Below are positions 1-64,000 of a stretch of 64,000 nucleotides of DNA, piece after piece. The position numbers were made by a program, and so were the translations under genes. The stretch covers positions 3,146-67,145 of the forward strand of contig DATGGK010000241.1 of the NCBI GenBank assembly GCA_035308565.1, in the 5' to 3' direction. The notes beneath the pieces are model-generated. The model did no database searches. It saw only the letters and a list, made by a program, of their open reading frames with translations, and was not told the DNA's origin. This DNA is from Planctomycetota bacterium. Lineage in GTDB: Bacteria > Planctomycetota > SZUA-567 > H5-PLA8. Within the stretch, counting starts at the first letter, position 1. Each line of letters opens with the position of its first letter.

Positions 1-2136
1 GGCACGTCGCCCAGCACTCTCCCCCATATCGCCGGTGTCGTTGATATCACTGCGGCGGCGGGGTCAGATTTGACCATTATTGGGGCAACGGGCAAAAACC
101 TGTTATTCACCCTCCAAAGCGGACAATCATTCAACATTAACACCGGCAAGTTCACCGTCGCCGGCGATACGGGCAACACGTCGGTGGCTGGGACGCTGAC
201 CAGCAGCGGGCTATTGACGGCCAGCACTGGCGAGACGATCACGGCGGGGGGATTGACCGTTACCGCAGGCGATATTACTGCGTTGACGAGCGGCATCTCA
301 GCGGCGTCCTTGACAGCGACGGGGCTCGTAACCACGTCGGGGAATATTACCACGACGGGCGCGGGTTCAATTTCCTCAATTACAAGCGTTAGCGCAACAA
401 CTACCGTAACCGCAGGCACGGGACTTTCGGTGACGACGGGCAATGCAAATGTTATTGCAGGCGACGTTCAACTGAACAGTGTCACGCGAATCAACAACGC
501 TGGCGCGGCGACGCTGACGGGGTTGAGCGTGCTGGGCGCGACGACGATCAACGTGTCGGGCAACGCCGCCACAACCATCGGGAACGCGGGGGCGACGGTC
601 GATATCACTTCATCCGGCTGGAGCGTAACCGGTGCGGGCGTATTGACGGCTCATGGGTTGATCACGGGCACTCTCGGTGAAACTATCACGGGTGGCACGA
701 TCAACTTGAACGCAGACGGCGTGACGGCCAACGCGGTGAACATCGGTTCGGGCGGCTCGACCGGAGCGGTGACTATTGGCAATGCGACCAATTCCGTGGC
801 CTTGAACGCGCCGACGACGGTGACCGGGGCGTTGACGCAGACGGGCGGAAGCGTGGCGTTGAACACTGGCGCGGGGGCGAACACAGTTAAAATTAGCGCT
901 GACTCAAGCACCGGCGCGGTAACGATTGGGAACCAGGCGACTACGGTAGCGGTAAATGCGCCGACGACAGTCACCGGCACGCTTACGACGCCATACAACT
1001 CCTCACTTACAGTCCTTAGCCAGCCTGGCAATGCCATACCTGCCGGCAACGAGATGTTCGCAGCATCGACTACGATCAGCGGCGGCGACGGCGTGGGAAA
1101 CGCGACTGCAGGCCGCACGACACTCCGTGGCGCCTACAACGGTTCATCGGCAAGCGGAAATAACGTCCGCGTCACGGGATCGCTTAATGAATCGTCAACG
1201 TCTGGAACAGGTTTGGGGGCGGTTACGAACGAGCCGCAGGCAACCGGCGTAGTTGGATTAGCTGATTACGTTAAAGGGGGCGATGCCCAACCGACGGACT
1301 TCATCGTCGGCGTGCGTGGAGCAGCCTACACCTCGAGCAATAAGACAAACGGGCTTAATGTTGTTGGCGTAAATTTCGGCGGCAGTTATTTCCATTCGGT
1401 CGGCGGGTATTTCTTCCCGCAGGCTGGTGGTTCGGGCGATGTCAATTTGGGTTCTGTGTCCCAAGTGGGCGGCGCTGAAAATGCCGGTTGGAAAGATGCG
1501 GCGTTTCCCAATGGGACGAACGTCGCGGTCGTGGGTATCGCTTATGGTACGCCGTCCGCCACTAACTTGGCGGGGTACTTCGGAGGCAACGTAAATGTCA
1601 CCGGCGCGTTGACGGTCGGGAGTTTCACGGGCGGGGCGGGGTCGTTTACGACGTTGACTTCGACCGGTAATTCGACGATTGGCACGAGCTCGGCGGCGAC
1701 GACCAATAGTTTCGGCACGGGAGCAGCCAACACGGTGGCGGTGGCGAACACGATTGGTTCGACGTTCGCAGGCAGCACGAACGCGATCAATGGTGCGTCG
1801 ACGATCACGGGAAGCCTGGACTTCAACGGCGGTACGCCGGCAGCGGTGAAGAATATCTACACGCAAATTTCGACACCGGCCTATGCGGCTTCACTTGCCA
1901 TGCCTTTCGCAGAGAATTCCAGCCCGATTACTATCACCGGTGCAAGCGCTCTGAGCGCCGGCGACACTGTTGTTGTCGTTCCCGCTACGCTCACTCCCAC
2001 GCTTGGGCTCATTTATACCGGTTACGTCAGCAGTGCAACTGAAGTCACTGTTACCGTGGTGAATAACTCAGGCACAAACCCGCAATTAAACACAGCATTG
2101 CAGCAAAGCTTGCGGATAACGGTTTTCAAACACTAA
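1..2136 (+). CDS. Thr/Gly/Ala-rich repetitive surface protein (adhesin / tail-fibre-like), 5'-partial
   Basis: Frame +1 is open from base 1 to TAA at 2134-2136. The listed ORF 70..2136 starts only at a TTG, so the gene probably continues upstream of the window. It has low-complexity TGxxT / ITAGG repeats. Residues ~430-540 (VGGYFF..GSVSQVGG..AWKD..VAVVG..LAGYFGGNVNVTGALTVGSFTG) are paralogous to a block in the 2633..6802 protein. Confidence 0.75.
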   Translation, partial: GTSPSTLPHIAGVVDITAAAGSDLTIIGATGKNLLFTLQSGQSFNINTGKFTVAGDTGNTSVAGTLTSSGLLTASTGETITAGGLTVTAGDITALTSGISAASLTATGLVTTSGNITTTGAGSISSITSVSATTTVTAGTGLSVTTGNANVIAGDVQLNSVTRINNAGAATLTGLSVLGATTINVSGNAATTIGNAGATVDITSSGWSVTGAGVLTAHGLITGTLGETITGGTINLNADGVTANAVNIGSGGSTGAVTIGNATNSVALNAPTTVTGALTQTGGSVALNTGAGANTVKISADSSTGAVTIGNQATTVAVNAPTTVTGTLTTPYNSSLTVLSQPGNAIPAGNEMFAASTTISGGDGVGNATAGRTTLRGAYNGSSASGNNVRVTGSLNESSTSGTGLGAVTNEPQATGVVGLADYVKGGDAQPTDFIVGVRGAAYTSSNKTNGLNVVGVNFGGSYFHSVGGYFFPQAGGSGDVNLGSVSQVGGAENAGWKDAAFPNGTNVAVVGIAYGTPSATNLAGYFGGNVNVTGALTVGSFTGGAGSFTTLTSTGNSTIGTSSAATTNSFGTGAANTVAVANTIGSTFAGSTNAINGASTITGSLDFNGGTPAAVKNIYTQISTPAYAASLAMPFAENSSPITITGASALSAGDTVVVVPATLTPTLGLIYTGYVSSATEVTVTVVNNSGTNPQLNTALQQSLRITVFKH

Positions 2137-2214
2137 TTGTTTTCCGGCGCGCGATCGATGTGGTCGTGCGCCATTTTTATGCAGCGAATTTCGGTTCAAG
2201 CGTTTCAGGAGCGA

Positions 2215-2541
2215 ATGATGTCCAGGATTGCAGGTTTATTTTTCATCGCGCTGTTTTTGGCGCTTGTGGTTCCGAGTATTCGGGCGGAGGAGACTCCGAA
2301 GCCTGGCGAGACGGCGCCGCAGCCTAAGCCTGAGTTTTTGTTGATGCGGGATGGGAAGATGATGCACTCGAAGGACGGGAAGGAAACGGCGCTGGAGAAG
2401 GATATGACGTTTCCGAACGGGACGACGCTGTCGGTGGACGGGAAGGTTGTGTTTGCGGGCGGCCGGAAAAAGACGTTGAAGGATGGCGACAAGATGTACA
2501 TGGACGGGCGCGAAGAAGCGATGAACAATCCGCGGCCGTAG
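2215..2541 (+). CDS. small secreted protein with KDGK-M type repeats (MRDGKMMHSKDGKE...VDGKVVFAGGRKKTLKDGDKMYMDG)
   Basis: ATG at 2215 is preceded by AGGAG (2205-2209). There is a hydrophobic signal-like N-terminus (MMSRIAGLFFIALFLALVVPSIRA). I recognise this repeat style from small secreted proteins of unknown function. It lies between the two tail-fibre-like genes. Confidence 0.7.
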   Translation: MMSRIAGLFFIALFLALVVPSIRAEETPKPGETAPQPKPEFLLMRDGKMMHSKDGKETALEKDMTFPNGTTLSVDGKVVFAGGRKKTLKDGDKMYMDGREEAMNNPRP

Positions 2542-2561
2542 GTCAGGGGTCAGGGGTTAGG
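2541..2561 (+). repeat. heptamer microsatellite GGTCAGG-like (GGTCAGGGGTCAGGGGTTAGG) starting at the TAG stop
   Basis: Direct reading. The same TAG+GGGGTCAGGGG arrangement recurs at 8872-8894. Confidence 0.8.
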
Positions 2562-2632
2562 ATTTACACGCTTCTGATAGCGCGACAAGAAGGAACGAAT
2601 TTTACCGGGCTGGATTAGAGGACGTAACGCTC

Positions 2633-5600
2633 ATGAATACCACACGCATTCTGGCTGCACTCGCCATACTCCTGATTTCCGCCAGCGCCATGGGGGCGCA
2701 GACGGTGGTGGGGACGGACAGCGCCGCCACCGGCAATACCTTTGTTACGCGCGACGGCGGCGGCGGAGTGGCGGGGACGATCATCACGGCCACGACGCAG
2801 TTCAGCGGGCCGGCGACGGGGTTGACGGGGATTCCGGCGGGGCAACTCACGGGGCCATTGCCGGCGGGGACGACGGCGGCGGCGGGGACGTTGACCGGCA
2901 CTATTTTGGCATCGAATGTGGTGACTTCTTCGCTGACATCCGTTGGGACGTTGACGAATCTGAGCGTAACCAACCCGATTTCGGGGAGCGTCACGGGCAG
3001 CGCGGCGAGCTTCACGGGGAGCTTGGCGGGGGATGTGACAGGGACTCAAGGGGCGACCGTTGTAAGCCATGTTTCTGACGGTGCTTTGTCGAGCAATGTG
3101 GCGCTGCTTGGCGCGGCTAACGTCTTCACCGGCGCGACAAACTCGTTTAATGGCGGTGTGGTAAACATTGGAACGGCGGGCCATCCGGGGCAATTGGATA
3201 TTTACCCAAATGTCGCGAGTAACGGGCGATTGCAGTTTACGGTTCAGAACGGTTTGGCGGATACAGTCACGCAGGTTTACCTTAAGCCGCAAGCGGTTTC
3301 GCAATCGTACGGGATTCCGGACGCCGGCGCGCCGGCGGATTTTGCGATGACCGCGGGCGACCAGACGATTGGCGGAAACAAGACGTTCAGCAACACGATT
3401 CTGGGGAGCATCAACGGGAATGCGGCGACGGCGACGAAACTTCAGACGGCGCGGACGATCAACGGCGTGTCGTTTGACGGCACGGGAAACATCACGGTTA
3501 CGGCGGCGGCGGGGACGCTTACCGGCGGGACTTTGGCGAGCAATGTGTTGGCATCTTCGCTGACATCGGTTGGAACTTTGGCGAATTTAACGGTGACGAA
3601 CCCGATTTCGGGGAGCATTACTGGCAACGCGGCGACGGTGACGACGAATGCAAATTTGACGGGGCCGGTGACTTCGACGGGGAATACGACGGCGATTGCG
3701 AACAATGCGCTTTCGGAAACGATGGTCAGCGGGTTGACGACGGACCTTTCGGGCAAACAGCCGTTGAACGCCAATCTGACTGGCCTTTCAACACCCGCGT
3801 TGGCGGATGCGTCCACGGGCCTTGTTGCCAAAACGGCGACAGGCGGGGCGTTTACAACGCGCACGATCACGGGGACAGGCAGCCAGATTGATGTGGCGAA
3901 TGGCGATGGCGTCGGCAGCAATCCGACGCTGAGCATTTCAACGTCATACGCCGGACAGGCGAGCATCGTGACGCTTGGGACGATTACCAGTGGGATTTGG
4001 AACGCGGGGGCGGTGACATCGAGCGGGGCGATTACGAGCACGGGCGGCAACGTGGGCATTACCTCGCCTGGGACGAATAATGGGTTGAAGGTAACTGTCA
4101 CGAACACGACGGCAGACGACACTGCTGGCACGACGGTTAAATACGATCTGCTTAACAATGGCGGAACGCCGGTGTTTAAGGTGACTGCGGCGGGCGCGTT
4201 GACGGCTTCGAGCATTAGCACCACGGGCGGCTTGACGGTCAGCGATTTGACGGTGAATGGGAATACGATTTTGGGAACTGGAGGCGGTAATTCGATCACG
4301 TTCAATGCCAAGGCGGCGAGCAATTTGGACATGGGGACGAAGGCGATTACGAACATTGGGACTGGCGCTTCGGCGTTTACGGCGTCGGGCGGGTTGACGC
4401 TGAACGATGTGCTGACGGCAACGAACAGTGTGGACGGGGACACACAATTTGCGGGGCACTTCATTGGAAACAGCAGCAACCCCGGTGCGCCTGCGAACTA
4501 CACGTCTGCCGTTGTAAGGGTGGAGAACAACATCACGGGCGCAGGAAATGCCAACAGCCAGCCGAGCGCCGGATGGTTTTCGACGACGCAAGGGAGCAAC
4601 GGCGTCGCCGGCGGGGCACCGGTTGGCGTGTATGCGGAGACGAATACGTCAACAGTTGGGACGCAAGCGATCGGTTCGTTTAATCATGGTTCGACACATG
4701 CAGCGTCAAGCAATACGGCGGCCGTGGGAAGCTTTTCGTTGGCACAAGCTTATGTGGCAGGAACGGGAAAAATCGAAGGTGCGGCAGGCTGGGCCGATAA
4801 CGTCGGTGCTGGAAGTCTGAATTTGATTGGCGTGATTGGCGGCACGAATCCATTTGGAACGGGCTTAACAGCACCAATAAGCGTTGGTGGGTATTTTATT
4901 GGACAGACTGCAACAACACGGTTTGGATCTGTTGGACAAGTGGGTGGGTTCATTCATGACGCATGGAAAGACCCAGCACTGACAGGCAAGAGCGTTGCAG
5001 TGGTGGGGATGGATTACAATACATCGGGAACGCATCTGGCCGGATATTTTGGCGGGGATGTGACGGCAACGGGGACGCTGACGGCGGGGAGTTTCAGCGG
5101 TGCGGGCACTAACCTGACGGGGACCGCGGCGGGGCTGAGCATTGGGGGGAATGCTTCGACGGCGACGAAACTGGCGACGGCGCACACGATCAACACTGTG
5201 GCATTTGACGGCACTTCGGACATTGTGGTTACCGCGAATGCAAACACTTTGACGGGAACCGCGCTGCCTGCGCTGAGTGGCGCAGCCTTGACGAATTTGA
5301 CGGCGGCGAATATCAGCGCGGGTACTGCGCCGATCAGCATTAGCGGGACTGCCGCGACGGTGACGACGAATGCGAATTTGACGGGGGATGTGACGTCGGT
5401 CGGGAACGCGACGACGGTTGTCACAGTTGGCGGCTCGACGGCGGCACTCGTTCATTCGGCGGAGTTGGCGGCGAACGCGGCGACGAGCGCTGACACGGCC
5501 AGCACGATTGTGAAGCGTGATGCGTCGGGGAACTTCAGCGCGGGGGCGGTGACGGCGACCGGAAGCAGCGTCAGCATTGGGACGAGCGGCGCAACGACCG

Positions 5601-6802
5601 GCGCGCTAGTGCTGAACAACAGCGGTAATGCCTTCTCGACTACGGTGCAGCCCTCGACGGTTGGGGCGGCGCCGATTACGTTCACGCTACCGCCCGATAC
5701 TGGCGCGCCGAATCAATTCCTGGTTACGAACGGCGCGGGAATACTTAGTTGGATTACGTCAAACCCCTCGTCGGTCACCGCGACGGGGACGGCGGGCGGA
5801 GACTTGGCGGGGACTTACCCCAACCCGACGATTAACCCTGCTTCTTCCACGGGCAATAACATCATTGCCGCAGTGAATTTGGGGACGGCGGGGATCAAGA
5901 CGAATTCGATAACGGCGCAAACGGGGAGCGATTTGACGATTCAAGGCGCGCAGGCGGGGACGAGCCTTGTGCTGCGCAATTCCGATGGCAGCATTGCATT
6001 GGGAAATACGACGCATAGCAATCAGGGGAATGCGGTGCAGGTCGATGTGGCGAATGTGGGAGAAACGGATACGCCAAATCCTGGCGGCGAGATAAATCAG
6101 GGCGTCAATGTATTTGGAGAAACCAAAGGCGGTGCAACGCTGGCAATTTCGCTTCGCGGAAGGCTTGAGGCGAAGAATAGCGTCACATCGATGCGCGGAG
6201 TGGGCGGCAATTCGGTGATTAGCGCCGGCGGGTCAGTGTTGTCGAGTGCGACGGGCGGATATTTTAACGGTGCATTAAAGGGTGGATCGCTGGCGGCAAA
6301 TGCAATTATAACGGGAGTTTCGGCGGATGCGGAATTTGATAGCGGAACCAGCGCATCTTCAAATCAGTTCATTGGCGGCAGGTTCGGCGCAACTACTACG
6401 AACGCGTCGCCAGCGATTGGCGCGTTTGCTGCGGCGAGCGGTTCAACGCAAAGCAATACCGGCGTGGTGGGGCTTGTCAACGATCCCAGCTTGATAAACA
6501 TTGCGACGTTTTCGTTCACTTTACCCGCCGGCTTCAGTTCGGGGGTCACGGGATTTAATCCGAGTACGGCTGCGAACCAGTACGCTGGATATTTCAAGGG
6601 GAATGTGAATGTGACTAACCAAGTCAGTGCTGCGACTGTCAAAGTCGGCAGCGCGACTGTCTATAGTGGCGCGGGCGACCCAAATAATTCGGTGACGGGA
6701 AATCCGGGCGATATGTATTTGAATACGTCTGGCGGTGCTTTGACGACGCTCTACATCAAAGAATCCGGTTCTGGCACTAACACCGGATGGGTTGGGAAAT
6801 AG
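2633..6802 (+). CDS. 1389-aa secreted repetitive surface protein with phage-tail-fibre-type repeats
   Basis: Signal peptide MNTTRILAALAILLISASAMGAQ. Two copies of the tail-fibre repeat signature: NAATATKLQTARTINGVSFDGTGNITVTA (near nt 3416) and NASTATKLATAHTINTVAFDGTSDIVVTA (near nt 5165). Repeated modules GTLTGxxLASNVxxSSLTSVGTLxNLxVTNPISGSxTG. The C-terminal end is GDMYLNTSGGALTTLYIKESGSGTNTGWVGK. Confidence 0.85.
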   Translation: MNTTRILAALAILLISASAMGAQTVVGTDSAATGNTFVTRDGGGGVAGTIITATTQFSGPATGLTGIPAGQLTGPLPAGTTAAAGTLTGTILASNVVTSSLTSVGTLTNLSVTNPISGSVTGSAASFTGSLAGDVTGTQGATVVSHVSDGALSSNVALLGAANVFTGATNSFNGGVVNIGTAGHPGQLDIYPNVASNGRLQFTVQNGLADTVTQVYLKPQAVSQSYGIPDAGAPADFAMTAGDQTIGGNKTFSNTILGSINGNAATATKLQTARTINGVSFDGTGNITVTAAAGTLTGGTLASNVLASSLTSVGTLANLTVTNPISGSITGNAATVTTNANLTGPVTSTGNTTAIANNALSETMVSGLTTDLSGKQPLNANLTGLSTPALADASTGLVAKTATGGAFTTRTITGTGSQIDVANGDGVGSNPTLSISTSYAGQASIVTLGTITSGIWNAGAVTSSGAITSTGGNVGITSPGTNNGLKVTVTNTTADDTAGTTVKYDLLNNGGTPVFKVTAAGALTASSISTTGGLTVSDLTVNGNTILGTGGGNSITFNAKAASNLDMGTKAITNIGTGASAFTASGGLTLNDVLTATNSVDGDTQFAGHFIGNSSNPGAPANYTSAVVRVENNITGAGNANSQPSAGWFSTTQGSNGVAGGAPVGVYAETNTSTVGTQAIGSFNHGSTHAASSNTAAVGSFSLAQAYVAGTGKIEGAAGWADNVGAGSLNLIGVIGGTNPFGTGLTAPISVGGYFIGQTATTRFGSVGQVGGFIHDAWKDPALTGKSVAVVGMDYNTSGTHLAGYFGGDVTATGTLTAGSFSGAGTNLTGTAAGLSIGGNASTATKLATAHTINTVAFDGTSDIVVTANANTLTGTALPALSGAALTNLTAANISAGTAPISISGTAATVTTNANLTGDVTSVGNATTVVTVGGSTAALVHSAELAANAATSADTASTIVKRDASGNFSAGAVTATGSSVSIGTSGATTGALVLNNSGNAFSTTVQPSTVGAAPITFTLPPDTGAPNQFLVTNGAGILSWITSNPSSVTATGTAGGDLAGTYPNPTINPASSTGNNIIAAVNLGTAGIKTNSITAQTGSDLTIQGAQAGTSLVLRNSDGSIALGNTTHSNQGNAVQVDVANVGETDTPNPGGEINQGVNVFGETKGGATLAISLRGRLEAKNSVTSMRGVGGNSVISAGGSVLSSATGGYFNGALKGGSLAANAIITGVSADAEFDSGTSASSNQFIGGRFGATTTNASPAIGAFAAASGSTQSNTGVVGLVNDPSLINIATFSFTLPAGFSSGVTGFNPSTAANQYAGYFKGNVNVTNQVSAATVKVGSATVYSGAGDPNNSVTGNPGDMYLNTSGGALTTLYIKESGSGTNTGWVGK

Positions 6803-7033
6803 TCGTCGATGCTCGTCGTGCAACTTTTGCAGCCGTGCTCAAAAATCTACTGCTGAAGTGCGCGCATGGTGCAATTAATACAGCGTTTTCCCGTAAGGGT
6901 GTCTGAAAAGCCGCCGCATTAACACTTGGTGCAATTAATTAACGGCGAGTCGAAAGTTGATGGTCTAAATGCGCGCGTGGTGCAATTAATTTAACGTGCG
7001 GGAGCAAGGGCGGATGGAAAGCCAGAGGTCAGA

Positions 7034-7308
7034 GGTCAGTTAGCAGGCAGACAGGAATGTCTGCCCCGCCAATTACGCGCTTGGTGCAATTAATTTAGAG
7101 TATGAGGCGCGGGTTTTGTTTCGCCCTTTCAGGGCTTTGGGGCAATCGGGGGAACTAAACCCAGGCCTGCGCTGCGCTTTGGCTTGGGCTATCGTAGTTT
7201 GCCCCTTTGGGGCACGTACGGGGGTAGGGTTTATGGGTCGGTTAGCAGGCAGACAAGAATGCCTGCCCCACCATGAACGCTCTTGGTGCAATTAATATAG
7301 AGTATTGG
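7034..7308 (+). repeat. pair of ~74-bp direct repeats (7034-7107 and 7236-7308), each with a GGCAGAC..GTCTGCC-type hairpin plus one TGGTGCAATTAAT motif
   Basis: Manual alignment: GGTCAGTTAGCAGGCAGACAGGAATGTCTGCCCCGCC..CTTGGTGCAATTAATTTAGAGTATGAGG versus GGTCGGTTAGCAGGCAGACAAGAATGCCTGCCCCACC..CTTGGTGCAATTAATATAGAGTATTGG. Confidence 0.8.
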
Positions 7309-7352
7309 ACTTCTGCTATTGCCGCTCCCTTGCGGTCGCGGCTCGCAACACG

Positions 7353-7368
7353 TGGTGCAACTTTTGCA
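7353..7368 (+). promoter_or_regulatory. possible sigma-54 (-24/-12) promoter TGGTGCAACTTTTGCA
   Basis: GG and GC sit at the canonical spacing of the TGGCAC-N5-TTGCA consensus. The other motif copies lack the GG or the GC. No obvious gene follows for ~700 bp. Confidence 0.25.
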
Positions 7369-7496
7369 ACGAAAATGAATGCGAGAGGTTTTCCGCCTGA
7401 AGGCGGGACTACGAACGGGCACGCGTTGTGCAATTTTTGCAGAGGAGACTGGAGACGGGAGACCGGAGCCAAACGCGGAAAAAGCCTCATCTCCAA

Positions 7497-7664
7497 CAGG
7501 ATGTGCAACTTTTGCAACGGGAGATTGCCGCTTTACTGGCGTGCGCGACTCTGAGACGGGCTCGGAGAGCCGTCCTACTTTGAGCGCCCACAGGATGTGC
7601 AACTTTTGCAACGGGATTTTGCCACCTACTGGCGTGCGCGGCTCTGGAATCGAACGGCTCGGAG
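7497..7664 (+). repeat. pair of ~72-bp direct repeats (7497-7567 and 7591-7664)
   Basis: CAGGATGTGCAACTTTTGCAACGGGAgATTGCCgCtTTACTGGCGTGCGCGaCTCTGaGA..GGCTCGGAG is repeated with scattered substitutions. Confidence 0.8.
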
Positions 7665-8094
7665 GGTTCATTAGTTCGCCGCTTTGGGGCTTTCGGTGAA
7701 TTTCTCAATCGTATACCCAGGGGCTTCGCGGGTTACGCTGCGCCTTGGGCTTTCGAAGTTCGCGCCGTTGGCGCTGAAAAGTAAATTGATAACGTCCGAT
7801 CGAAAGGCGATTCTCGCGCGAGCACGGTGGGCGCGCGATTGATAGGACTTATAGGGGCTATGGGACCCATGGGCCAAAGGCAATGCGCGCGTTTGGGGCG
7901 ACGCCCGCAGCGGGAAGAAAATGGCAAAGTGAAAGGCCTTGGCATTTGCAATTCTGCCTATTGAAAAACATCTCAAAAAAGAGTAAAGTATGGTTCGTTG
8001 AAATTTTCAATTTGATGGGCGAAACAATGCAGGCGGGATGCCTGCGTCATACTTGAACGGAGCGGGAGCTCCGTTCTACTTTTGGAGAAGACAC

Positions 8095-8874
8095 ATGTCT
8101 AGGTACAGTGCGGCGATTATGGTGGCGAGCTTGATGTTTGTGGGCGGGGCTGGCTTCGCGGCGGAGGGCGACAAGGACAAGGACAAGCCCAAGCCGGCTG
8201 AGGCGCCTTTGGACGACGCGGCGGCGAAGAAGGCGTTTGAAGAGGATTACGAGGCGGGGTCTTCGGCGGCGGCGGACAAGAAGTGGGACGTGGCGGTGAA
8301 GAAATTGACCGACGCGCTCAAGGCGCTGGGCGAGCGCGCGCACGTGAACAAGTCCACGGCGACGGTGCTGCTGAGCAAGGCTCAGAAGGCGCTGTACAAG
8401 GACGACGCGATGAACACCGCCAACGAATTGAAGCGGCTCAAGCAGTGGGCGGAGGCCGAGGAGGCGTACCGGCTGGTGATCAACGTGACCGGCGAGACGG
8501 AGTCGCTGAAGAAGAGCATCGCGGACTGCCGCGTGGCGCTGGAGTTGGAAAGCCCCGAGCTGAAGAAGGCCAACGAGTTGTACAAGGCCAAGAAATGGCA
8601 GGAGTCGATCGACGCGTACAACACTGCGGCGGAGAAGCTGGGGACGCTGCGGCCGATCCGCGAGGGGTTGAACGACGCGAAGGTGAACATCGAGGCCGAG
8701 GGCTTGATGAAGAAGGCGACGGACGCGCTGATGAAGAAGGATTGGGAAGCGGCGTTCGACACGTACCAGAAGGTCGCGAAGATGATCGGCGAAAACGACG
8801 AAGTGAAGAAGGGCATCGCGGCGGCTCAGGCGGGGTACGCGGAAGAGCATAAGGGGGAGAAGAAGCAGCCGTAG
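8095..8874 (+). CDS. secreted helical-repeat (TPR-like) protein
   Basis: ATG at 8095 follows GGAG. Signal-like MSRYSAAIMVASLMFVGGAGFAA. Repeated K-K-W-x-E/A-A-x-x-x-Y helical hairpin pattern (KKWDVAVKKL, KQWAEAEEAY, KKWQESIDAY, KKDWEAAFDTY). Confidence 0.8.
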   Translation: MSRYSAAIMVASLMFVGGAGFAAEGDKDKDKPKPAEAPLDDAAAKKAFEEDYEAGSSAAADKKWDVAVKKLTDALKALGERAHVNKSTATVLLSKAQKALYKDDAMNTANELKRLKQWAEAEEAYRLVINVTGETESLKKSIADCRVALELESPELKKANELYKAKKWQESIDAYNTAAEKLGTLRPIREGLNDAKVNIEAEGLMKKATDALMKKDWEAAFDTYQKVAKMIGENDEVKKGIAAAQAGYAEEHKGEKKQP

Positions 8875-8894
8875 GGGCAGGGGTCAGGGGTCAG
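8874..8894 (+). repeat. heptamer microsatellite GGGGCAGGGGTCAGGGGTCAG abutting the TAG stop
   Basis: Direct reading. Confidence 0.8.
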
Positions 8895-8974
8895 AAACGA
8901 AAATGCTCCGGCGGGATCGGGTTCTTTGGGACTCGGTTGGCCGGAGTTTTTTATTGGGGGAGAACGGCGTAAAG

Positions 8975-9415
8975 ATGAGGCGCTTTCGGTTGCAGTTTCA
9001 CCTCTCCACGGCGCTGGTGCTGATGATCGCGGCGGGCGTCGTGGTGTGGGGGAACATGCAGGCGGATCGGCGCATCGTGGTCAGCGATTGGAAAGAAATC
9101 AACGCGCAGTGGTATTGTCTGTTTCAGAACGCGCGGATCGAACGCGGCTGGCCGTGGCCGTTCCTGATCTACACGGGCCGGACGTATCCGCGCGTGTACA
9201 AGGGGGTTTACGATCCATCGGAAAAGGCTATGGCGTTGGATGACGTCGCCGACAAGCTCGCGCCGTCGGATTTCAGCGGGAGTTGGAGCGCGAGGGCGCT
9301 GGCGGCGAACGCGGGTGTCGCGGCGGGGATTCTGCTGCTGATCGCTGTGGCGTGCGAAGTGTGGATTACATGGAGGCGCAAAACCGCGGCGCGCACGGAG
9401 AGAGACGCGACGTGA
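8975..9415 (+). CDS. membrane protein with N- and C-terminal TM helices, function unknown
   Basis: MRRFRLQFHLSTALVLMIAAGVVVWGN N-terminus and a C-terminal hydrophobic helix (GVAAGILLLIAVACEVWI). The upstream part of ORF 8903.. has no coding character. The start is inferred. Confidence 0.65.
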   Translation: MRRFRLQFHLSTALVLMIAAGVVVWGNMQADRRIVVSDWKEINAQWYCLFQNARIERGWPWPFLIYTGRTYPRVYKGVYDPSEKAMALDDVADKLAPSDFSGSWSARALAANAGVAAGILLLIAVACEVWITWRRKTAARTERDAT

Positions 9416-10413
9416 CAACGCCGTCGAGCGATAGCCGCGATTTCGCGGGATGGGTGCCGTTCGGCGTGCGCTTTGAGGCAGGCGGAGCGCGCGTGGACTG
9501 GACTTGGCTTGGCGAGCGGCGCTGCGTGGAGCCGTTCTTCGATCAGACCGTGGCGGCATTGCGCGCGCAGGAGGACGTGTCGAAGCGCTATCGCGAGTCG
9601 GGCGCGGAAGCGCTGGAACAGGTTGGCGAGAGGCTTGCGCCGAGCGGATTTGTTTATCATCTGTCGCGGTGCGGATCGACGCTGGTGGCGCAGATACTGG
9701 CAGCGCTGGAATCGACCGTTGTGATTTCAGAGCCGAACGTCGTGAACGCGCTGCTGGAGCGTTCGCGTGCGGGCGCGGAACGTGCGGAAATTGTGGGGCT
9801 GCTGCGCGGCGCGATTGGCGCGCTGGGGCAAAAACGGACGGCGCGCGAGCGGCATTATTTTTTGAAATTCAGCAGCCGCGCGATTCACGAATTGGCGCTG
9901 ATTCGCGAGGCGTTTCCGGATGTGCCGTGGGTGTTTTTGTACCGCGATCCGGTGGAGGTTTTGGCGGCGCACGTGGAACATTCGCGCGGGCGGCTTGCGC
10001 CGGGGCTGGCGGAGTCGGGATTGGCCGAGGGCGATGCGGCAGAGTTGCGGCAGATGGCGCCGGCGGAATTCTGGGCGCGCGCGCTGAGGAATTGCTGCGC
10101 GGCGGCGCTGCGCTTTTGTGGAGATGGGCGTTCGCTGCTCGTGAATTACGAGCAGCTTCCGGATGTCGTGTGGGGCGGGCTGGCGCAATTTTTCGGCGTG
10201 GACTTTTCGGCGGAAGAAATCGAGGCGATGCGGTGCGCGGCGCGGTTCGACGCAAAGAATCCGGGACGGGTCTTTGAAGGAGACCGCGAACAGCGGCGCG
10301 CGGCGGGGGCGGAAGTGAGGGAGATGGCGGAGCGGTGGGTGATGGCGCAGTACCGACGATTGGAGGACAAGCGCGGGCGATCCGGTCCAATTCAGGAGCC
10401 GGCGAGGATCTGA
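9412..10413 (+). CDS. sulfotransferase-like protein
   Basis: The HLSRCGSTLVAQIL segment resembles the PAPS 5'-phosphosulfate-binding loop. Length and composition are coding-like. GTG 9412 overlaps the upstream TGA (GTGA); the alternative ATG is at 9370. Confidence 0.6.
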   Translation: MTTPSSDSRDFAGWVPFGVRFEAGGARVDWTWLGERRCVEPFFDQTVAALRAQEDVSKRYRESGAEALEQVGERLAPSGFVYHLSRCGSTLVAQILAALESTVVISEPNVVNALLERSRAGAERAEIVGLLRGAIGALGQKRTARERHYFLKFSSRAIHELALIREAFPDVPWVFLYRDPVEVLAAHVEHSRGRLAPGLAESGLAEGDAAELRQMAPAEFWARALRNCCAAALRFCGDGRSLLVNYEQLPDVVWGGLAQFFGVDFSAEEIEAMRCAARFDAKNPGRVFEGDREQRRAAGAEVREMAERWVMAQYRRLEDKRGRSGPIQEPARI

Positions 10414-10871
10414 ATGACCTTGCCGGACGCGGCGTCGATGGTCACACGGGCGTGATAATCGGCGCCTAACTCGCCCGGCGGGTGACGCTGGAGGAAGATG
10501 ACTATGTAATTGCCGCCTTCCACAAGCACTTTGACGGGTGCGTCGGCGGGCAGTTCGACTTTGCCCTCACATGCTTTGCGAGCCAGAGCGATTGCTTGTT
10601 GGGCTTCGATCATTGCGCTGCGCTCCCGTGGAGGCTCGGATGTGCCAGTGCCATTCGTTACCGGGCGGGTTTGATTCGGCGGTTCGGATCCATCCGCCCG
10701 CTTGCTCGTGGGCGCGGAATTCGGAGTTGGCGAGCTTTCTATAGCCGGCGCGGTTCGCTCAGGCGAAGCCGCCGGTTTAGTTGCGGGCTTTGCTCGAGCA
10801 AGCACAAACCAACATGCGGCCAGCAAAATCAATGCAAGGCCAGCCGCGGCAAAAACGCCTCGCATGCTCAT
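10392..10871 (-). CDS. membrane-anchored PepSY-like protein
   Basis: ATG at 10871 overlaps the stop of the upstream gene (ATGA). One TM helix (VFAAAGLALILLAACWFVLA) is followed by a Pro/Ser/Thr linker. The C-terminal fold pattern is EAQQAIALARKA..VLVEGGNYIVIF..ARVTIDAASGKVIQI, typical of PepSY domains. Confidence 0.65.
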   Translation of the reverse strand: MSMRGVFAAAGLALILLAACWFVLARAKPATKPAASPERTAPAIESSPTPNSAPTSKRADGSEPPNQTRPVTNGTGTSEPPRERSAMIEAQQAIALARKACEGKVELPADAPVKVLVEGGNYIVIFLQRHPPGELGADYHARVTIDAASGKVIQILAGS

Positions 10872-13465
10872 GGGGGGGTAGCTCTTCGGTTTAGCCCCGT
10901 AGGCCACAGTTGAGCGGGACTGTTGAGCGGCCAATGTGACGGCGCATTTCCCGATGCATCGCCAACGTAGTCGTAGACCACGCCCACCAGTTTGTAGTAC
11001 CCGGTGATGGCGTTCTGGTCCGCACCGGAAGGCCCGACAGCACGCCCGACGGGGCGGTAAAATGTTGGAGTGTGCGTGTGAAACAGAGCGACCGTATACG
11101 TTGCGCTTGCGATGGGCGTCGGAGTGGCGGGAACATCGTCGGGTTTGGCGTCGGGAACCACGGAGCCAGTTTGGAGAGGTCCAATGTCAGGGCCCAACTT
11201 GGTGGCGGTAAAAGTATAGCCGGTTGTGGGACCGGTGGTGTTAAGCAGAATATAGAATGCTTCCTCGTGACGCTTGGTTGCCGTGGCCGCCGCCTTGGTG
11301 TCAGCCCAGGCAGCGTCGCAGTGAGCTTTCACACCCGCATCTCCAACAATGTCCGCATACGAGGGGAACTGCACTTCCAGATCGACCTCCGGGGACATTT
11401 CAGTCGTGCCGTCGATGTCGGCTTTGCCGCGCACCTTGAATTTTCCGGCGACACTTTCTGTGTAGTTGTCGAGCATTTGAGCACTGGCGAGCGTGTACCA
11501 CGTGGCTTCGCTGGCGCGGCGGATTTCGATGACGTAGTTGGCAACCGTCCCGGAGGAAGTAACGTTGACCGTGAAGGTGTTGGTGTCCAGCAGCTTGACC
11601 AGCGGCTTTGCGACTTTCAATTCGACGCGCTCTTCAATGATTTTGTCCACGACGACTTGCGAATCCAAATAGCCGTCTGCGACGTTGGCCACGATCACGT
11701 CCACCTGCACGGTATCGCCGGCGACGGCGACGGGCAGCTTGACTTTGCGCCAGGCCGTGGCGCCGCTGGCGTCGAACGCGGCGAGGCCCAGCGCGTTCAT
11801 GGTGTTGATTTCAAAGGCGAGTCCGCCGCCGGAACTGCTGCGGATCAGCACGGCGAAATAGTCGTTGTATTGGGTGCCGAAGTAACCGCCGGGGATTTCG
11901 CTGGTGATAAAGCGATAGCGGCAGGAAACGGACTTGGTGTCCTTTTGTGTCACGAACGTGCGGGACAAAAACTGAGGGCCTTCGCCGGAGGTGGTCAGTT
12001 GCAGATCTTGATCGACGGCGCGCACGGACGGCGGCGGCGTGCCTCCGCCGCTTTCGGTGTGCGGGATGACGGTGACCGGCGACGTGCCAGTGTCCCAGCC
12101 GGAAGTGCCAAGGCTGATGTCGTTGTTGACGACGGTGCTGGCTGTATTGAAGTCGAGGATGACGACGGTGATGGTGCCTGCCCCGCCGTTGTTGGCGTTG
12201 GTGCCGACCTTGTCCGTGCCCGGCACCGAGGCCATGAGGAGGATGGTGCGGTCCGGCAAATTCTCGAAGACGACGTTTCCGGCCGCATCGCTGGTGCCCT
12301 GACCCATAATGCTATGATCGTCGCCCAAGGTCGCGGTAACCAGCGCGCCTTTCACCGCCTGTCCTTGCTGGTCCACCACGTTCACGGTCAGCACGAAGGA
12401 GCCGGACCAGACGGTTCCAGTTCCGGCGACGGTCAGGCCGAACAGATCGGTCGCGGAAACGTTGAACACGGTCATGTCGCTAAACAGCGTGGTGCTGATG
12501 GCGATTTGGTTTTCGGTGAATTGAATCTGGCTGGCGGGAATGGCGGTGCCGCCGGCGGTGGCGGTGACGGTGCTTTGGCCGGGCAGCAGCGAAGTGCCGA
12601 TGACATTGAAGAGCACGACGCCGGTGGAGGCGGTGAAATGGGTTGCGGACGAGTCGGCGAGCACGATGCTGCCCAGAGAATTGCCGGTGGTGGTGCCGGT
12701 GGTTTTTGCGCCGAGCGTAAGTTTGCCCGAGGCGCTGGCGCCGAAACCTTTGGCTTTGTACACGGCCTCAACGCCGGACGGACCGTCATCGTCGGGGATC
12801 GCCACGATGCCGCTGCCGCTGAATTTCAGCAGCGAGCCGCTGAGCGCGAGGCTCACGGACGGGCCGCTCTTGCCGCTGGTTTCCTTGCCGCTGGCGGTAA
12901 GCGCGTTGGCCACGGTGTTGACTGTCGCCGTGCCTGTGCCGGTGATCGCGCCGTTGTTGTTGGTCAGGGCAGCCGTCAGAGTCGCTTCCAACGGGACGGC
13001 GGCGGAGTAATCAATGGCGATCGTTCCTTTTCCGTTCAGCGTGCCGCCTTTGCCGCTGATGCTGCCGGTGAGGAGTTTGCCGGCGAGTTTGCTGTTGAGT
13101 TTAACGGAAAATTTCACCGTGGACGCGCCGCTCGTGCCGGCGAGGCTAAGCTGAAAGGATTTGCTGCTGGCGGTTTGTTTCCCCGTGAGCGTGTAGGTGT
13201 CGAAGCCAATGGCAAGCGTGCCGCTGAGCAGGCTTTTGCTGTTCGAAGTGAAGGCAAGTTGAATGGTGCCGGGGAGCGTGGTCATGCCTGTTTTGGCCGC
13301 AAGGCTGACGACGCAAGGAAACGTGCCGGCGACATTGATCGGCGCGAGCATAAACGTCGCCACATAGTTGCCGCTGGGAAATTCGACCGCACGAGTTGTA
13401 ATTGAGAACGTGAGCAGGAAAAGAACAAATAAACCGCGGTGGATAACAGACTTGAGGCGTTTCAC
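10868..13465 (-). CDS. 865-aa secreted protein: carboxypeptidase-regulatory-like beta-sandwich and C-terminal JAB/DUF4329-like motif
   Basis: Signal peptide MKRLKSVIHRGLFVLFLLTFSITTRA. VVDQQGQAVKGALVTATLGDD..SDAAGNVVFENLP resembles a CarboxypepD_reg-type domain. The C-terminus has HEEAFYILLN ... FHTHTP ... GPSGAD, an E...HxH...SxxD order. Confidence 0.8.
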   Translation of the reverse strand: MKRLKSVIHRGLFVLFLLTFSITTRAVEFPSGNYVATFMLAPINVAGTFPCVVSLAAKTGMTTLPGTIQLAFTSNSKSLLSGTLAIGFDTYTLTGKQTASSKSFQLSLAGTSGASTVKFSVKLNSKLAGKLLTGSISGKGGTLNGKGTIAIDYSAAVPLEATLTAALTNNNGAITGTGTATVNTVANALTASGKETSGKSGPSVSLALSGSLLKFSGSGIVAIPDDDGPSGVEAVYKAKGFGASASGKLTLGAKTTGTTTGNSLGSIVLADSSATHFTASTGVVLFNVIGTSLLPGQSTVTATAGGTAIPASQIQFTENQIAISTTLFSDMTVFNVSATDLFGLTVAGTGTVWSGSFVLTVNVVDQQGQAVKGALVTATLGDDHSIMGQGTSDAAGNVVFENLPDRTILLMASVPGTDKVGTNANNGGAGTITVVILDFNTASTVVNNDISLGTSGWDTGTSPVTVIPHTESGGGTPPPSVRAVDQDLQLTTSGEGPQFLSRTFVTQKDTKSVSCRYRFITSEIPGGYFGTQYNDYFAVLIRSSSGGGLAFEINTMNALGLAAFDASGATAWRKVKLPVAVAGDTVQVDVIVANVADGYLDSQVVVDKIIEERVELKVAKPLVKLLDTNTFTVNVTSSGTVANYVIEIRRASEATWYTLASAQMLDNYTESVAGKFKVRGKADIDGTTEMSPEVDLEVQFPSYADIVGDAGVKAHCDAAWADTKAAATATKRHEEAFYILLNTTGPTTGYTFTATKLGPDIGPLQTGSVVPDAKPDDVPATPTPIASATYTVALFHTHTPTFYRPVGRAVGPSGADQNAITGYYKLVGVVYDYVGDASGNAPSHWPLNSPAQLWPTGLNRRATPP

Positions 13466-13710
13466 GAGTATCCCTCCTAATTGGCGTGTAAGTGGAAGAG
13501 GACCGTGCGGAAATTCTCAGAATTCTCCAAATGGCGCGGGAAAGCAATAATGGAAGATGTGACAAACGGCGTTTAATACACGATTGGGAGCGGGCGCGCA
13601 AACGGAAAAAAAGCCAACCGCTCCAATTCAAGGAAGGTCGTCGACAAGCGGCTGAAGAAGCAGCGGACTTTGCGGCGGTGTAGGCTTTATTATCATTGGA
13701 GAATTTCATC

Positions 13711-14538
13711 ATGCGCAAAGCGCTTATTCAGAAGGCCGCATTATTCGTCGCGTCGCTCACGTTGATCGCATTTCATGCGCGAATTTCAGCGGAAGCCGTG
13801 AAGGACCGCGAAGGCGCGGTGCGCGGCGACCGCGAGAACATGCTCAAAGATTTGCGCTGGAAATACAACGACGTCGAGCACGGTTTTGAAGAAGCGAAGC
13901 AGACCGGCAAGCCGCTGCTGGTGGTGTTGCGCTGCGTGCCGTGCAAAGCGTGCATGGGGATCGACGCGAGTATTTTGAATTCGAAGGAACTTGCGCCGCT
14001 GCTCGATCAGTTTGTGTGCGTGCGCGTGATCAACGCTAATGCGCTGGATTTGTCGATGTTCCAATTCGATTACGATCTCTCGCTGACCACGCTTTTTTTC
14101 AACGCGGACGGCACGGTCTATGGTCGCTTTGGTTCGTGGCAGCATCAAAAGGACGCGCTCGACGACAGCACCGCCGGCTACAAAGCGGCGCTGGAAGGCG
14201 CGCTGGCGATTCACAAAAATTATCCGGCGAACAAAGCGTCGCTGGCCGGCAAGCAGGCCGCGCCGGTGCCGTTCAAAACGCCGGTGGAGATTCCGTATCT
14301 GGCGGGGAAGTATTCGCGCGAATTGGATTGGAGCGGCAAGGTCGTGCAAAGCTGCGTGCACTGCCACATGATCGGCGACGCGTTCCGCGCATATTACCGC
14401 GATCAGGGCAAAACGATTCCGCCGGAGCTGATTTATCCGATGCCGCCGCCGGAGACGATTGGATTGAAACTCGATCCGGCGCAACCGACAAAAATCAGCG
14501 CGGTAAGCGCCGGTACGGCCGCGGCCGCAGCGGGATAA
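13711..14538 (+). CDS. thioredoxin-fold protein, N-terminal part of a gene split by an in-frame TAA
   Basis: Signal peptide MRKALIQKAALFVASLTLIAFHA. CVPCKAC and CVHCH motifs. The ORF ends ...SAVSAGTAAAAAG-TAA in the middle of a PDZ carboxylate-binding-region motif. Confidence 0.75.
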   Translation: MRKALIQKAALFVASLTLIAFHARISAEAVKDREGAVRGDRENMLKDLRWKYNDVEHGFEEAKQTGKPLLVVLRCVPCKACMGIDASILNSKELAPLLDQFVCVRVINANALDLSMFQFDYDLSLTTLFFNADGTVYGRFGSWQHQKDALDDSTAGYKAALEGALAIHKNYPANKASLAGKQAAPVPFKTPVEIPYLAGKYSRELDWSGKVVQSCVHCHMIGDAFRAYYRDQGKTIPPELIYPMPPPETIGLKLDPAQPTKISAVSAGTAAAAAG

Positions 14539-15054
14539 ATGAAAGGCGACGAGATTGTCACGATGAACGGCCAGCCGTTGTTTTCGGTCGCGGATTTTGC
14601 GTGGGTGCTGCACCGCTCGCCGGCGACCGGCGAAGTGAAAGTGAGCGTGCGGCGCGGCGACGCGCAGAAGGAACTGACGGTGGCGCTTGCCGAGGGCTGG
14701 CGATTAAAGAGCGACATCACGGCGCGCGTGGGCTGGTGGCAGTTGCGCGCAATGGCAAGCGGCGGGATGGTGATGAACGACCTTGCGGACGCCGAGCGCG
14801 ACAAGCGCAAACTCGATCACGATGGGTTGGCGCTGACGGTGAAATTCATCGGCGACAACGGCGTGCATGGCGCGGCGAAGCGCGCGGGATTCCAGAAAGA
14901 CGACGTGCTGGTCGCCATCGACGGAATGACGCAGCGCATGTCGGAAGGCGAGTACATCGGGCGGACGCTCTTCAAGCACGCGAAAGGCGAAACAGTGAAA
15001 GCCACTGTGCTGCGCGGCGAGAAAAAAGTGGAGCTGACGCTGCCGATGCAATGA
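14539..15054 (+). CDS. PDZ-domain continuation of the preceding gene (same frame, begins immediately after the TAA)
   Basis: MKGDEIVTMNGQPL is the GD-x-I-x-x-x-NG core of a PDZ domain whose first half lies in the upstream ORF. A second PDZ follows (AAKRAGFQKDDVLVAIDG). Confidence 0.7.
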   Translation: MKGDEIVTMNGQPLFSVADFAWVLHRSPATGEVKVSVRRGDAQKELTVALAEGWRLKSDITARVGWWQLRAMASGGMVMNDLADAERDKRKLDHDGLALTVKFIGDNGVHGAAKRAGFQKDDVLVAIDGMTQRMSEGEYIGRTLFKHAKGETVKATVLRGEKKVELTLPMQ

Positions 15055-15060
15055 CATCAC

Positions 15061-15117
15061 GTCCCAGGTCCAAAGTCCAAGGTCCAAGGTCAAAAGTCCA
15101 AGGTCAAAAGTCCAAGG
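15061..15117 (+). repeat. 7-8-mer microsatellite (GTCCAAGG / GTCAAAA units)
   Basis: Direct reading, between the stop at 15054 and the next start at 15170. Confidence 0.85.
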
Positions 15118-15169
15118 TTTGCCTCGGCGCGCAGGGCTTTGGCACTGTTTGTATTATTGGAGCGCTCGG

Positions 15170-17023
15170 ATGAAGACTATTTTTTGCGTTTGTTTTGCGC
15201 TGCTTTTGTTTGGCGCGCAGGCGCTTGCCGCTGAGGCCGCGGATACTGCGCAGCTTGAAAAGCGCTACAAGGCCATTCAGCAGCTTGCGCCGACGCTGGG
15301 CGCGCGCGAATTGTTTTCGTTTGCGTTGAATGCGGCGGCGGCGCAGTGGCATCCGGAGCGCATCGACGAGGTCTTCGATCTCGCGATCAAAATGCAGGAC
15401 CGCGATGCGCAGAGCAAAACGTACGGAAATCTCAAATGGTATTGGCGCGACAAAGGCCCGGACGACCTCAACGCGGTCGAATTCTGCATGCAGCAGGCGA
15501 TTTTGATCCGCATGTTTTACAAGGACAATCTCAGCGCGGCGGGGCGCGAGAAGCTCGACGAGCTGATCAAATTCGGCGTCGAAGGCGTGAAGCGGCGCGG
15601 CGTGAAAGTCGGTTACACGAATATCTTCTTGATGCACATCTGGAATGAAATCGCGATCGGCGAAAATACAGGGCGGCCTGAATTCGCAAAGCAGGGTTAC
15701 GACGATTTCAATCAGTGGATGGCGTACACGCTCAAACACGGCGTGAAGGAATACAACACCACCACCTATTATGGCGTCGATCTGGATTGCCTCGGCTTGA
15801 TCGCCAAATACGCTCAAGATGCGCAGGCGAAGAAGAACGCCGAGGCCGCGCTGCGCTTGTTGTGGACGGACATCGCGGCGAATTTTTACGCGCCGTGCGA
15901 ACGCTTGGGCGGAGCGCACAGCCGCGACTACGATTACCTCACCGGCCACGGCGCGCTCGACGTTCATTTGCGCGACGCGGGATGGCTGGCGCCCGCCGGC
16001 AAAGACACGGATGTGTTCCATCAATATTGTGCATGGATGCCGCCGGCTGAAATCCGCGCGCAGTTCGAGAAAATGATTCCGCGCACGATCGTGCAGCATT
16101 GGGGCGAGAAGCCGCACGAATTTTCAACCAGCTACATGGGCGCACATTTTTGTCTGGGTTCGGCGGGCGCGAGCGCGGGGCCGGAAGACAAAGCGCTCAC
16201 GATTAATTTTTCCAGCGGGCCGAAAGAAGTCATGTTCAATTTCGTGATGGACGGGCGCAGCGATCCGTACGGCACAAATAAAACCGCGACGGGCGGAGGG
16301 CATTTGAAATCGCATCACCTCACGCCGTTCATCGCGTCGGTGCAGCACGGGCCGGAAGTGTTGTTTCTGGCGTCAGACAATTCGACTCACAAGAAGGAGG
16401 GGAATTTCGAATGGGATTTGCCGGTGATGCTCTCGCATCTGGTGTTTCCGTCATCGCTGCAGGTCTTCGAGCTGATGAGCGTTGAGCCGGTGAAGTTGGA
16501 GGCGCAGAAAGCGTTGGATTACGACGCGCCAATTTTTCTGCGCGCCGGTGATGTGGTCGTGGCGATCAAATGCCTGCTAGCGACGGGAGCCACCGATGGC
16601 CACGCACGGCTGGAGTTGTCGAACGACGGCGCCGCACACGGCGCGTCGCGGCTGACATGGGTGCATTCCGAACACGCGCCGACAGAACGCGCGACGATTG
16701 CGTTTTGCATTGTCATTGGGGAAGGCATCGACGATTTTCGGAAGTTCGATTCGGTACGGATCACTTTTGCAGCGATGGTCAAGAAGGCGAAGGTGAAGCT
16801 TGAGAACGGGCGCGTGGAACTTGAAGTACCGGGGGTGGATGTGCCGGGGTTGGACGGAGCGTTGAAACTCAGCGCCAATCCGGAAAAGAACCAGCGGATT
16901 TTGCGCGATGGCGGAGAAGCGGAGGCGGAGAAATATATTCTGGGCGTGAATGGAAAAGAAATGGCGAAGCCGATTTTGGAGGCGGCTGGAGCGAAGTGGG
17001 AGGAACCCGCAAAGAAAAAGTGA
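15170..17023 (+). CDS. secreted protein of unknown function (possibly polysaccharide-lyase-like)
   Basis: ATG at 15170 gives signal peptide MKTIFCVCFALLLFGAQALAA. It is a 617-aa ORF with ordinary globular composition. No motif was firmly recognised. Confidence 0.75.
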   Translation: MKTIFCVCFALLLFGAQALAAEAADTAQLEKRYKAIQQLAPTLGARELFSFALNAAAAQWHPERIDEVFDLAIKMQDRDAQSKTYGNLKWYWRDKGPDDLNAVEFCMQQAILIRMFYKDNLSAAGREKLDELIKFGVEGVKRRGVKVGYTNIFLMHIWNEIAIGENTGRPEFAKQGYDDFNQWMAYTLKHGVKEYNTTTYYGVDLDCLGLIAKYAQDAQAKKNAEAALRLLWTDIAANFYAPCERLGGAHSRDYDYLTGHGALDVHLRDAGWLAPAGKDTDVFHQYCAWMPPAEIRAQFEKMIPRTIVQHWGEKPHEFSTSYMGAHFCLGSAGASAGPEDKALTINFSSGPKEVMFNFVMDGRSDPYGTNKTATGGGHLKSHHLTPFIASVQHGPEVLFLASDNSTHKKEGNFEWDLPVMLSHLVFPSSLQVFELMSVEPVKLEAQKALDYDAPIFLRAGDVVVAIKCLLATGATDGHARLELSNDGAAHGASRLTWVHSEHAPTERATIAFCIVIGEGIDDFRKFDSVRITFAAMVKKAKVKLENGRVELEVPGVDVPGLDGALKLSANPEKNQRILRDGGEAEAEKYILGVNGKEMAKPILEAAGAKWEEPAKKK

Positions 17024-17083
17024 GGCGCCAACGAAGCGAGAAAAAAAAGCGGATTCAAGATCAGCGCTCAAAGCACACTCTGA

Positions 17084-17122
17084 CCTTGAATCCTTGAATC
17101 TTGAATTTTGAATCTTGAATCC
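17084..17122 (+). repeat. heptamer microsatellite (CTTGAAT)n between convergent genes
   Basis: Direct reading: CCTTGAATCCTTGAATCTTGAATTTTGAATCTTGAATCC. Confidence 0.85.
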
Positions 17123-17125
17123 GCG

Positions 17126-17806
17126 TTACCGGTCCATCAACATCACCGCTTTCCCAAATTCGTCCACGGCGCAAATGCGCGAGACCATCGTCGTGCCGAC
17201 GGTGAACACGATCCCCGTCAGCGTCATCGCGTATTTGCCGACGGCGTTTTGGCCCGCGACGTCCTCCAGTTTGAGCGCTTTGGCCTGCCAGGTTTTGTAC
17301 ACGCTACTGTACTTGAGAATCACGTCGCGCCGGCCCTGCTCGGGTCCGCCAACGACAAAATGTCCATCGCTACTCACGCGCGCGTCGATGGTCAGCTTGA
17401 AATAATCAGACACCGGTTCGACTTTGATCGACAGCAAATCTTTCCCCTGCAAACGCCCGCCGGAAAACTCGCGCGCGTCCAAATGCGACAGTTCACTGCG
17501 CGGCGTGGATGGATCTTTCTGGGCGTTCAGCACGCCCTTGTACGTGTTCTCCTTCGAGTTTTTGCCGGAAAGTTCCTCCAATCCCAGCGCCAGGATTTTG
17601 GACGGATCGTTCTTGTCAGCGACGGCGTACAGCGACCACGCGCCGGCCCCTTCTTTGTGCGGGCAGAACAAAAAAACCGATTGCTTGACCGTCTCTTCAT
17701 GCGCCGCAGGCACGCCAGCCATGGCCGCAGCGCCGCTAAAGTCGGACGCAAACGCTGCGCAGGAGCCTAAGATCAACACAACACACGACGCGAGTAACTT
17801 CCGCAT
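17126..17806 (-). CDS. secreted protein of unknown function
   Basis: The internal ATG at 17806 gives signal peptide MRKLLASCVVLILGSCAAFA. The upstream part of the ORF is Arg-rich and non-coding-like. Confidence 0.7.
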   Translation of the reverse strand: MRKLLASCVVLILGSCAAFASDFSGAAAMAGVPAAHEETVKQSVFLFCPHKEGAGAWSLYAVADKNDPSKILALGLEELSGKNSKENTYKGVLNAQKDPSTPRSELSHLDAREFSGGRLQGKDLLSIKVEPVSDYFKLTIDARVSSDGHFVVGGPEQGRRDVILKYSSVYKTWQAKALKLEDVAGQNAVGKYAMTLTGIVFTVGTTMVSRICAVDEFGKAVMLMDR

Positions 17807-18026
17807 GACCAACCATCCTTTCCAAGCTGTTTTCGTGAAACGACGACGCCACTGCGCTCGTCGGCAAGCATGGACGGAGCGGCCTTTCAAGACTTCACTG
17901 AATTATCCGGGCAATTTTTGAAAAACAAAAATAACGAGATTCCGGCTCGTCAGTCCCTAGCGTGCGCACTCGTGCATTCGAAATATCGGCAAAAAACTTT
18001 TTTCGTAGAGCGCGTCTCCGGCGCGC

Positions 18027-21000
18027 CTATTCGTTCCGGACGTCATCAAACGGCCGCCCGTCCAAATCCGCGAGCCGGAAGACCAGCAGCAGCCTGTCGC
18101 GCTGTACGCCCACTTTGATCAGAATTTCGTTTTCGCCGCTGCGCAATTGCACTTCCGCGGTTTCTTTGTCTTTTCGCGCGGACGTGTACAGTTCGTTGAC
18201 GACGCGCTTGCCGTTGACCCAGATCGAAATCACGTCATCCGCCCCGAATGCCAGCAGCGCTTTGCGCGCCGTCGGACAGTTGAATTTCGTGTACGCATAG
18301 CCGAAATACGGCCCGCGGTACGATTCGCGTTCCGCGCCCATCTGCGCGCGCAAATCGATCACCGGATCGTTGTTCTTATTTTTGCCGGATATTTTTTTCC
18401 ACGCGATCTCGCGCCCCATGTTCTGCGACTTGAAAGCCAGATCGACCGCGCGTTCCGGCTCCATCGACGTCTCCATCCCGCGCCGTTCGCCCACCGCTGA
18501 AAACGGCCCGAGCACGCGCCACTCCATCCAACCCGGCGCGAAGTCGCCGTAAAATGCGCGCACCGCGTTCAGCGGCGGCTTCACGTCCGCGATGAACTCG
18601 GCGCATTTCGCCATCGGATCCTGCGCTTCGCAGCGCTCGAAATAACTGCGCGCCAGATGCAGCGCATCGTACGCATTCGGCGAACCCATGTTGCGCTTCA
18701 TAAAATCGCGCAGCTCCGCAACGGCCTTCGCGCAGCGCGTCTTCTCGTCGCCTTCCGTCATCTCCATCGCGCGCCGCAAAAACGCCAGCCCCTCCGGCGT
18801 GTCGTGAATGATCTGCGCGGCCTTGCGGCATGTCTCCTGATACTTCGCCGGATTCTTGACGGCTTCGTCGGCCATCCGCACGCCTTGAAAATCGATGATC
18901 GGCTGATTGTTCTTCAAATAAAAATGCGTGTTGTAAACGTCCGTTTGAAATGGCGCGACAAAGGTCAAACTTTTTGCGCCGTCGTGATGCGGCTGACCTA
19001 CGAATTTGATTTCGCTGAATTGCGTCGTCCAATTCGCCGGCAGACTGTCGTCGAACAAAACCGTTTCCTTGCCGCCGGCCGTGCATGCGGCGCGGTCGAA
19101 GTACACTTGGCCGCCGCTCGCCGTCAGCGCGAACGTTTTGATTTCCAGCGTTTCCAAATCGAAATCAAGCGCCGACACGCGCAATTCCGTCCACTCACCG
19201 GGCTTGGGAATTTCGCCAAGTTTTTTAAGCGACAACGTCCCTTCCCTCCCCCACCCTACTGTCGGCAAGCCCCAATACGCACGCTGCGTGCCGCTGGTGT
19301 AATCGAGATTTGAAAATTGGAACATGATCATCTGCGGCGGCTTGTGCGGGTCCGGATAAACCCACACGTGAAAGCCGTCGTCCAGCGCGTGGTGAATCGA
19401 TTCCGGCACATTTGCTTTTTTCGCAAATTTCTCGACGCGCCCGGCCCCATTTTTTTCGCCAATGCGCCGCAATGTTTCGCGCAATAACGAGAGCGCCTTG
19501 GCGGTGTTCGCCGATTGCGGATGTTCCGAAATAAATTTCTCCAACTCCTGAATCCGTTCGTTCTCAGCCTCCGGCCCGCGCTTGCTCAACAATATCAAGC
19601 GCATGAATTTGAGCGCCTCCGCGCTGCCCGGCGCGAGCGCGATCACTTGCCGGTAACGCTCGACTTTTTCTGCGGACACATCCAGCAGCGTCAAGCGCCC
19701 CAGCCACATCGGCACCGCGCTGGGCATCGTCACGCCCGCGCCCCATTGCAGAGCGCCGCGCGTGCCGCTCTCGTCGCCATCGTAGACCGCCACGCCCAGC
19801 CGCACTTCGCGCCGGTCGCTGGCGCGCTCGATCGAGTCGCGCCGCAACACTGCCCAAGGCACAAACACTTCATACTGCCGCCCGCGCCCAGATACCGACG
19901 GCGCCGCCTTGCCTTCCGCGCGAACGCCGTTGTCCGAGACCGCGCCGCTTTCCTGCGTGAAAAACGACGCGCCGTTGACCAGCGCCAGCGTGCCCACAAA
20001 ACATTCGTTCGGATCTATCGCGGAATTTTCGCCGTCGCGCGCGTCCATGACAATGCGCACGCGGTCGCCCGTTGTGGTCTCAGCGCCGGGGCGCGGCGAA
20101 CACGGCGAGCCGTCGGTCACGTCCACCGCGACCGTCACGCCCTCGCGGCTCCAGCCCGTGTAAATTTTCGCCGACAACTTTCCAGCTCCGTCCCAGACGG
20201 CGCCCTCGCTCAGCGGCACGTAGTCGGAGCGGTGCGACAACACAATCGGCTCGGTCGTGCTCCATTCGGACAAATCGCCGTCGATGCGCGCATTCGCCGG
20301 CGTGATGAACGTCATCGCTTCGGGCTGCTCGATTCCCGCCAATCCGCGCCGCACATCTTTGATCCGCTCCGGCACCGCTGCCGGGTCGTTCAACTCCGCT
20401 TGAAAACTCTCCGCCGCCTGCGCCACCGTCGCGCCGCGCGGGCGCACGAAAAAGATTCCCTCCTTCGTTGTGTATGCCAGCGACCCGCCAGCCTGAATGA
20501 ACGTAGACGCCAAAAATCGCTGCCCAGTGGATGCGTTGATTCCGCTCAGCGGCGTGCCCGGCAGCACCTGCTCCATCACGCGCTGCCCCGAATCCCACGA
20601 CAGCGTGCGCACAAAGAATTGCTCGCGATTTCCGTTGTCGAACGCGCGCACAAACACGCAATGAAACAGCGGGCCGGCAATGAACGCGCGCGCAAACGAG
20701 AAATCCGCACCGTTCTCCTGCTGCGGTTTCAGCGTCCACACCGTTTCGACGCCGCCGTTGGCGCCGGCTTTCAAGCGCGAAATTTTGTAGCCGCGCTCCG
20801 TGATCGCATATTGCCCGCGGTCGGATTCCACGCCTTGCGCATCGGTGAATTCCGGCGCGGCATCGTTGCCGGTCGCCGTGTCGATGTACCGAACGATGTG
20901 GCGGTTCCCGTCACGGCGGCTCGGGCCGGCATAGCGAATGATTCCGTCGGGCGTAAAATCGACCGTCGCGTAAACAGTATCCAAATCGGGAAAATCTTTT

Positions 21001-24000
21001 CGCCACAATACGGCGAGCTTTGTCAAATCCACGCAGGTGAGCCGCCCGTTCATGCGCCCAAGCAAATAATGAAAATCCTGCGTGAATACTGCGCGCTGCT
21101 GATGGTCAAGCGGCAGCAGTTTCAACTCCGCCCCCGTTGCGCAATCGTACGTCGTCACGAACACCTCGTCGCGCCGGCTGTACACGCGCACCAGCGCGCC
21201 GCCGCTCACTGAAAATCCGTTCGCAATCGTCCGTTCGTCGATCGTCGCGCGCTCCCAAATCGGTTTGCCGCTCCACGCATTCCAGGCGCCCACGCGCGCG
21301 TCGCTGGCCGCGTACACGCGCTCGCCGCCCGCGCACGCGGTGACGAACGCCTCGCCTTGCGGCTCGACGCGCCGCTTCGCGCCGCGGCGGTCTTTGAGTT
21401 CCACGTCGTTGCTCGCAAGCGTCACGTGCGAGAGCGTTTCGCCGGTGTCGCGGTCCAGCACCGCGATGTCACGTTCGCCGACCGCCGCCAGCAGTGAGTC
21501 GCCGGCGGCCAGGCGTTTGACTTGCGTGCCGACATACGAGCTCCACAAAACTTCGGGCGTCGAACCGACGGTGAGCGCCTGAATATCGCCATTGAGCCGC
21601 GTGTAAACGCGGTTGGGCGGGTCGTCGCTGAAGCGGCTCAGTTGCGGATTTTCCCCGGGCAGAAAATACGAATACACCAGCACGCCGTTGAGCGCGTCCG
21701 GCGGATCGCTTTTTCCCGCGTCGGGATTGGTGATCGTCTCTCCCAGATTTCTGCGCAGCGAACGCACGACCGCGTCGCGCTTCGTCTTCCACAATCCACC
21801 CATCGCCGACAAATCCGGTGGCGCGTCGTGTTCGAAGCGAGTCAATTCGGCCAGCGCTTCGTCGCGCCGCCCCAATAGTTTCAGCAAGCGAACTCGCGCC
21901 GTCAACGCCAGCAGCGCTGAGCCTGCGCTCTTGTTTTTCAGCGCATCCGCGTAACGCTGCGCTGCCTCTTCGAGATGCCCTTCCGCTTCCAATCGCCGCG
22001 CGTCGTAGTATGGCAGTGCGCTGGCGCTGGTGCTCTCCGCCTCGCCGCTGCTCGTCGCAAATCCGATTACCGTTCGTTCATTCACAGCGACGATGCGGCT
22101 GCTCGTAATCAGCGCGTTCGCGGCTGGTCCGATGCGCGAATCCCACGGCGTCGAACCAATGACCATTCCTTTCAACGCATCGACGCGCAGCCACGCGCCG
22201 CGCGTCGGAAGATAGAGCACGGCGCCCGACAGCGTCGGCGTTCCTTGCAGAATCTGCCCTTCTAAAGGCAAGCGCCACGCGGTCACCCCCGTCTCCGCAT
22301 TCAATGCTGTCACACCGTCGTCGCACGCCAGAATATTTCCGCCCGCGATTCCAGCCACAAAGCGGCACCCAACCATGTCGCGCTGCCAGATCAAATGGCC
22401 GTCGCGCCGGTCAAAGGCCATCACGCCGTTTCCGTCGCGTGGCGCGGCGATGACCAACTGGCCCAGCACCATCGGCGGCGTCGGCCCGCTTGAAAAAATG
22501 TCCCTCATGCGCGCGGACAAATCGAACACGTTCGTCCGCCCGCGCCTCAAGTCGCCCAGTTGCATGCGCGGGTAACTCGAAACCCAGCGCGCTTCGCCGT
22601 TGAACGCATTGATCGCGGCGACCGAGGCGAGCCCGGTTTCGATGTAGATTTCACCCGCGTCAATCGCCGCCGGCCCGAGATGGTTCGACGCCTGATAATA
22701 CGCGGCGTCACCCACTTTGATGCCCGTCAGACCGCTCGCCAGCGGACAGCGCCAGCGCAATCGTCCCGTCTCGACGTCCAATGCCGCAACGCCGTGCACG
22801 TCGAAATCGCCCGGCTCGATGTATTCGGCGTAGACCATGCCATAGGCCGCCGCGGGATCCGAAATCCAAACCAGCTTGCGCAATTCCGTTTGCGCGTCGC
22901 TCGACCAGCGCGGCGAACCGCTCGCGGCGTCGAAACATTTCAACGATGAATAGACCGACTGCGCGCGCACGATCACTTTTCCGCCAATGATCAGCGGACA
23001 GCTCGACGGAAATCCGGTGAACGTGCCGTTCGCGCTTGCGCTGCCGCCGGCCCACGTTTGCGTCCAAAGGATGTTGCCCGAATTGAGTTCGATTGCGCGC
23101 AACGACTCCATCGCGCCAATGAACACGCGCGTGCCGTCGGTCACCGGATGCGATTGAAGATGCGGCGGGCCGTCGATGCCGAACGTGCTCCGCGCACGCT
23201 CCAGCGCCCCCGACGCAATCACCGGCTGCGCCCAGACCACGCCGCCCGGTTCCGGCGCCGGGCCGCGCAGCGCGCCCGTGCGCGTCAGTCCGCCCATGAA
23301 ACGCAGTTGATCGCCTTCGCCGTGCTCGGTCGTGCTGACTTCCGCAACATGTTTCTTCAGGCGTTCCGCGAGCGCTGAGCCGGTAGTGGGTTCGCCTTTG
23401 AGCTTCACGCTTACGGAAGCAAATTCCGCGGCCAAACGCTTGAGCGCGGCCTCGCCTTCCGCCTTCTGTCCATGCTGCGCCTGGGCGAGCGCAAGCTTCG
23501 CGAGCGCCAGCGCGCTTTGCTCCGGCGTCAGCGGTTCGCGCAGCAGCGTTTGATATAGCGACGCCGCCTGCCCGTAGTGTCCGCGGTCGAAATACAAATC
23601 GCCCGCGCGCCCCAGCGCCGCGCGCGATTCGTTCGTGTGCGGAAATTCAAGCGCCGCCTTTTCAAGCTCCGCCGGATCGTTCTCGGCCACGGCTTTCAAA
23701 CGCTTCGCCGCCGCTTCGCCCACCACCTTCTGATACACATCGCGCTGCGCCGGCGGCATCGCGTCCAGCATCGCGCGAATGTATTCGCGCGCGCCGACGA
23801 AGCGCATCGCGAACGGCGTTTCGTGCACTTTCACCAGCGAATTCGAGGAGTTGCGCAGAATCTCGCTCAATCCACGCATCGCTTTTTCCACGTCGTCAGG
23901 CGCGCCATCGAGCTGCCGCTTTACCGCGTCCAGCAGCGCTTGAACGTCGCGCGAGCCTTCGAAACCGACGCGCTCCGGCCGGTAACTGCGCGCCCATTCC

Positions 24001-27000
24001 AGACCCGGGGACACCAACTGCCGCGCTTCGTCCGGCAATCTTCCTTCGCGCGCGCAGCGTTCGAAAAACGGCAGCGCCGCCTGGCTCAGTCCAAATTCCC
24101 AGCGCAGCACGCCGCGCCACGCCACGCATTGCGCCGCTTCGCCGAGCGGCAGCGGATGCCGGTTGCTCGCGTCGCGCAGAACAACGTCCGCGGCAGTAAT
24201 ATCCCCTTCGCGCACCAATGCGCGCGCCAGCACGCGCGAAAGCTCCAGCGCCTTTTGCGCGCGACCTTGATAATCGGCGCCGTCTTCAAGCCGCTGCAAC
24301 GCGCTCCGCAGCGCGCGAATCGACTGCGCGTCCTGATTCATCTCATGCAAAATCTGCGACGCCCAAATCAACTGGTCGAACGCAAACCAGCGTTGATCGT
24401 CATAGAGGTGGCTGACCGCGTTGGAAAACGCAATCAGCGCTTCCGGGCCGGTGCGCCGCGCCATCGCGTCGCGCAGGCCATTGAGCTCCCCCATGCGGTC
24501 GGCCATGCTCACTGGAAATTGCCGCGCCGCCAGCGCCGTGCAATACAGCAGCATCGCCAACTGCGGCTCCGTTCCAATCCGCGCGCGCAGCGGCACCGCG
24601 CCTTCGGCCGGCATTTCCACGCGCACCATCAAGCGATGCCGTCCTTTTTCGAAATGAATCGGAAGGCGATCGGCTTCGATCTTGTACACATCTGCGCTCA
24701 AGTCGTGGCCGATCGGTTTGCCGTCAACCCACGCGGCCCACGTGCCCGCGTTCGAAAGATGAATTTGCGTGTCGCCGGAAACAGACACATCAAACTCGCG
24801 CGCAAGATACGCTACTTGAGCGTCGCCGGCAAAGCGCCGCACGTCGAAACCAAATTCGCCGCGCTCGGTCTTGTCGGCTTCCGGCTCGATCTCCGTCCAG
24901 CCTTTGTCGCCATAGCGCGCGTTCGATTCCGAATTGGTTTCAGGTCCTTTCACATCGCCGTCCGCGGCATTGCCGCCGCGCTTGAAGGCGACGATGCGCC
25001 ACTTCCCGGCCCACACCGGATCGCCGCATTTTTCGCGCAATCTATTCCACGCTTCCTCGCGGAATTGATTTTGATCTTTGATCTCGTTCTTGTTTTTATC
25101 AAAGAGCGGCAGCGAAATTGGATGCGCCTGATTGAGCACGAAGTAGTACGACGCATCCGCATCCGACGCGAGCAGCGCCATCGACGCCGCGCCCCACGCC
25201 GTGCCAAACGCGCGCTCGTAATTCTTGCTCTGCAAATCGGACTTCGCGTCCTGTACGACTAGTTTCACGGCCGTATTTTTCGCGCCCGGCAGCATCTCAA
25301 TGGCGCCCAAAATCGAATTCACCGCGCGTGTTTGTTCCGCGGGATTCGCGGATGGATTTCCGCGCGAAGCCTGCCGTTCATACTCCCAGCGCCAAATTCC
25401 GCTTTCAAGCGCTGCGATGGCGCGGTCGTCGGATTTTAATTCCTGCATCGCGGCTATTTCGTCGAGCGTCGCCAGAAATTCGCCGCGCGCGCCCGATTCG
25501 GCCAGCGCGCCCGCGATCACTTGCGTCATCTCCACGGCGCTCAATGGGCCGCCCTGAGCACTCCACTTTTTTAAGCGCTCGCGCGCAGCCGCGGCGTGGC
25601 CAGCCAGCGTTTCAAAACGCAGCACCGCGCGCATCGCGCTGGCCGCGCTGTCTTCGTGCGGATATGCGGCGAGATATTCTTCCGCTGTTTTCATCGCGCT
25701 GTCGAAATCGCGCAGAAACGCGTACACGCGCAATTTTCCCTCGAACGCGCGCAAGCGGCTCTCTTGATCATTTTTGAGCGCGCTCAGCGCCGCGCTGTAT
25801 CCTGCCAGCGCGCCGCGAAAATCGAACGACTCTTCGCGCCGCCGCGCAAGATCAAGCAGCGCATGCGCCGGCCGCCAATCCGCCGATGGTACCGGAAAAT
25901 ACTCCAGCATTTTTTGGAGCAAGCCAATGCGGTATGCCGGATCGTTGCGCTCCACGCGGCAATAAAATGCCTGATCGCCGCGCACCATCCGCAGCGCGAC
26001 TTTGAGCGTGTTTTTGCCTTTGTTGAATCGCACCGGCAAGCCGCTGCGATCCTTCACCGGATGCCGCTCGCGCCACCACTCGTTTCCGTCGCTGGCGTAG
26101 ATCGGAAGGTTGTTGACTAATATTTTGCTCGGCTCAACCGAATCGAACCAGAGCATCGCTTCGCCCGACACAGGCCAATCGATCTCGGTCTTGAGCAGCA
26201 TTGTCGAATTCTTCGCCGTCGGCACGCTTTCGCGCAGATCGAGCAGCGGATCTTCTTCGTCCTCCGGTTTGGTCCACGTGCCGAATTTCGCGTTGCGGCC
26301 TGCCGCATCTTTGATCGCGGCCCAATTGTCGTTCTGCACCCATTCCTTCGAATTCCAAAACGCGCTGTCGGTCGCCGGTGACAGGTAATTCCACGTGCGC
26401 GGAATCTGCGCCGGCTCCAGCGCAGCCAGCGTCTGGTCCCACGTTTCTTTTTTGGCAAGATCAGGACCGTCCGGCTTGATCGCGGGCGGCCTGGCAACAA
26501 TGCTCAGATCGGAAAAATACGATTTGTTCGTCGAGCGCGCATCTTTGTACGCGTCGTTGCACAAATCCGGATTGTCGCCCGTGAATCCGCGCCCGAGCAT
26601 GATCTTCGGCGCCGCGCCCGGCGCGCCGGGGCGGGCGTCAATTTGCGCGATGCGCCGCCAGTTCGCTCCGTCGGGACTCACGTAAAAGGCCAGATTGCGC
26701 GACACGAGCAGCACACGCACGAACACTTCCTTGCCCCAGAATTTCTGCTCGCCCATGTGAGCGTCGCGCATCACGTTGGATTCCGTAAATGCGACTTCAT
26801 TGCCGTCGTGCGCCCATCCATAATAGAGGTAGTTGTCATGCGTCGCGCGAAAATAGGCGTAGTTCTTCGCGTCCCAATAAAGATAGAGGCCCGGAAAGCC
26901 CGCGCCGTCGTTGCCCTGCGACGCGCGAATGCGCACGCTCACCAACAGCGGTTCGTCGTCGCTTCCGTTCGCGGGCAGATTGAAATTGAGGTGCGCGTAT

Positions 27001-27212
27001 CGGTTGGTCTCGCCGACCAGCAGAATGCCGTCTGGGGTCGACGCGATGCTGCCTTTGGAATTGTGCGAAATGACGAAGCTGAGGGCGTCGGGTAATTTGC
27101 CGGAGCGAAGCGAATCGTTAAAATCCAGCGCAACGGCGCAACGAAGCAAGCTCAATAGAAAAACAAACGGCAGCGACCAAGCGCAACGCGCCGGTCTTTT
27201 GCAAAACGTCAT
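18027..27212 (-). CDS. 3061-aa secreted multidomain protein (LamG-like jelly-roll, three PA14/galactose-binding-like beta-sandwiches, TPR-like helical repeats, PQQ/BamB-like beta-propeller blades, CBM9-like domain)
   Basis: Single uninterrupted ORF with signal peptide MTFCKRPARCAWSLPFVFLLSLLRCAVA. Repeated propeller-blade signatures (GNILWTQTW, GRLRWRCPL, GEARWVSSY, GHLIWQRDM, GVTAWRLPL, GKPIWERAT, LAVLWRKDF). CBM9-like IDGDLSEWS...LGVAVYDGD. Sandwich-like segments ...ISIWVNGKRVV...GENEILIKV. Confidence 0.9.
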   Translation of the reverse strand: MTFCKRPARCAWSLPFVFLLSLLRCAVALDFNDSLRSGKLPDALSFVISHNSKGSIASTPDGILLVGETNRYAHLNFNLPANGSDDEPLLVSVRIRASQGNDGAGFPGLYLYWDAKNYAYFRATHDNYLYYGWAHDGNEVAFTESNVMRDAHMGEQKFWGKEVFVRVLLVSRNLAFYVSPDGANWRRIAQIDARPGAPGAAPKIMLGRGFTGDNPDLCNDAYKDARSTNKSYFSDLSIVARPPAIKPDGPDLAKKETWDQTLAALEPAQIPRTWNYLSPATDSAFWNSKEWVQNDNWAAIKDAAGRNAKFGTWTKPEDEEDPLLDLRESVPTAKNSTMLLKTEIDWPVSGEAMLWFDSVEPSKILVNNLPIYASDGNEWWRERHPVKDRSGLPVRFNKGKNTLKVALRMVRGDQAFYCRVERNDPAYRIGLLQKMLEYFPVPSADWRPAHALLDLARRREESFDFRGALAGYSAALSALKNDQESRLRAFEGKLRVYAFLRDFDSAMKTAEEYLAAYPHEDSAASAMRAVLRFETLAGHAAAARERLKKWSAQGGPLSAVEMTQVIAGALAESGARGEFLATLDEIAAMQELKSDDRAIAALESGIWRWEYERQASRGNPSANPAEQTRAVNSILGAIEMLPGAKNTAVKLVVQDAKSDLQSKNYERAFGTAWGAASMALLASDADASYYFVLNQAHPISLPLFDKNKNEIKDQNQFREEAWNRLREKCGDPVWAGKWRIVAFKRGGNAADGDVKGPETNSESNARYGDKGWTEIEPEADKTERGEFGFDVRRFAGDAQVAYLAREFDVSVSGDTQIHLSNAGTWAAWVDGKPIGHDLSADVYKIEADRLPIHFEKGRHRLMVRVEMPAEGAVPLRARIGTEPQLAMLLYCTALAARQFPVSMADRMGELNGLRDAMARRTGPEALIAFSNAVSHLYDDQRWFAFDQLIWASQILHEMNQDAQSIRALRSALQRLEDGADYQGRAQKALELSRVLARALVREGDITAADVVLRDASNRHPLPLGEAAQCVAWRGVLRWEFGLSQAALPFFERCAREGRLPDEARQLVSPGLEWARSYRPERVGFEGSRDVQALLDAVKRQLDGAPDDVEKAMRGLSEILRNSSNSLVKVHETPFAMRFVGAREYIRAMLDAMPPAQRDVYQKVVGEAAAKRLKAVAENDPAELEKAALEFPHTNESRAALGRAGDLYFDRGHYGQAASLYQTLLREPLTPEQSALALAKLALAQAQHGQKAEGEAALKRLAAEFASVSVKLKGEPTTGSALAERLKKHVAEVSTTEHGEGDQLRFMGGLTRTGALRGPAPEPGGVVWAQPVIASGALERARSTFGIDGPPHLQSHPVTDGTRVFIGAMESLRAIELNSGNILWTQTWAGGSASANGTFTGFPSSCPLIIGGKVIVRAQSVYSSLKCFDAASGSPRWSSDAQTELRKLVWISDPAAAYGMVYAEYIEPGDFDVHGVAALDVETGRLRWRCPLASGLTGIKVGDAAYYQASNHLGPAAIDAGEIYIETGLASVAAINAFNGEARWVSSYPRMQLGDLRRGRTNVFDLSARMRDIFSSGPTPPMVLGQLVIAAPRDGNGVMAFDRRDGHLIWQRDMVGCRFVAGIAGGNILACDDGVTALNAETGVTAWRLPLEGQILQGTPTLSGAVLYLPTRGAWLRVDALKGMVIGSTPWDSRIGPAANALITSSRIVAVNERTVIGFATSSGEAESTSASALPYYDARRLEAEGHLEEAAQRYADALKNKSAGSALLALTARVRLLKLLGRRDEALAELTRFEHDAPPDLSAMGGLWKTKRDAVVRSLRRNLGETITNPDAGKSDPPDALNGVLVYSYFLPGENPQLSRFSDDPPNRVYTRLNGDIQALTVGSTPEVLWSSYVGTQVKRLAAGDSLLAAVGERDIAVLDRDTGETLSHVTLASNDVELKDRRGAKRRVEPQGEAFVTACAGGERVYAASDARVGAWNAWSGKPIWERATIDERTIANGFSVSGGALVRVYSRRDEVFVTTYDCATGAELKLLPLDHQQRAVFTQDFHYLLGRMNGRLTCVDLTKLAVLWRKDFPDLDTVYATVDFTPDGIIRYAGPSRRDGNRHIVRYIDTATGNDAAPEFTDAQGVESDRGQYAITERGYKISRLKAGANGGVETVWTLKPQQENGADFSFARAFIAGPLFHCVFVRAFDNGNREQFFVRTLSWDSGQRVMEQVLPGTPLSGINASTGQRFLASTFIQAGGSLAYTTKEGIFFVRPRGATVAQAAESFQAELNDPAAVPERIKDVRRGLAGIEQPEAMTFITPANARIDGDLSEWSTTEPIVLSHRSDYVPLSEGAVWDGAGKLSAKIYTGWSREGVTVAVDVTDGSPCSPRPGAETTTGDRVRIVMDARDGENSAIDPNECFVGTLALVNGASFFTQESGAVSDNGVRAEGKAAPSVSGRGRQYEVFVPWAVLRRDSIERASDRREVRLGVAVYDGDESGTRGALQWGAGVTMPSAVPMWLGRLTLLDVSAEKVERYRQVIALAPGSAEALKFMRLILLSKRGPEAENERIQELEKFISEHPQSANTAKALSLLRETLRRIGEKNGAGRVEKFAKKANVPESIHHALDDGFHVWVYPDPHKPPQMIMFQFSNLDYTSGTQRAYWGLPTVGWGREGTLSLKKLGEIPKPGEWTELRVSALDFDLETLEIKTFALTASGGQVYFDRAACTAGGKETVLFDDSLPANWTTQFSEIKFVGQPHHDGAKSLTFVAPFQTDVYNTHFYLKNNQPIIDFQGVRMADEAVKNPAKYQETCRKAAQIIHDTPEGLAFLRRAMEMTEGDEKTRCAKAVAELRDFMKRNMGSPNAYDALHLARSYFERCEAQDPMAKCAEFIADVKPPLNAVRAFYGDFAPGWMEWRVLGPFSAVGERRGMETSMEPERAVDLAFKSQNMGREIAWKKISGKNKNNDPVIDLRAQMGAERESYRGPYFGYAYTKFNCPTARKALLAFGADDVISIWVNGKRVVNELYTSARKDKETAEVQLRSGENEILIKVGVQRDRLLLVFRLADLDGRPFDDVRNE

Positions 27213-27301
27213 GTCAACCTCGTGGGCATTTCATTCAAGAGCAATGCAGCGCGTGAACGCGCTGGTTTTCTCTATATAGATACACCGCAACGCAACAGCT
27301 A

Positions 27302-27361
27302 GGGCGGGCTGCCAGCCCGCCGAATCTCGCGGTTTTTGGACGGGCTGGCAGCCCGTCCTAC
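27302..27361. repeat. pair of REP-like GC hairpins (GGGCGGGCTGCCAGCCCGCC and GGACGGGCTGGCAGCCCGTCCTAC)
   Basis: Direct reading. The two hairpins are separated by 16 nt and lie between the ClC gene end and the giant gene start. The same family and the same paired architecture occur at 46491-46554. Confidence 0.85.
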
Positions 27362-27372
27362 TATTTGACGCG

Positions 27373-29505
27373 TCATCGTTTTTTCTCTTCAGGCGGCTCT
27401 TCCAGCAGATCCATCCCCGGCTGTCCCGCGTTGGTCGGCGGCGGCATGATGCGCTTCCCGCGCCAGCTCGCGTACGGATCGCGCTTCTGCTGCTCGGCGG
27501 GATGATCGAAGACATTCGAACCGTGGCTTTCGCTGGCGTCCAGCGCGCGGATCGCGTTCAGGCGTTTGTGATACGCCGAAATCAAATCGCGGCGGCTGAG
27601 CATCGCCACGACGCGCGCCGTGCCCACCGGCCCGCGCGGCGGCAGCACCGCTTTCGAGATGCGCGAGTGCGACGACTCCATTCCCGGCTCGGCGGATTCA
27701 ACGACCGGAATCTCATCGACATTTTGTTGCGTGAGAAGGCGCAGCGCTTCGTCGAGCGTCGTTTTCATCCCAACGCAGGGCGGATTTGAAATGCCCAAAT
27801 CGCCGGCGACCACCAGCGGCGCGACGCCAGGCTCGCTCATGACCTGGCGCAAATCGCCCAGCGAAAAAACGCCCACCAAATAACCGCGTTCATCGACCGT
27901 CGCGAACACCGATTTTGTGCTGCCTTTGATCCGTTCCATGATCGTGTCCAGCGTCATGTTCACCGGAATCGTCTCCGGTTTTTGCGTTCCGGTTATGGCT
28001 TCCTCGACGGCAATGCCTTCGAGCACGTCGATCAGGAAATCGCCGCGGTGCGCGGGCGAATCGGCGATGCCGCGGACTTGTTCCTGATTGAGCGTGAATG
28101 AGCGGCTGACGATATACGCGGACGCGCAGGTCAGCATCAGCGGCACGACCAGCCCGTACGAACCGGTGATCTCGCTGACCATGACCAGGCTGGCGATGGG
28201 CGTTTTTGTGGCCGCGGCAAACGCGCCGCCCATGCCGACGAGAATCATTCCGCCGCGCGCGTTGGGCGAGAGCGCCAGCCAGCGCGGAATCCAGCCGCCG
28301 TCGTCGAGCGCGCGCAAAAATTTCGCGTAGGCCGCGCCGGTCACGCCACCGAGAAAAAGCGTCGGAAAAAGCACGCCGCCCGAACCGCCGGAACCGATGG
28401 TGAGGCTCGTCGCGAGAATTTTTGCGAGAATGATTACGCACAGAAATCCGGCGAGTTTCCACGTCGTCCACGAATCGACGGGACTGACGTTGAGCGCGCT
28501 ATCCACAACCGTCTGCAAATACGTATACCCGCCGGCCATGATGTGCTGCGGCTGCGAGCCGCCGAGCGTCTGCGGCGTTGAGCTTTGCACGCCGGAAATG
28601 CTCCCCGCCAGCAAAAGCGCCAGCGCGCCCAGCGCCAGGCCGCCCAGCGCAGGCTTCAACACACGCGGAACGGGCAGCGGATGAAACACGCGCTTTTCCA
28701 GAGTGAACAGCGTTTTGACGAAAAGAAACGCGACCAGCGCGCAGAGCAAACTCAAGACGGCGTAATGCAGCAATTCGCTCCACGCATTTCCGCCCGCAGT
28801 TGGAAACGCGAGCGGCGCTTTATCGTGGCCAAGATTCAAAATCCGATCGTAGCCAAAAAAAGACGTGAAGACCGAGTAGGCCGTGACGGAGCTGATCACG
28901 CCCGGCATCACGGCATCGTGTTCAAAATCCGGTTCGCGATAAAGCACTTCCGCGGCGAAGAGCGCGCCGCCCAGCGGCGCTTTGAAGATCGCGCCGATGC
29001 CGCCGGCCACGCCCGCGAGCATCAATATGCGGCGGTCGCGCACGGAAAGTTTGAGCAGCGTGCCGAGCGTCGAACCGAAGCCCGCGCCGATCTGCGCGAT
29101 CGGGCCTTCTTTTCCCGCGGAGCCGCCGCTGCCGATGGTGAGCACCGAGCAGACACCCTTCACAATCGGCGTGCGCGCGCGAATCGCGCCTTTGTCGCGG
29201 TGAAACGCGCGGATGACGGCGTCCGTGCCGTGGCCGCTGGCTTCAGGCGCCAGCCAAAGGCACAGCGCGCCGGAGACCGCTCCGCCGAGCGCCGGCACCA
29301 GCAGCAAGGCCCACCATTGCCCGGTGCCGCTGAACAGCCAGCCCGCCAGCAATTTCGCATGAAGCCAATTGAGCGCCGCTTCGAACGCGACCGCGCCCAG
29401 CCCGGAGACGACGCCGACGAGCACGCACAGCATCAGCAGGCGGAACCACGTTTCCAAATGAAAAAAGCGAGCGATGCGCTCGAGGCGTTGGCGAAGACTG
29501 CGCAT
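27373..29505 (-). CDS. ClC-family chloride channel / H+-Cl- antiporter with C-terminal CBS pair
   Basis: Selectivity-filter-type motifs GSGGSAGKEGP and GIGAIFKAPLGGALFAAEVLY. There are multiple TM helices. The C-terminal CBS-like region is VFATVDERGYLVGVFSLGDL ... EIPVVES. Confidence 0.9.
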   Translation of the reverse strand: MRSLRQRLERIARFFHLETWFRLLMLCVLVGVVSGLGAVAFEAALNWLHAKLLAGWLFSGTGQWWALLLVPALGGAVSGALCLWLAPEASGHGTDAVIRAFHRDKGAIRARTPIVKGVCSVLTIGSGGSAGKEGPIAQIGAGFGSTLGTLLKLSVRDRRILMLAGVAGGIGAIFKAPLGGALFAAEVLYREPDFEHDAVMPGVISSVTAYSVFTSFFGYDRILNLGHDKAPLAFPTAGGNAWSELLHYAVLSLLCALVAFLFVKTLFTLEKRVFHPLPVPRVLKPALGGLALGALALLLAGSISGVQSSTPQTLGGSQPQHIMAGGYTYLQTVVDSALNVSPVDSWTTWKLAGFLCVIILAKILATSLTIGSGGSGGVLFPTLFLGGVTGAAYAKFLRALDDGGWIPRWLALSPNARGGMILVGMGGAFAAATKTPIASLVMVSEITGSYGLVVPLMLTCASAYIVSRSFTLNQEQVRGIADSPAHRGDFLIDVLEGIAVEEAITGTQKPETIPVNMTLDTIMERIKGSTKSVFATVDERGYLVGVFSLGDLRQVMSEPGVAPLVVAGDLGISNPPCVGMKTTLDEALRLLTQQNVDEIPVVESAEPGMESSHSRISKAVLPPRGPVGTARVVAMLSRRDLISAYHKRLNAIRALDASESHGSNVFDHPAEQQKRDPYASWRGKRIMPPPTNAGQPGMDLLEEPPEEKKR

Positions 29506-29559
29506 GATGCGCCGATTTTAGCCGGAACGGCGCTGATTACAAACTCGACGCGATCAAAC

Positions 29560-30009
29560 TCACGCCGGGCCGCCAAGATCCTTCGTCAGAAAAAACTTCG
29601 CGTGCCCCATCGAATCCCAATCGGCAATCTCGGCGGCGATTTTGTAGCCGAGGCGAATGTAGAACTGCGGCGCCTGGTACGACATCGTATCGACGAAGAC
29701 GTGCGTGCAGCCGCGCGCAATCGCGTCGCGTTCGGCCTCCGCCATCAGCGCCTTTCCAACGCCGTTCTTTCGATGCTCCGGATTCACCGCGAGAATGGAA
29801 ATCTTCAGCCACTTGACATGCGTTTCGCCAAGCAGGCCGCCAATCAGTCCCGATTCGTCGCTGGCAAAAACACGCAGCGGCACCGATGCATTCATTTCGC
29901 GCAGCGGACTGTTCTCCAGATTGAACGCGCGCAGCCAGCCCAGCACGGATTCCGCGCGCGGATCGCCGGCATCGGCGGTGACGTGGAGTTCAAACGCGGA
30001 GTGGCTCAT
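29560..30009 (-). CDS. GNAT-family N-acetyltransferase
   Basis: ATG at 30009 overlaps the upstream stop (ATGA). Acetyl-CoA-binding motif HRKNGVGKALMAEAE. Confidence 0.8.
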   Translation of the reverse strand: MSHSAFELHVTADAGDPRAESVLGWLRAFNLENSPLREMNASVPLRVFASDESGLIGGLLGETHVKWLKISILAVNPEHRKNGVGKALMAEAERDAIARGCTHVFVDTMSYQAPQFYIRLGYKIAAEIADWDSMGHAKFFLTKDLGGPA

Positions 30010-31451
30010 GGCTTCACCACCATCAATTTCGCCTCGCTGAATTCGCGAATTACGATGGCCAATCCTTCGCGGCCGAATCCGGAATCCTTCACGCCGCCGT
30101 ACACACTCGAATCGAGCCGAAAGGTCGTGGGCACATTTACGAGCACGGCGCCGCATTCAAGCTGGCGGTACGCGAGTTCGGCATTTCGCAGCGATTGCGT
30201 GAAGACGCTCGCCTGCAAGCCGTACTTCGTGGCGTTCGCGCGCGCGATGCCTTCTTCAAAATCTTTGACGACATCGAACGTCACGACCGGCCCAAAGACT
30301 TCTTCGCAGGCGACGGATTGGTCCGGCGGCACGGCTTCAAGCAGCCACGGCGTGATCTGCTTCTCGCCGCGCCGTTCACCGCGAACCAGCACGTTCGCGC
30401 CGGCGGCGATCGCGGCATCGACCCACGCTTGGACACGGTCGGCGGAGGCTTTGTCGATCAGCGGCCCGACGAGCGCGTTTTCGTCGGACGGTTTGTCGCT
30501 CACGCCGACGCCGCGCAGAATTCTTTCGGCAAGCTTGCGTTCGAATTCGTCGGCGACGGCGCGGTGGACAAAGACGCGCTGCGTTTTGATGCAGACCTGG
30601 CCGGCGTAGACGTAGCCGGCGTTGGCGATGGCCGCGACGGCTGCGTCGAGATCGGCGCTTTGATCGACGATGGCGGCGGCGTTGCCGCCCAACTCGAGCA
30701 GCACTTTCTGGCGTTGCAGCGCGCCCTGCTTGATCGCCCAACCCGCGCGTGCGGAACCGGTGAATGAGACTGCGGCGAATTCGGGGCACGCGCACAGCGC
30801 TTTGCCCAATTCAGGGCCGCCTGGAAGCACGTGCAGCGACGCGGGCGGCAAGCCGCTTTTGAAAACGATCTCGGCAAGCATCAACGCGGCGCGCGGCGCC
30901 TGCTGCGGCGGCTTGATCACGATCGGACATCCGGCAGCGAGCGCGGGCGCGACTTTATGCGCGACGAGATTGATTGGAAAATTAAATGGTGTGATGCCCA
31001 GAATCGGGCCGATCGGAAAATACTCGACGCGCCCGCTCATCCCCGCGCCCTGCGTTTCGCGGTCGGGATAAACGATGTCGCCAGGCGTGCGCAGCGCTTC
31101 TTCGGCGGCCCACAAGAAAGTTTTGACCGCGCGCTGCACTTCACCGTGCGACAGCGCCATCGGCTTCCCCGCTTCGTGACAGATTTCCAGTGCAATGCGC
31201 GCAGCGTTCTTCGAAATCTCGTCCGAAATCTTGCGCAGCGCTTCCGAGCGTTTGAAGCGCGTCATCGCGCGCAATTCAGGAAAGACTCGCGCCGCTGCAC
31301 GCGCGGCGACGCGCGCTTGTTCCGGACTCACGGCGGGCGCGGGTTCGCATTGGACGCCGGGCCACGGCGAAGTGATGGTCAGGAGAGCGGGAGTTTCGAC
31401 GAACTGGCCGTCGAGCAGGAACGTGCTCATGGATTCAATCGTAGCGAACAC
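30006..31451 (-). CDS. NAD(P)-dependent aldehyde dehydrogenase family protein
   Basis: ALDH signatures: FTGSARAGWAI, ELGGNAA, catalytic Cys context GQVCIKTQRVFV, PFGGVKDSGFGREG-like YGGVKDSGFGREG. The start could also be the ATG at 31430. Confidence 0.9.
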   Translation of the reverse strand: MFATIESMSTFLLDGQFVETPALLTITSPWPGVQCEPAPAVSPEQARVAARAAARVFPELRAMTRFKRSEALRKISDEISKNAARIALEICHEAGKPMALSHGEVQRAVKTFLWAAEEALRTPGDIVYPDRETQGAGMSGRVEYFPIGPILGITPFNFPINLVAHKVAPALAAGCPIVIKPPQQAPRAALMLAEIVFKSGLPPASLHVLPGGPELGKALCACPEFAAVSFTGSARAGWAIKQGALQRQKVLLELGGNAAAIVDQSADLDAAVAAIANAGYVYAGQVCIKTQRVFVHRAVADEFERKLAERILRGVGVSDKPSDENALVGPLIDKASADRVQAWVDAAIAAGANVLVRGERRGEKQITPWLLEAVPPDQSVACEEVFGPVVTFDVVKDFEEGIARANATKYGLQASVFTQSLRNAELAYRQLECGAVLVNVPTTFRLDSSVYGGVKDSGFGREGLAIVIREFSEAKLMVVKP

Positions 31452-31732
31452 GAAATTGGCAGCAAGGAAAACCAGTTCGAGATCGCGGCGTCAGAGGCAA
31501 GGTGGCAGTTCAACTCCAACGGAGTTGCGTCTGATTGCGGACAGGACTGCGGAGCATCGTTCGACCATTCGGACGCAACGCCTTTGGCGTTGAAAGACAA
31601 CTCTGTGCATGTTTCCCAGGGTAGCGTCGAGTACGACGCAACCCTGGGCTTTGGTATGCAACGCCGTTGGCGTTGAACGTCGGCGTCTTGCTTCGCAAGA
31701 TGAACGTGCAGGCGGGACGCCTGCACCACGGA

Positions 31733-34700
31733 TTACCGTTCGCGAACGCTGGTCGGCATGCTGGCGGGGGTGGTCCAGTCGTCGGCATCGACCGGCACTT
31801 TCTTCGGCGGCTTCGGCGCGGGCGCAGGGGCTTTGGCCACATCGACGGTTTCGCCGTTTTTCTGATCGGTTTGCGACGTGGGTTCCGGCGGCGCGGGAAC
31901 GTCCCCGCCCTGTGATTTGTTCTTCAGCCGCTGCTTGCGCAGGATTTGGAATGGATCGAAGTTGCGCGATTCCGGCTCTTCAAAATCACCGTTGACCTGC
32001 GACGGATTCACCAGATTATCGTTTTCAGGGAGAATCAAATTGCGCGAAACGATCGTCGGGCGCACGGCGGCAAAGAAGCCGTGGTCGTTGAGGTTTTTGT
32101 CCACGGAATAAATGAGCGAGGCGTCGAAAGGACCGTAGTGCCGCGTGATTTCCCAACGCTCCAACTGGCGGCCTCTGATCAGGGACAGCGATTTCTTCTT
32201 CTCGAAAACCTGCTCGTAGCCGAAGGCCCAGCGATCGCTGAGTTCGTATTGCACCTGGACGCGATATTGGTCCGAACCGGTAATCGCGCGGTCGGTGTTG
32301 GTGTAATTAAAGCGTTCGTCAAAGTGCAGGCGCCAGCGGTCGTGCGGGTCGATGGTGATGCCGTAGTTCGACGTTTCGTCGCGGTATTTTTGCGGGTCGA
32401 TGCCGACGCCGCCGTCGAAGCGGACGACGTCGAGCACGCGCAGGAAGCCCTGCATCCGCAGCAGTCCAAACGTGTCGCCGCTCAAGACGCGCTCGCGGTC
32501 GGTTTTGGCGGGATAAACGTCAAGAGCCGTGTCGAACCCGGCTACACTGATGGTCCGCTCCGGGTCGCCTTCGACTTTTCCGGCGCGATGAGTCTGCGCG
32601 GTCTGATCCAGCGAGAACGTGATGACATTGTTGCGGATCAAATCGTCGTACTGATCGAAATCCAAAATCATGGCCGGGTCTTTGTACGTGTTGCTCACAC
32701 CCGCGTAGCTTATTTTCGGTTCGACGACGTGGCGGAAACCATCAATGCCTAGTTCTTCATTTTTCAAATCGCAGAACGTGCCGTAGAAGCGCGAGTCGAT
32801 ATCGAAGCCATACTCGGCCGCGCCCTGCGCCGTGGATTTGCCGTCGATGCGCGTGGAAGCGGGGTTCTCATTGAAGCGCGAATTGTCGTAGAGCGCCTGC
32901 TGCGTGCCAATATAAGGAGTGACCGTCGCTATGCACAGATCGACAGGCCGCTGGAATTTGAGCCATCCCGCGAGGCGGTCCGTGTCGAAATCGGGCTGAT
33001 CGTAAATGGCCTTCTCGAAATAGCGCTTGATGTGCGTGCCCTGCATTTCGCCCGACACCAAGATGCCGTAGCCGATGTTGGTCGGAATCTGAGTGTAGGT
33101 CATTGCCGGCTCGTAGCCGGTAAACGTGCCGTAGTCGACGGGGCTGCGCGGCGGCGAACTGTCGAACTTCTCCGGGTCGGTGCGGTAGAGCAATTCGAAG
33201 GACCAATCCTCGCTTGCTTTGCGCATCGAGAGCAGCGCTTCGGACTGGTTATCCTGATTGTAATTCCGCGGGAAAAACTCGAGATTGAAATCGCGGTCCG
33301 ATTGGCGCTCGTACACAGCGTCAAAATAGACGTTCTCAAAGCCGAGCACGCGCTTGATGGGAATGTGTTCGTTGAGTTCAACCAACCCGCGCACTTCGTT
33401 TTCGTGCGGATCGATGGCGAAGGACGGCGGGCCGGCGTTGTCCAACAAGCGGCGTTTCAAGAAAAGCAGGTTCGCGTCAAACTGAATGCGCGGAAAACCG
33501 TCGATTTTCGGCTGAATGCGCCGTTCCAGATCGTGCCGCGCGCGGGCCACGGCATCCTCGTCGCTGATCTGAAATTCATCCTCGCCATAGGTGCGAATGT
33601 GGCCGGACCCGTATTCGTAATAGAGCCTATCCGTACCGCAGCCCGGCACTTGATAGCCTTGTGTCTGCCATGCCAATTCCAAGCCCAGCGCCGGGCCGCG
33701 CTTCCAGCGCTCGTCCACGTCGATGTACACGTGTGTCAGCTCGAAATTCCTGGTCATGACTTCTTTGCCGTCGGTGCTCTGCCCCATGCCGTAGCCGATG
33801 CGCAGCAATCCATAATTGCCCCAACGTCCTGAACTGCCCTGGTTGAACGAGAAGTACTCGCGCTTCTTGGACAGGTCATACGTAATGGTGGGGAATTTGA
33901 AAAGATTGAATCCGAAGATTTGAATCTGCGCGCCCTTTGCGATTACTTTTTCGGGCTGCAGCACGGTTTTGCCCGGAGTCGTCGGATCGGGCACTTCCAT
34001 CATGTAAAAATCCAGCGACTCGGCCTTCACGCCATAGATCGGGTGCACCATTTCGTCATTGCTGATGAACGTGTTTTCGCCGGTCAGGTGCAGCGGGCTG
34101 TGGCGGATGAATTTCTCCGCATGCATCATCATGCTGGTGCGCGCCTGCGGGTCGCTGTCCACTTCGTACACGCCATAGGGATCGCGCGCCCTGAATACCA
34201 ACTCCTCGCCCGGCGCGGTGGCGGCGGGATGCTTGTTGACCGCGGACAGATCGTCTCTGTGCAGCCCCGGGTCTTCCGGAAGTCCAATTTTATTGCGGTT
34301 GCCCCTCTTCGTGCTCGATCCGGATCCTGATGCATTTTGCGGGGCAACAATCCGCATCGCCGAATCCACCATGTAACCGGTGCCGCTGTCCACATCCATG
34401 TAGGCCGCCGTGGCCTCCATCGTCGATTCGCCGATCTTGAGGATGCAATGGCCTTCGGCGTACATTTCGTTGGTTTCGCGATAAAAGACGATGTTGTCGG
34501 CTTCGCATTTAATCCCGCCGGCGAAACGAATCCACGCGCTGCCCGACAGCACGACCGCGGATTTCACGTCGAGGAACGACTGCTTGGTCGCGGACCAATC
34601 CACGTCGTCCATGCTCATCTTCAGCGGATTATTGTCGGGAGCGGTTTTTGGCGCGGGCTTCGGCGCGTCGCCGGCGACGGCACGCCCCAGAAGAACGGCC

Positions 34701-34750
34701 AGCGCAAGCGCCAATGTCAGACGACAGGTGTTTCGCGCGAGATTGATCAT
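31733..34750 (-). CDS. lptD: LPS-assembly outer-membrane protein LptD-like
   Basis: Signal sequence, then an OstA-like N-terminal jelly-roll (SGSAWIRFAGGIKCEADNIVFYRETNEMYAEGHCILKIGESTMEA) and a ~800-aa beta-barrel-like region rich in aromatic-ended strands. The start at ATG 34750 is inferred. Confidence 0.7.
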   Translation of the reverse strand: MINLARNTCRLTLALALAVLLGRAVAGDAPKPAPKTAPDNNPLKMSMDDVDWSATKQSFLDVKSAVVLSGSAWIRFAGGIKCEADNIVFYRETNEMYAEGHCILKIGESTMEATAAYMDVDSGTGYMVDSAMRIVAPQNASGSGSSTKRGNRNKIGLPEDPGLHRDDLSAVNKHPAATAPGEELVFRARDPYGVYEVDSDPQARTSMMMHAEKFIRHSPLHLTGENTFISNDEMVHPIYGVKAESLDFYMMEVPDPTTPGKTVLQPEKVIAKGAQIQIFGFNLFKFPTITYDLSKKREYFSFNQGSSGRWGNYGLLRIGYGMGQSTDGKEVMTRNFELTHVYIDVDERWKRGPALGLELAWQTQGYQVPGCGTDRLYYEYGSGHIRTYGEDEFQISDEDAVARARHDLERRIQPKIDGFPRIQFDANLLFLKRRLLDNAGPPSFAIDPHENEVRGLVELNEHIPIKRVLGFENVYFDAVYERQSDRDFNLEFFPRNYNQDNQSEALLSMRKASEDWSFELLYRTDPEKFDSSPPRSPVDYGTFTGYEPAMTYTQIPTNIGYGILVSGEMQGTHIKRYFEKAIYDQPDFDTDRLAGWLKFQRPVDLCIATVTPYIGTQQALYDNSRFNENPASTRIDGKSTAQGAAEYGFDIDSRFYGTFCDLKNEELGIDGFRHVVEPKISYAGVSNTYKDPAMILDFDQYDDLIRNNVITFSLDQTAQTHRAGKVEGDPERTISVAGFDTALDVYPAKTDRERVLSGDTFGLLRMQGFLRVLDVVRFDGGVGIDPQKYRDETSNYGITIDPHDRWRLHFDERFNYTNTDRAITGSDQYRVQVQYELSDRWAFGYEQVFEKKKSLSLIRGRQLERWEITRHYGPFDASLIYSVDKNLNDHGFFAAVRPTIVSRNLILPENDNLVNPSQVNGDFEEPESRNFDPFQILRKQRLKNKSQGGDVPAPPEPTSQTDQKNGETVDVAKAPAPAPKPPKKVPVDADDWTTPASMPTSVRER

Positions 34751-35031
34751 GAGCGGGCTTATGGTAACGGCTCCCGGCCAAATTGCAAGGTTGACTGTCA
34801 TCTATATCGGAAGAATCGTTGTCGGAATTCAATAGAAGGACTCGCCTAAACGCATTGCCTTCAAGGAGAAGAACCGCAATTGTGCAGCGGGATCGCCGAA
34901 ATCTCTTCTGAATTTGTAAGGATATCCGTCGCGAGGCGAGTTAAAATAAGCAGCGTGTTGCCGGTTTGGACACCAGTTTGGCGTGTATGTGACGATGAAG
35001 CTGCTCTCGGAATGTCGAAGGAATCTTGCTC

Positions 35032-35763
35032 ATGTCCAGGTCGGCGCGCGATATACGCGAAGCTCTCGCAAGGAAAATCAAAGACGAAATCTCCGGCCCC
35101 GCGTTGCTGCGCATGATCGCCGAATACGACGCGTGGATGGTGCCGAATTCGTTCGTCAATGTGGGCAACCCGCCGCAGCAATACGCGGTCATGTTCACCG
35201 ACGAAGAAGCGTATAAACTCGCGCAGGACCAGTTCGGCGACAAAAACGTTCCGCTCGAATATTTGCAGATTCCCGGCAGCCGGATCCTCGCGATGCTGGC
35301 CGGTTCGGTGGACAGCATCAGCATCAATCCGTGTTCGGAAGATTCGATCGCGTTTCCAAAGCATTTGCTTCCCGAACTCGTCAAATGGGGCCAGGCCATC
35401 GAAGTGGAACGCACCCTTTATAGTGTCCTGCACGACGACCAAGGCTGGCAGACGATTAAAAATTACGACAGCTATTACGTGCCGATCAAACAGACTTCCG
35501 AAGGCACTTACGCGCCGCTGCCCGCGCCCGACAGCAAGGGCCGCAATTTGCTGGCGGTCTTCACGTTCAGCGACGCGCTCAACGCTTATGTGCTCGACCA
35601 GCACGAGGGCGTGCCGGTGGATGTCACCATCTACAGCGGCGGGAACCTGTGCAAATGGATCGTCGATTCCAATTGCGACGGCGTGGTCTTCAATTGCTGC
35701 GGCCCGGGGCGGCCGGCGGCGTTCGCGAAGGAATTCGCGAAAGAAGTGCTGAGTTACGCGTAA
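35032..35763 (+). CDS. cytoplasmic protein of unknown function with two SseB-like modules
   Basis: Two repeats of the pattern ...(A/L)V(M/F)FT(D/F)(E/S)(E/D)A... (YAVMFTDEEAYKLAQ and LLAVFTFSDALNAYV). The composition is coding-like. The antisense 440-aa ORF is Arg-rich and is rejected. Confidence 0.65.
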   Translation: MSRSARDIREALARKIKDEISGPALLRMIAEYDAWMVPNSFVNVGNPPQQYAVMFTDEEAYKLAQDQFGDKNVPLEYLQIPGSRILAMLAGSVDSISINPCSEDSIAFPKHLLPELVKWGQAIEVERTLYSVLHDDQGWQTIKNYDSYYVPIKQTSEGTYAPLPAPDSKGRNLLAVFTFSDALNAYVLDQHEGVPVDVTIYSGGNLCKWIVDSNCDGVVFNCCGPGRPAAFAKEFAKEVLSYA

Positions 35764-35838
35764 TGCATTGTGGTGCAGGCGGCCCGCCTGCAGAAGTCCA
35801 ACTGGAATTCGCGCGCTCATTCCATAACATGTGCTGCA

Positions 35839-36993
35839 ATGAGTTCCGAAATTGCAGGCGAATCCAGTCGCGCCGCGATCACGCGCGCGCGCCGCATCAT
35901 CGTCAAAGTCGGTACGGCGCTGCTGACCGGCGAGACCACGCGCGTCAACCAGCGCTTCATTGCGCGGCTGTGCCAAGGGGTCAATGAGCTTTGGAAGCAG
36001 GGGCGCGAGACGGCGATTGTCACGTCGGGCGCGATTGGCGCTGGCTGCGGGGTGCTTGGCTATAAGGAGAAACCAACGTCGTTGTCGGAACGGCAGGCTT
36101 GCGCGGCGGCGGGGCAGGTTGAGTTGATGAAGATTTACGCGCAGGCGTTCAAGCGCGTGAAGCCGGCGCGGGCGGTGGGGCAACTGCTGCTGACGCGCGA
36201 CACGCTGATTTCGCGGCGGCGCTATTTGAATTCGCGCAACACGATGATGACGCTGTTCCAGCGCAGCGCGGTGCCCATTGTTAATGAAAACGACACGATC
36301 AGCGTCGAGGAAATCCGTTTCGGCGACAACGATAATCTTTCGGCGCTGGTCGCGGGGATTGCCGAATCGGATCTGCTGATCATTTTGACGGACGTGGGCG
36401 GATTAATGGATTGCGACCCGCGCGCGAATCCGAAAGCGAAACTGATCCCGACCGTCGCGGAACTTACGCCGCAAATCGAGGCGATGGCGCGGCCGACGGG
36501 ATCGTTTCTGGGCACCGGCGGGATGGTGAGCAAATTGCAGGCGGCGCGGATTGCAATGGCGTCGGGGTTTGGATTGGTGCTGGCGGATGGGCACGATCCC
36601 GAGATTCTGCTGGACATCGTTGCGGGAAAAAATGTCGGTACGTATTTCAAACCGCGCGCCGAACGCATCAGCGCGCGCAAACATTGGCTGGCGTTCACGT
36701 CGCATCCGAAAGGCGCGATCGTCGTCGATGCCGGCGCGCGCGCGGCGTTGAAAACGGGCGGAAAGAGTTTGCTGCCCTCGGGGATCGTGGACGTGCTGGG
36801 ACAGTTCAAAGCGAACGAATTGGTGTCGCTGGTTTGCGAAAATGCGGAGTTCGCGCGCGGGCTGTCGAATTTTTCGAGCATCGACACGCACAAAATTCGC
36901 GGTAAGAAGTCGGCTCAGATTAAGGGGCTGCTCGAGGCGGATTCGACGAGCGGAGTGGAGTCGGTGCATCGGGATAATCTGGTGATTTTGTGA
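35839..36993 (+). CDS. proB: glutamate 5-kinase
   Basis: RIIVKVGTALLT, VTSGAIGAG, QACAAAGQVELM, PIVNENDTISVEEIRFGDNDNLSALVA, plus a C-terminal PUA domain (GAIVVDAGARAALKTGGKSLLPSGIV). Confidence 0.95.
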   Translation: MSSEIAGESSRAAITRARRIIVKVGTALLTGETTRVNQRFIARLCQGVNELWKQGRETAIVTSGAIGAGCGVLGYKEKPTSLSERQACAAAGQVELMKIYAQAFKRVKPARAVGQLLLTRDTLISRRRYLNSRNTMMTLFQRSAVPIVNENDTISVEEIRFGDNDNLSALVAGIAESDLLIILTDVGGLMDCDPRANPKAKLIPTVAELTPQIEAMARPTGSFLGTGGMVSKLQAARIAMASGFGLVLADGHDPEILLDIVAGKNVGTYFKPRAERISARKHWLAFTSHPKGAIVVDAGARAALKTGGKSLLPSGIVDVLGQFKANELVSLVCENAEFARGLSNFSSIDTHKIRGKKSAQIKGLLEADSTSGVESVHRDNLVIL

Positions 36994-37676
36994 GCGCTGA
37001 AATCAAACAACTTTTCGAGAACAATCGCGCGTGGGCGGCGCAGATCAAAGCGAGCGATCCGCATTTTTTCTCGGCGCTCGCCAAAATCCAGCAGCCGCGC
37101 TACCTGTGGATTGGCTGCGCGGACAGCCGCGTGCCGGCCAACGAAATCGTGGGGTTAAAGCCGGGCGAGGTCTTCGTGCACCGCAACGTCGGAAACCTAG
37201 TCGTGCACACGGACCTCAATTGTCTGTCGGTGATTCAATTCGCGGTCGATGTGTTGAAGGTTGAGCACATCGTCGTCACGGGCCATTACGGCTGCGGCGG
37301 CGTGACTGCGGCAATGCAGAACAAACGCATCGGACTGTGCGACAACTGGCTGCGGCACATCAAGGACGTGAAGAACAAACATCGCGCGATTCTGGAGCGC
37401 TGCCAGCCGGTCGAGCGCGCATCGCGCTTGTGCGAACTGAACGTGATCGAGCAAGTGCTGCATGTGTGCGAGACGACGGTGGTGCAGGACGCGTGGGCGC
37501 GCCGCCAGCCCGTGCAAGTGAACGGCTGGATTTATTCGCTGGAAGACGGATTGCTGCAGGATTTGGGTGTGGCGACGCGCTATCCGGAGACGGTTTGGGA
37601 CAATTACGAATGCGCGCTGAAGAATTTGGAGGATGAGGCGTGGCGGTTTGGGAAGTTGAGGGCTGAGCCGGAATGA
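36990..37676 (+). CDS. can: beta-class carbonic anhydrase
   Basis: PRYLWIGCADSRVPANEIVGLKPGEVFVHRNVGNLVVHTDLNCLSVIQFAVDVLKVEHIVVTGHYGCGGV closely follows E. coli Can as I recall it. The GTG start overlaps the proB stop (GTGA). Confidence 0.93.
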   Translation: MSAEIKQLFENNRAWAAQIKASDPHFFSALAKIQQPRYLWIGCADSRVPANEIVGLKPGEVFVHRNVGNLVVHTDLNCLSVIQFAVDVLKVEHIVVTGHYGCGGVTAAMQNKRIGLCDNWLRHIKDVKNKHRAILERCQPVERASRLCELNVIEQVLHVCETTVVQDAWARRQPVQVNGWIYSLEDGLLQDLGVATRYPETVWDNYECALKNLEDEAWRFGKLRAEPE

Positions 37677-37728
37677 TCTCACGCAGAGGCGCAAAGGCGC
37701 AGTGGAAGGCGCGGAGAGGGAACGCAGG

Positions 37729-37986
37729 TTAATAATGGTAACGGCAGGTGAGGATTCGAATTTTCGTGTCGGAGACTTGATATACCAAGCGGTGCTCGTC
37801 GTCGATGCGGCGCGACCAGCAGCCAGCGAGTTCGTGCTTAAGCGGTTCGGGTTTTCCCATCCCTTGAAACGGACTGGATCGGACTTCTTGAATGAGTCTG
37901 ATGGTCTTCAACGCTTTTTTGCGGTCGTGGTTGACCCACCATTCCAAGTCATCGAAGCCCGCGGAGTCAAATTCCAAGCTTCGCAC
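37729..37986 (-). CDS. yoeB: YoeB/Txe-family toxin
   Basis: FQGMGKPEPLKHELAGCWSRRIDDEHRLVYQVSD..ILTCRYHY is the YoeB signature, including the C-terminal RYHY. Confidence 0.92.
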   Translation of the reverse strand: MRSLEFDSAGFDDLEWWVNHDRKKALKTIRLIQEVRSSPFQGMGKPEPLKHELAGCWSRRIDDEHRLVYQVSDTKIRILTCRYHY

Positions 37987-38179
37987 GCGCGTCCTCCAAG
38001 GAGATTCCGCTCGTTCGCTTCATGGCTTCAAGGAGGCGCTTTTTCATGGCGGGGCTTCTGAGCAGGTACGCGGTTTCTTTTTCGGATTCGAGTTCCCGCC
38101 ACAATGCGATCGGGATAATGACGCCGGTAGCTTTTCCTTTTTCGTTGGAGATGAATTGGATTTGCTTCGTTGCGGGCAT
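37967..38179 (-). CDS. yefM: Phd/YefM-family antitoxin
   Basis: It lies immediately upstream of yoeB and overlaps it by 20 nt. It is 70 aa with ETAYLLRSPAMKKRLLEA, typical of the YefM C-terminal region. Confidence 0.85.
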   Translation of the reverse strand: MPATKQIQFISNEKGKATGVIIPIALWRELESEKETAYLLRSPAMKKRLLEAMKRTSGISLEDARAKLGI

Positions 38180-38314
38180 ACGCTGTTCCTCGATGGAGTT
38201 GCGGAATTGAATGTATGGGCTGAAATCGTGATGTCAAAGTTACTTTTTGTTGCGCGGAAAAGTTGAATTCTCCGCGCCTTTGCGCCTCTGCGAGAGAAGA
38301 ATTTGGAGAGGACC

Positions 38315-38776
38315 GTGAGCAAAACCGAAGCGCGCCCGAAAGTGACCATCTTCTGCGACGGCGGATGCAAGCCGAATCCGGGCGCGGGGGCTTGGGCGGC
38401 GATTTTGCAATTTGGCGACAAAGAGAAGGAGCTTACCGGCGGCGAGGCGGAGACGACCAACAACCGCATGGAGTTGACGGCGGTGACGAAGGCGCTGGAG
38501 GAATTGAAGGTGCCGTGCGACGTGACGGTGGTCACGGACAGCGAGTATCTGGCGAACGCGTTTCGGCAAAAGTGGATTGAGAGTTGGAAACGCAAGGGAT
38601 GGATCAACAGCCAGAAGCAACCGGTGAAGAACAAAGATTTGTGGGTCGAACTGGACGCACTGGTGGCGAAGCATCACGTGACGTGGGAATGGACGCGCGG
38701 GCATTCCGGGCATTGGGAGAACGAGCGCTGCGATGAGCTGGCGACGCAGACGCGGATACGGATGTTTGGGCATTGA
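38315..38776 (+). CDS. rnhA: ribonuclease HI
   Basis: DGGCKPNPGAGAWAAIL, TNNRMEL, TDSEY, GHSGHWENERCDELA. GTG 38315 follows GGAGAGG; the alternative TTG is at 38303. Confidence 0.93.
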   Translation: MSKTEARPKVTIFCDGGCKPNPGAGAWAAILQFGDKEKELTGGEAETTNNRMELTAVTKALEELKVPCDVTVVTDSEYLANAFRQKWIESWKRKGWINSQKQPVKNKDLWVELDALVAKHHVTWEWTRGHSGHWENERCDELATQTRIRMFGH

Positions 38777-38779
38777 ACG

Positions 38780-40009
38780 ATGGGCAGCAAGTCAAAATTT
38801 TTTGTCGCGTGCATCGCCACCTTCGTAGCGTTCGCGAGCGCGGCCTTCGAACTCAAGCCGGGCGTCACATCTCGCATTCCGTGCGACGGCGCTCCAGAAC
38901 TGACCTACGATCTCTTCATTCCGTCGGCGTACATGAGCGAAACCGAGCGCAAATTTCCGGTGCTGTTCATTTCCAATCCGGGCGCGCGGCCGGACATTCG
39001 CGCGCACACCGCGTGGGCTGAACGGCGCGGGTTTGTACTGGTCACGATCAACGACAGCCGCAACGGAAACTGGGAGCCGGTGTTCAAAGCGCAGGAGGCG
39101 GTGTGGAAATCGGCTGAGGCGCATCTGCGGCTGCATGCGTGTTTGCGCTTTGCCATTGGCATGAGCGGCGCGGCCAGCGCGTCGTGGATGCTTTGCGCGC
39201 ATCATCCGAACAATTTCGCGGGCATCGTCATGGAGGGCCACAGCGGGACCGGCGACGCGATCCCGAATTACGTTGCCGTCGCGTACATTCACGGCGACAA
39301 AGAACCCAATCTGCCGGTGATCGAAATAAATTACGCGCATCTGCGCCGCGCGGGAAACCCGCTGCAGCGCTTCGTTAAGCGCGGCGGCCATATTCCCGGT
39401 TCAGTCGAAGAAGAAGAGCGCTTTCTCGATTGGATGTATGACCTTCAGCGCTTCGGGCATCCGAAATTGAGCGCCGACGACCGCGCGAAAGCGAAAGCCG
39501 AAGCGCTCGCGCAATTGGATGCCGCCGCGAAAATCGCGAACTCGCCGGAGCGGCTTGCGGCGTTTGAAAAGTGGTTGAATCTGCCTTACGTCGCGGGCTG
39601 GAACGAAACGAAGCCGCATTTCACGCCGTGGCTTAAGGCGTTATTGGAGGTTGAATCGGCCGCGGCGGAGAAGTCCGAAAAGTATGCGCTGTTGGGACCG
39701 GCCAATTTTCGCGGCTGGCTCAAACACGTCGATCCCGCCGTGAAAACAGCGTTCGAAAAAGAACTCGCCGATCTAAAAACCGATCCCGCGGTGAAAATTG
39801 CGTTTGATGCAGACACTGCTTACGCAAAAGCCGCCGAAGCCGAAAAAAATGCGGGCGACAATGTGTTTCAGCTTCGCGGCGCGCTCGTGCAATACGAAGC
39901 CGTCATTCAACGCTGGCCCGATTCCGCCGCCGCGAAGCGCGCGAAAGACGACGTGCTGCATTTGAAACCGGCCGCGCCGAATGAGCCGCGCATCGGGATT
40001 GCGAAATGA
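38780..40009 (+). CDS. secreted alpha/beta-hydrolase (esterase-like) with helical C-terminal extension
   Basis: Signal peptide MGSKSKFFVACIATFVAFASA. Nucleophile elbow G-M-S-G-A in RFAIGMSGAASASWML. PVLFISNPGARPD strand. Confidence 0.75.
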   Translation: MGSKSKFFVACIATFVAFASAAFELKPGVTSRIPCDGAPELTYDLFIPSAYMSETERKFPVLFISNPGARPDIRAHTAWAERRGFVLVTINDSRNGNWEPVFKAQEAVWKSAEAHLRLHACLRFAIGMSGAASASWMLCAHHPNNFAGIVMEGHSGTGDAIPNYVAVAYIHGDKEPNLPVIEINYAHLRRAGNPLQRFVKRGGHIPGSVEEEERFLDWMYDLQRFGHPKLSADDRAKAKAEALAQLDAAAKIANSPERLAAFEKWLNLPYVAGWNETKPHFTPWLKALLEVESAAAEKSEKYALLGPANFRGWLKHVDPAVKTAFEKELADLKTDPAVKIAFDADTAYAKAAEAEKNAGDNVFQLRGALVQYEAVIQRWPDSAAAKRAKDDVLHLKPAAPNEPRIGIAK

Positions 40010-41274
40010 GTATCCGCGAAAATCATGGCCAAACGCGCAAATCGCCATCAGGATTTCGCCACTGGCTACCGCGCTACTCGCTGCGCACGCTATTGCTGGC
40101 GACGATATTGGCGGGTGGGATCGGATTATTATGTCGCAGTTGGGAGCCATGGCCGGTAAAAAAGATTTTGTTTGCTGATCGTGTACGAGAGGCCAGTTTT
40201 TCTCCTGACGGCAAATGGTTAATGGTGTGCTCCGGGAAAAGCAGCCCAATATTGAGATTGCCCGACGCGGCGGTGTTCTGCAGATTGGCACACCCTCAAA
40301 CGGTACGAAATGCAGTGTGGTCTCCAGACAGACGTCTGCTCTGCACAATCGCTGATGACAAGGCCACTCGGATCTGGGATACGCGTACGTGGCAATGTCT
40401 GCATGTGTTGGAGAATTCGGCGGGTTACTCTTCGCCCGACTTCTCGCCGGATTGGAAACGCATACTCACACGTCCAGATAACCGGCGGCATCAACTGTGG
40501 AACATGGAGTCGGGAATGCTCCTGGCTGAATTTGGCGAGCGTTACAATTTTAAAAATTTCTCGCGTGACGGTCGGTATTTGCTTTTCGAAATCTATTGGA
40601 ATTACGATGGAAAGGAGCGCTCGGCGGAACAAGAAAGTGACAGGGGCGCCGAGGTTTGGGATGCAATTTCGGGCAAGAAACTCTGGTTTGCACGGAATGG
40701 AGAGGATAGCCGCACCGAAAGCTTGCGATTTTCCGACGATCAGCGTTGCGTTATTAGCGAGGAAGAAGAGATTGGCGACAACTTCAATACGACCGCGATA
40801 AGGAATGTATTCGCGATTCAAAGCGGCGAGTTGGTAGAACAGCATCGGACGCCGAAGGACGGTTGGTCACGTTCGGTTAGCTTTTCGATTGGTGGCTTTC
40901 GGTGGAGGGATCAAATCTCGCCGGACGGCTCACGCGTCTTGCGCCTCAAAGGCCTTCAAATTGTTTTAGAGGACAACGTAGCAAAGCGCAGTTTGGAGAT
41001 GCTACCTGGCTTCGAAATGAACGAAGATACTGCTACGGCATCGTTTTCACCGGACGGGGCTCAAATTGTCGCGGGTAATTGGAGATTTCGTAACGAACTT
41101 TTTGTTTGGAAGCGCCGCCGCCCGGAATACTGGTGGGGTATCGCATGGTTGCCGGAGTTCTGGCTGTTGGTGATCCTGACTAGCGCGTTTTTGTGGAGCC
41201 TCCTGCGAGACCGGCGCGACTTGCGGCGCACGCCAGCTATTATTCCTGAACCTCCAGCGTCGCGTCCGCCTTAA
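40006..41274 (+). CDS. membrane-anchored WD40-like repeat protein, visibly more AT-rich than its neighbours
   Basis: ATGA overlap with the upstream gene. RYSLRTLLLATILAGGIGLL N-terminal anchor. Repeated FSPDG / WSPD / FSPDW blade motifs (ASFSPDGKWL, AVWSPDRRLL, ATRIWDTRTW, PDFSPDWKRI, ASFSPDGAQI). C-terminal TM helix. Confidence 0.8.
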   Translation: MSIRENHGQTRKSPSGFRHWLPRYSLRTLLLATILAGGIGLLCRSWEPWPVKKILFADRVREASFSPDGKWLMVCSGKSSPILRLPDAAVFCRLAHPQTVRNAVWSPDRRLLCTIADDKATRIWDTRTWQCLHVLENSAGYSSPDFSPDWKRILTRPDNRRHQLWNMESGMLLAEFGERYNFKNFSRDGRYLLFEIYWNYDGKERSAEQESDRGAEVWDAISGKKLWFARNGEDSRTESLRFSDDQRCVISEEEEIGDNFNTTAIRNVFAIQSGELVEQHRTPKDGWSRSVSFSIGGFRWRDQISPDGSRVLRLKGLQIVLEDNVAKRSLEMLPGFEMNEDTATASFSPDGAQIVAGNWRFRNELFVWKRRRPEYWWGIAWLPEFWLLVILTSAFLWSLLRDRRDLRRTPAIIPEPPASRPP

Positions 41275-42733
41275 CTCCCTTCTTCTCCACAATCTTCCCC
41301 GACGGATAAAATTCCACGCTCACGTCCGCCGCGTCGAGTTTTCCCAATCCAAAATGGCGCTCCGTCGTCGCGTAGGCGTAGTACGTATGCGCGCTCTGCC
41401 GGCCAGCGATGACGACTTGCTCGTAGCAGAGCAGTTTCTTCGTGCTCGGTTCAAAGAGCCGAATCTTCGCGCCGGCCGCCGCGCGATTTCCGGGCAGGCC
41501 AATCGGACGAATATTGAGCCAATGCTGCTTTGGAAGATCGTTGTGGTAGACCGCAATCGACTTGTGATTCTCGCTGCCGGAGTTGCCGATGATGTCGAGC
41601 GCGCCGTCGCCGTCGATGTCGCCGAAGCAAATGCCTTCGTCCACCGCCGCGTAGGACAGATCGCGGATGCCCCATGCTTTGTTCATGTACGTGAAATGCC
41701 CGCCGCCAGTGCCGCGCAGGACATAGAGAAAACAGCGCCCGTTCATGATCACGTCGGGGATGCCGTCGTTGTCAAAATCGGTCATCACGGCCAGTCCCCA
41801 ATTTGCGTAGACGGGATGGCTCGCGTTTTCCATGCCGCTGACAGCGTTGGGCAGCAGCGTGAATTTTGCGTGGCCGTCGTTGAGATAGACTTCAACTTTT
41901 TTCCCGCCGGAAAGACAGATCAAATCCGGAAAGCCGTCCTGATTGAAATCGCCGACGCCTTGAATCGTGAGGCCGTCTTCGACGAGGCCGCATTCGGTGG
42001 TCGCGTCGCGGAAATTGCCGTGGCCGTCGTTGAGCATGATGCGCGACTTGCCTTCTTTTTCGCTGTGGTAGCCGCAGCATTTGAGCACGAAGTCGATCTG
42101 TCCGTCGCCGTTGAGGTCGATCGGCAGCATCGAGGTTTCCTTGTAACCGTCGAAGCCGCTGCTGGATTTAAAACCGCCGCTGCCGTCGCCGAGCGCGAAG
42201 ACGACGCCGGGGTTTTCGTGCAGCCAGTCGATCTTGCCGTCGCGATTAATGTCGATCAGCGCATTCTCGCGCGCCTGTCCGCCGGACGCGCTGATGCCGG
42301 TCGATTTGAAAGCCAGTGTGAGCGGATCGCCGGGCTTGGTTTCGTTCAAGAGCCATATACCGCCGCCGTCCTGATGCGTGATTTGCAGATCGAGCTTGCC
42401 GTCTTCGTTGAGGTCGTGCGCGAGATGAATCTCGGTGAGCTTCAGCGCGGCGCTGTCGGCGTAATAGTTGAAATGGCCAAGGCCATCGTTGAGCGCAATC
42501 GCGCCGGCCTGGCCGTGCGCGCCGATGAACAAATCGAGATGCCCGTCGCCGTCGAGATCGACCAGATCGATGCCGCTGAGCCACCATTTGGGGACGGCTT
42601 TGTAATGGGCTTCGACTGCCTCTTCGACGCCGCATTCGCGCGTGATGTCGGTGAAGGGTTTGGGCGCGTCGGCGGCGCAGGCGGAAAACGCGGCGAAAAA
42701 CAGTGCTGCGAGGAGTGTGACATTATTGGTCAT
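41240..42733 (-). CDS. FG-GAP/VCBS repeat protein with ASPIC/UnbV C-terminal domain (CRTAC1-like)
   Basis: ATG 42733 gives signal peptide MTNNVTLLAALFFAAFSACA. Repeated DxDGDGxxD motifs (DLDGDGHLDLF, DLNEDGKLDL, DINRDGKIDW, DLNGDGQIDF, DFNQDGFPDL, DFDNDGIPDV, DIDGDGALDI). C-terminal WLNIRPIGLPGNRAAAGAKIRL. Confidence 0.88.
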   Translation of the reverse strand: MTNNVTLLAALFFAAFSACAADAPKPFTDITRECGVEEAVEAHYKAVPKWWLSGIDLVDLDGDGHLDLFIGAHGQAGAIALNDGLGHFNYYADSAALKLTEIHLAHDLNEDGKLDLQITHQDGGGIWLLNETKPGDPLTLAFKSTGISASGGQARENALIDINRDGKIDWLHENPGVVFALGDGSGGFKSSSGFDGYKETSMLPIDLNGDGQIDFVLKCCGYHSEKEGKSRIMLNDGHGNFRDATTECGLVEDGLTIQGVGDFNQDGFPDLICLSGGKKVEVYLNDGHAKFTLLPNAVSGMENASHPVYANWGLAVMTDFDNDGIPDVIMNGRCFLYVLRGTGGGHFTYMNKAWGIRDLSYAAVDEGICFGDIDGDGALDIIGNSGSENHKSIAVYHNDLPKQHWLNIRPIGLPGNRAAAGAKIRLFEPSTKKLLCYEQVVIAGRQSAHTYYAYATTERHFGLGKLDAADVSVEFYPSGKIVEKKGVKADATLEVQE

Positions 42734-42871
42734 GATGAGGGCTCCGCTTTTGAGTGTACCCCGCTCGCGAGAATTTTGCCGAGCGGCGCCTCGTGCGCGA
42801 ATATTCCCAATTTTTGAATCATCGCGGCGCGTCGCGCGTCTTATACTTGCGGGCACGCTGAGGAAAATGCA

Positions 42872-44977
42872 ATGCTGACTCAGGGAATGGTCGAACATTA
42901 TGTCACGGACGCGGCGCTGGCTCACGAGCGCCGGCGTGCGGAGAAACTTGCCTCGTTCGATTCGGCTAAGGCGCTCGCCGCGCGCCAAGCTGAAATTGCG
43001 CAAGCCGTGCGCGCGCTGCTTGGCGATTGTCCGCTGAGTCCGACGCTGAACGTTCATACTATTGCCGTTCACGAACGCGATGAATATGCAATCGAACTGC
43101 TGACGTTTGAATCGTTCGCCGGAGTTGTCGTTCCGGCGAATCTGTATCTTCCGCGCGGACGCACAGAGCCGTGGCCGGCGGTCGTGGTTTTTTCAGGCGA
43201 CGCGCCGGATGGGAAAATTCAGGCCGAGCGGCAGCGCTTGGGACAGTTGCTCGCGCGGCGCGGGATTGCGGCGCTTTTCTTTGACAGCCCGGGGCAAGGC
43301 GAGCGGCTAGAGTTTTACGATTCGACGCTGCGCCGTTCGTGGGTCGGGCGCACGGTCGCGGTCGAACGCGCGCATCTCGGGCATCCATTTTTGCTAACCG
43401 GAAATAATCTCGCGTATTGGATGGCGATGGAAGGCGCGCGCGCGCTGGAAGTGCTCGCGGCGCGGCCGGAGATTGACGCGAAGCGCATGGGCGTCTGCGG
43501 CGACGGGTCAAGCGAAGCGCTGGCGCGCATTCTGTGCTGCCTCGATGCGCGCGTGAGCGCGGCGGCGATTGTCGCGGACAATTGCGATCCTCATCCGCTC
43601 GGCGGCGAGACGATCGAAAACACGCTGCCCGGCGCGATGGCGCTGAGCTTTCCGCCGCTGGCGCTGCTGACGCCGTTCGCGCCCAAGCCGCTGCTGCTGG
43701 ATTGCTGCGTGGCTGAAAAAGCGCTGTCCACGCATCAGGAAGCGGTGAAGGACCTCGCCAGCATTTATGCGCTGCTGGGCAAAGCGCAGAATTTCTCGTC
43801 GCTGGAAGAGCGCGGTGTGCGCGGATTCTCGAAATTCATGCGCATGCGGATCAGCGAGCATTTTGCCGGCGCGTTTGGCTTGGGCATCGAGCGGCTGCGC
43901 GAATTGGAGACGCCGGCTGAAACGCCCGACACGCTGCGGTGCACGGAAACAGGGCAAGTCGGCAATTCGCTGAACGCAGCGAGTTTGTTCAGCGTGCATT
44001 CCAAACTTGCTCACGAACTTCCGCCGGCGGTCGCGCTGCCCGCGGATGAATCCAGTGCCGACGCGCTGCGCGCGGATTTGCGCGCGCGGTTTGGGCCGCT
44101 GCTGCACCTGCCGGAAACGTCGGAGGCGGTGCGCAACGAAGTCGAAAGCCGCACTAGCGATTGGGGCCTGCAAGTCGAAAAGGGCCGACTGCTGATCGCC
44201 GAGGGGCTGTATGTCCCGTACAGTTTTTACATGCGTCCGCCGGCGACCGACAGCGGCACGCGCGTGGCCGCGCCGGTGTTGTTGGCGCTGCACGAACGCG
44301 GCATCGCGGGAGTGACCGGCGCGGGCGAATGGATGCGCGCGATTCCGCAGGCGGGCTTTCACGTCATGGCCATCGACGTGGCCGGTATCGGCGAGACGCG
44401 CATGCAAGCCGAGCGCGAAGACGGCGAAGGTTATGAAGCGATGCTGTGCGGCCCAGAAACGCTGTGGGCGCGCCGCGCGTTGAACGCGGGTTTGAATCTG
44501 TTCGGGCTGGGCGTGTTCAGCGTGCTGCGCAGCATCGAATATCTCAAATCGCGCTGGGACGTGGACCGCAACCGCATCGCGCTCTCCGGCACCGGACGCG
44601 GCGCGCTGTGGGGACTGTACGCCGCGGCGCTGAACAAGGACGTTTCGCGCCTCGCCATGCTGCGCGGCTTGAGCACCTACAAGTGCCTTGTGGAACGCTG
44701 CCGGCACAATCACCATTTCAGCTTGTATCTGCCCGGGTGCTTGAAGTCGTTCGATCTGCCGCACGTCGCCGCGTGCGTCGCGCCGCGGCCGTTGACGCTG
44801 ATCAATTCGGTCGATCAGCGCAAAGAACGCAGGCCGCTGGAAAAGATGCGGCGCGACTATGCATTCACCGCGGACATGTACCGCATCGCCGGCGCAGCGG
44901 AGCGCTTCGCACTTGCCGTATCGGACAGCGCGCCCGAATCGCTGGAGACCGTGTTGAAGGCGATTGGCGGGAAGTAA
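42872..44977 (+). CDS. alpha/beta-hydrolase-fold protein with two tandem acetyl-xylan-esterase-like halves
   Basis: Segments such as VVPANLYLPRG..PAVVVFSGD and PVLLALHERG, and ..IALSGTGRGALWGLYAA at the nucleophile-elbow position. The catalytic Ser is not clearly conserved. Confidence 0.7.
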   Translation: MLTQGMVEHYVTDAALAHERRRAEKLASFDSAKALAARQAEIAQAVRALLGDCPLSPTLNVHTIAVHERDEYAIELLTFESFAGVVVPANLYLPRGRTEPWPAVVVFSGDAPDGKIQAERQRLGQLLARRGIAALFFDSPGQGERLEFYDSTLRRSWVGRTVAVERAHLGHPFLLTGNNLAYWMAMEGARALEVLAARPEIDAKRMGVCGDGSSEALARILCCLDARVSAAAIVADNCDPHPLGGETIENTLPGAMALSFPPLALLTPFAPKPLLLDCCVAEKALSTHQEAVKDLASIYALLGKAQNFSSLEERGVRGFSKFMRMRISEHFAGAFGLGIERLRELETPAETPDTLRCTETGQVGNSLNAASLFSVHSKLAHELPPAVALPADESSADALRADLRARFGPLLHLPETSEAVRNEVESRTSDWGLQVEKGRLLIAEGLYVPYSFYMRPPATDSGTRVAAPVLLALHERGIAGVTGAGEWMRAIPQAGFHVMAIDVAGIGETRMQAEREDGEGYEAMLCGPETLWARRALNAGLNLFGLGVFSVLRSIEYLKSRWDVDRNRIALSGTGRGALWGLYAAALNKDVSRLAMLRGLSTYKCLVERCRHNHHFSLYLPGCLKSFDLPHVAACVAPRPLTLINSVDQRKERRPLEKMRRDYAFTADMYRIAGAAERFALAVSDSAPESLETVLKAIGGK

Positions 44978-45037
44978 GGCGCTTCGAGGTTGCGAGAAAA
45001 AGTCGCGATCAAGAGTGCGCCATCCCCTCACCCCCGG

Positions 45038-45062
45038 CCCCTCTCCCCCAAGGGGAGAGGGG
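45038..45062. terminator. GC-rich hairpin between convergent genes (CCCCTCTCCCC-CAA-GGGGAGAGGGG)
   Basis: An 11-bp perfect stem read directly, located between the stops at 44977 (+) and 45078 (-). No clear U-tract on either side, so it could instead be a REP-type element. Confidence 0.45.
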
Positions 45063-45077
45063 AGAACGGCGAGCGGG

Positions 45078-48000
45078 TTACGATTCGATGTGATGGATGG
45101 GGTCGGCGCCAAGAGTACCGACCAATTTCGCCAGATAGTCTTTCGATAAGACCGCGGCAAGCGTCTCTTCGCATTGGTGCAGGCGTTCCTTCAATTTCAG
45201 GCGCGCGATCGGTTCGGCGTGGCTGGGCTTTGAAAGAAACGCTTTCAAATAGGCGATGCTGTTGCTCAGGAATTCGGCGTCGCGCGTTTGTTTGATCTCC
45301 AAACGTTTGCGATACCAGGCGCTGGCGAGCAGGTATTCTTTCGTAAACATTTTTCGCACGTCGGGATGCGAAGCCCCCTTCCCTTCCCAATGGCCATTGG
45401 CCATGATATGCAGCAGCGCTTGAATCGGCGGGCAGGCGTCTTCGATGGTGTCATCGTCGAAATACTGCTGAGCCACGCGGCGCTGCGCTTCGACGATGTT
45501 CTCGACGCCATCGACGAAGATTTCCATGTCTTGCGATTCGGGGCGCAGCATCGCTTCGTCGAGCACCGCGGCGGGATTGTCGAAGACGCGCCCAAAATAA
45601 GTGCGCACGAAACGCGCGGTGACGCGGTAGCCCAGGCGGCTGGCGGGGACGAGCCGGCCTTTGTATTCGAAATCTTTCATTGGTTCAAAAAAACCGTCGC
45701 GGACCAGCGCGGCCATGTCGCGCTCGTGGGGCTGCAAGCGGCACCAGATTTCGGGAATCAGCAGACTGATGTCGTGGCCCACCGACATTTGCGGGCCGAC
45801 GTAGCCTGCGGCGGTCGTGATGCCTTCCAAACCGGTCAGGATGTACGAGACGAGCGCCGTGTTCAAATCCGCGGTGGCGGGCAGCGCGTTGAAGGGGCCT
45901 TTGGTGAGCGCGCCTTCGGAGCCGGCGCCGGTCGTCGAGGGCGATTTGCCGGTCAAGCTGCAGATGTAATCCATGAACAGCTCGGGCAGTTCCTGATAAT
46001 GAATTGGATTGTAAACAGCCAGCGGGCGCAGGTTGGCTTTCGCATCGGGCGGATTGTTGCGGCGGCCAGCGAGCACCGCGTTCACCGGGAAAATCACGGC
46101 GGCGTCCGCGGGAAGTTTGCGGTTCAAACGCGCGCCGACTTCGGCGACGTATTCGCTAAGCGGATTGACCAGCGTCGGGCGCACTTGAAGGTAGCGTGGA
46201 TTCTGCGTGGGCTTGCCGTCCACCAAACGCGGATGCGCTGACGAGACGAAGTACGTGCCGTGCTCGGCCTTGGCGGCTTTGCGAATCAAGTCGCGCATGG
46301 CTTGCGTGAATTCGTCGAAATGAATCGGGTCTTCGATCAACTCGATCGCGTCTTCGCGCGTAAGCGGCTGGAAATTCGAAATAAAATTGCCCGGCTGGCT
46401 CATGTCGCGCTCAGCTTGTTTGTCGTAGCCGCGATGAATCGCGTCATCGGGGCGCTGGAAGAAACGGTATTCGCAATTCAGCGCGAGTTTGTAGGACGGC
46501 TCTCCAAGCCCGTCCGCCTTTGGCTCGCCGGGACGGGCTTGGAAGCCCGTCCTACCGATCCACTCAGCCGGCACGACCACGGACGCGGTGATGTCGTCTT
46601 CCATCTGCACTTTTTCAGCGGGCAAGAAATCCTGGCGCAGTTTGAAGGTGCGCCACGAGCCATCGCGCTCCAGTCCGACGCGCAGATAGCTACCGACGAG
46701 TTTGCGTTTGTGGTATTTGAGTTCGTGGCCGGGTACGCCATTGACGTTGTCCACGCTGAAATGCGCGCGCCAGTCGTCGCCCCACTCTGCGTTGTAAAAG
46801 CGCTTGATGATGAACACAATCGCCCAGATGTGATTGGGGACCGACTGCAGCCACGCGTTGTACTCCATCGCGTATTCGTTGGGCGACGGCGTCAGCAGCT
46901 TGATCACCGATCCCAGGGAACGCTGTGGGCTCAGGATCGGACGCGTCACGCGGTCGGGGCCGTATTTGGGTTTGAACTGCGGCAGAAATCGGTCGCTGTA
47001 ATCGCGCTTCAAAATGAAATCGACGAGATCGAAATCTTTCTTTGCGTCGGCTACGAAAATTGGGCCGTAGAGTACCGCGTCGGTGATCGATTTCGACAAC
47101 TCCGATTTTCCGCCGCCCGAAACTGTGCAGGGTTTGTGGCAGAACGTCGGTTCGGCTTCGGTCCCGCACAAACGCCATGAGGGCGCGGACGGATGTTTTT
47201 CAAGCTGGACTTTGTAGCCCGACGGCATCACGTAAACATGATCCTGCAACAGCTTGATGCTTTGCGTGCGTCCGTCTTTGTCCCACGAGACGCGCTGTGA
47301 ATTCAGGTCGATGCGTACGTCTTCGGGGACATAAATAACGGCGGGATATTTTTTATCGACGCCGTAGCCTTCGAGTTTCAGTTCGATGAAACTCGAATAA
47401 AGCCGCGCAACTTCGGCGAAGCTGTGCCCTTCCAGATGCATGCGCCGCGCGGGGCGCGTGGCGTCGAGCGTGTCGCCGTAATTGTAGCGCGGAAAAGCGA
47501 GTGCACCGCCGGCGTGCTCTTCTTCGGTCAGGCCGAAGAAATTCGAGGCCATGCTGATCTGCGTTTTGACCTCTTTTTTGCAGTAGCCGAAATAATTGTC
47601 GGCGATGAGCGTCACCATCACGCCGTCCATCGAGCGGCAGACGAGTTTGAAGGCGTTGCCGCCGTTGTAACATTCCGCGGGGTCTTTCCAGCACATGCCG
47701 TCAGCGCGCTGGCGTTCGGTCGCGTCTTTCCAATGCGGCAAACCGACGTCCCGTTTGCGCACGTAGACCAGATGCGGCGCGAGAATCACGCAGCCGGTGT
47801 GGCCGGTCCAATGATCGACGTCGAGGCCGGCGTCGTTTTCTGGAAGATACGGATCGCCGGCGTTGCCGAAAATGGATTCGACGAAATCGAGATTGCAGAC
47901 GAGATTTCCCGGCACGAAGAAGCGCACTTCCATGGTTTTACGCGGCATGATGCCCGGCACTTCAGGACTGACGATTGGGCGAAGCAGCAGCGAAACCATC

Positions 48001-48608
48001 ACTTCGGCTTCCTGATCGGAGCCGACTGTATAGGGCAATTTCATCAAATCGCGCGGCGGGTTGAGCGCGGCGTGGAGCATGTTGCCGTAGACGCGTTTGG
48101 GCACGGCAATTTTATCCGCGGGCACGGGCAGGCCGCCTTCCGCGATGTGGAAGACGCCTTTGGTCGTGCGGCGGTCGCTGCGCGGATTGTGCAGTACGCC
48201 TTGCTGCACGCGGTACGAACTGCCGATCTCGGACTCGATGGTGTTCTTGTTCACGGGCAGCGACATTTCGCGCGCCAGGCCGTGGCGATCGAGCGTGAGC
48301 GTGTTGCGCGGCAGATTAATCGAGCCGTTGAGCTTCATGTCGCTGAAATGCGCGTTCAGGAAATCTTGAATGCGGCGGTCGGGCGGAGAAAGATGGTCGG
48401 CGAGCAGGCGCACTTTCTCGCGATAGTTTTGCACGAGATCGTAAGCCATGTCGAGCAGATCGGTGTCGGCTTTGGCGCTGGGCGCTTTGAAACCGAGCGC
48501 GGCGAGTTTCAGATTGATGTAGCGCACGATCAGCAGGCGCTCGCGCGCCGCGTCGTCACCTTCTAAAGGAGGGAAGCCGATTGTCCGCTTAAGGTCTTGC
48601 ATGGTCAT
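45078..48608 (-). CDS. ~1175-aa conserved cytoplasmic P-loop enzyme, possibly PPi-type phosphoenolpyruvate carboxykinase-like
   Basis: Long ORF of ordinary composition with a kinase-1a-like loop CTVSGGGKSELSKS. The size (~130 kDa) matches what I recall for PPi-PEPCK. The functional call is tentative. The start is at ATG 48608 or 48602. Confidence 0.85.
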   Translation of the reverse strand: MTMQDLKRTIGFPPLEGDDAARERLLIVRYINLKLAALGFKAPSAKADTDLLDMAYDLVQNYREKVRLLADHLSPPDRRIQDFLNAHFSDMKLNGSINLPRNTLTLDRHGLAREMSLPVNKNTIESEIGSSYRVQQGVLHNPRSDRRTTKGVFHIAEGGLPVPADKIAVPKRVYGNMLHAALNPPRDLMKLPYTVGSDQEAEVMVSLLLRPIVSPEVPGIMPRKTMEVRFFVPGNLVCNLDFVESIFGNAGDPYLPENDAGLDVDHWTGHTGCVILAPHLVYVRKRDVGLPHWKDATERQRADGMCWKDPAECYNGGNAFKLVCRSMDGVMVTLIADNYFGYCKKEVKTQISMASNFFGLTEEEHAGGALAFPRYNYGDTLDATRPARRMHLEGHSFAEVARLYSSFIELKLEGYGVDKKYPAVIYVPEDVRIDLNSQRVSWDKDGRTQSIKLLQDHVYVMPSGYKVQLEKHPSAPSWRLCGTEAEPTFCHKPCTVSGGGKSELSKSITDAVLYGPIFVADAKKDFDLVDFILKRDYSDRFLPQFKPKYGPDRVTRPILSPQRSLGSVIKLLTPSPNEYAMEYNAWLQSVPNHIWAIVFIIKRFYNAEWGDDWRAHFSVDNVNGVPGHELKYHKRKLVGSYLRVGLERDGSWRTFKLRQDFLPAEKVQMEDDITASVVVPAEWIGRTGFQARPGEPKADGLGEPSYKLALNCEYRFFQRPDDAIHRGYDKQAERDMSQPGNFISNFQPLTREDAIELIEDPIHFDEFTQAMRDLIRKAAKAEHGTYFVSSAHPRLVDGKPTQNPRYLQVRPTLVNPLSEYVAEVGARLNRKLPADAAVIFPVNAVLAGRRNNPPDAKANLRPLAVYNPIHYQELPELFMDYICSLTGKSPSTTGAGSEGALTKGPFNALPATADLNTALVSYILTGLEGITTAAGYVGPQMSVGHDISLLIPEIWCRLQPHERDMAALVRDGFFEPMKDFEYKGRLVPASRLGYRVTARFVRTYFGRVFDNPAAVLDEAMLRPESQDMEIFVDGVENIVEAQRRVAQQYFDDDTIEDACPPIQALLHIMANGHWEGKGASHPDVRKMFTKEYLLASAWYRKRLEIKQTRDAEFLSNSIAYLKAFLSKPSHAEPIARLKLKERLHQCEETLAAVLSKDYLAKLVGTLGADPIHHIES
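46491..46554. repeat. pair of REP-like hairpins embedded in frame inside the coding sequence
   Basis: GTAGGACGGCTCTCCAAGCCCGTCC (46491-) and GGACGGGCTTGGAAGCCCGTCCTAC (46530-46554), with an 11-15-nt spacer. This is the same family and architecture as the intergenic pair at 27302-27361. It is translated as IGRTGFQARPGEPKADGLGEPSY. Confidence 0.8.
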
Positions 48609-48687
48609 GCCCGAAATTAACACGTGCGCGCAAATTGCGACAGTAAAACGCAACTCCTGCCGCGTTCAACAGAGGAGTCCGCCGCGC

Positions 48688-49596
48688 CTATTTGGAATTC
48701 AACGCATCGCGCAACTCACGTGCCATCTTCAATGCCGCTTCGCGCGCGGCGTCGGCGAAGTGCGCTTCGCCGCGTTCTTTATCCTGTTTGTAGGCGAAAA
48801 TGATTCCGCGCGAATTGTTGACGATCGCGCCGCGCCCGTCGGCGCGAAACCCGGCGGCGGCATCGGCGGCCGAACCGCCTTGCGCGCCGTAGCCGGGGAT
48901 CAGAAAAATCGTGTCGGGCATCAATGCTCGCAGCGCGCGCGCTTCATCCGGATATGTCGCGCCGACGACTGCGCCGACGTCGCTCAAACCGCACGCGCCG
49001 CGATGATTTTTGCCGAGTTCGTGAACCATCTGCGCGACGTGTTCGCGGACGATGCGCCCGTCAGCGAGTTTCAAATCCTGCAAGTCTCCGGAACCGGGAT
49101 TGGACGTCTTGACCAAAATGAAAATTCCGCCGCCGGTTTTAAGATACGGCTCGAGCGTGTCGCGGCCCATATAAGGATTGACTGTCAGCGCGTCGGCGTC
49201 GAACGCCGCGCCGGCGCCGCTCAAGTGCGCGCGCGCGTAAGCTTCGGCGGTGGCGCCGATGTCGCCGCGCTTGGCGTCGGAGATTACGAGCACGCCTTTT
49301 GATTTTGCGTAACGAATGGTTTCGCTGTACGCGCGAATGCCGTCGGCGCCCAATTCTTCGTAAAATGCGATCTGCGGTTTGCAGACGGGCACGACATCGG
49401 CGAGCGCATCAAGCAGGGCTTTGTTGAACGAAAGAAACGCTTCGGCGCGCGCGCGCGGCGTATTGCCGTGTTCGCGGATGGCTGCGTCGGCGATGGATTT
49501 GGGCAGGCTTTCGAAGCGCGGATCGAGGCCCACGCAGATGGGGTTGCCTTTTGCTTGGATGGCGGCGTCAAGGCGGTCGGAAAAACGCAGGGGCAT
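48688..49596 (-). CDS. pyrF: orotidine 5'-phosphate decarboxylase, type 2
   Basis: NPICVGLDPR, CKPQIAFYE, ISDAKRGDIGATAEAYA, and the length is typical of the long PyrF subtype. Confidence 0.9.
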   Translation of the reverse strand: MPLRFSDRLDAAIQAKGNPICVGLDPRFESLPKSIADAAIREHGNTPRARAEAFLSFNKALLDALADVVPVCKPQIAFYEELGADGIRAYSETIRYAKSKGVLVISDAKRGDIGATAEAYARAHLSGAGAAFDADALTVNPYMGRDTLEPYLKTGGGIFILVKTSNPGSGDLQDLKLADGRIVREHVAQMVHELGKNHRGACGLSDVGAVVGATYPDEARALRALMPDTIFLIPGYGAQGGSAADAAAGFRADGRGAIVNNSRGIIFAYKQDKERGEAHFADAAREAALKMARELRDALNSK

Positions 49597-49722
49597 GAAT
49601 GTGTCTCGCAGGTTGCGGGGAAGTTTATCACAAATCGGTTTACTGACGAATGAATGTGCTGCTTCGGCTAGGACCTATGGGACTTATAGGCCCAAAAACG
49701 CGGCGTTGACGAGTTTGCTGAT

Positions 49723-50919
49723 TTGCGCGACGATGCCGCCATGTCGCACCCAGTGATCTTTGCTGCTGAAGAAGCGCTCAATTGCCGGCTTGATTCGCTA
49801 GGGAATCTAGCGTTGCTTGACGGGCCGCGGCGGGCGCTGTTGATCTCGCGTGCCGAACGGAATCCGACACCGGCGACGCCTTGGATTCGCGACACGATCG
49901 CGGCAACCAACGCGCTGATTGCAGCCGGCGAAACTCTGGTTGCGGGTACAAATCGAACGGCGTGGGATGTCGCGCTGTTGACGTGCAAAGCGAAAGGTGG
50001 CGCGGCGATCGTTGCGCTTGAAGATCAACCGCGCGGTATCGTTGATCCGCAACTCGTTCCCGGCAACGCGTTGACTGTTTGGCCAAGTGATTCCGAAGCG
50101 CTTGATAAAAGCGGGCGGCTGCTGCGCCGCGATAGTTTGGTGGCGTTGCTGGCGGATCGTGCGTGGACGATTTGCGTGCGTGAGTCGGGGAACATGTCGA
50201 TGGCGGCGGAACTGTTGCGCGCGCGTGGATGTCCGGTCGAAAATTGGATCGATCGCGCGGCGGTGAAAGCGGACGACGACGCTTCGCGCAAAATCGATGA
50301 GTCCACTGCGCCGAATGAAATCAAAAGCGCGCCTGATTTTTCGTTTGCCGGACGGCTGACGCATTTCACACGCGAACCGGATCGACTCTGGCCCGGCGAA
50401 CTGCCTGTGGAACGGCTGCGGTGGCTGTGTTCCGGCCCGAATTTTGAACCGCGCGATGGCTTTCAGGCGCTGCGGCGGATTCTGTCGGAAAAAAAGTTGC
50501 GCGCGTGCAGCAAACTGATTCCGAGCAGCCAGCCGATGGTTTGCTTTACCGCGCGCGATCCAATTGCATTGCTGGCCGAAAATCGCTGGCGCAAAGGACT
50601 GCGGCGCTGGACGTATTCGCCTTACGCGCTGTCATTTTTGAGTGAGGATTTGTGCACGCTCGGCGCGGCGTCAGTGCGCTACGTATCACGCGAGGAAATG
50701 CAAGCGACGCCGGTGAAGGCTCGCGGCTTTTGCCAGATCAAAGAGTCGAGCGGAATCGACTGGGCGCGCGAAATGGAATGGCGCGTAAGCGGCGACGTGG
50801 ATTTTTCGCGCATCGAACCGGCGCGAATCGTCGCGCTCGTTGCGCGCGCGGATGAGGCGCGGCGGATTGAAGACGAATTTGGAATTCGGGCGCTTGCGAT
50901 TGGGCACCGGGCGATTTAG
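49723..50919 (+). CDS. fusion protein: N-terminal DprA/Smf-like (SLOG) Rossmann domain plus C-terminal AbiGi-like domain
   Basis: The N-terminal half TLVAGTNRTAWDVALLTCKAKGGAAIVAL ... RDSLVALLADRAWTICVRESGNMSMAAELLRARGCPV parallels the DprA core (SG-A-GID-AH...TIAVL ... RNRII-LSD-vvVvEa-SG-l-TA--AL--Gr-V). The C-terminal half has LTHFT, PMVCFT, YSPYALSF, VRYV and DWAREMEWRV in the order typical of AbiGi-family proteins. Assignment is by motif only. Confidence 0.75.
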   Translation: MRDDAAMSHPVIFAAEEALNCRLDSLGNLALLDGPRRALLISRAERNPTPATPWIRDTIAATNALIAAGETLVAGTNRTAWDVALLTCKAKGGAAIVALEDQPRGIVDPQLVPGNALTVWPSDSEALDKSGRLLRRDSLVALLADRAWTICVRESGNMSMAAELLRARGCPVENWIDRAAVKADDDASRKIDESTAPNEIKSAPDFSFAGRLTHFTREPDRLWPGELPVERLRWLCSGPNFEPRDGFQALRRILSEKKLRACSKLIPSSQPMVCFTARDPIALLAENRWRKGLRRWTYSPYALSFLSEDLCTLGAASVRYVSREEMQATPVKARGFCQIKESSGIDWAREMEWRVSGDVDFSRIEPARIVALVARADEARRIEDEFGIRALAIGHRAI

Positions 50920-50932
50920 AAACTTGAGCAAC

Positions 50933-51367
50933 ATGACTCCCGACAAACACGGCGTGGTCGCCATACTTCAGGACGCCGCCGGGCGGTACCTGGTCATCCG
51001 GCGCGGACTGGAGCTGGAACGCGCGCCTGGGTGGTGGTGTTTTCCGGGCGGCGAGGTGGAGGCCAGCGAAGGTTTAGAACAGGCGATTGAGCGCGAGGTG
51101 ATGGAGGAATTGAATCTGCGCGTGAAGGCACGCGCGAAAGTGCACGAATCGATTTCGCCGAACGGCGTGTACCGATTGCATTGGTTTCGCGTGGAGTTGA
51201 TGGGCGATGTGGGCGAGTTGAAGGCGCATGCGACGGAAGTTGCGGAGGCGTGTTGGCTGAGTGTTGAAGAGATTTTGGCGAAGGAGCAGGTGCTGCCGGG
51301 GTTGGTGGCTTGGTTGAAGGATCAGGGATCAGGAGTCAGGGGCCAGGAATCAGGGGGACGGCCATGA
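50933..51367 (+). CDS. NUDIX hydrolase
   Basis: Complete Nudix box GGEVEASEGLEQAIEREVMEELNL (GX5EX7REUXEEXGU). The ATG is 14 nt after the preceding stop. The C-terminal tail DQGSGVRGQESGGRP is encoded by a heptamer repeat. Confidence 0.88.
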   Translation: MTPDKHGVVAILQDAAGRYLVIRRGLELERAPGWWCFPGGEVEASEGLEQAIEREVMEELNLRVKARAKVHESISPNGVYRLHWFRVELMGDVGELKAHATEVAEACWLSVEEILAKEQVLPGLVAWLKDQGSGVRGQESGGRP

Positions 51368-52413
51368 AGGCGATTTGCATTCGTGAATTTGGCGGGAATG
51401 AAAAAGTTCAGCTTGAGAATCTGCCGGAACCGAAGCCCGGACCGGGACAGGCGCTGATCCGCGTGAAGGCGGCGGCGCTTAATCATCTCGACATCTGGGT
51501 GCGCAAAGGGCGGCCGGGGTTGACGCTGGGCGGGCCGCATATTCTGGGCAGCGATGCGGCGGGCGTATTGGAGGCGCTGGGGCCGGGCAGCGACGAATGC
51601 GCGCTCAAGCCGGGCGCAGAAGTGATCGTCAATCCGGGCGTGAGTTGCATGAAATGCGAATTCTGTTTGCGCGGGCAGCAGAGCGAGTGTCCCCATTTTC
51701 GGCTGATCGGATTTCAGAACGAAGGCGTGTACGCGGAGCGCGCGGTGGTGCCGGCGGTGAATCTTTTTCCGAAGCCGGCACAGATGACGTGGGAAGAGGC
51801 GGCGGCGCTGCCGCTCTCGCACATCACGGCGTTCCGGATGTTGTTTGAACGCGCGAAATTGCTGCCGGGCGAAACGGTGCTGATTCACGGCATCGGCGGT
51901 GGAGTGGCGCTGGCGGCTCTGCAGATGATCGCGGCGTATGGCGCGAGCGCGATTGTGACGAGTTCGTCGGCGGAGAAATTGGCGCTGGCGAAAGCCGTTG
52001 GAGGCCATGCACTGATCGGCGGAATCCTCTATCGCGACGCGGATGTCGCCGCGAAGGTCAAAGAACTCACGCAAAACCGCGGCGTGGATTTGGCTTTCGA
52101 CACCGCGGGCGCGCCGACGCTGCCGATCAGCATGGCGGCGCTGCGGCGCGGCGGGCGCATGGTGACGTGCGGCGTCACTGGCGGCGCGAAAGCGGAAGTG
52201 AATTTGCAGCAGCTTTATTGGAATCATTTGTCGCTGCTGGGTTCGACGATGGGCAGCATGGAAGACATGCGGCGCATGTTGAAGATGGTGGCGAGCGCGG
52301 AAATCAAGCCGGTGATCTGCCAGAAATTCCCGCTGGAAAGCGCGAAGGATGCGCTGGCGCTGATGGAGGAAGGGAAGCAGTGCGGGAAGATTGTGCTGCA
52401 AGTGGGGGGATAG
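51364..52413 (+). CDS. zinc-type alcohol dehydrogenase / quinone oxidoreductase (MDR family)
   Basis: ATGA overlap with the NUDIX gene. MKAICIREFGG..., GSDAAGVLEALG, and a GxGxxG-like nucleotide-binding loop LIHGIGGGVALAALQ. Confidence 0.88.
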   Translation: MKAICIREFGGNEKVQLENLPEPKPGPGQALIRVKAAALNHLDIWVRKGRPGLTLGGPHILGSDAAGVLEALGPGSDECALKPGAEVIVNPGVSCMKCEFCLRGQQSECPHFRLIGFQNEGVYAERAVVPAVNLFPKPAQMTWEEAAALPLSHITAFRMLFERAKLLPGETVLIHGIGGGVALAALQMIAAYGASAIVTSSSAEKLALAKAVGGHALIGGILYRDADVAAKVKELTQNRGVDLAFDTAGAPTLPISMAALRRGGRMVTCGVTGGAKAEVNLQQLYWNHLSLLGSTMGSMEDMRRMLKMVASAEIKPVICQKFPLESAKDALALMEEGKQCGKIVLQVGG

Positions 52414-52457
52414 GGAGTAGGGAGTAGGGAGTTGGGAGTTGGGAAGAGGGAGTAGGA
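52411..52457 (+). repeat. (GGGAGTW)n heptamer array; six GGG tracts at exact 7-nt period (G-quadruplex motif)
   Basis: GGG at 52413, 52420, 52427, 52434, 52441 and 52448. The array begins in the TAG stop of the upstream gene and ends 5 nt before the TTG start at 52462. Confidence 0.9.
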
Positions 52458-52461
52458 CGTT

Positions 52462-53637
52462 TTGGCGATACCGTTTATCTACAGCTATCGCAGCATCGCC
52501 GTGCGCAAAGGCTCTTCGGCCATGGCGGTGCTGGGCATTGCGCTGGTTGTGATCGTGTTCACGGTGCTGCTGGCGCTGGCGGCGGGATTCGAGCGGGCGG
52601 TGGCGTCGTCGGGGAGCGCGGACAATTTGATTGTGATGCGCAAGGGCGCGGACGCGGAATTGCAGAGCCAGGTCACCAAGGACGAAGGCGATGTGATTCG
52701 CGAAATGCCGATCGTGGCCAATGGATCGAACGGCGAAAAGCTTTTTCTGACCGAGACGGTGATCATTCTCGTGCGCAAAAAAGCGGACGGCGGATCGGCG
52801 AACATCACTGTGCGCGGCACGACGGCGAATGTGTTTGGCGTGCGGCGCGAAGTTCATTTGAAAGAAGGGCGCTGGTTCACGCCGGGGAGCGACGAAGCGG
52901 TGATCGGGCTTTCGCTTTCGAAACGACTGGAGACCGGCGCGATTGGGCAGAGCATTCACGCGGGGCGGCGCGATTGGAAAATCGTGGGCGTCTTCGACGC
53001 GGACGGGAGCGGTTTGGAATCGGAGATGTGGCTGGACTTGAACGTGATGCAGGGCGTCTTCAATCGCGGCACGGTGTACCAATCGTTTTTGTTCAAAGCC
53101 GCGGGAAAAGTCGCGGATGCGCAAGCGGCGTTGAAGCATTCCATCGAGCACGACCCGCGTTTGCAGGAAATCGAAGTTCAGCCGGAGAAAATGTACTACG
53201 AGAAGCAGTCGAAGATGATGGCGGGCGTGATCATCAGCCTTGGTTCGATCCTGACGCTGATCATGGCGGTGGGCGGCGTGGTGGGCGCGATGAACACGAT
53301 GTACGCGGCGGTAAGCCAGCGCAAGCGCGAGATCGGCTGCATGCTGGCGATGGGTTTTTCGCCGGAGTCGGTGTGGGTCGCGTTTATCCTGGAATCGCTG
53401 CTGCTGTCGCTGCTGGGATCGGCGATCGGCTGCGCGGTGTCGTTTTATTTCAACGGGATGCGCACGGGCACAACGAATTGGATGACCTTTTCGGAGACAG
53501 CGTTCGAATTCGAAGTGACGCCGGGAATTCTGGTCGCGTCCACGATTCTGGCGCTGGCGATGGGGTTTATCGGGGGGATGCTGCCGGCGATTCGGGCGGC
53601 GCGGATGAAGGTGGTGGATGCGTTGAGGAGGAGTTGA
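52462..53637 (+). CDS. ABC transporter permease, FtsX/MacB-like
   Basis: N-terminal TM helix, a large periplasmic domain, and three C-terminal TM helices with the typical ending ...GFIGGMLPAIRAARMKVVDALRRS. TTG start. Confidence 0.85.
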   Translation: MAIPFIYSYRSIAVRKGSSAMAVLGIALVVIVFTVLLALAAGFERAVASSGSADNLIVMRKGADAELQSQVTKDEGDVIREMPIVANGSNGEKLFLTETVIILVRKKADGGSANITVRGTTANVFGVRREVHLKEGRWFTPGSDEAVIGLSLSKRLETGAIGQSIHAGRRDWKIVGVFDADGSGLESEMWLDLNVMQGVFNRGTVYQSFLFKAAGKVADAQAALKHSIEHDPRLQEIEVQPEKMYYEKQSKMMAGVIISLGSILTLIMAVGGVVGAMNTMYAAVSQRKREIGCMLAMGFSPESVWVAFILESLLLSLLGSAIGCAVSFYFNGMRTGTTNWMTFSETAFEFEVTPGILVASTILALAMGFIGGMLPAIRAARMKVVDALRRS

Positions 53638-53670
53638 AGGAAGTTTGCACGAATTTCCCCGAAATGCCCC

Positions 53671-54015
53671 TCAAATGGTGGGTGTCGTCAGTCCTATCAG
53701 CAATGTCTTGATCTTTGACACGACTATCGGTTTCACCTTACCAAATCGTTTCACGACTATCGACTGCGCAAGCGTATAAATCTTGTCTGCCCGTACCTGC
53801 CCAGGATGATTCAACACGCCTTCTTCGAGATCCGTGGTTTGTATTGTAAAGGTGTAATTGTTCAGCAAGGTGTTCGAGGTCATTGCGGCGACAACGATGT
53901 TGCTTGAGGCCGCATTGTAGGCATTGTTCGAAATTACAATCACAGGCCGCTTCTTTTGAGCGGACAAATCCGTAAATGGAATCGGAATGAGGGCGATGTC
54001 GCCTTGGCTAAGCAT
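53671..54015 (-). CDS. mazF: MazF/PemK-family toxin
   Basis: GDIALIPIPFTDLSAQKKRPVIVISNN ... VVAAMTS ... VRADKIYTL matches the PemK fold signature. Start at the internal ATG 54015. Confidence 0.85.
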   Translation of the reverse strand: MLSQGDIALIPIPFTDLSAQKKRPVIVISNNAYNAASSNIVVAAMTSNTLLNNYTFTIQTTDLEEGVLNHPGQVRADKIYTLAQSIVVKRFGKVKPIVVSKIKTLLIGLTTPTI

Positions 54016-54244
54016 TGTTCCAGTCCGCGTCATCCAATCCATTGTCCCAGAAGTCCACGCTCGAACTCGCGGCTGCCATGAATTCTAAATCGGACGCGTC
54101 GTCGTCCTCCACGATGAACGCCGCAATCTTTGCGCCCGCTGGAAACGGAACTTTAAATTCGACGCGCCCCTGCTCCTGCACAGTTGCAACAATCTTAAGA
54201 GGGCTGCGCGCTTCGGACGTTGTGGCCACGGAATAATCCTCCAA
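54008..54244 (-). CDS. putative cognate antitoxin
   Basis: A 78-aa ORF immediately upstream of and overlapping the mazF-like gene by 8 nt. It has an acidic C-terminus (DFWDNGLDDADWNNA). Confidence 0.65.
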   Translation of the reverse strand: MEDYSVATTSEARSPLKIVATVQEQGRVEFKVPFPAGAKIAAFIVEDDDASDLEFMAAASSSVDFWDNGLDDADWNNA

Positions 54245-54285
54245 GCGCTATCGTGCGTTGAAACCGGCCGAGTGTCAATCGAATT

Positions 54286-54461
54286 CTGGATTCGCCGCTC
54301 TGGTCGCTGCTGGGATCGGCGACGGCACTTGAATGCGACGTGACGCCAGGAATTCTGGTCGCGTCCACGATTCTGGCGCTGGCGATGGGGTTTATCGGGG
54401 GATGCTGCCGGCAATTCGGGCGGCGCGGATGAAGGTGGTGGATGCGCTGAGGAGGAGTTGA
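54286..54461 (+). pseudogene. displaced, degenerate duplicate of the 3' end of the permease gene at 52462..53637
   Basis: 54340-54461 aligns with 53515-53637 with 3 substitutions and one 1-nt deletion (G6 to G5, a frameshift). 54286-54330 aligns with 53389-53440 more loosely. About 70 nt of the parent are missing in between. Confidence 0.85.
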
Positions 54462-54510
54462 GAGGTTTCGTGAACGTCCCGGATTCCCTAATATACCCGA
54501 CGTAAGCAAA

Positions 54511-56718
54511 TTAGAATTCATAATCCGGCGGTTTTGGCGGTTTCACGGGCACGAGGGGTTTAGGTTCAAGAATCTTGGCGATGTCATCGAATCCATTCCA
54601 TAAAGCGTGTTCAGCGCCGGTTCTATTCTTATGATCGCGGCGATTGGGGTCAGCGCCTTGCGCGAGCAGATATTGGACAACATCCTTTCTCCCAAGACGC
54701 GCGGCCCACATCAGGGGAGTTTCATTTGAGCCCTTGATTGAGACATTGACGTCGGCGTGATCGGCGACGAGTTGTTTGAGGATTTCAAGTTGACCCGCAG
54801 CGGCTGCGCCGTGGGCGGGGGTCCAGCCAACAGCGGGAAAAAGGGAGCGTTGCTTCTGGAGTGTGGCCAATGTTGCGGCGTCTCCAATGGCCGCCGCGAA
54901 CACCGCATCGTTTTTACCGCCCTTCTCCAAGAGCGATTTGAGTATTTCTGTGTTCCCCGCGCGTACTGCGTGATGCATGGCGGTCAGTCCCGCTTTGTCC
55001 TCGATGTTTGGGTCTGCGCCGGCTTCGAGCAACAGGCCGAGCTCCCGTTTCAAGCCGGACGCGGCTGAACGCATCAGACGAGTCTGTCCATCTCGAAACG
55101 CCGCGTTTACATTGGCCTTTATGGCCGCCTTGTAGTCCTGCTCGGTCATCAGTTGAAATATTTCGGCTTGGCGCAGTTCCAACTTCTGGCCGCCCGAGGT
55201 AACTCCAATCGCGGCTGGGGCGGTGGCGATCATTGAACCTGAATAAACACGCTGTCCATCGAGCACAGCATCGGCCTGCCCATTCGCAATCACAATGAGT
55301 AATTCGTGTACTTTATCGGCAGCCGAGAAGAGCGGCACTCGGCAAGTGCGCGTATAAAAATCGAATAGATCCGCGTTGAAATGCACGCGGGGAGGGGAAA
55401 TTCGCAGGCGAAAAAGAGGAATACCCGACGGTTTGTCACCGTCATATGGAGCAAAATTAACAGTGAATTCCTTGGCGACGGGGGAGGCGTCGGGCGTCGA
55501 TTCGCTCACCGTGAACCTGAGTCGCACTGAAGCAGCAGGAATAACGGGCAATAGGTGTATTACGTGGCGGAAACCGGGCTTTGTAGTCACCCAAGAAAGT
55601 TCGCGTTCGGATGCCAGTTTATCAAAATAACCGGCATCGTTTGTCCGAGCATTCATCGGCGACCCCGAAGCGCGTAGAAGGAAATCGTCCTTCAATAAGC
55701 TCGCGGATGCGTCAAGCGGACGCGGTTTAAGGCGCTCGGTAGCCGGAAGTGCGGCCAATTCATTCACGCGCTTTTGTAGATCGCGCAAGGGCTTGAAAAA
55801 TGTAGGATACTTCAAGGAGACGTCCAGAGCCGCTTTCAGTTTGTTCGAACCCAGCGCTGCCCATCGGAACACCTGTGCGGCTTCCGAAGTAGGACTGCTC
55901 TGCAACGAATACCAGGCAAAATTCATGGCGCGAGCGTAATCCCCTTGATTTATTGCAAGCTCAGCGAACCAACGATCCGACAGCGCACTTTGGGGAAAGC
56001 CATGGCCAATAGCTCTAACCAATGAAACCTCACTAAGCGCCGGGTCGGTCGCGTAGAGCGCGGTGAATGTATCCATATCTGAATTCCATTTTGGATTGCG
56101 TTCAAAAGCCCCCGGCGTTGGATCGTCATATGGTGCCCTAACCCCGAGATTGAAGCCGACGGTGGGGCCCTTCATTGAGACTTCTCGGGTTTCGTTGCCG
56201 TGCTTAATCGTGACTTTATGATCGCCTTCCGTTCGAATGAGCTGAGCGCCGTCGAACCCACGCGTCTCCTGGCCGTCAACTTTGACGATAACGTCGCCGG
56301 GTGCCAATCCTAGCGCGCTGGCCTGGGAATTCGGGAATACGCTCAAGATCGTTGAACCGTAGCTCTCGGGGCCAACAACCGCCGCCGCGCGCCTTGCCGC
56401 GAGTTGCAGCGCAGAGACAATGCTCGCATCGATCTCAGCATTTGGAGGCGTGACCGCCGGAAGCGCAGGACGGACTGTGGGCGGAGTCCATACCAGAGGG
56501 TCTTCGGCAGCACTTTTTTGAGGACGAACGTCGGCAGCTTGCAGCGCCACACCCAAAAAACCGACGACAAGGAATACACGCGTGAGCCGTACTATCGCTA
56601 TCAGGGTGCACGAAATTATTTGGCTTTGTATATTGTATGTAACCAAATTCAAGGGCCTCCAATGATAAACGCGCCCTTGATGCGCATCAACCTTTCGGTC
56701 GAGAGGCGCGGCGCGCAT
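54511..56718 (-). CDS. secreted PDZ / helical-repeat / ankyrin-repeat protein
   Basis: PDZ (GLAPGDVIVKVDGQE). C-terminal ankyrin repeats (GLTAMHHAVRAGNTEILKSLLEKGG, WTPAHGAAAAGQLEILKQLVADHADVN, ETPLMWAARLGRKDVVQYLLAQGADPN). The sequence is more AT-rich by eye. The start is uncertain: the signal-like LTRVFLVVGFLGVALQA lies downstream of ATG 56718. Confidence 0.8.
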   Translation of the reverse strand: MRAAPLDRKVDAHQGRVYHWRPLNLVTYNIQSQIISCTLIAIVRLTRVFLVVGFLGVALQAADVRPQKSAAEDPLVWTPPTVRPALPAVTPPNAEIDASIVSALQLAARRAAAVVGPESYGSTILSVFPNSQASALGLAPGDVIVKVDGQETRGFDGAQLIRTEGDHKVTIKHGNETREVSMKGPTVGFNLGVRAPYDDPTPGAFERNPKWNSDMDTFTALYATDPALSEVSLVRAIGHGFPQSALSDRWFAELAINQGDYARAMNFAWYSLQSSPTSEAAQVFRWAALGSNKLKAALDVSLKYPTFFKPLRDLQKRVNELAALPATERLKPRPLDASASLLKDDFLLRASGSPMNARTNDAGYFDKLASERELSWVTTKPGFRHVIHLLPVIPAASVRLRFTVSESTPDASPVAKEFTVNFAPYDGDKPSGIPLFRLRISPPRVHFNADLFDFYTRTCRVPLFSAADKVHELLIVIANGQADAVLDGQRVYSGSMIATAPAAIGVTSGGQKLELRQAEIFQLMTEQDYKAAIKANVNAAFRDGQTRLMRSAASGLKRELGLLLEAGADPNIEDKAGLTAMHHAVRAGNTEILKSLLEKGGKNDAVFAAAIGDAATLATLQKQRSLFPAVGWTPAHGAAAAGQLEILKQLVADHADVNVSIKGSNETPLMWAARLGRKDVVQYLLAQGADPNRRDHKNRTGAEHALWNGFDDIAKILEPKPLVPVKPPKPPDYEF

Positions 56719-56817
56719 GTTGCGATTCTTATATAATGTGACGGTATTACAACGCAAGCGATATGTTCGGGCGGTGGCACTGTTAATAAGCGTTGATCGC
56801 GGCTTGCGTCGTTAAGG

Positions 56818-56860
56818 GGTGCCACTGGTAGCCTGCCGTTTGGCTACCAGTGCGGATCGG
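56818..56860 (-). repeat. CACTGGTAG palindromic element, copy 1 (inverted relative to copies 2-4)
   Basis: GGTGCCACTGGTAGCC-loop-GGCTACCAGTGCGGATCGG. Its reverse complement matches the consensus CCGATCCGCACTGGTAG..CTACCAGTGGCACC. Confidence 0.85.
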
Positions 56861-56953
56861 GAATGGGCGCTGCAATCCAGAGCGAATTTTCGTCGGCACG
56901 ATAACACCGCTGCGTGCCGGCGAGAGAACGTTTTGAAATTCAAACGCGCGCTT

Positions 56954-56997
56954 CCGATCCTCACTGGTAGACGATACGGCTGTCTACCAGTGGCACC
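56954..56997 (+). repeat. CACTGGTAG palindromic element, copy 2
   Basis: CCGATCCTCACTGGTAGACGATACGGCTGTCTACCAGTGGCACC. Confidence 0.85.
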
Positions 56998-57026
56998 CTT
57001 TTTGGCGTAAGCCGCGTTCAAAGTTC

Positions 57027-57218
57027 TTACAAGTGCCACCCGCCACGGATCATTCTCAGGCTCAGCGGGCGTTTGCGATTCAGCACTTCGGAGACTTTGC
57101 CGCGGCTGCCGGTATAGGGCGTCAAATCTTTCTGCTTCAACCCCGCTTGATCCATGCGGAATTTGAGGGCCTCGATGGGGTCCGGCGGACCGGGCGGAAA
57201 GCGGAGGAAATTATTCAT
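57027..57218 (-). pseudogene. truncated HTH (XRE/HigA-like) antitoxin remnant
   Basis: PPDPIEALKFRMDQAGLKQKDLTPYTGSRGKVSEVLNRKRPLSLRMIR is the central HTH of a longer antitoxin family. The usual N-terminal ~50 aa and C-terminal ~20 aa are missing. The ORF ends in GGWHL, encoded by a GTGCCACCC fragment of the palindromic element. Confidence 0.6.
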
Positions 57219-57268
57219 GTTGCATGACTACCGTGTAAGCGGTAGAACATCGGATACAGGGGGGCGCG

Positions 57269-57562
57269 ATGATTCGCTCGTTCGGGGATGAGGGATCCGA
57301 AGACATCTTCAACGGCAAGTCGTCGAAGGCCGCTCGCAAAACGCTGCCGATTGACCTGCATCGGGTGGCTTTTCGCAAGCTGGATTACCTGGTCCACGCA
57401 CGTTCGCTGGACGTGTTGAAATCACCGCCCGGAAACCGGCTGGAAGCGTTGCAGGGAGACTGGGCGGGCTATTGGAGCATTCGGATCAACGACCAATTCC
57501 GCATCGTCTTCCAGTGGCGCGACAACGGCGCGTGGAACGTGCGGATTGTGGATTACCACTAA
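57269..57562 (+). CDS. higB: HigB-family toxin (plasmid maintenance system killer)
   Basis: IRSFGDEGSEDIFNGKSSKAARK ... LEALQGDWAGYWSIRINDQFRIVFQW..G.A..V.IVDYH is the HigB/RelE-fold signature. Confidence 0.9.
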   Translation: MIRSFGDEGSEDIFNGKSSKAARKTLPIDLHRVAFRKLDYLVHARSLDVLKSPPGNRLEALQGDWAGYWSIRINDQFRIVFQWRDNGAWNVRIVDYH

Positions 57563-57573
57563 CGAGGACTACC

Positions 57574-57888
57574 ATGCGCACCGCCACCTACCGTCTGCCC
57601 ACACAGCGCCTGCCCACGCATCCCGGCGAGATGTTGCTTGAGGAGTTCTTGAAGCCTTTGGGCATCAGCCAATTGGGATTTTCCAAGCACTTAAACATTC
57701 CGCTGCAACGCCTGAACGAGATTGTGCTGGGCAAGCGCGGCGTCTCGCCGGAGACGGCGTGGCTGCTGGGCATGGCGCTGGGAACTGGGCCGGAAATCTG
57801 GCTGGATTTGCAGGCCGCTTACGATCTGGCCACGCATAAACCCGAGCGCAAAATCAGAATCCTCTCCCAACTGAAAGCGGCGGTCTGA
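57574..57888 (+). CDS. higA: HigA-family antitoxin (HTH, VapI-like)
   Basis: HPGEMLLEEFLKPLGISQLGFSKHLNIPLQRLNEIVLGKRGVSPETAWLLGMALGTGPEIWLDLQAAYDL. The ATG is 12 nt after the higB stop. Confidence 0.9.
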   Translation: MRTATYRLPTQRLPTHPGEMLLEEFLKPLGISQLGFSKHLNIPLQRLNEIVLGKRGVSPETAWLLGMALGTGPEIWLDLQAAYDLATHKPERKIRILSQLKAAV

Positions 57889-58011
57889 AAGGCGGGAATA
57901 TCAGTGGAAAATGGGGATGTCCACGAGATTTTCGGCCGAGATTTCGAGCATGCCCCAAATTTTACGTCCCAAAATGCCGGCGAGAACGCGACGGGGTGCG
58001 AACGCGAGTTT

Positions 58012-58048
58012 CCGATCCGCACTGGTAGGGGTACCTACCAGTGGCACC
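58012..58048 (+). repeat. CACTGGTAG palindromic element, copy 3
   Basis: CCGATCCGCACTGGTAGGGGTACCTACCAGTGGCACC, between the higA stop and the convergent lyase-like gene stop. Confidence 0.85.
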
Positions 58049-58055
58049 CACCAAA

Positions 58056-59969
58056 TTACTTCACTTCCACCATCCGCCAGTCATCCGCCTCTTTGGCTTC
58101 TTTAAAAATCAATTCGTCGCCATTCACACTCACGCGGATTTCGCCGCCCTCGCGCACTATCTTTGCGGGGCCGCACGCGGGTTCTTTTTCTGAGCGCGGG
58201 TATAGCACTGTCGCTGCTAAAAAATTCGTCGCGGCCGCGGACGATTTTACGCTCAGCACATTCACCGGCTTGATCCAGCCGCTGGGCTTTTCTTCGATGC
58301 ATTTCACTTCGGCCAGCGCCACCGGCACGATGTCGAGCGCGGCGCCGTTTTGCTCGAAAGTCCATTTGCCGGATGATTCTTTGATTGAGCCGTAGGTGTG
58401 GAAGCGCAGTTCGAACGGCTGCGGCTCGGCGGTTTGAACGTCGTCGAGCAGCACCCAATATTTCTTTTTCACGAAGACGACGTTGCGCCGGGCGCGCGGG
58501 GTTTCGACTTCGTAAGCTTTGTCGGCTTGGCCGATGAACTCGCTGAAATTTTCGCCGGTGAGCGGGCCTTGGAATTTGCCCGGGCGGCCCGGGTGCTGGC
58601 CTTTGCCGCCGACGAGGACGGAGTTGTTGCCTGCGGTCGAAATTTCGTAGTAGCTCCAGCGTTTGGCTGAGAAATAATCCGCGGGGTAGTTGCGGCTGCC
58701 GAGTTCGACGAGCAGTTCGGTGTCGTTGACGGCGAGGTTGACGGCGTTCAAATCGAGGTGCGAATGGTTGGCGGCGAGCGTGCCATTTTTGAAGCCGAGC
58801 CAGTACGGCGGATCGGGCTGGCTGGGCGCCATGAAGCCCCAGCCGATCGAGGGGAAGGCGTAGACGGGATCGATCTTCGGCGCGAAATTGGATTGGGCTT
58901 CGGGCAGCCAGTTTTGATCGACGGGGCGCCAGAGCAGCGCGAGCGCGTCGAAGGGCCAGCCGCCTGCGCGGCCCTGGCGGGGCGCGGCGCGGTCTTGCGC
59001 CCATAAGAAATCGGGATTTTTGTATTCGCGGCCGAGCAGATAAAAAATCGCGTCGCTGGCGCGGCCGTGGCTGTCGCCGAAACTGGCGCTGAGTTTCGTG
59101 CCGGGATTGAAGACGAGCGGAAAATAAGCGGTGCGTTTGACGCCTTCGCGCGCGAAGACGTCGTCGCCGAATTTATTTCCGCAGCGGCGCAGCGCTTCGG
59201 CGGCCATCAGCGCGTAGCGGTGGCCGTAGGTCCAGTAGCCGGTGCCTTCTTCCCAGCCGCCGTCGGCGCCGAGGTGATCCCAATAAATTTTCATCGACGG
59301 CAGCGCCGCGGCGAGCACTTTCGCGGCGTCGGGCGTTTCGTCTTCCAGGGCGAGCGCGAGCAGCGTCGCGCCGCCGTTGCAGACGGTGTTCCAGTTGTGG
59401 TGCGCCTTCAGCCAGCTCATTTTCTTTTCGACGCCCGCTAGGTACGCGGCCATGCCGCGCCGAATCGCGCCGTCGCGCAGGCGCGTGCGTTCGTCGGGCG
59501 TGAGGTCGTTGTAAAGCCAATCGTAGGCGAGGCCGAAGGTGGCGCTGACTTCGCCGGTCATCAAATCGTAGGGCGGCGCGTGGGCGGTATCGACCCAGAT
59601 TTTCCAATCGGTGAGCGCGTGATCCAACTGCGCGACGGCTTCGTCGCGGTATTTTTTTTCGCCGCTGAGCGTGAAGGCCATGCAGAGCGAGATCACGCGG
59701 CCTTGCAGATCGCGCGCGGCGGTGAGGCCTTTGACTTCGCCGGGCGCGTCCGCCGCGCCGCGCGCGGTGAGCGAGACGTGCAGCGGCGGGGCTTTGAAGA
59801 CGGCGTTGGCGCTTTCCATGACGCGATTGGCGAAGGGTCTGAGCTTGGGATTTTTCGCGCGCTCTTGGATCGAGGCGATGTCGTCTTTGCTGAAGAGGAG
59901 GCGCGGGTGGTCGGCGGCGAACGAGGATGCGGCGAGTACGAATAGGAGTGAAGTGATGAGATTTTTCAT
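58056..59969 (-). CDS. heparinase II/III-family (polysaccharide lyase-like) secreted protein
   Basis: Signal peptide MKNLITSLLFVLAASSFA. HPRLLFSKDDIASI opening, NHNWNTVCNGG, and HSHLDLNAVNL motifs typical of heparinase II/III-like proteins. Confidence 0.85.
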   Translation of the reverse strand: MKNLITSLLFVLAASSFAADHPRLLFSKDDIASIQERAKNPKLRPFANRVMESANAVFKAPPLHVSLTARGAADAPGEVKGLTAARDLQGRVISLCMAFTLSGEKKYRDEAVAQLDHALTDWKIWVDTAHAPPYDLMTGEVSATFGLAYDWLYNDLTPDERTRLRDGAIRRGMAAYLAGVEKKMSWLKAHHNWNTVCNGGATLLALALEDETPDAAKVLAAALPSMKIYWDHLGADGGWEEGTGYWTYGHRYALMAAEALRRCGNKFGDDVFAREGVKRTAYFPLVFNPGTKLSASFGDSHGRASDAIFYLLGREYKNPDFLWAQDRAAPRQGRAGGWPFDALALLWRPVDQNWLPEAQSNFAPKIDPVYAFPSIGWGFMAPSQPDPPYWLGFKNGTLAANHSHLDLNAVNLAVNDTELLVELGSRNYPADYFSAKRWSYYEISTAGNNSVLVGGKGQHPGRPGKFQGPLTGENFSEFIGQADKAYEVETPRARRNVVFVKKKYWVLLDDVQTAEPQPFELRFHTYGSIKESSGKWTFEQNGAALDIVPVALAEVKCIEEKPSGWIKPVNVLSVKSSAAATNFLAATVLYPRSEKEPACGPAKIVREGGEIRVSVNGDELIFKEAKEADDWRMVEVK

Positions 59970-60161
59970 ATTGATGATTACAGCGCGCAGTGACGCGCGA
60001 GGGAATTTTCATAGGGAAAAAGTGGAAAGTTTGCGAAAATTATTTTTACGAATGTTGGGAAAGGGTTCGCGGAAATGGGAGAGGAGAAGGAACAACGAAT
60101 CTCGCGAATCTTCGCGAAATAGATTGCCGGCGGGAGGTCAGTTGTTTTTGAAAGTTCAATC

Positions 60162-60198
60162 CCGATCCGCACTGGTAGGAGTACCTACCAGTGGCACC
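60162..60198 (+). repeat. CACTGGTAG palindromic element, copy 4
   Basis: CCGATCCGCACTGGTAGGAGTACCTACCAGTGGCACC. It differs from copy 3 at one loop base. Confidence 0.85.
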
Positions 60199-60285
60199 CC
60201 GAACGGCGTCAAACTGCCGGCGGGGATTTTTTTTAATTTACGCACGCAAAGCCGATCCGGGCCGGCTGGAAGCCGGCGCTCCATC

Positions 60286-61452
60286 CTACACGCTGCGGAG
60301 GGCTTCGGTGGCTTTCAGGCGCATGCCCATGACGGCGGGGACGATGCCGCTGAGGAGGCCGGTGGCGATGGCAATCAGGATGGCCCAGGCGATGGCGGTG
60401 GGCGGCGTGCGAAAGATGGGGAAGAAATCGGGCTTGGGGTTGAAGCCGAAAAGATTGACTGCGATGTAGGTTCCGCCCGCGCCAACCACGGCGCCGATCA
60501 GGCAGATGGCCATCGACTCGCCGACGAGAAGCATTGCGACGTGGCCGTCGGTGAAGCCGATCGATTTTAAGATTGCCATTTCCTGCGTGCGTTCTCGGGC
60601 GCTCATCATCATCGTGTTCGCGGAGACCAGCAGCATGGTGAGCACGACGGCCGAACCGATCGAGCGGAGCAGCAGTTGCAGATTGCCCATCATCGAGACG
60701 AATTGCGTGTTGAAGGCGCGCTCTGTCATCGAGCGCGTTTCGTAGGGACTGTTTTGAAAGCGCGCGTCGATGGCCGACGAGATGCGTTGATATTGGCCGG
60801 CGTCGGCCATGCGCACGGTGAAGACGCCGGCGGTGTCTTTGCCGTATTGGCGGACTTCGTTCAAGTATTCCCAGTGAAAGAGCATCATGGTGCGGTCGAA
60901 AGTGGGCGAATCGGAGGTGTAGATCGCGCGGACGGTGAACGTGAGCAGATTGTTGGGCACGGCCCAGATGGTGCTGCGGAGGACGATGCGGTCGCCGACT
61001 TTTTTGCCGATGCGTTCGGCGATTTTGTCGCCGAGCGCGCAGCCGGCTTTGTCGCCGAGCAGCGCTTTGGTTTGTTCCGGCGAGATTTTCAGTTCAGGGT
61101 ACATGGGCAGGTAACGTTCGAGTTCGAAGCCGAGTTGCGCGAAATACGTCGTTTTCTTTTCGCCATTGGGCAGCGGTTCGTCGTACGGGCCGCCGAACCA
61201 GGTCATGCCGCAGCAATCGGTCACGCCGTCGATCTGCTGAATGGCGGTGCGGTACGAAATCGGCATGGTGAAGGAGAGCGATTCTTTGTGCTGCACGACC
61301 AGGCGCGAGGCGTCGGCCATGTCCACACCGGCGTTGAAGGCGCGCAACACCGTCTCCAAAAAACAAAATAGCAGCAGGGCGACGGCGACGCCGAAGACGG
61401 TCAGGCCGGTGCGGAGGGGTTTGCGGAAGAGGTTTAGGAGGACTAAGCGCAT
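60286..61452 (-). CDS. ABC transporter permease, FtsX/MacB-like (paralogue of 52462..53637)
   Basis: MRLVLLNLFRKPLRTGLTVFGVAVALLLF N-terminus and C-terminal FtsX TM bundle ending ...GIVPAVMGMRLKATEALRSV. Start at ATG 61452. Confidence 0.85.
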   Translation of the reverse strand: MRLVLLNLFRKPLRTGLTVFGVAVALLLFCFLETVLRAFNAGVDMADASRLVVQHKESLSFTMPISYRTAIQQIDGVTDCCGMTWFGGPYDEPLPNGEKKTTYFAQLGFELERYLPMYPELKISPEQTKALLGDKAGCALGDKIAERIGKKVGDRIVLRSTIWAVPNNLLTFTVRAIYTSDSPTFDRTMMLFHWEYLNEVRQYGKDTAGVFTVRMADAGQYQRISSAIDARFQNSPYETRSMTERAFNTQFVSMMGNLQLLLRSIGSAVVLTMLLVSANTMMMSARERTQEMAILKSIGFTDGHVAMLLVGESMAICLIGAVVGAGGTYIAVNLFGFNPKPDFFPIFRTPPTAIAWAILIAIATGLLSGIVPAVMGMRLKATEALRSV

Positions 61453-61457
61453 GGTTC

Positions 61458-61503
61458 GAAATTCAAAATTCAAAATGCAAAATTCAAGATTTAAGATTCA
61501 AAG
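61458..61503 (-). repeat. seven TTGAAT(C/T)-type heptamers ending about 6 nt upstream of the permease start codon
   Basis: The minus strand reads TTGAATC TTAAATC TTGAATT TTGCATT TTGAATT TTGAATT TCGAACC ATG. Confidence 0.85.
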
Positions 61504-61518
61504 CATGCGTAAATTAAA

Positions 61519-61618
61519 ATTCATCGCTGATGGACGCAGATTCACGCGAATGAACGCAGATTTATTAAAATAAAATCATTCAATTCATCTGCGTTCACCC
61601 GCGTTAATCGCGATGAAT
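61519..61618. repeat. ~100-bp imperfect inverted repeat with AT-rich loop
   Basis: ATTCATCGC...TGAACGCAGAT (61519-61561) pairs with ATCTGCGTTCA...GCGATGAAT (61587-61618). The core perfect stem is GAACGCAGAT/ATCTGCGTTC. Confidence 0.75.
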
Positions 61619-61691
61619 TTCAGCCGCTCAAACATAGTTTGAACGTTGAACCTTGAATTCACAATTCCAGATTCAAGGATTCTGACGCAAC

Positions 61692-62585
61692 TCATTGCAA
61701 GAGGTGCCGTAGTGCATCTTCCAACCGCGGCCACTTGAACACAAAACCGGCGTCGGTCAAGCGCGACGGGGTGACGCGGGTGCTGCCGAGCAGGAGGTCG
61801 TTGGCCATTTCTCCGAAGGCGAGGCGCGCGGCGAAGGCGGGCATGGGAAAAATCGTGGGCCGCTTGATGACTTTGCCGAGCGTTTTGGTGAATTCGCGAT
61901 TGGTGACGGGATTGGGCGCGACGGTGTTGGCGGGGCCGCTCAGGGATTCGGTTTTCAGCGCGAAGAGAATTGCGCCGACCACGTCGTCGAGCGCGATCCA
62001 GCTCATGTATTGCTTGCCGCTACCGATGATGCCTCCGAGGCAGAGCTTGAAGGGCGTGAGCATTTTGGCGAGCGCACCGCCATTTTCGCTCAAGATTACG
62101 CCGAACCGCAGCGCGACGGTGCGGATGCCGGCGGCGCGCGCGGGATCCGCGGCGGATTCCCAGGCTTGGCAGACTTCGGGGAGGAAGCCTTTGCCTGGCG
62201 AGCTGCTTTCGGTGAGCAGTTCGTCGCCACGGTTGCCGTAATAACCGATGGCTGAGGCGCAGATGAGGACTTTGGGTTTGACGGTCATTGCGGCAAGCGC
62301 ATTGGCGAGCGTTTTGGTTCCAAGCACGCGGCTTTCGCGAATAGCCTTTTTCTTCGCGGCGGTCCAGCGGCCGGCGATGTTTTCGCCGGCGAGATGAACG
62401 ACGGCATCGATGCCGGTCAGCGCGGCGGGATCGAGTTTGCCGCTGAGCGGATTCCACTCGATAGATTTGGCGGCGCTTTTTGAGTTGGGGCGTGTGAGCG
62501 TGGTGAGCGAATGGCCGTCCGCCGCGAGTGCGCTGCAGAGGGCGGAGCCGACCAAACCGGTTGAGCCGCTGATGAGTATGTTCAT
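61692..62585 (-). CDS. SDR-type epimerase family protein (TIGR01777/YfcH-like, C-terminal DUF1731-type region)
   Basis: MNILISGSTGLVGSAL Rossmann opening, ICASAIGYYG, QYMSWIALDD, and an ending typical of this family. The upstream part of ORF ..62930 covers the tRNA and repeats and is rejected. Confidence 0.85.
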   Translation of the reverse strand: MNILISGSTGLVGSALCSALAADGHSLTTLTRPNSKSAAKSIEWNPLSGKLDPAALTGIDAVVHLAGENIAGRWTAAKKKAIRESRVLGTKTLANALAAMTVKPKVLICASAIGYYGNRGDELLTESSSPGKGFLPEVCQAWESAADPARAAGIRTVALRFGVILSENGGALAKMLTPFKLCLGGIIGSGKQYMSWIALDDVVGAILFALKTESLSGPANTVAPNPVTNREFTKTLGKVIKRPTIFPMPAFAARLAFGEMANDLLLGSTRVTPSRLTDAGFVFKWPRLEDALRHLLQ

Positions 62586-62618
62586 GTGCGGAACCTCATC
62601 GCGCGAATGTGTTGAAGA

Positions 62619-62702
62619 TGCCGAGGAGGGGAGTTGAACCCCTATGCCCTTGCGGGCACTAGCTCCTGAAGCTAGCGCGTCTGCCAATTCCGCCACCTCG
62701 GC
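62619..62702 (-). tRNA. tRNA-Leu: tRNA-Leu, anticodon CAG (84 nt, long variable arm, no encoded CCA)
   Basis: Folded by hand. Acceptor GCCGAGG/CCTCGGC, anticodon stem CTAGC/GCTAG with loop TTCAGGA, variable arm GCCC-GCAA-GGGC, T arm AGGGG-TTCAACT-CCCCT, discriminator A. Confidence 0.92.
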
Positions 62703-62787
62703 TGGTGGGGTTTCGCGCGGGGCGAAACGAGATGGGGATGATATGATGCGGTGGCGGGATGTCAAGTGAACGCAGAATGTTGAACGC

Positions 62788-62847
62788 GAATGTGGAATGT
62801 GGAATGTGGAATGTGGAATGTGGAATTGTGGATGTGGAATGTGAATG
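62788..62847 (+). repeat. (GGAATGT)n heptamer array between the tRNA-Leu 5' side and the next start codon
   Basis: GAATGTGGAATGTGGAATGTGGAATGTGGAATTGTGGATGTGGAATGTGAATG runs into the ATG at 62845. Confidence 0.9.
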
Positions 62848-63411
62848 AGGGAAGCGAGAATTCCTTTGCGTAATCTTGTGAAATGGGTTGCGTTTCTGGC
62901 AATCGGGATCGGAACGGTTGCCGCCGTCAATATACTGGGCGGGAGATTTAACGCGCCTCGGGCGGCGCGGGCAGTCGCGATGTGCGGAATATCGCTGAGT
63001 GTGTTTGCTTGGCTGTTTGTACCGTATGTGCGATTCTATCTATCCGAACTGCTGGTGGTGGTGCTCGCGCTGGGCACGACGATGACGATGATCGTGAATC
63101 TCGTTAACTCGCAGGGGCCCGAGGTTTTTTTGTTAGCGTTATTTGTTGGGACGACAATGCCTTTCATTGCGTTTTGGGTCGTCGATCACAGAAGGAAGCC
63201 GTCGGAACGAGCCGGAGATGCGCGCTCAGCGAAACCGACAGAAGAAGAGAGTCTGTTATTGCGACGAGCCACAACCAACGTGCTCATTATTGGATTAGCG
63301 TCAATCATGGCCGTACAAGGATGCTTGATTATTCCAGTATTCTTATTTGGGGCCATCGGTGTGATCGGGCTAATTATGGATTTGCGAAAGTATTTTCGCG
63401 CCAAAAAATGA
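62845..63411 (+). CDS. multi-pass membrane protein of unknown function, more AT-rich
   Basis: At least four hydrophobic helices. No recognisable motif. Confidence 0.6.
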   Translation: MREARIPLRNLVKWVAFLAIGIGTVAAVNILGGRFNAPRAARAVAMCGISLSVFAWLFVPYVRFYLSELLVVVLALGTTMTMIVNLVNSQGPEVFLLALFVGTTMPFIAFWVVDHRRKPSERAGDARSAKPTEEESLLLRRATTNVLIIGLASIMAVQGCLIIPVFLFGAIGVIGLIMDLRKYFRAKK

Positions 63412-63644
63412 AGCGCGGTGCGGATTCTTGGGTTGGGCTGGGTGCAATTGAGTTCTTCGCTGTTGCTCCTGCCGTTCATGCGATTTTATCTTTGCGAATT
63501 GCTGCTTGTGGCGGCTGACAGCCCGTGTTACTTAACTATGTGCAATTTTGCCCGCGATTGCGAAATGGTGTTTGGCGGTGTATTGGAAAGCGTCGATAAA
63601 AGTTCGGGCCGGCGGGGACGCCGGCGGTACAGGGGTTAACACCA

Positions 63645-64000
63645 ATGCCGCACATTGAAATTCCACGGACTCGGCGCGATTTTCTCGCGAAGTCGGGGGC
63701 GGGGTTTGGCGCGCTGGCAGCCAGCTACCTGCTGGGGTTGAGCGACATTGTCGTCGCCGACGAGATTCCAAAAGGCGAGTTGGGTAACCCACTGGCGCCG
63801 AAGAAGCCGATGTTTCCTTGCAAGGCCAAAAGCGTCATCTTCCTCTTTATGGAGGGCGGGCCGAGCGCCATCGACACGTTCGATCCGAAGCCGAAGGTCA
63901 ACGAGCTGGCCGGGCAGCCGTTGCCGCCAAGTTTCAAGCGGCCGATTACGGCGATGGGCGAATCCGGGTCGCCGCTGCTGGCGTCGAAGCGAAAATGGAA
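63645..64000 (+). CDS. DUF1501-family (sulfatase-fold) protein with twin-arginine signal, 3'-partial
   Basis: ATG 63645. The frame is open to the window end (it is absent from the ORF track because no stop is reached). TRRDFLAKSGAGFGALAA Tat leader and the family hallmark VIFLFMEGGPSAIDTFDPKP. Confidence 0.85.
   Translation, partial: MPHIEIPRTRRDFLAKSGAGFGALAASYLLGLSDIVVADEIPKGELGNPLAPKKPMFPCKAKSVIFLFMEGGPSAIDTFDPKPKVNELAGQPLPPSFKRPITAMGESGSPLLASKRKW

Follow-up and report, generated by a model that had tools for sequence, protein, structure and literature searches.

An apparently undescribed family of GTGCAA-box repeat arrays between unrelated genes of uncultured soil Planctomycetota

The window, meaning the whole 64-kb stretch of Planctomycetota DNA analysed here, contains a gene for a 1389-amino-acid repetitive fibre- or adhesin-like protein (2633–6802, + strand), followed on the same strand by a gene for a 259-amino-acid TPR protein (8095–8874). 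No Pfam family and no full-length orthologue were found for the fibre-like protein. Other neighbours are a sulfotransferase, pyrF and a ClC channel. The 1.2-kb gene-free stretch between the two genes is a real tandem array, with ten copies of a directional box of about 28 bases. The original prediction that this interval is non-coding was borne out: three independent assemblies, each matching the window at 100% identity, have no gene call across it, none of its eight ORFs has a Pfam match, and no 3-nt periodicity is seen in the box spacings (p = 0.72). The longest ORF (146 amino acids) has no credible homologue beyond itself among 1.84 billion representative proteins; its single weak match (E = 2.6e-07, 21% identity), to a protein of 2083 amino acids, is one that we take to be spurious.

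Two forms of the core motif account for the ten copies. In the 64-kb window TGGTGCAATTAAT has exactly five copies on the + strand, at 6867, 6927, 6978, 7082 and 7284, against 0.02 expected from shuffles, and GTGCAAYTTTTGCA also has exactly five, at 6818, 7355, 7428, 7503 and 7597, against 0.08. The starts first given for TGGTGCAATTAAT were right, and the last three for GTGCAAYTTTTGCA were each one base too high. The degenerate form GTGCAAYTWWT has 10 matches in 64 kb, all on the + strand within 6818–7610, where shuffles give 0.26, while TGCAA-N3-TTGCA is restricted to the five GTGCAAYTTTTGCA sites. The ten co-oriented motifs of the original prediction are thus found, confined to the interval and far above the frequency that composition alone would give, and the view that they are a selected sequence element and not a coding artefact is supported.

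All ten boxes lie on the + strand at irregular spacings of 41–202 nt. Box 1 (6810–6839, GTGCAACTTTTGCA form) has the G of its GTGCAA at 6818, 16 nt past the upstream stop codon. Box 2 (6861–6890) has the TGGTGCAATTAAT form, and boxes 3 (6921–6950), 4 (6972–7001), 5 (7076–7105) and 6 (7278–7307) have the TTAAT form. These are followed by box 7 (7347–7376, TGGTGCAACTTTTGCAAC), box 8 (7420–7449, GTGCAATTTTTGCA), box 9 (7495–7524, ACAGGATGTGCAACTTTTGCAACGGGA) and box 10 (7589–7618), which opens the final unit of the array. Internal duplications are visible, here and in other arrays of the family. In the window, box 5 lies within a 70-nt duplication (7034–7103 and 7236–7305, 87% identical), and units 9 and 10 are duplicates that differ by a 1-nt indel just 3' of the box.

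Across 47 copies in 11 arrays, the boxes share a 28-nt logo with asymmetric flanks, rCAC-n-WT-GTGCAA-YTWWT-GCA-y-GGAA, with GTGCAAYTWWT as its core. The hexamer GTGCAA is unchanged in 46 of the 47, and in the half-palindrome GTGCAA-N3-TTGCAC the left arm is invariant and the right arm degenerate. Substitutions in this 3' arm are mostly C-to-T, as are 10 of the 12 changes at one column, preserving G.U pairing on the + strand. No covariation could be measured in the box hairpin, its outermost pair is random, and the TTAAT variant is incapable of forming it. The TTAAT form is a minority across the family (9/47, five of these in the window) and is interspersed with the TTTTGCA form, so that the proposed scheme of five plus five copies of two variants does not hold as an organising principle. 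A at position -5 and T at -1 occur jointly in 26 copies, resembling a weak -10 hexamer. Clusters of spacings lie near 52, 63 and 73 nt, and there is a weak in-phase 10.5-nt periodicity (r = 0.32, p ~0.03 uncorrected) that would be lost on correction for the 15 periods tested. The box itself has no Rfam match. CsrA-like GGA sites were considered and rejected, ACAGGATG being present in three copies only.

Behind each box lies a variable body of 25–170 nt, frequently bearing a reusable stem-loop module, so that a unit is laid out as box, hairpin and short tail. Four such modules are found on the + strand of the window array: H4, a GCAGGCAGACA-GGAA-TGTCTGCC stem-loop (7043–7065, second copy at 7245–7267); H2, GCCGCTCCCTTGCGGTCGCGGCTCG (7321–7345); H1, UUCCGCC-UGAA-GGCGGGA plus CUACGAACG (7391–7419); and H3, CTGGCGTGCGCGRCTCTGRR (7536–7555, second copy at 7629–7648). 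Identical body modules recur at different loci. H2 is also present in the arrays of L079, L111, L119 and L178, and L168 has a single copy on the opposite strand at a distance of 4 kb from its array; H3 is common to L066 and L079; and H1 is found in L066, L119, L121, L140, L168 and L178. Elsewhere H1 sits 10–19 nt upstream of start codons. Its stem is constant while its loops vary (UAAA, UGAA, CGAA, AAAA), and it has a GGTGG variant, but neither H1 nor any other helix shows covariation or compensatory change. Two elements on the + strand resemble the two-hairpin motif Acido-Lenti-1 (RF01687), a multi-copy and at times tandem family. One (7160–7214) lies within unit 5 and is sub-threshold in Rfam; the other (7716–7775; 22.9 bits) lies past the final unit. 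The window scores for this family (22.9, 14.8 and 12.7 bits) are all under the gathering threshold of 37 bits, while L119 has a true match of 47.4 bits, 450 nt upstream of its array. Real and near-threshold motifs alike are co-oriented with the arrays in the same regions. The original statement that the spacers carry GC hairpins is correct as a description, but most units fold like shuffles (z from -1.8 to +0.6), and the hairpins lack U-tracts and are mostly not unusually stable. A long structured RNA was rejected, since the folding z is about -1 on both strands and Rfam yields sub-threshold Acido-Lenti-1 matches only.

Downstream of the array, on the + strand, comes a box-free interspersed element (7808–7942), of which 7842–7942 is 73% identical to L079 and 7808–7861 is 80% identical to L066. 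It is followed by the only consensus promoter of the interval, a sigma-70-like TTGAAA-17-TAAAGT (7961–7989, + strand), which is outside the array and is probably the TPR gene's own; between it and that gene there is a leader hairpin (8055–8076). Homologues of the TPR protein in other Planctomycetota (L004–L010) have no array or box upstream, and no box was found with the homologues of the fibre-like protein (L213, L214), so the array is tied to neither gene. A replication origin was rejected, as there is no skew switch and no dnaA context, and GC skew tracks gene strand. At the far end of the window is a degenerate solitary box, GTGCAATTTTGCC (63532–63561, + strand), with one T missing and a score of 17.7 bits, compared with 19.6–41.5 bits for array copies. 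A weaker relic, GTGCAATTGAGTT, is found at 63442, 98 nt upstream of the solitary copy (63539–63552). The original prediction named this eleventh copy as an argument for a promoter-type site. The copy is there, with a DUF1501 gene 93 nt downstream, but the argument is weak because single copies are nearly absent: a PWM scan found one in ~170 kb, and a sigma-factor or operator motif is expected mostly as singletons.

At least ten further arrays, with 2–6 units each, were found. One is in a MAG of the Planctomycetota, the other nine are on contigs of four metagenomes, and the window shares its sample with three of these contigs. Four array-bearing contigs are from Ga0209579, the window's own included, and four are from Ga0070731. 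Across the family, arrays have 2–10 units. Their contexts are unrelated to each other, for example T2SSE/T2SSF, COX1/CtaA, CasE-like/Cas1, Cpn60/Cpn10, GNAT and a small TAT protein, and the region upstream of rpsO-pnp. In these genome fragments all 47 boxes are co-oriented within their loci, with no inverted copies seen. Among the matches listed, 11 of 11 arrays have the same orientation as the downstream gene, though GC skew and coding strand are confounding factors for orientation relative to genes, and the 11 arrays are probably from only four or five organisms, so that copies are not independent. The first box starts 14–18 nt past the upstream stop codon in four arrays, and the last is within ~90 nt of a start codon in about half of them (L111, L119, L121, L140, L168 and L180). 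A PWM scan of 217 loci gave no additional family members, matches in a scan of genome contigs were mostly CRISPR arrays of other phyla, and among the metagenomes no overlapping contigs were found that would give orthologous arrays. A phage link was rejected, as no family member was found in IMG/VR, where the matches were phage origin iterons whose palindrome is similar.

The rpsO locus shows how such an array relates to the gene beside it. Four genomes share a conserved promoter and leader here, but the array is present only in L178, upstream of both, and the orthologous loci L215, L216 and L217 (78–86% PNPase identity) have no box in 9–22 kb. This indicates that the arrays are accessory insertions and not the gene's own control region. 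The same short non-coding unit is thus found at unrelated intergenic loci, several of them from one metagenome, with variable copy number and with presence or absence at orthologous loci, as is the case for interspersed repeats. The interval is very probably a modular interspersed repeat array. Full-text literature searches gave no description of a GTGCAA-box repeat, and these repeats apparently constitute an undescribed family, located between unrelated genes in uncultured soil Planctomycetota.

Several known systems resemble these arrays in part. The BIME/REP elements of Escherichia coli are short non-coding modules, variable in order and number, at many intergenic loci per genome; in BIMEs hairpin modules alternate with a module that binds a host factor, and the elements are accessory, species-specific and often found in operons or after stop codons. 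The GTGCAA arrays are similarly modular, accessory and dispersed between genes, but with no apparent sequence similarity. REPs alternate in orientation, whereas GTGCAA boxes and modules are all co-oriented in the sense of the gene; the palindrome is the most conserved part of a BIME, and here it is the non-hairpin, directional box; and no link to a RAYT-type transposase was seen in the genome fragments. The MIRUs of mycobacteria are tandem 40–100-nt units, dispersed between genes, often within operons, oriented with transcription and variable in copy number. The GTGCAA arrays are also tandem, dispersed, oriented with genes and variable in number. However, MIRU units are conserved over their full length and have small ORFs that overlap the flanking stop and start codons, while in the GTGCAA units ~28 nt are conserved, the bodies differ and the frames are inconsistent. 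BOX of Streptococcus pneumoniae, with its modular A-B(n)-C structure, variable number of internal modules and dispersed intergenic location, differs in phylum and apparently in sequence and has fixed terminal modules, whereas each GTGCAA unit opens with the same box and terminal modules are absent. Acido-Lenti-1, with its co-oriented sub-threshold copies in the region of the window array and the true match near L119, is one body module of these arrays and not the box itself.

A lineage-specific modular repeat of the BIME/MIRU/BOX kind, in which the box would be a protein recognition site, is the explanation we prefer, although taken as a whole we put it at somewhat under an even chance. Its mechanistic part, that the box is a protein-binding DNA site, is more tentative still. 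Arrays grow by local duplication, and a single sequence-specific protein would recognise the box, which is why it would be kept constant. Most likely the box would act as double-stranded DNA, the array being a platform of several sites that influences transcription initiated close by or running through it, by insulation, as a roadblock or by punctuation between neighbouring genes. Recognition at the DNA level is suggested by the pairing of an invariant arm with a degenerate one, where no covariation is possible, by folding that is no stabler than in shuffles on either strand, and by the clustered spacings with their weak, uncorrected 10.5-nt phasing. An operator array and tandem small transcription units, both put forward in the original prediction, may also be compatible with the sequence. 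Counting against the preferred explanation, no candidate binding protein for the GTGCAA box was found, the strict co-orientation and the G.U-preserving C-to-T changes are at least equally compatible with a role at the RNA or single-strand level, and the proximity of the first box to a stop codon and of the last to a start codon suits a transcript-level or promoter role.

The array could instead act as RNA, co-transcribed with its neighbours, an alternative that we consider unlikely but the strongest of those remaining. The box, folded into a small GUGCAA/UUGCAC hairpin around an AU-rich centre, would be the site of an RNA-binding protein or ribonuclease, and the hairpins of the bodies would be stabilisers. 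Polycistronic transcripts would thus be punctuated or tuned by the array, much as REP/BIME elements do this in E. coli mRNAs. It is consistent with this that all arrays are in sense orientation, that several are inside operon-like pairs (T2SS E/F, COX1/CtaA, cas genes), that the first box closely follows a stop codon in four of them, and that sigma-70-like promoters are found upstream of the L079 and L060 arrays. The bias of 3'-arm substitutions towards C-to-T, the constant stem of H1 with its variable loops and GGTGG variant, and the co-oriented Acido-Lenti-1 motifs point the same way. However, compensatory change is seen in no helix, the box hairpin has a random outermost pair and is not possible for the TTAAT variant, folding energies are ordinary for the whole array and per unit, and the invariance of one arm points to recognition of sequence and not of shape.

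A promoter function is slightly less probable still. Here the box would be recognised by an alternative sigma factor or in some unusual way, each unit would give a short RNA ending in the body hairpin, and the downstream gene would be transcribed from the last unit, by analogy with the NsiR1 tandem small-RNA array of Nostoc. NsiR1 of Nostoc/Anabaena likewise has co-oriented tandem intergenic units with a conserved promoter-proximal motif and a hairpin, but it occupies one locus per genome, with ~120-nt units, a recognisable promoter and a U-tract terminator; the GTGCAA arrays occupy many loci, with 50–75-nt units, no -35/-10 architecture and no U-tracts. The orientation shared with the downstream gene in 11/11 arrays fits a promoter, as do the nearness of the last box to a start codon in the six arrays named above, the order of box, hairpin and short tail, and the weak -10-like positions 5' of GTGCAA in 26 of 47 copies, which in L119 were read as CATAAT immediately 5' of the box. 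Against this, upstream -35 matches equal those of random positions, and downstream of GTGCAA or TTGCA there is no conservation 17 nt away, where a -10 element would be expected. The sigma-54 pattern GG-N10-GC (TGGCAC-N5-TTGCW) is in register in one of 47 copies, namely box 7 of the window. In addition, solitary copies upstream of genes are nearly absent, and there are no U-tract terminators in the array. In the window and in L178 the downstream gene retains a canonical promoter of its own behind the array, as by sequence reading it probably does in L060, and canonical sigma-70-like promoters precede the L079 and L060 arrays as if these were read through. Sigma-54, an NtrC half-site, sigma-70 with its -35 and -10 hexamers 16–18 nt apart, and an ECF-like -35 (AAC) were each rejected because registers or conservation do not fit.

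Classical arrayed elements, whether a degenerate CRISPR, replication iterons, a partition centromere or a row of tiny genes, are very improbable. A unit length of 50–75 nt is CRISPR-like and one array adjoins cas1, but the spacers vary in length (25–170 nt) and are found again at other loci, and 10 of the 11 arrays have no cas gene in the locus sequence. CRISPR was accordingly rejected, given units of 41–202 nt with only ~28 nt conserved, and only L111 has cas genes, ten others having unrelated neighbours; L111 carries a separate repeat array, read as CRISPR from its translated repeats. The palindrome GTGCAATTTTTGCAC does occur as an iteron spaced at 20–25 bp in the unrelated contigs L097, L132, L163 and L177, where adjacent ORFs have, judged by eye, N-terminal likeness to phage replication-organiser proteins. 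Iterons and R1 parC-type centromeres are direct repeats of a short protein-binding sequence, and the arrays likewise consist of direct repeats of a short sequence, but GTGCAA spacing is neither regular nor contiguous. The plasmid centromere or iteron organisation raised in the original prediction is further unsupported in view of the chromosomal housekeeping contexts (pyrF and ClC in the window), with no rep or par gene seen near any array, and of the many loci, several within one sample and four array-bearing contigs in each of two metagenomes, with no family member found in viral contigs. As for tiny genes, (A/T)TG precedes TGC in 34 of 47 boxes and one frame reads Met/Leu-Cys-Asn-Phe-Cys, but G is never observed at position -2 although GTG would be a start codon, and 11 of 29 spacing pairs are in frame by eye. 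Coding was rejected on these grounds: frames (CNFC, WCN-stop, VQL(L/I)) vary between copies, ORFs enter the next box in differing frames, periodicity and homologues were not found, and the duplicated units 9 and 10 are separated by their indel. The 6-amino-acid mini-ORF MRAWCN occurs twice.

A bolder reading, and an unlikely one, is that the box is the site of a dedicated lineage factor, which could be an alternative sigma, an accessory protein of RNA polymerase, or a protein that binds DNA or RNA, and that the arrays are mobile regulatory cassettes copied among unrelated genes. As tandem promoters, small-RNA factories or transcription insulators, such cassettes would rewire expression. Planctomycetota are regarded as a phylum without classical operons.

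Little is known of how Planctomycetota regulate their genes and organise their genomes, and the carriers of these arrays are uncultured. A 28-nt box that is invariant across loci and genomes while its surroundings drift, and that is strictly oriented with transcription, is usable as bait for a binding factor, and the arrays are variable-number markers for strain typing in metagenomes. The reuse of hairpins, Acido-Lenti-1 included, reveals how this lineage assembles its intergenic DNA. If the box is a portable promoter or insulator, the family would be an example of regulatory DNA that spreads as a repeat, and if it is neither, a new example of the BIME/MIRU class beyond the usual model phyla. 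Should a dedicated factor exist, the arrays would be a mobile regulatory module that rewires expression in Planctomycetota.

The intergenic region between the genes for a 1389-aa fibre-like protein (2633-6802) and a TPR protein (8095-8874) contains an array of ten tandem units (6818-7610), each with a directional box built around GTGCAA and a variable body. The sequence is 100% identical in three independent assemblies (ENA, JGI and Logan). On the + strand, TGGTGCAATTAAT occurs five times (6867, 6927, 6978, 7082 and 7284; 0.02 expected from shuffles) and GTGCAAYTTTTGCA five times (6818, 7355, 7428, 7503 and 7597; 0.08 expected). The common core GTGCAAYTWWT has 10 matches in the 64 kb, every one within 6818-7607, against 0.26 expected. 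The original prediction of ten co-oriented motifs, five of each of two variants, therefore holds far above shuffle expectation; seven of its motif starts are exact and three are one base too high. Both variants exist, but they are the ends of a continuum across the 47 copies aligned here. The interval is also non-coding, as had been proposed: no gene is called between its two neighbours in the ENA, JGI or Logan assembly, its eight ORFs have no Pfam match, the longest has no homologue among 1.84 billion representative proteins, and the box-to-box spacings show no codon periodicity. The upstream 1389-aa protein (2633-6802) is highly repetitive and lacks a full-length orthologue; its similarity to phage tail-fibre and endosialidase-chaperone-type proteins, and to further large repeat proteins of many phyla, is confined to short stretches (2-24% of its length, 33-88% identity).

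A three-box pattern scan of 185,579 species, each represented by a single genome, gave one relevant match: an array of three units in the Planctomycetota MAG GCA_038227045.1 (L060). This MAG also holds the nearest homologue of the TPR gene in the window. Five copies of the 22-bp iteron CGTGCAACTTTTCGGAGTGGTC in a Chthonomonadales MAG (L014, 4470-4630) fitted the search pattern by chance. Scanning metagenome contigs with a two-box pattern yielded at least nine further arrays (L066, L079, L111, L119, L121, L140, L168, L178 and L180). Position weight matrix (PWM) scans of all 217 loci added no family members, and found one solitary box in about 170 kb (window 63540). L119, L168 and L178 share their source, the JGI metagenome Ga0209579, with a contig that matches the window exactly, and L066, L079, L111 and L140 derive from Ga0070731, so a single genome, or a small number of close ones, carries several arrays. 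For the PNPase of L178, all of the nearest named relatives are Planctomycetota MAGs.

In the alignment of 47 copies the box spans about 28 nt and reads r-C-A-C-n-(A/T)-T followed by G-T-G-C-A-A-(C/T)-T-T-T-T-G-C-A-y-G-G-A-A. GTGCAA is unchanged in 46 of them. The half-palindrome GTGCAA-N3-TTGCAC has a degenerate right arm, perfect in nine copies, and TGCAA-N3-TTGCA is kept in 25; the TTAAT form accounts for nine copies, five of them in the window. The flanks are asymmetric, and the element is therefore directional. Units are 41-202 nt long (mostly 48-77); in each, the box is followed by a variable body and then by a short tail ending in the upstream part of the next box. Bodies draw repeatedly on a few hairpin modules, namely H1 (UUCCGCC-NRAA-GGCGGGA, then CUACGAACG), H2 (GCCGCUCCCUUGCGGUCGCGGCUCG), H3 (GCGUGCGCGGCUCUGGA) and H4 (GCAGGCAGACA-GGAA-UGUCUGCC), all present in the window and the first three also at other loci. 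An exact 24-nt copy of H2 lies in opposite orientation within a 3192-aa ORF, 4 kb from the array of L168 (6421-6444, + strand, original coordinates). The H1 hairpin (CCGCC-NRAA-GGCGG plus GACUACGAAC) is found 10-19 nt 5' of the start codon in four genes unrelated to one another (L066 8104-8127, L121 3759-3782 and, in oriented coordinates, L119 9814-9837 and L168 3031-3054), once without any GTGCAA box, and may be an independent 5'-UTR element.

Two further hairpin pairs in the window array (7716-7775 and 7160-7214) are sub-threshold likenesses of Acido-Lenti-1, an RNA that to our knowledge has been described only from Acidobacteria and Lentisphaerae. A true match (RF01687, 47.4 bits) lies on a Planctomycetota-like contig (L119 6042-6087, - strand), co-oriented with the array and 450 nt upstream of it. 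Acido-Lenti-1 behaves here like a building block of a mosaic repeat; its discoverers' alignment shows it as multi-copy and sometimes tandem (PMC2864571). Just upstream of this element and array are six tandem paralogous small genes of 110-172 aa, each starting MATVPRRGRFQIHLSTAIVMMFVAGG (L119 6285-8588, - strand). Duplication is how arrays grow: window positions 7034-7103 match 7236-7305 at 87% identity, units 9 and 10 are copies of each other, and L066 has 2.5 repeats of a 135-nt double unit. A boxless intergenic element with TATAGGGGCTATGGGACCCATGGGCC recurs at 73-80% identity across unrelated loci (window 7808-7942, L079 11791-11886 on the - strand, L066 4719-4772).

By Pfam, arrays lie between T2SS-E and T2SS-F, COX1 and CtaA, Cpn60 and Cpn10, GNAT and a small TAT-signal protein, M24 peptidase and a TPR protein, CasE-like and Cas1 (L111), and upstream of rpsO-pnp (L178); the window array separates the fibre-like and TPR proteins. 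Array direction is that of the downstream gene in 11 of 11 cases, and a co-directional upstream gene precedes the array in 9 or 10; in L079 that gene is probably divergent, both candidate ORFs being without a Pfam match. GC skew is positive in array orientation at all 11 loci, and in the window it follows gene strand, so that replication and transcription orientation are inseparable. In the presumed leader of the window's TPR gene are two hairpins (8029-8076), the second of which (8055-8076) scored terminator-like, is followed by TACTTTTGG and may be an attenuator.

Orthologous loci differ in array content. The rpsO-pnp loci of three relatives (L216, L215 and L217; PNPase identity 86, 84 and 78%) have no boxes in 9-22 kb, all four genomes can be aligned across the rpsO promoter and leader, with the L178 array upstream of that promoter, and no arrays occur at homologues of the window's TPR gene. 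Arrays are thus accessory, and dispensable for the neighbouring genes. In this alignment of four Planctomycetota (L178 4440-4720), the promoter (CTTGCA...TATC) is conserved, as is the leader, in which the blocks GGGGCGCGCC, GGGAAGCGCGCC and AGGAGTGAG are invariant; it may be an autoregulatory leader of ribosomal protein S15.

What holds the box constant would be recognition by one sequence-specific factor, and the arrays could, tentatively, be a protein-binding platform on DNA. Three features lean toward duplex DNA: only one of the two arms is invariant, the other being degenerate; there is no signal of stability (folding z about -1 on both strands, -1.8 to +0.6 per unit, which also argues against a large structured RNA) or of covariation (no compensatory changes were seen); and the spacings group around 52, 63 and 73 nt and are weakly phased at 10.5 nt (p about 0.03, uncorrected). 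An RNA cis-element is rather doubtful, and tandem promoters or small transcription units are a shade more so. A role in the transcript or as promoter would fit the strict orientation, C-to-T changes that keep G.U pairing on the + strand, and the position of arrays right after stop codons (first GTGCAA 14-18 nt past the stop in four) and right before start codons (last box at most about 90 nt away in about half). Neither a sigma-54 nor a sigma-70 promoter fits the box: GG-N10-GC of sigma-54 occurs in one of 47 copies, and for sigma-70 the -35 is not enriched and no conserved -10 lies at the right distance. A sigma-70-like promoter of the downstream gene lies 3' of the array in the long intergenic regions of the window and L178, and probably also in L060 (TTGACG-16-TATGCC, read by eye); canonical promoters lie 5' of the arrays in L079 and L060. 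What is left of the probability falls to a selfish or neutral repeat, or to something else.

The plasmid centromere or iteron of the original prediction is not borne out: spacing is irregular, loci are many, the surroundings are chromosomal (pyrF, ClC) with neither a rep nor a par gene nearby, and no family member was found in IMG/VR. Dense runs of a similar, perfect palindrome, GTGCAATTTTTGCAC, at 17-57-bp spacing on unrelated contigs (L097, L132, L163, L177, L201 and L083) are probably origin iterons distinct from the box family; in L097, L132, L163 and L177, at 20-25 bp spacing, they overlap or adjoin ORFs with an N-terminal sequence (...FGWHKKRDKLSLSQL...) similar, by eye, to phage replication-organiser proteins. 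CRISPR arrays are rejected, since bodies are unequal in length and recur between loci, and no cas gene is present at 10 of the 11 loci as examined. The other, L111 (8.6 kb, Ga0070731_10007341), is a CRISPR-Cas locus with a three-unit array inserted between the CasE-like gene and cas1; a separate downstream repeat array, reading as repeated ORFs, was taken for a putative CRISPR array. Peptides fail on inconsistent reading frames among boxes.

The element is an interspersed repeat, modular and specific to its lineage, that is strictly sense-oriented and expands locally. It is of the same kind as BIME, MIRU and BOX, but is built in a way of its own, from an invariant directional box and an exchangeable body. 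The box matched no Rfam family and no description was found in the full-text literature, in a comparison that covered these two sources. Sequence comparison makes a solid case for a new, verifiable repeat family whose putative recognition box is unusually sharp, in a phylum that has been little studied.
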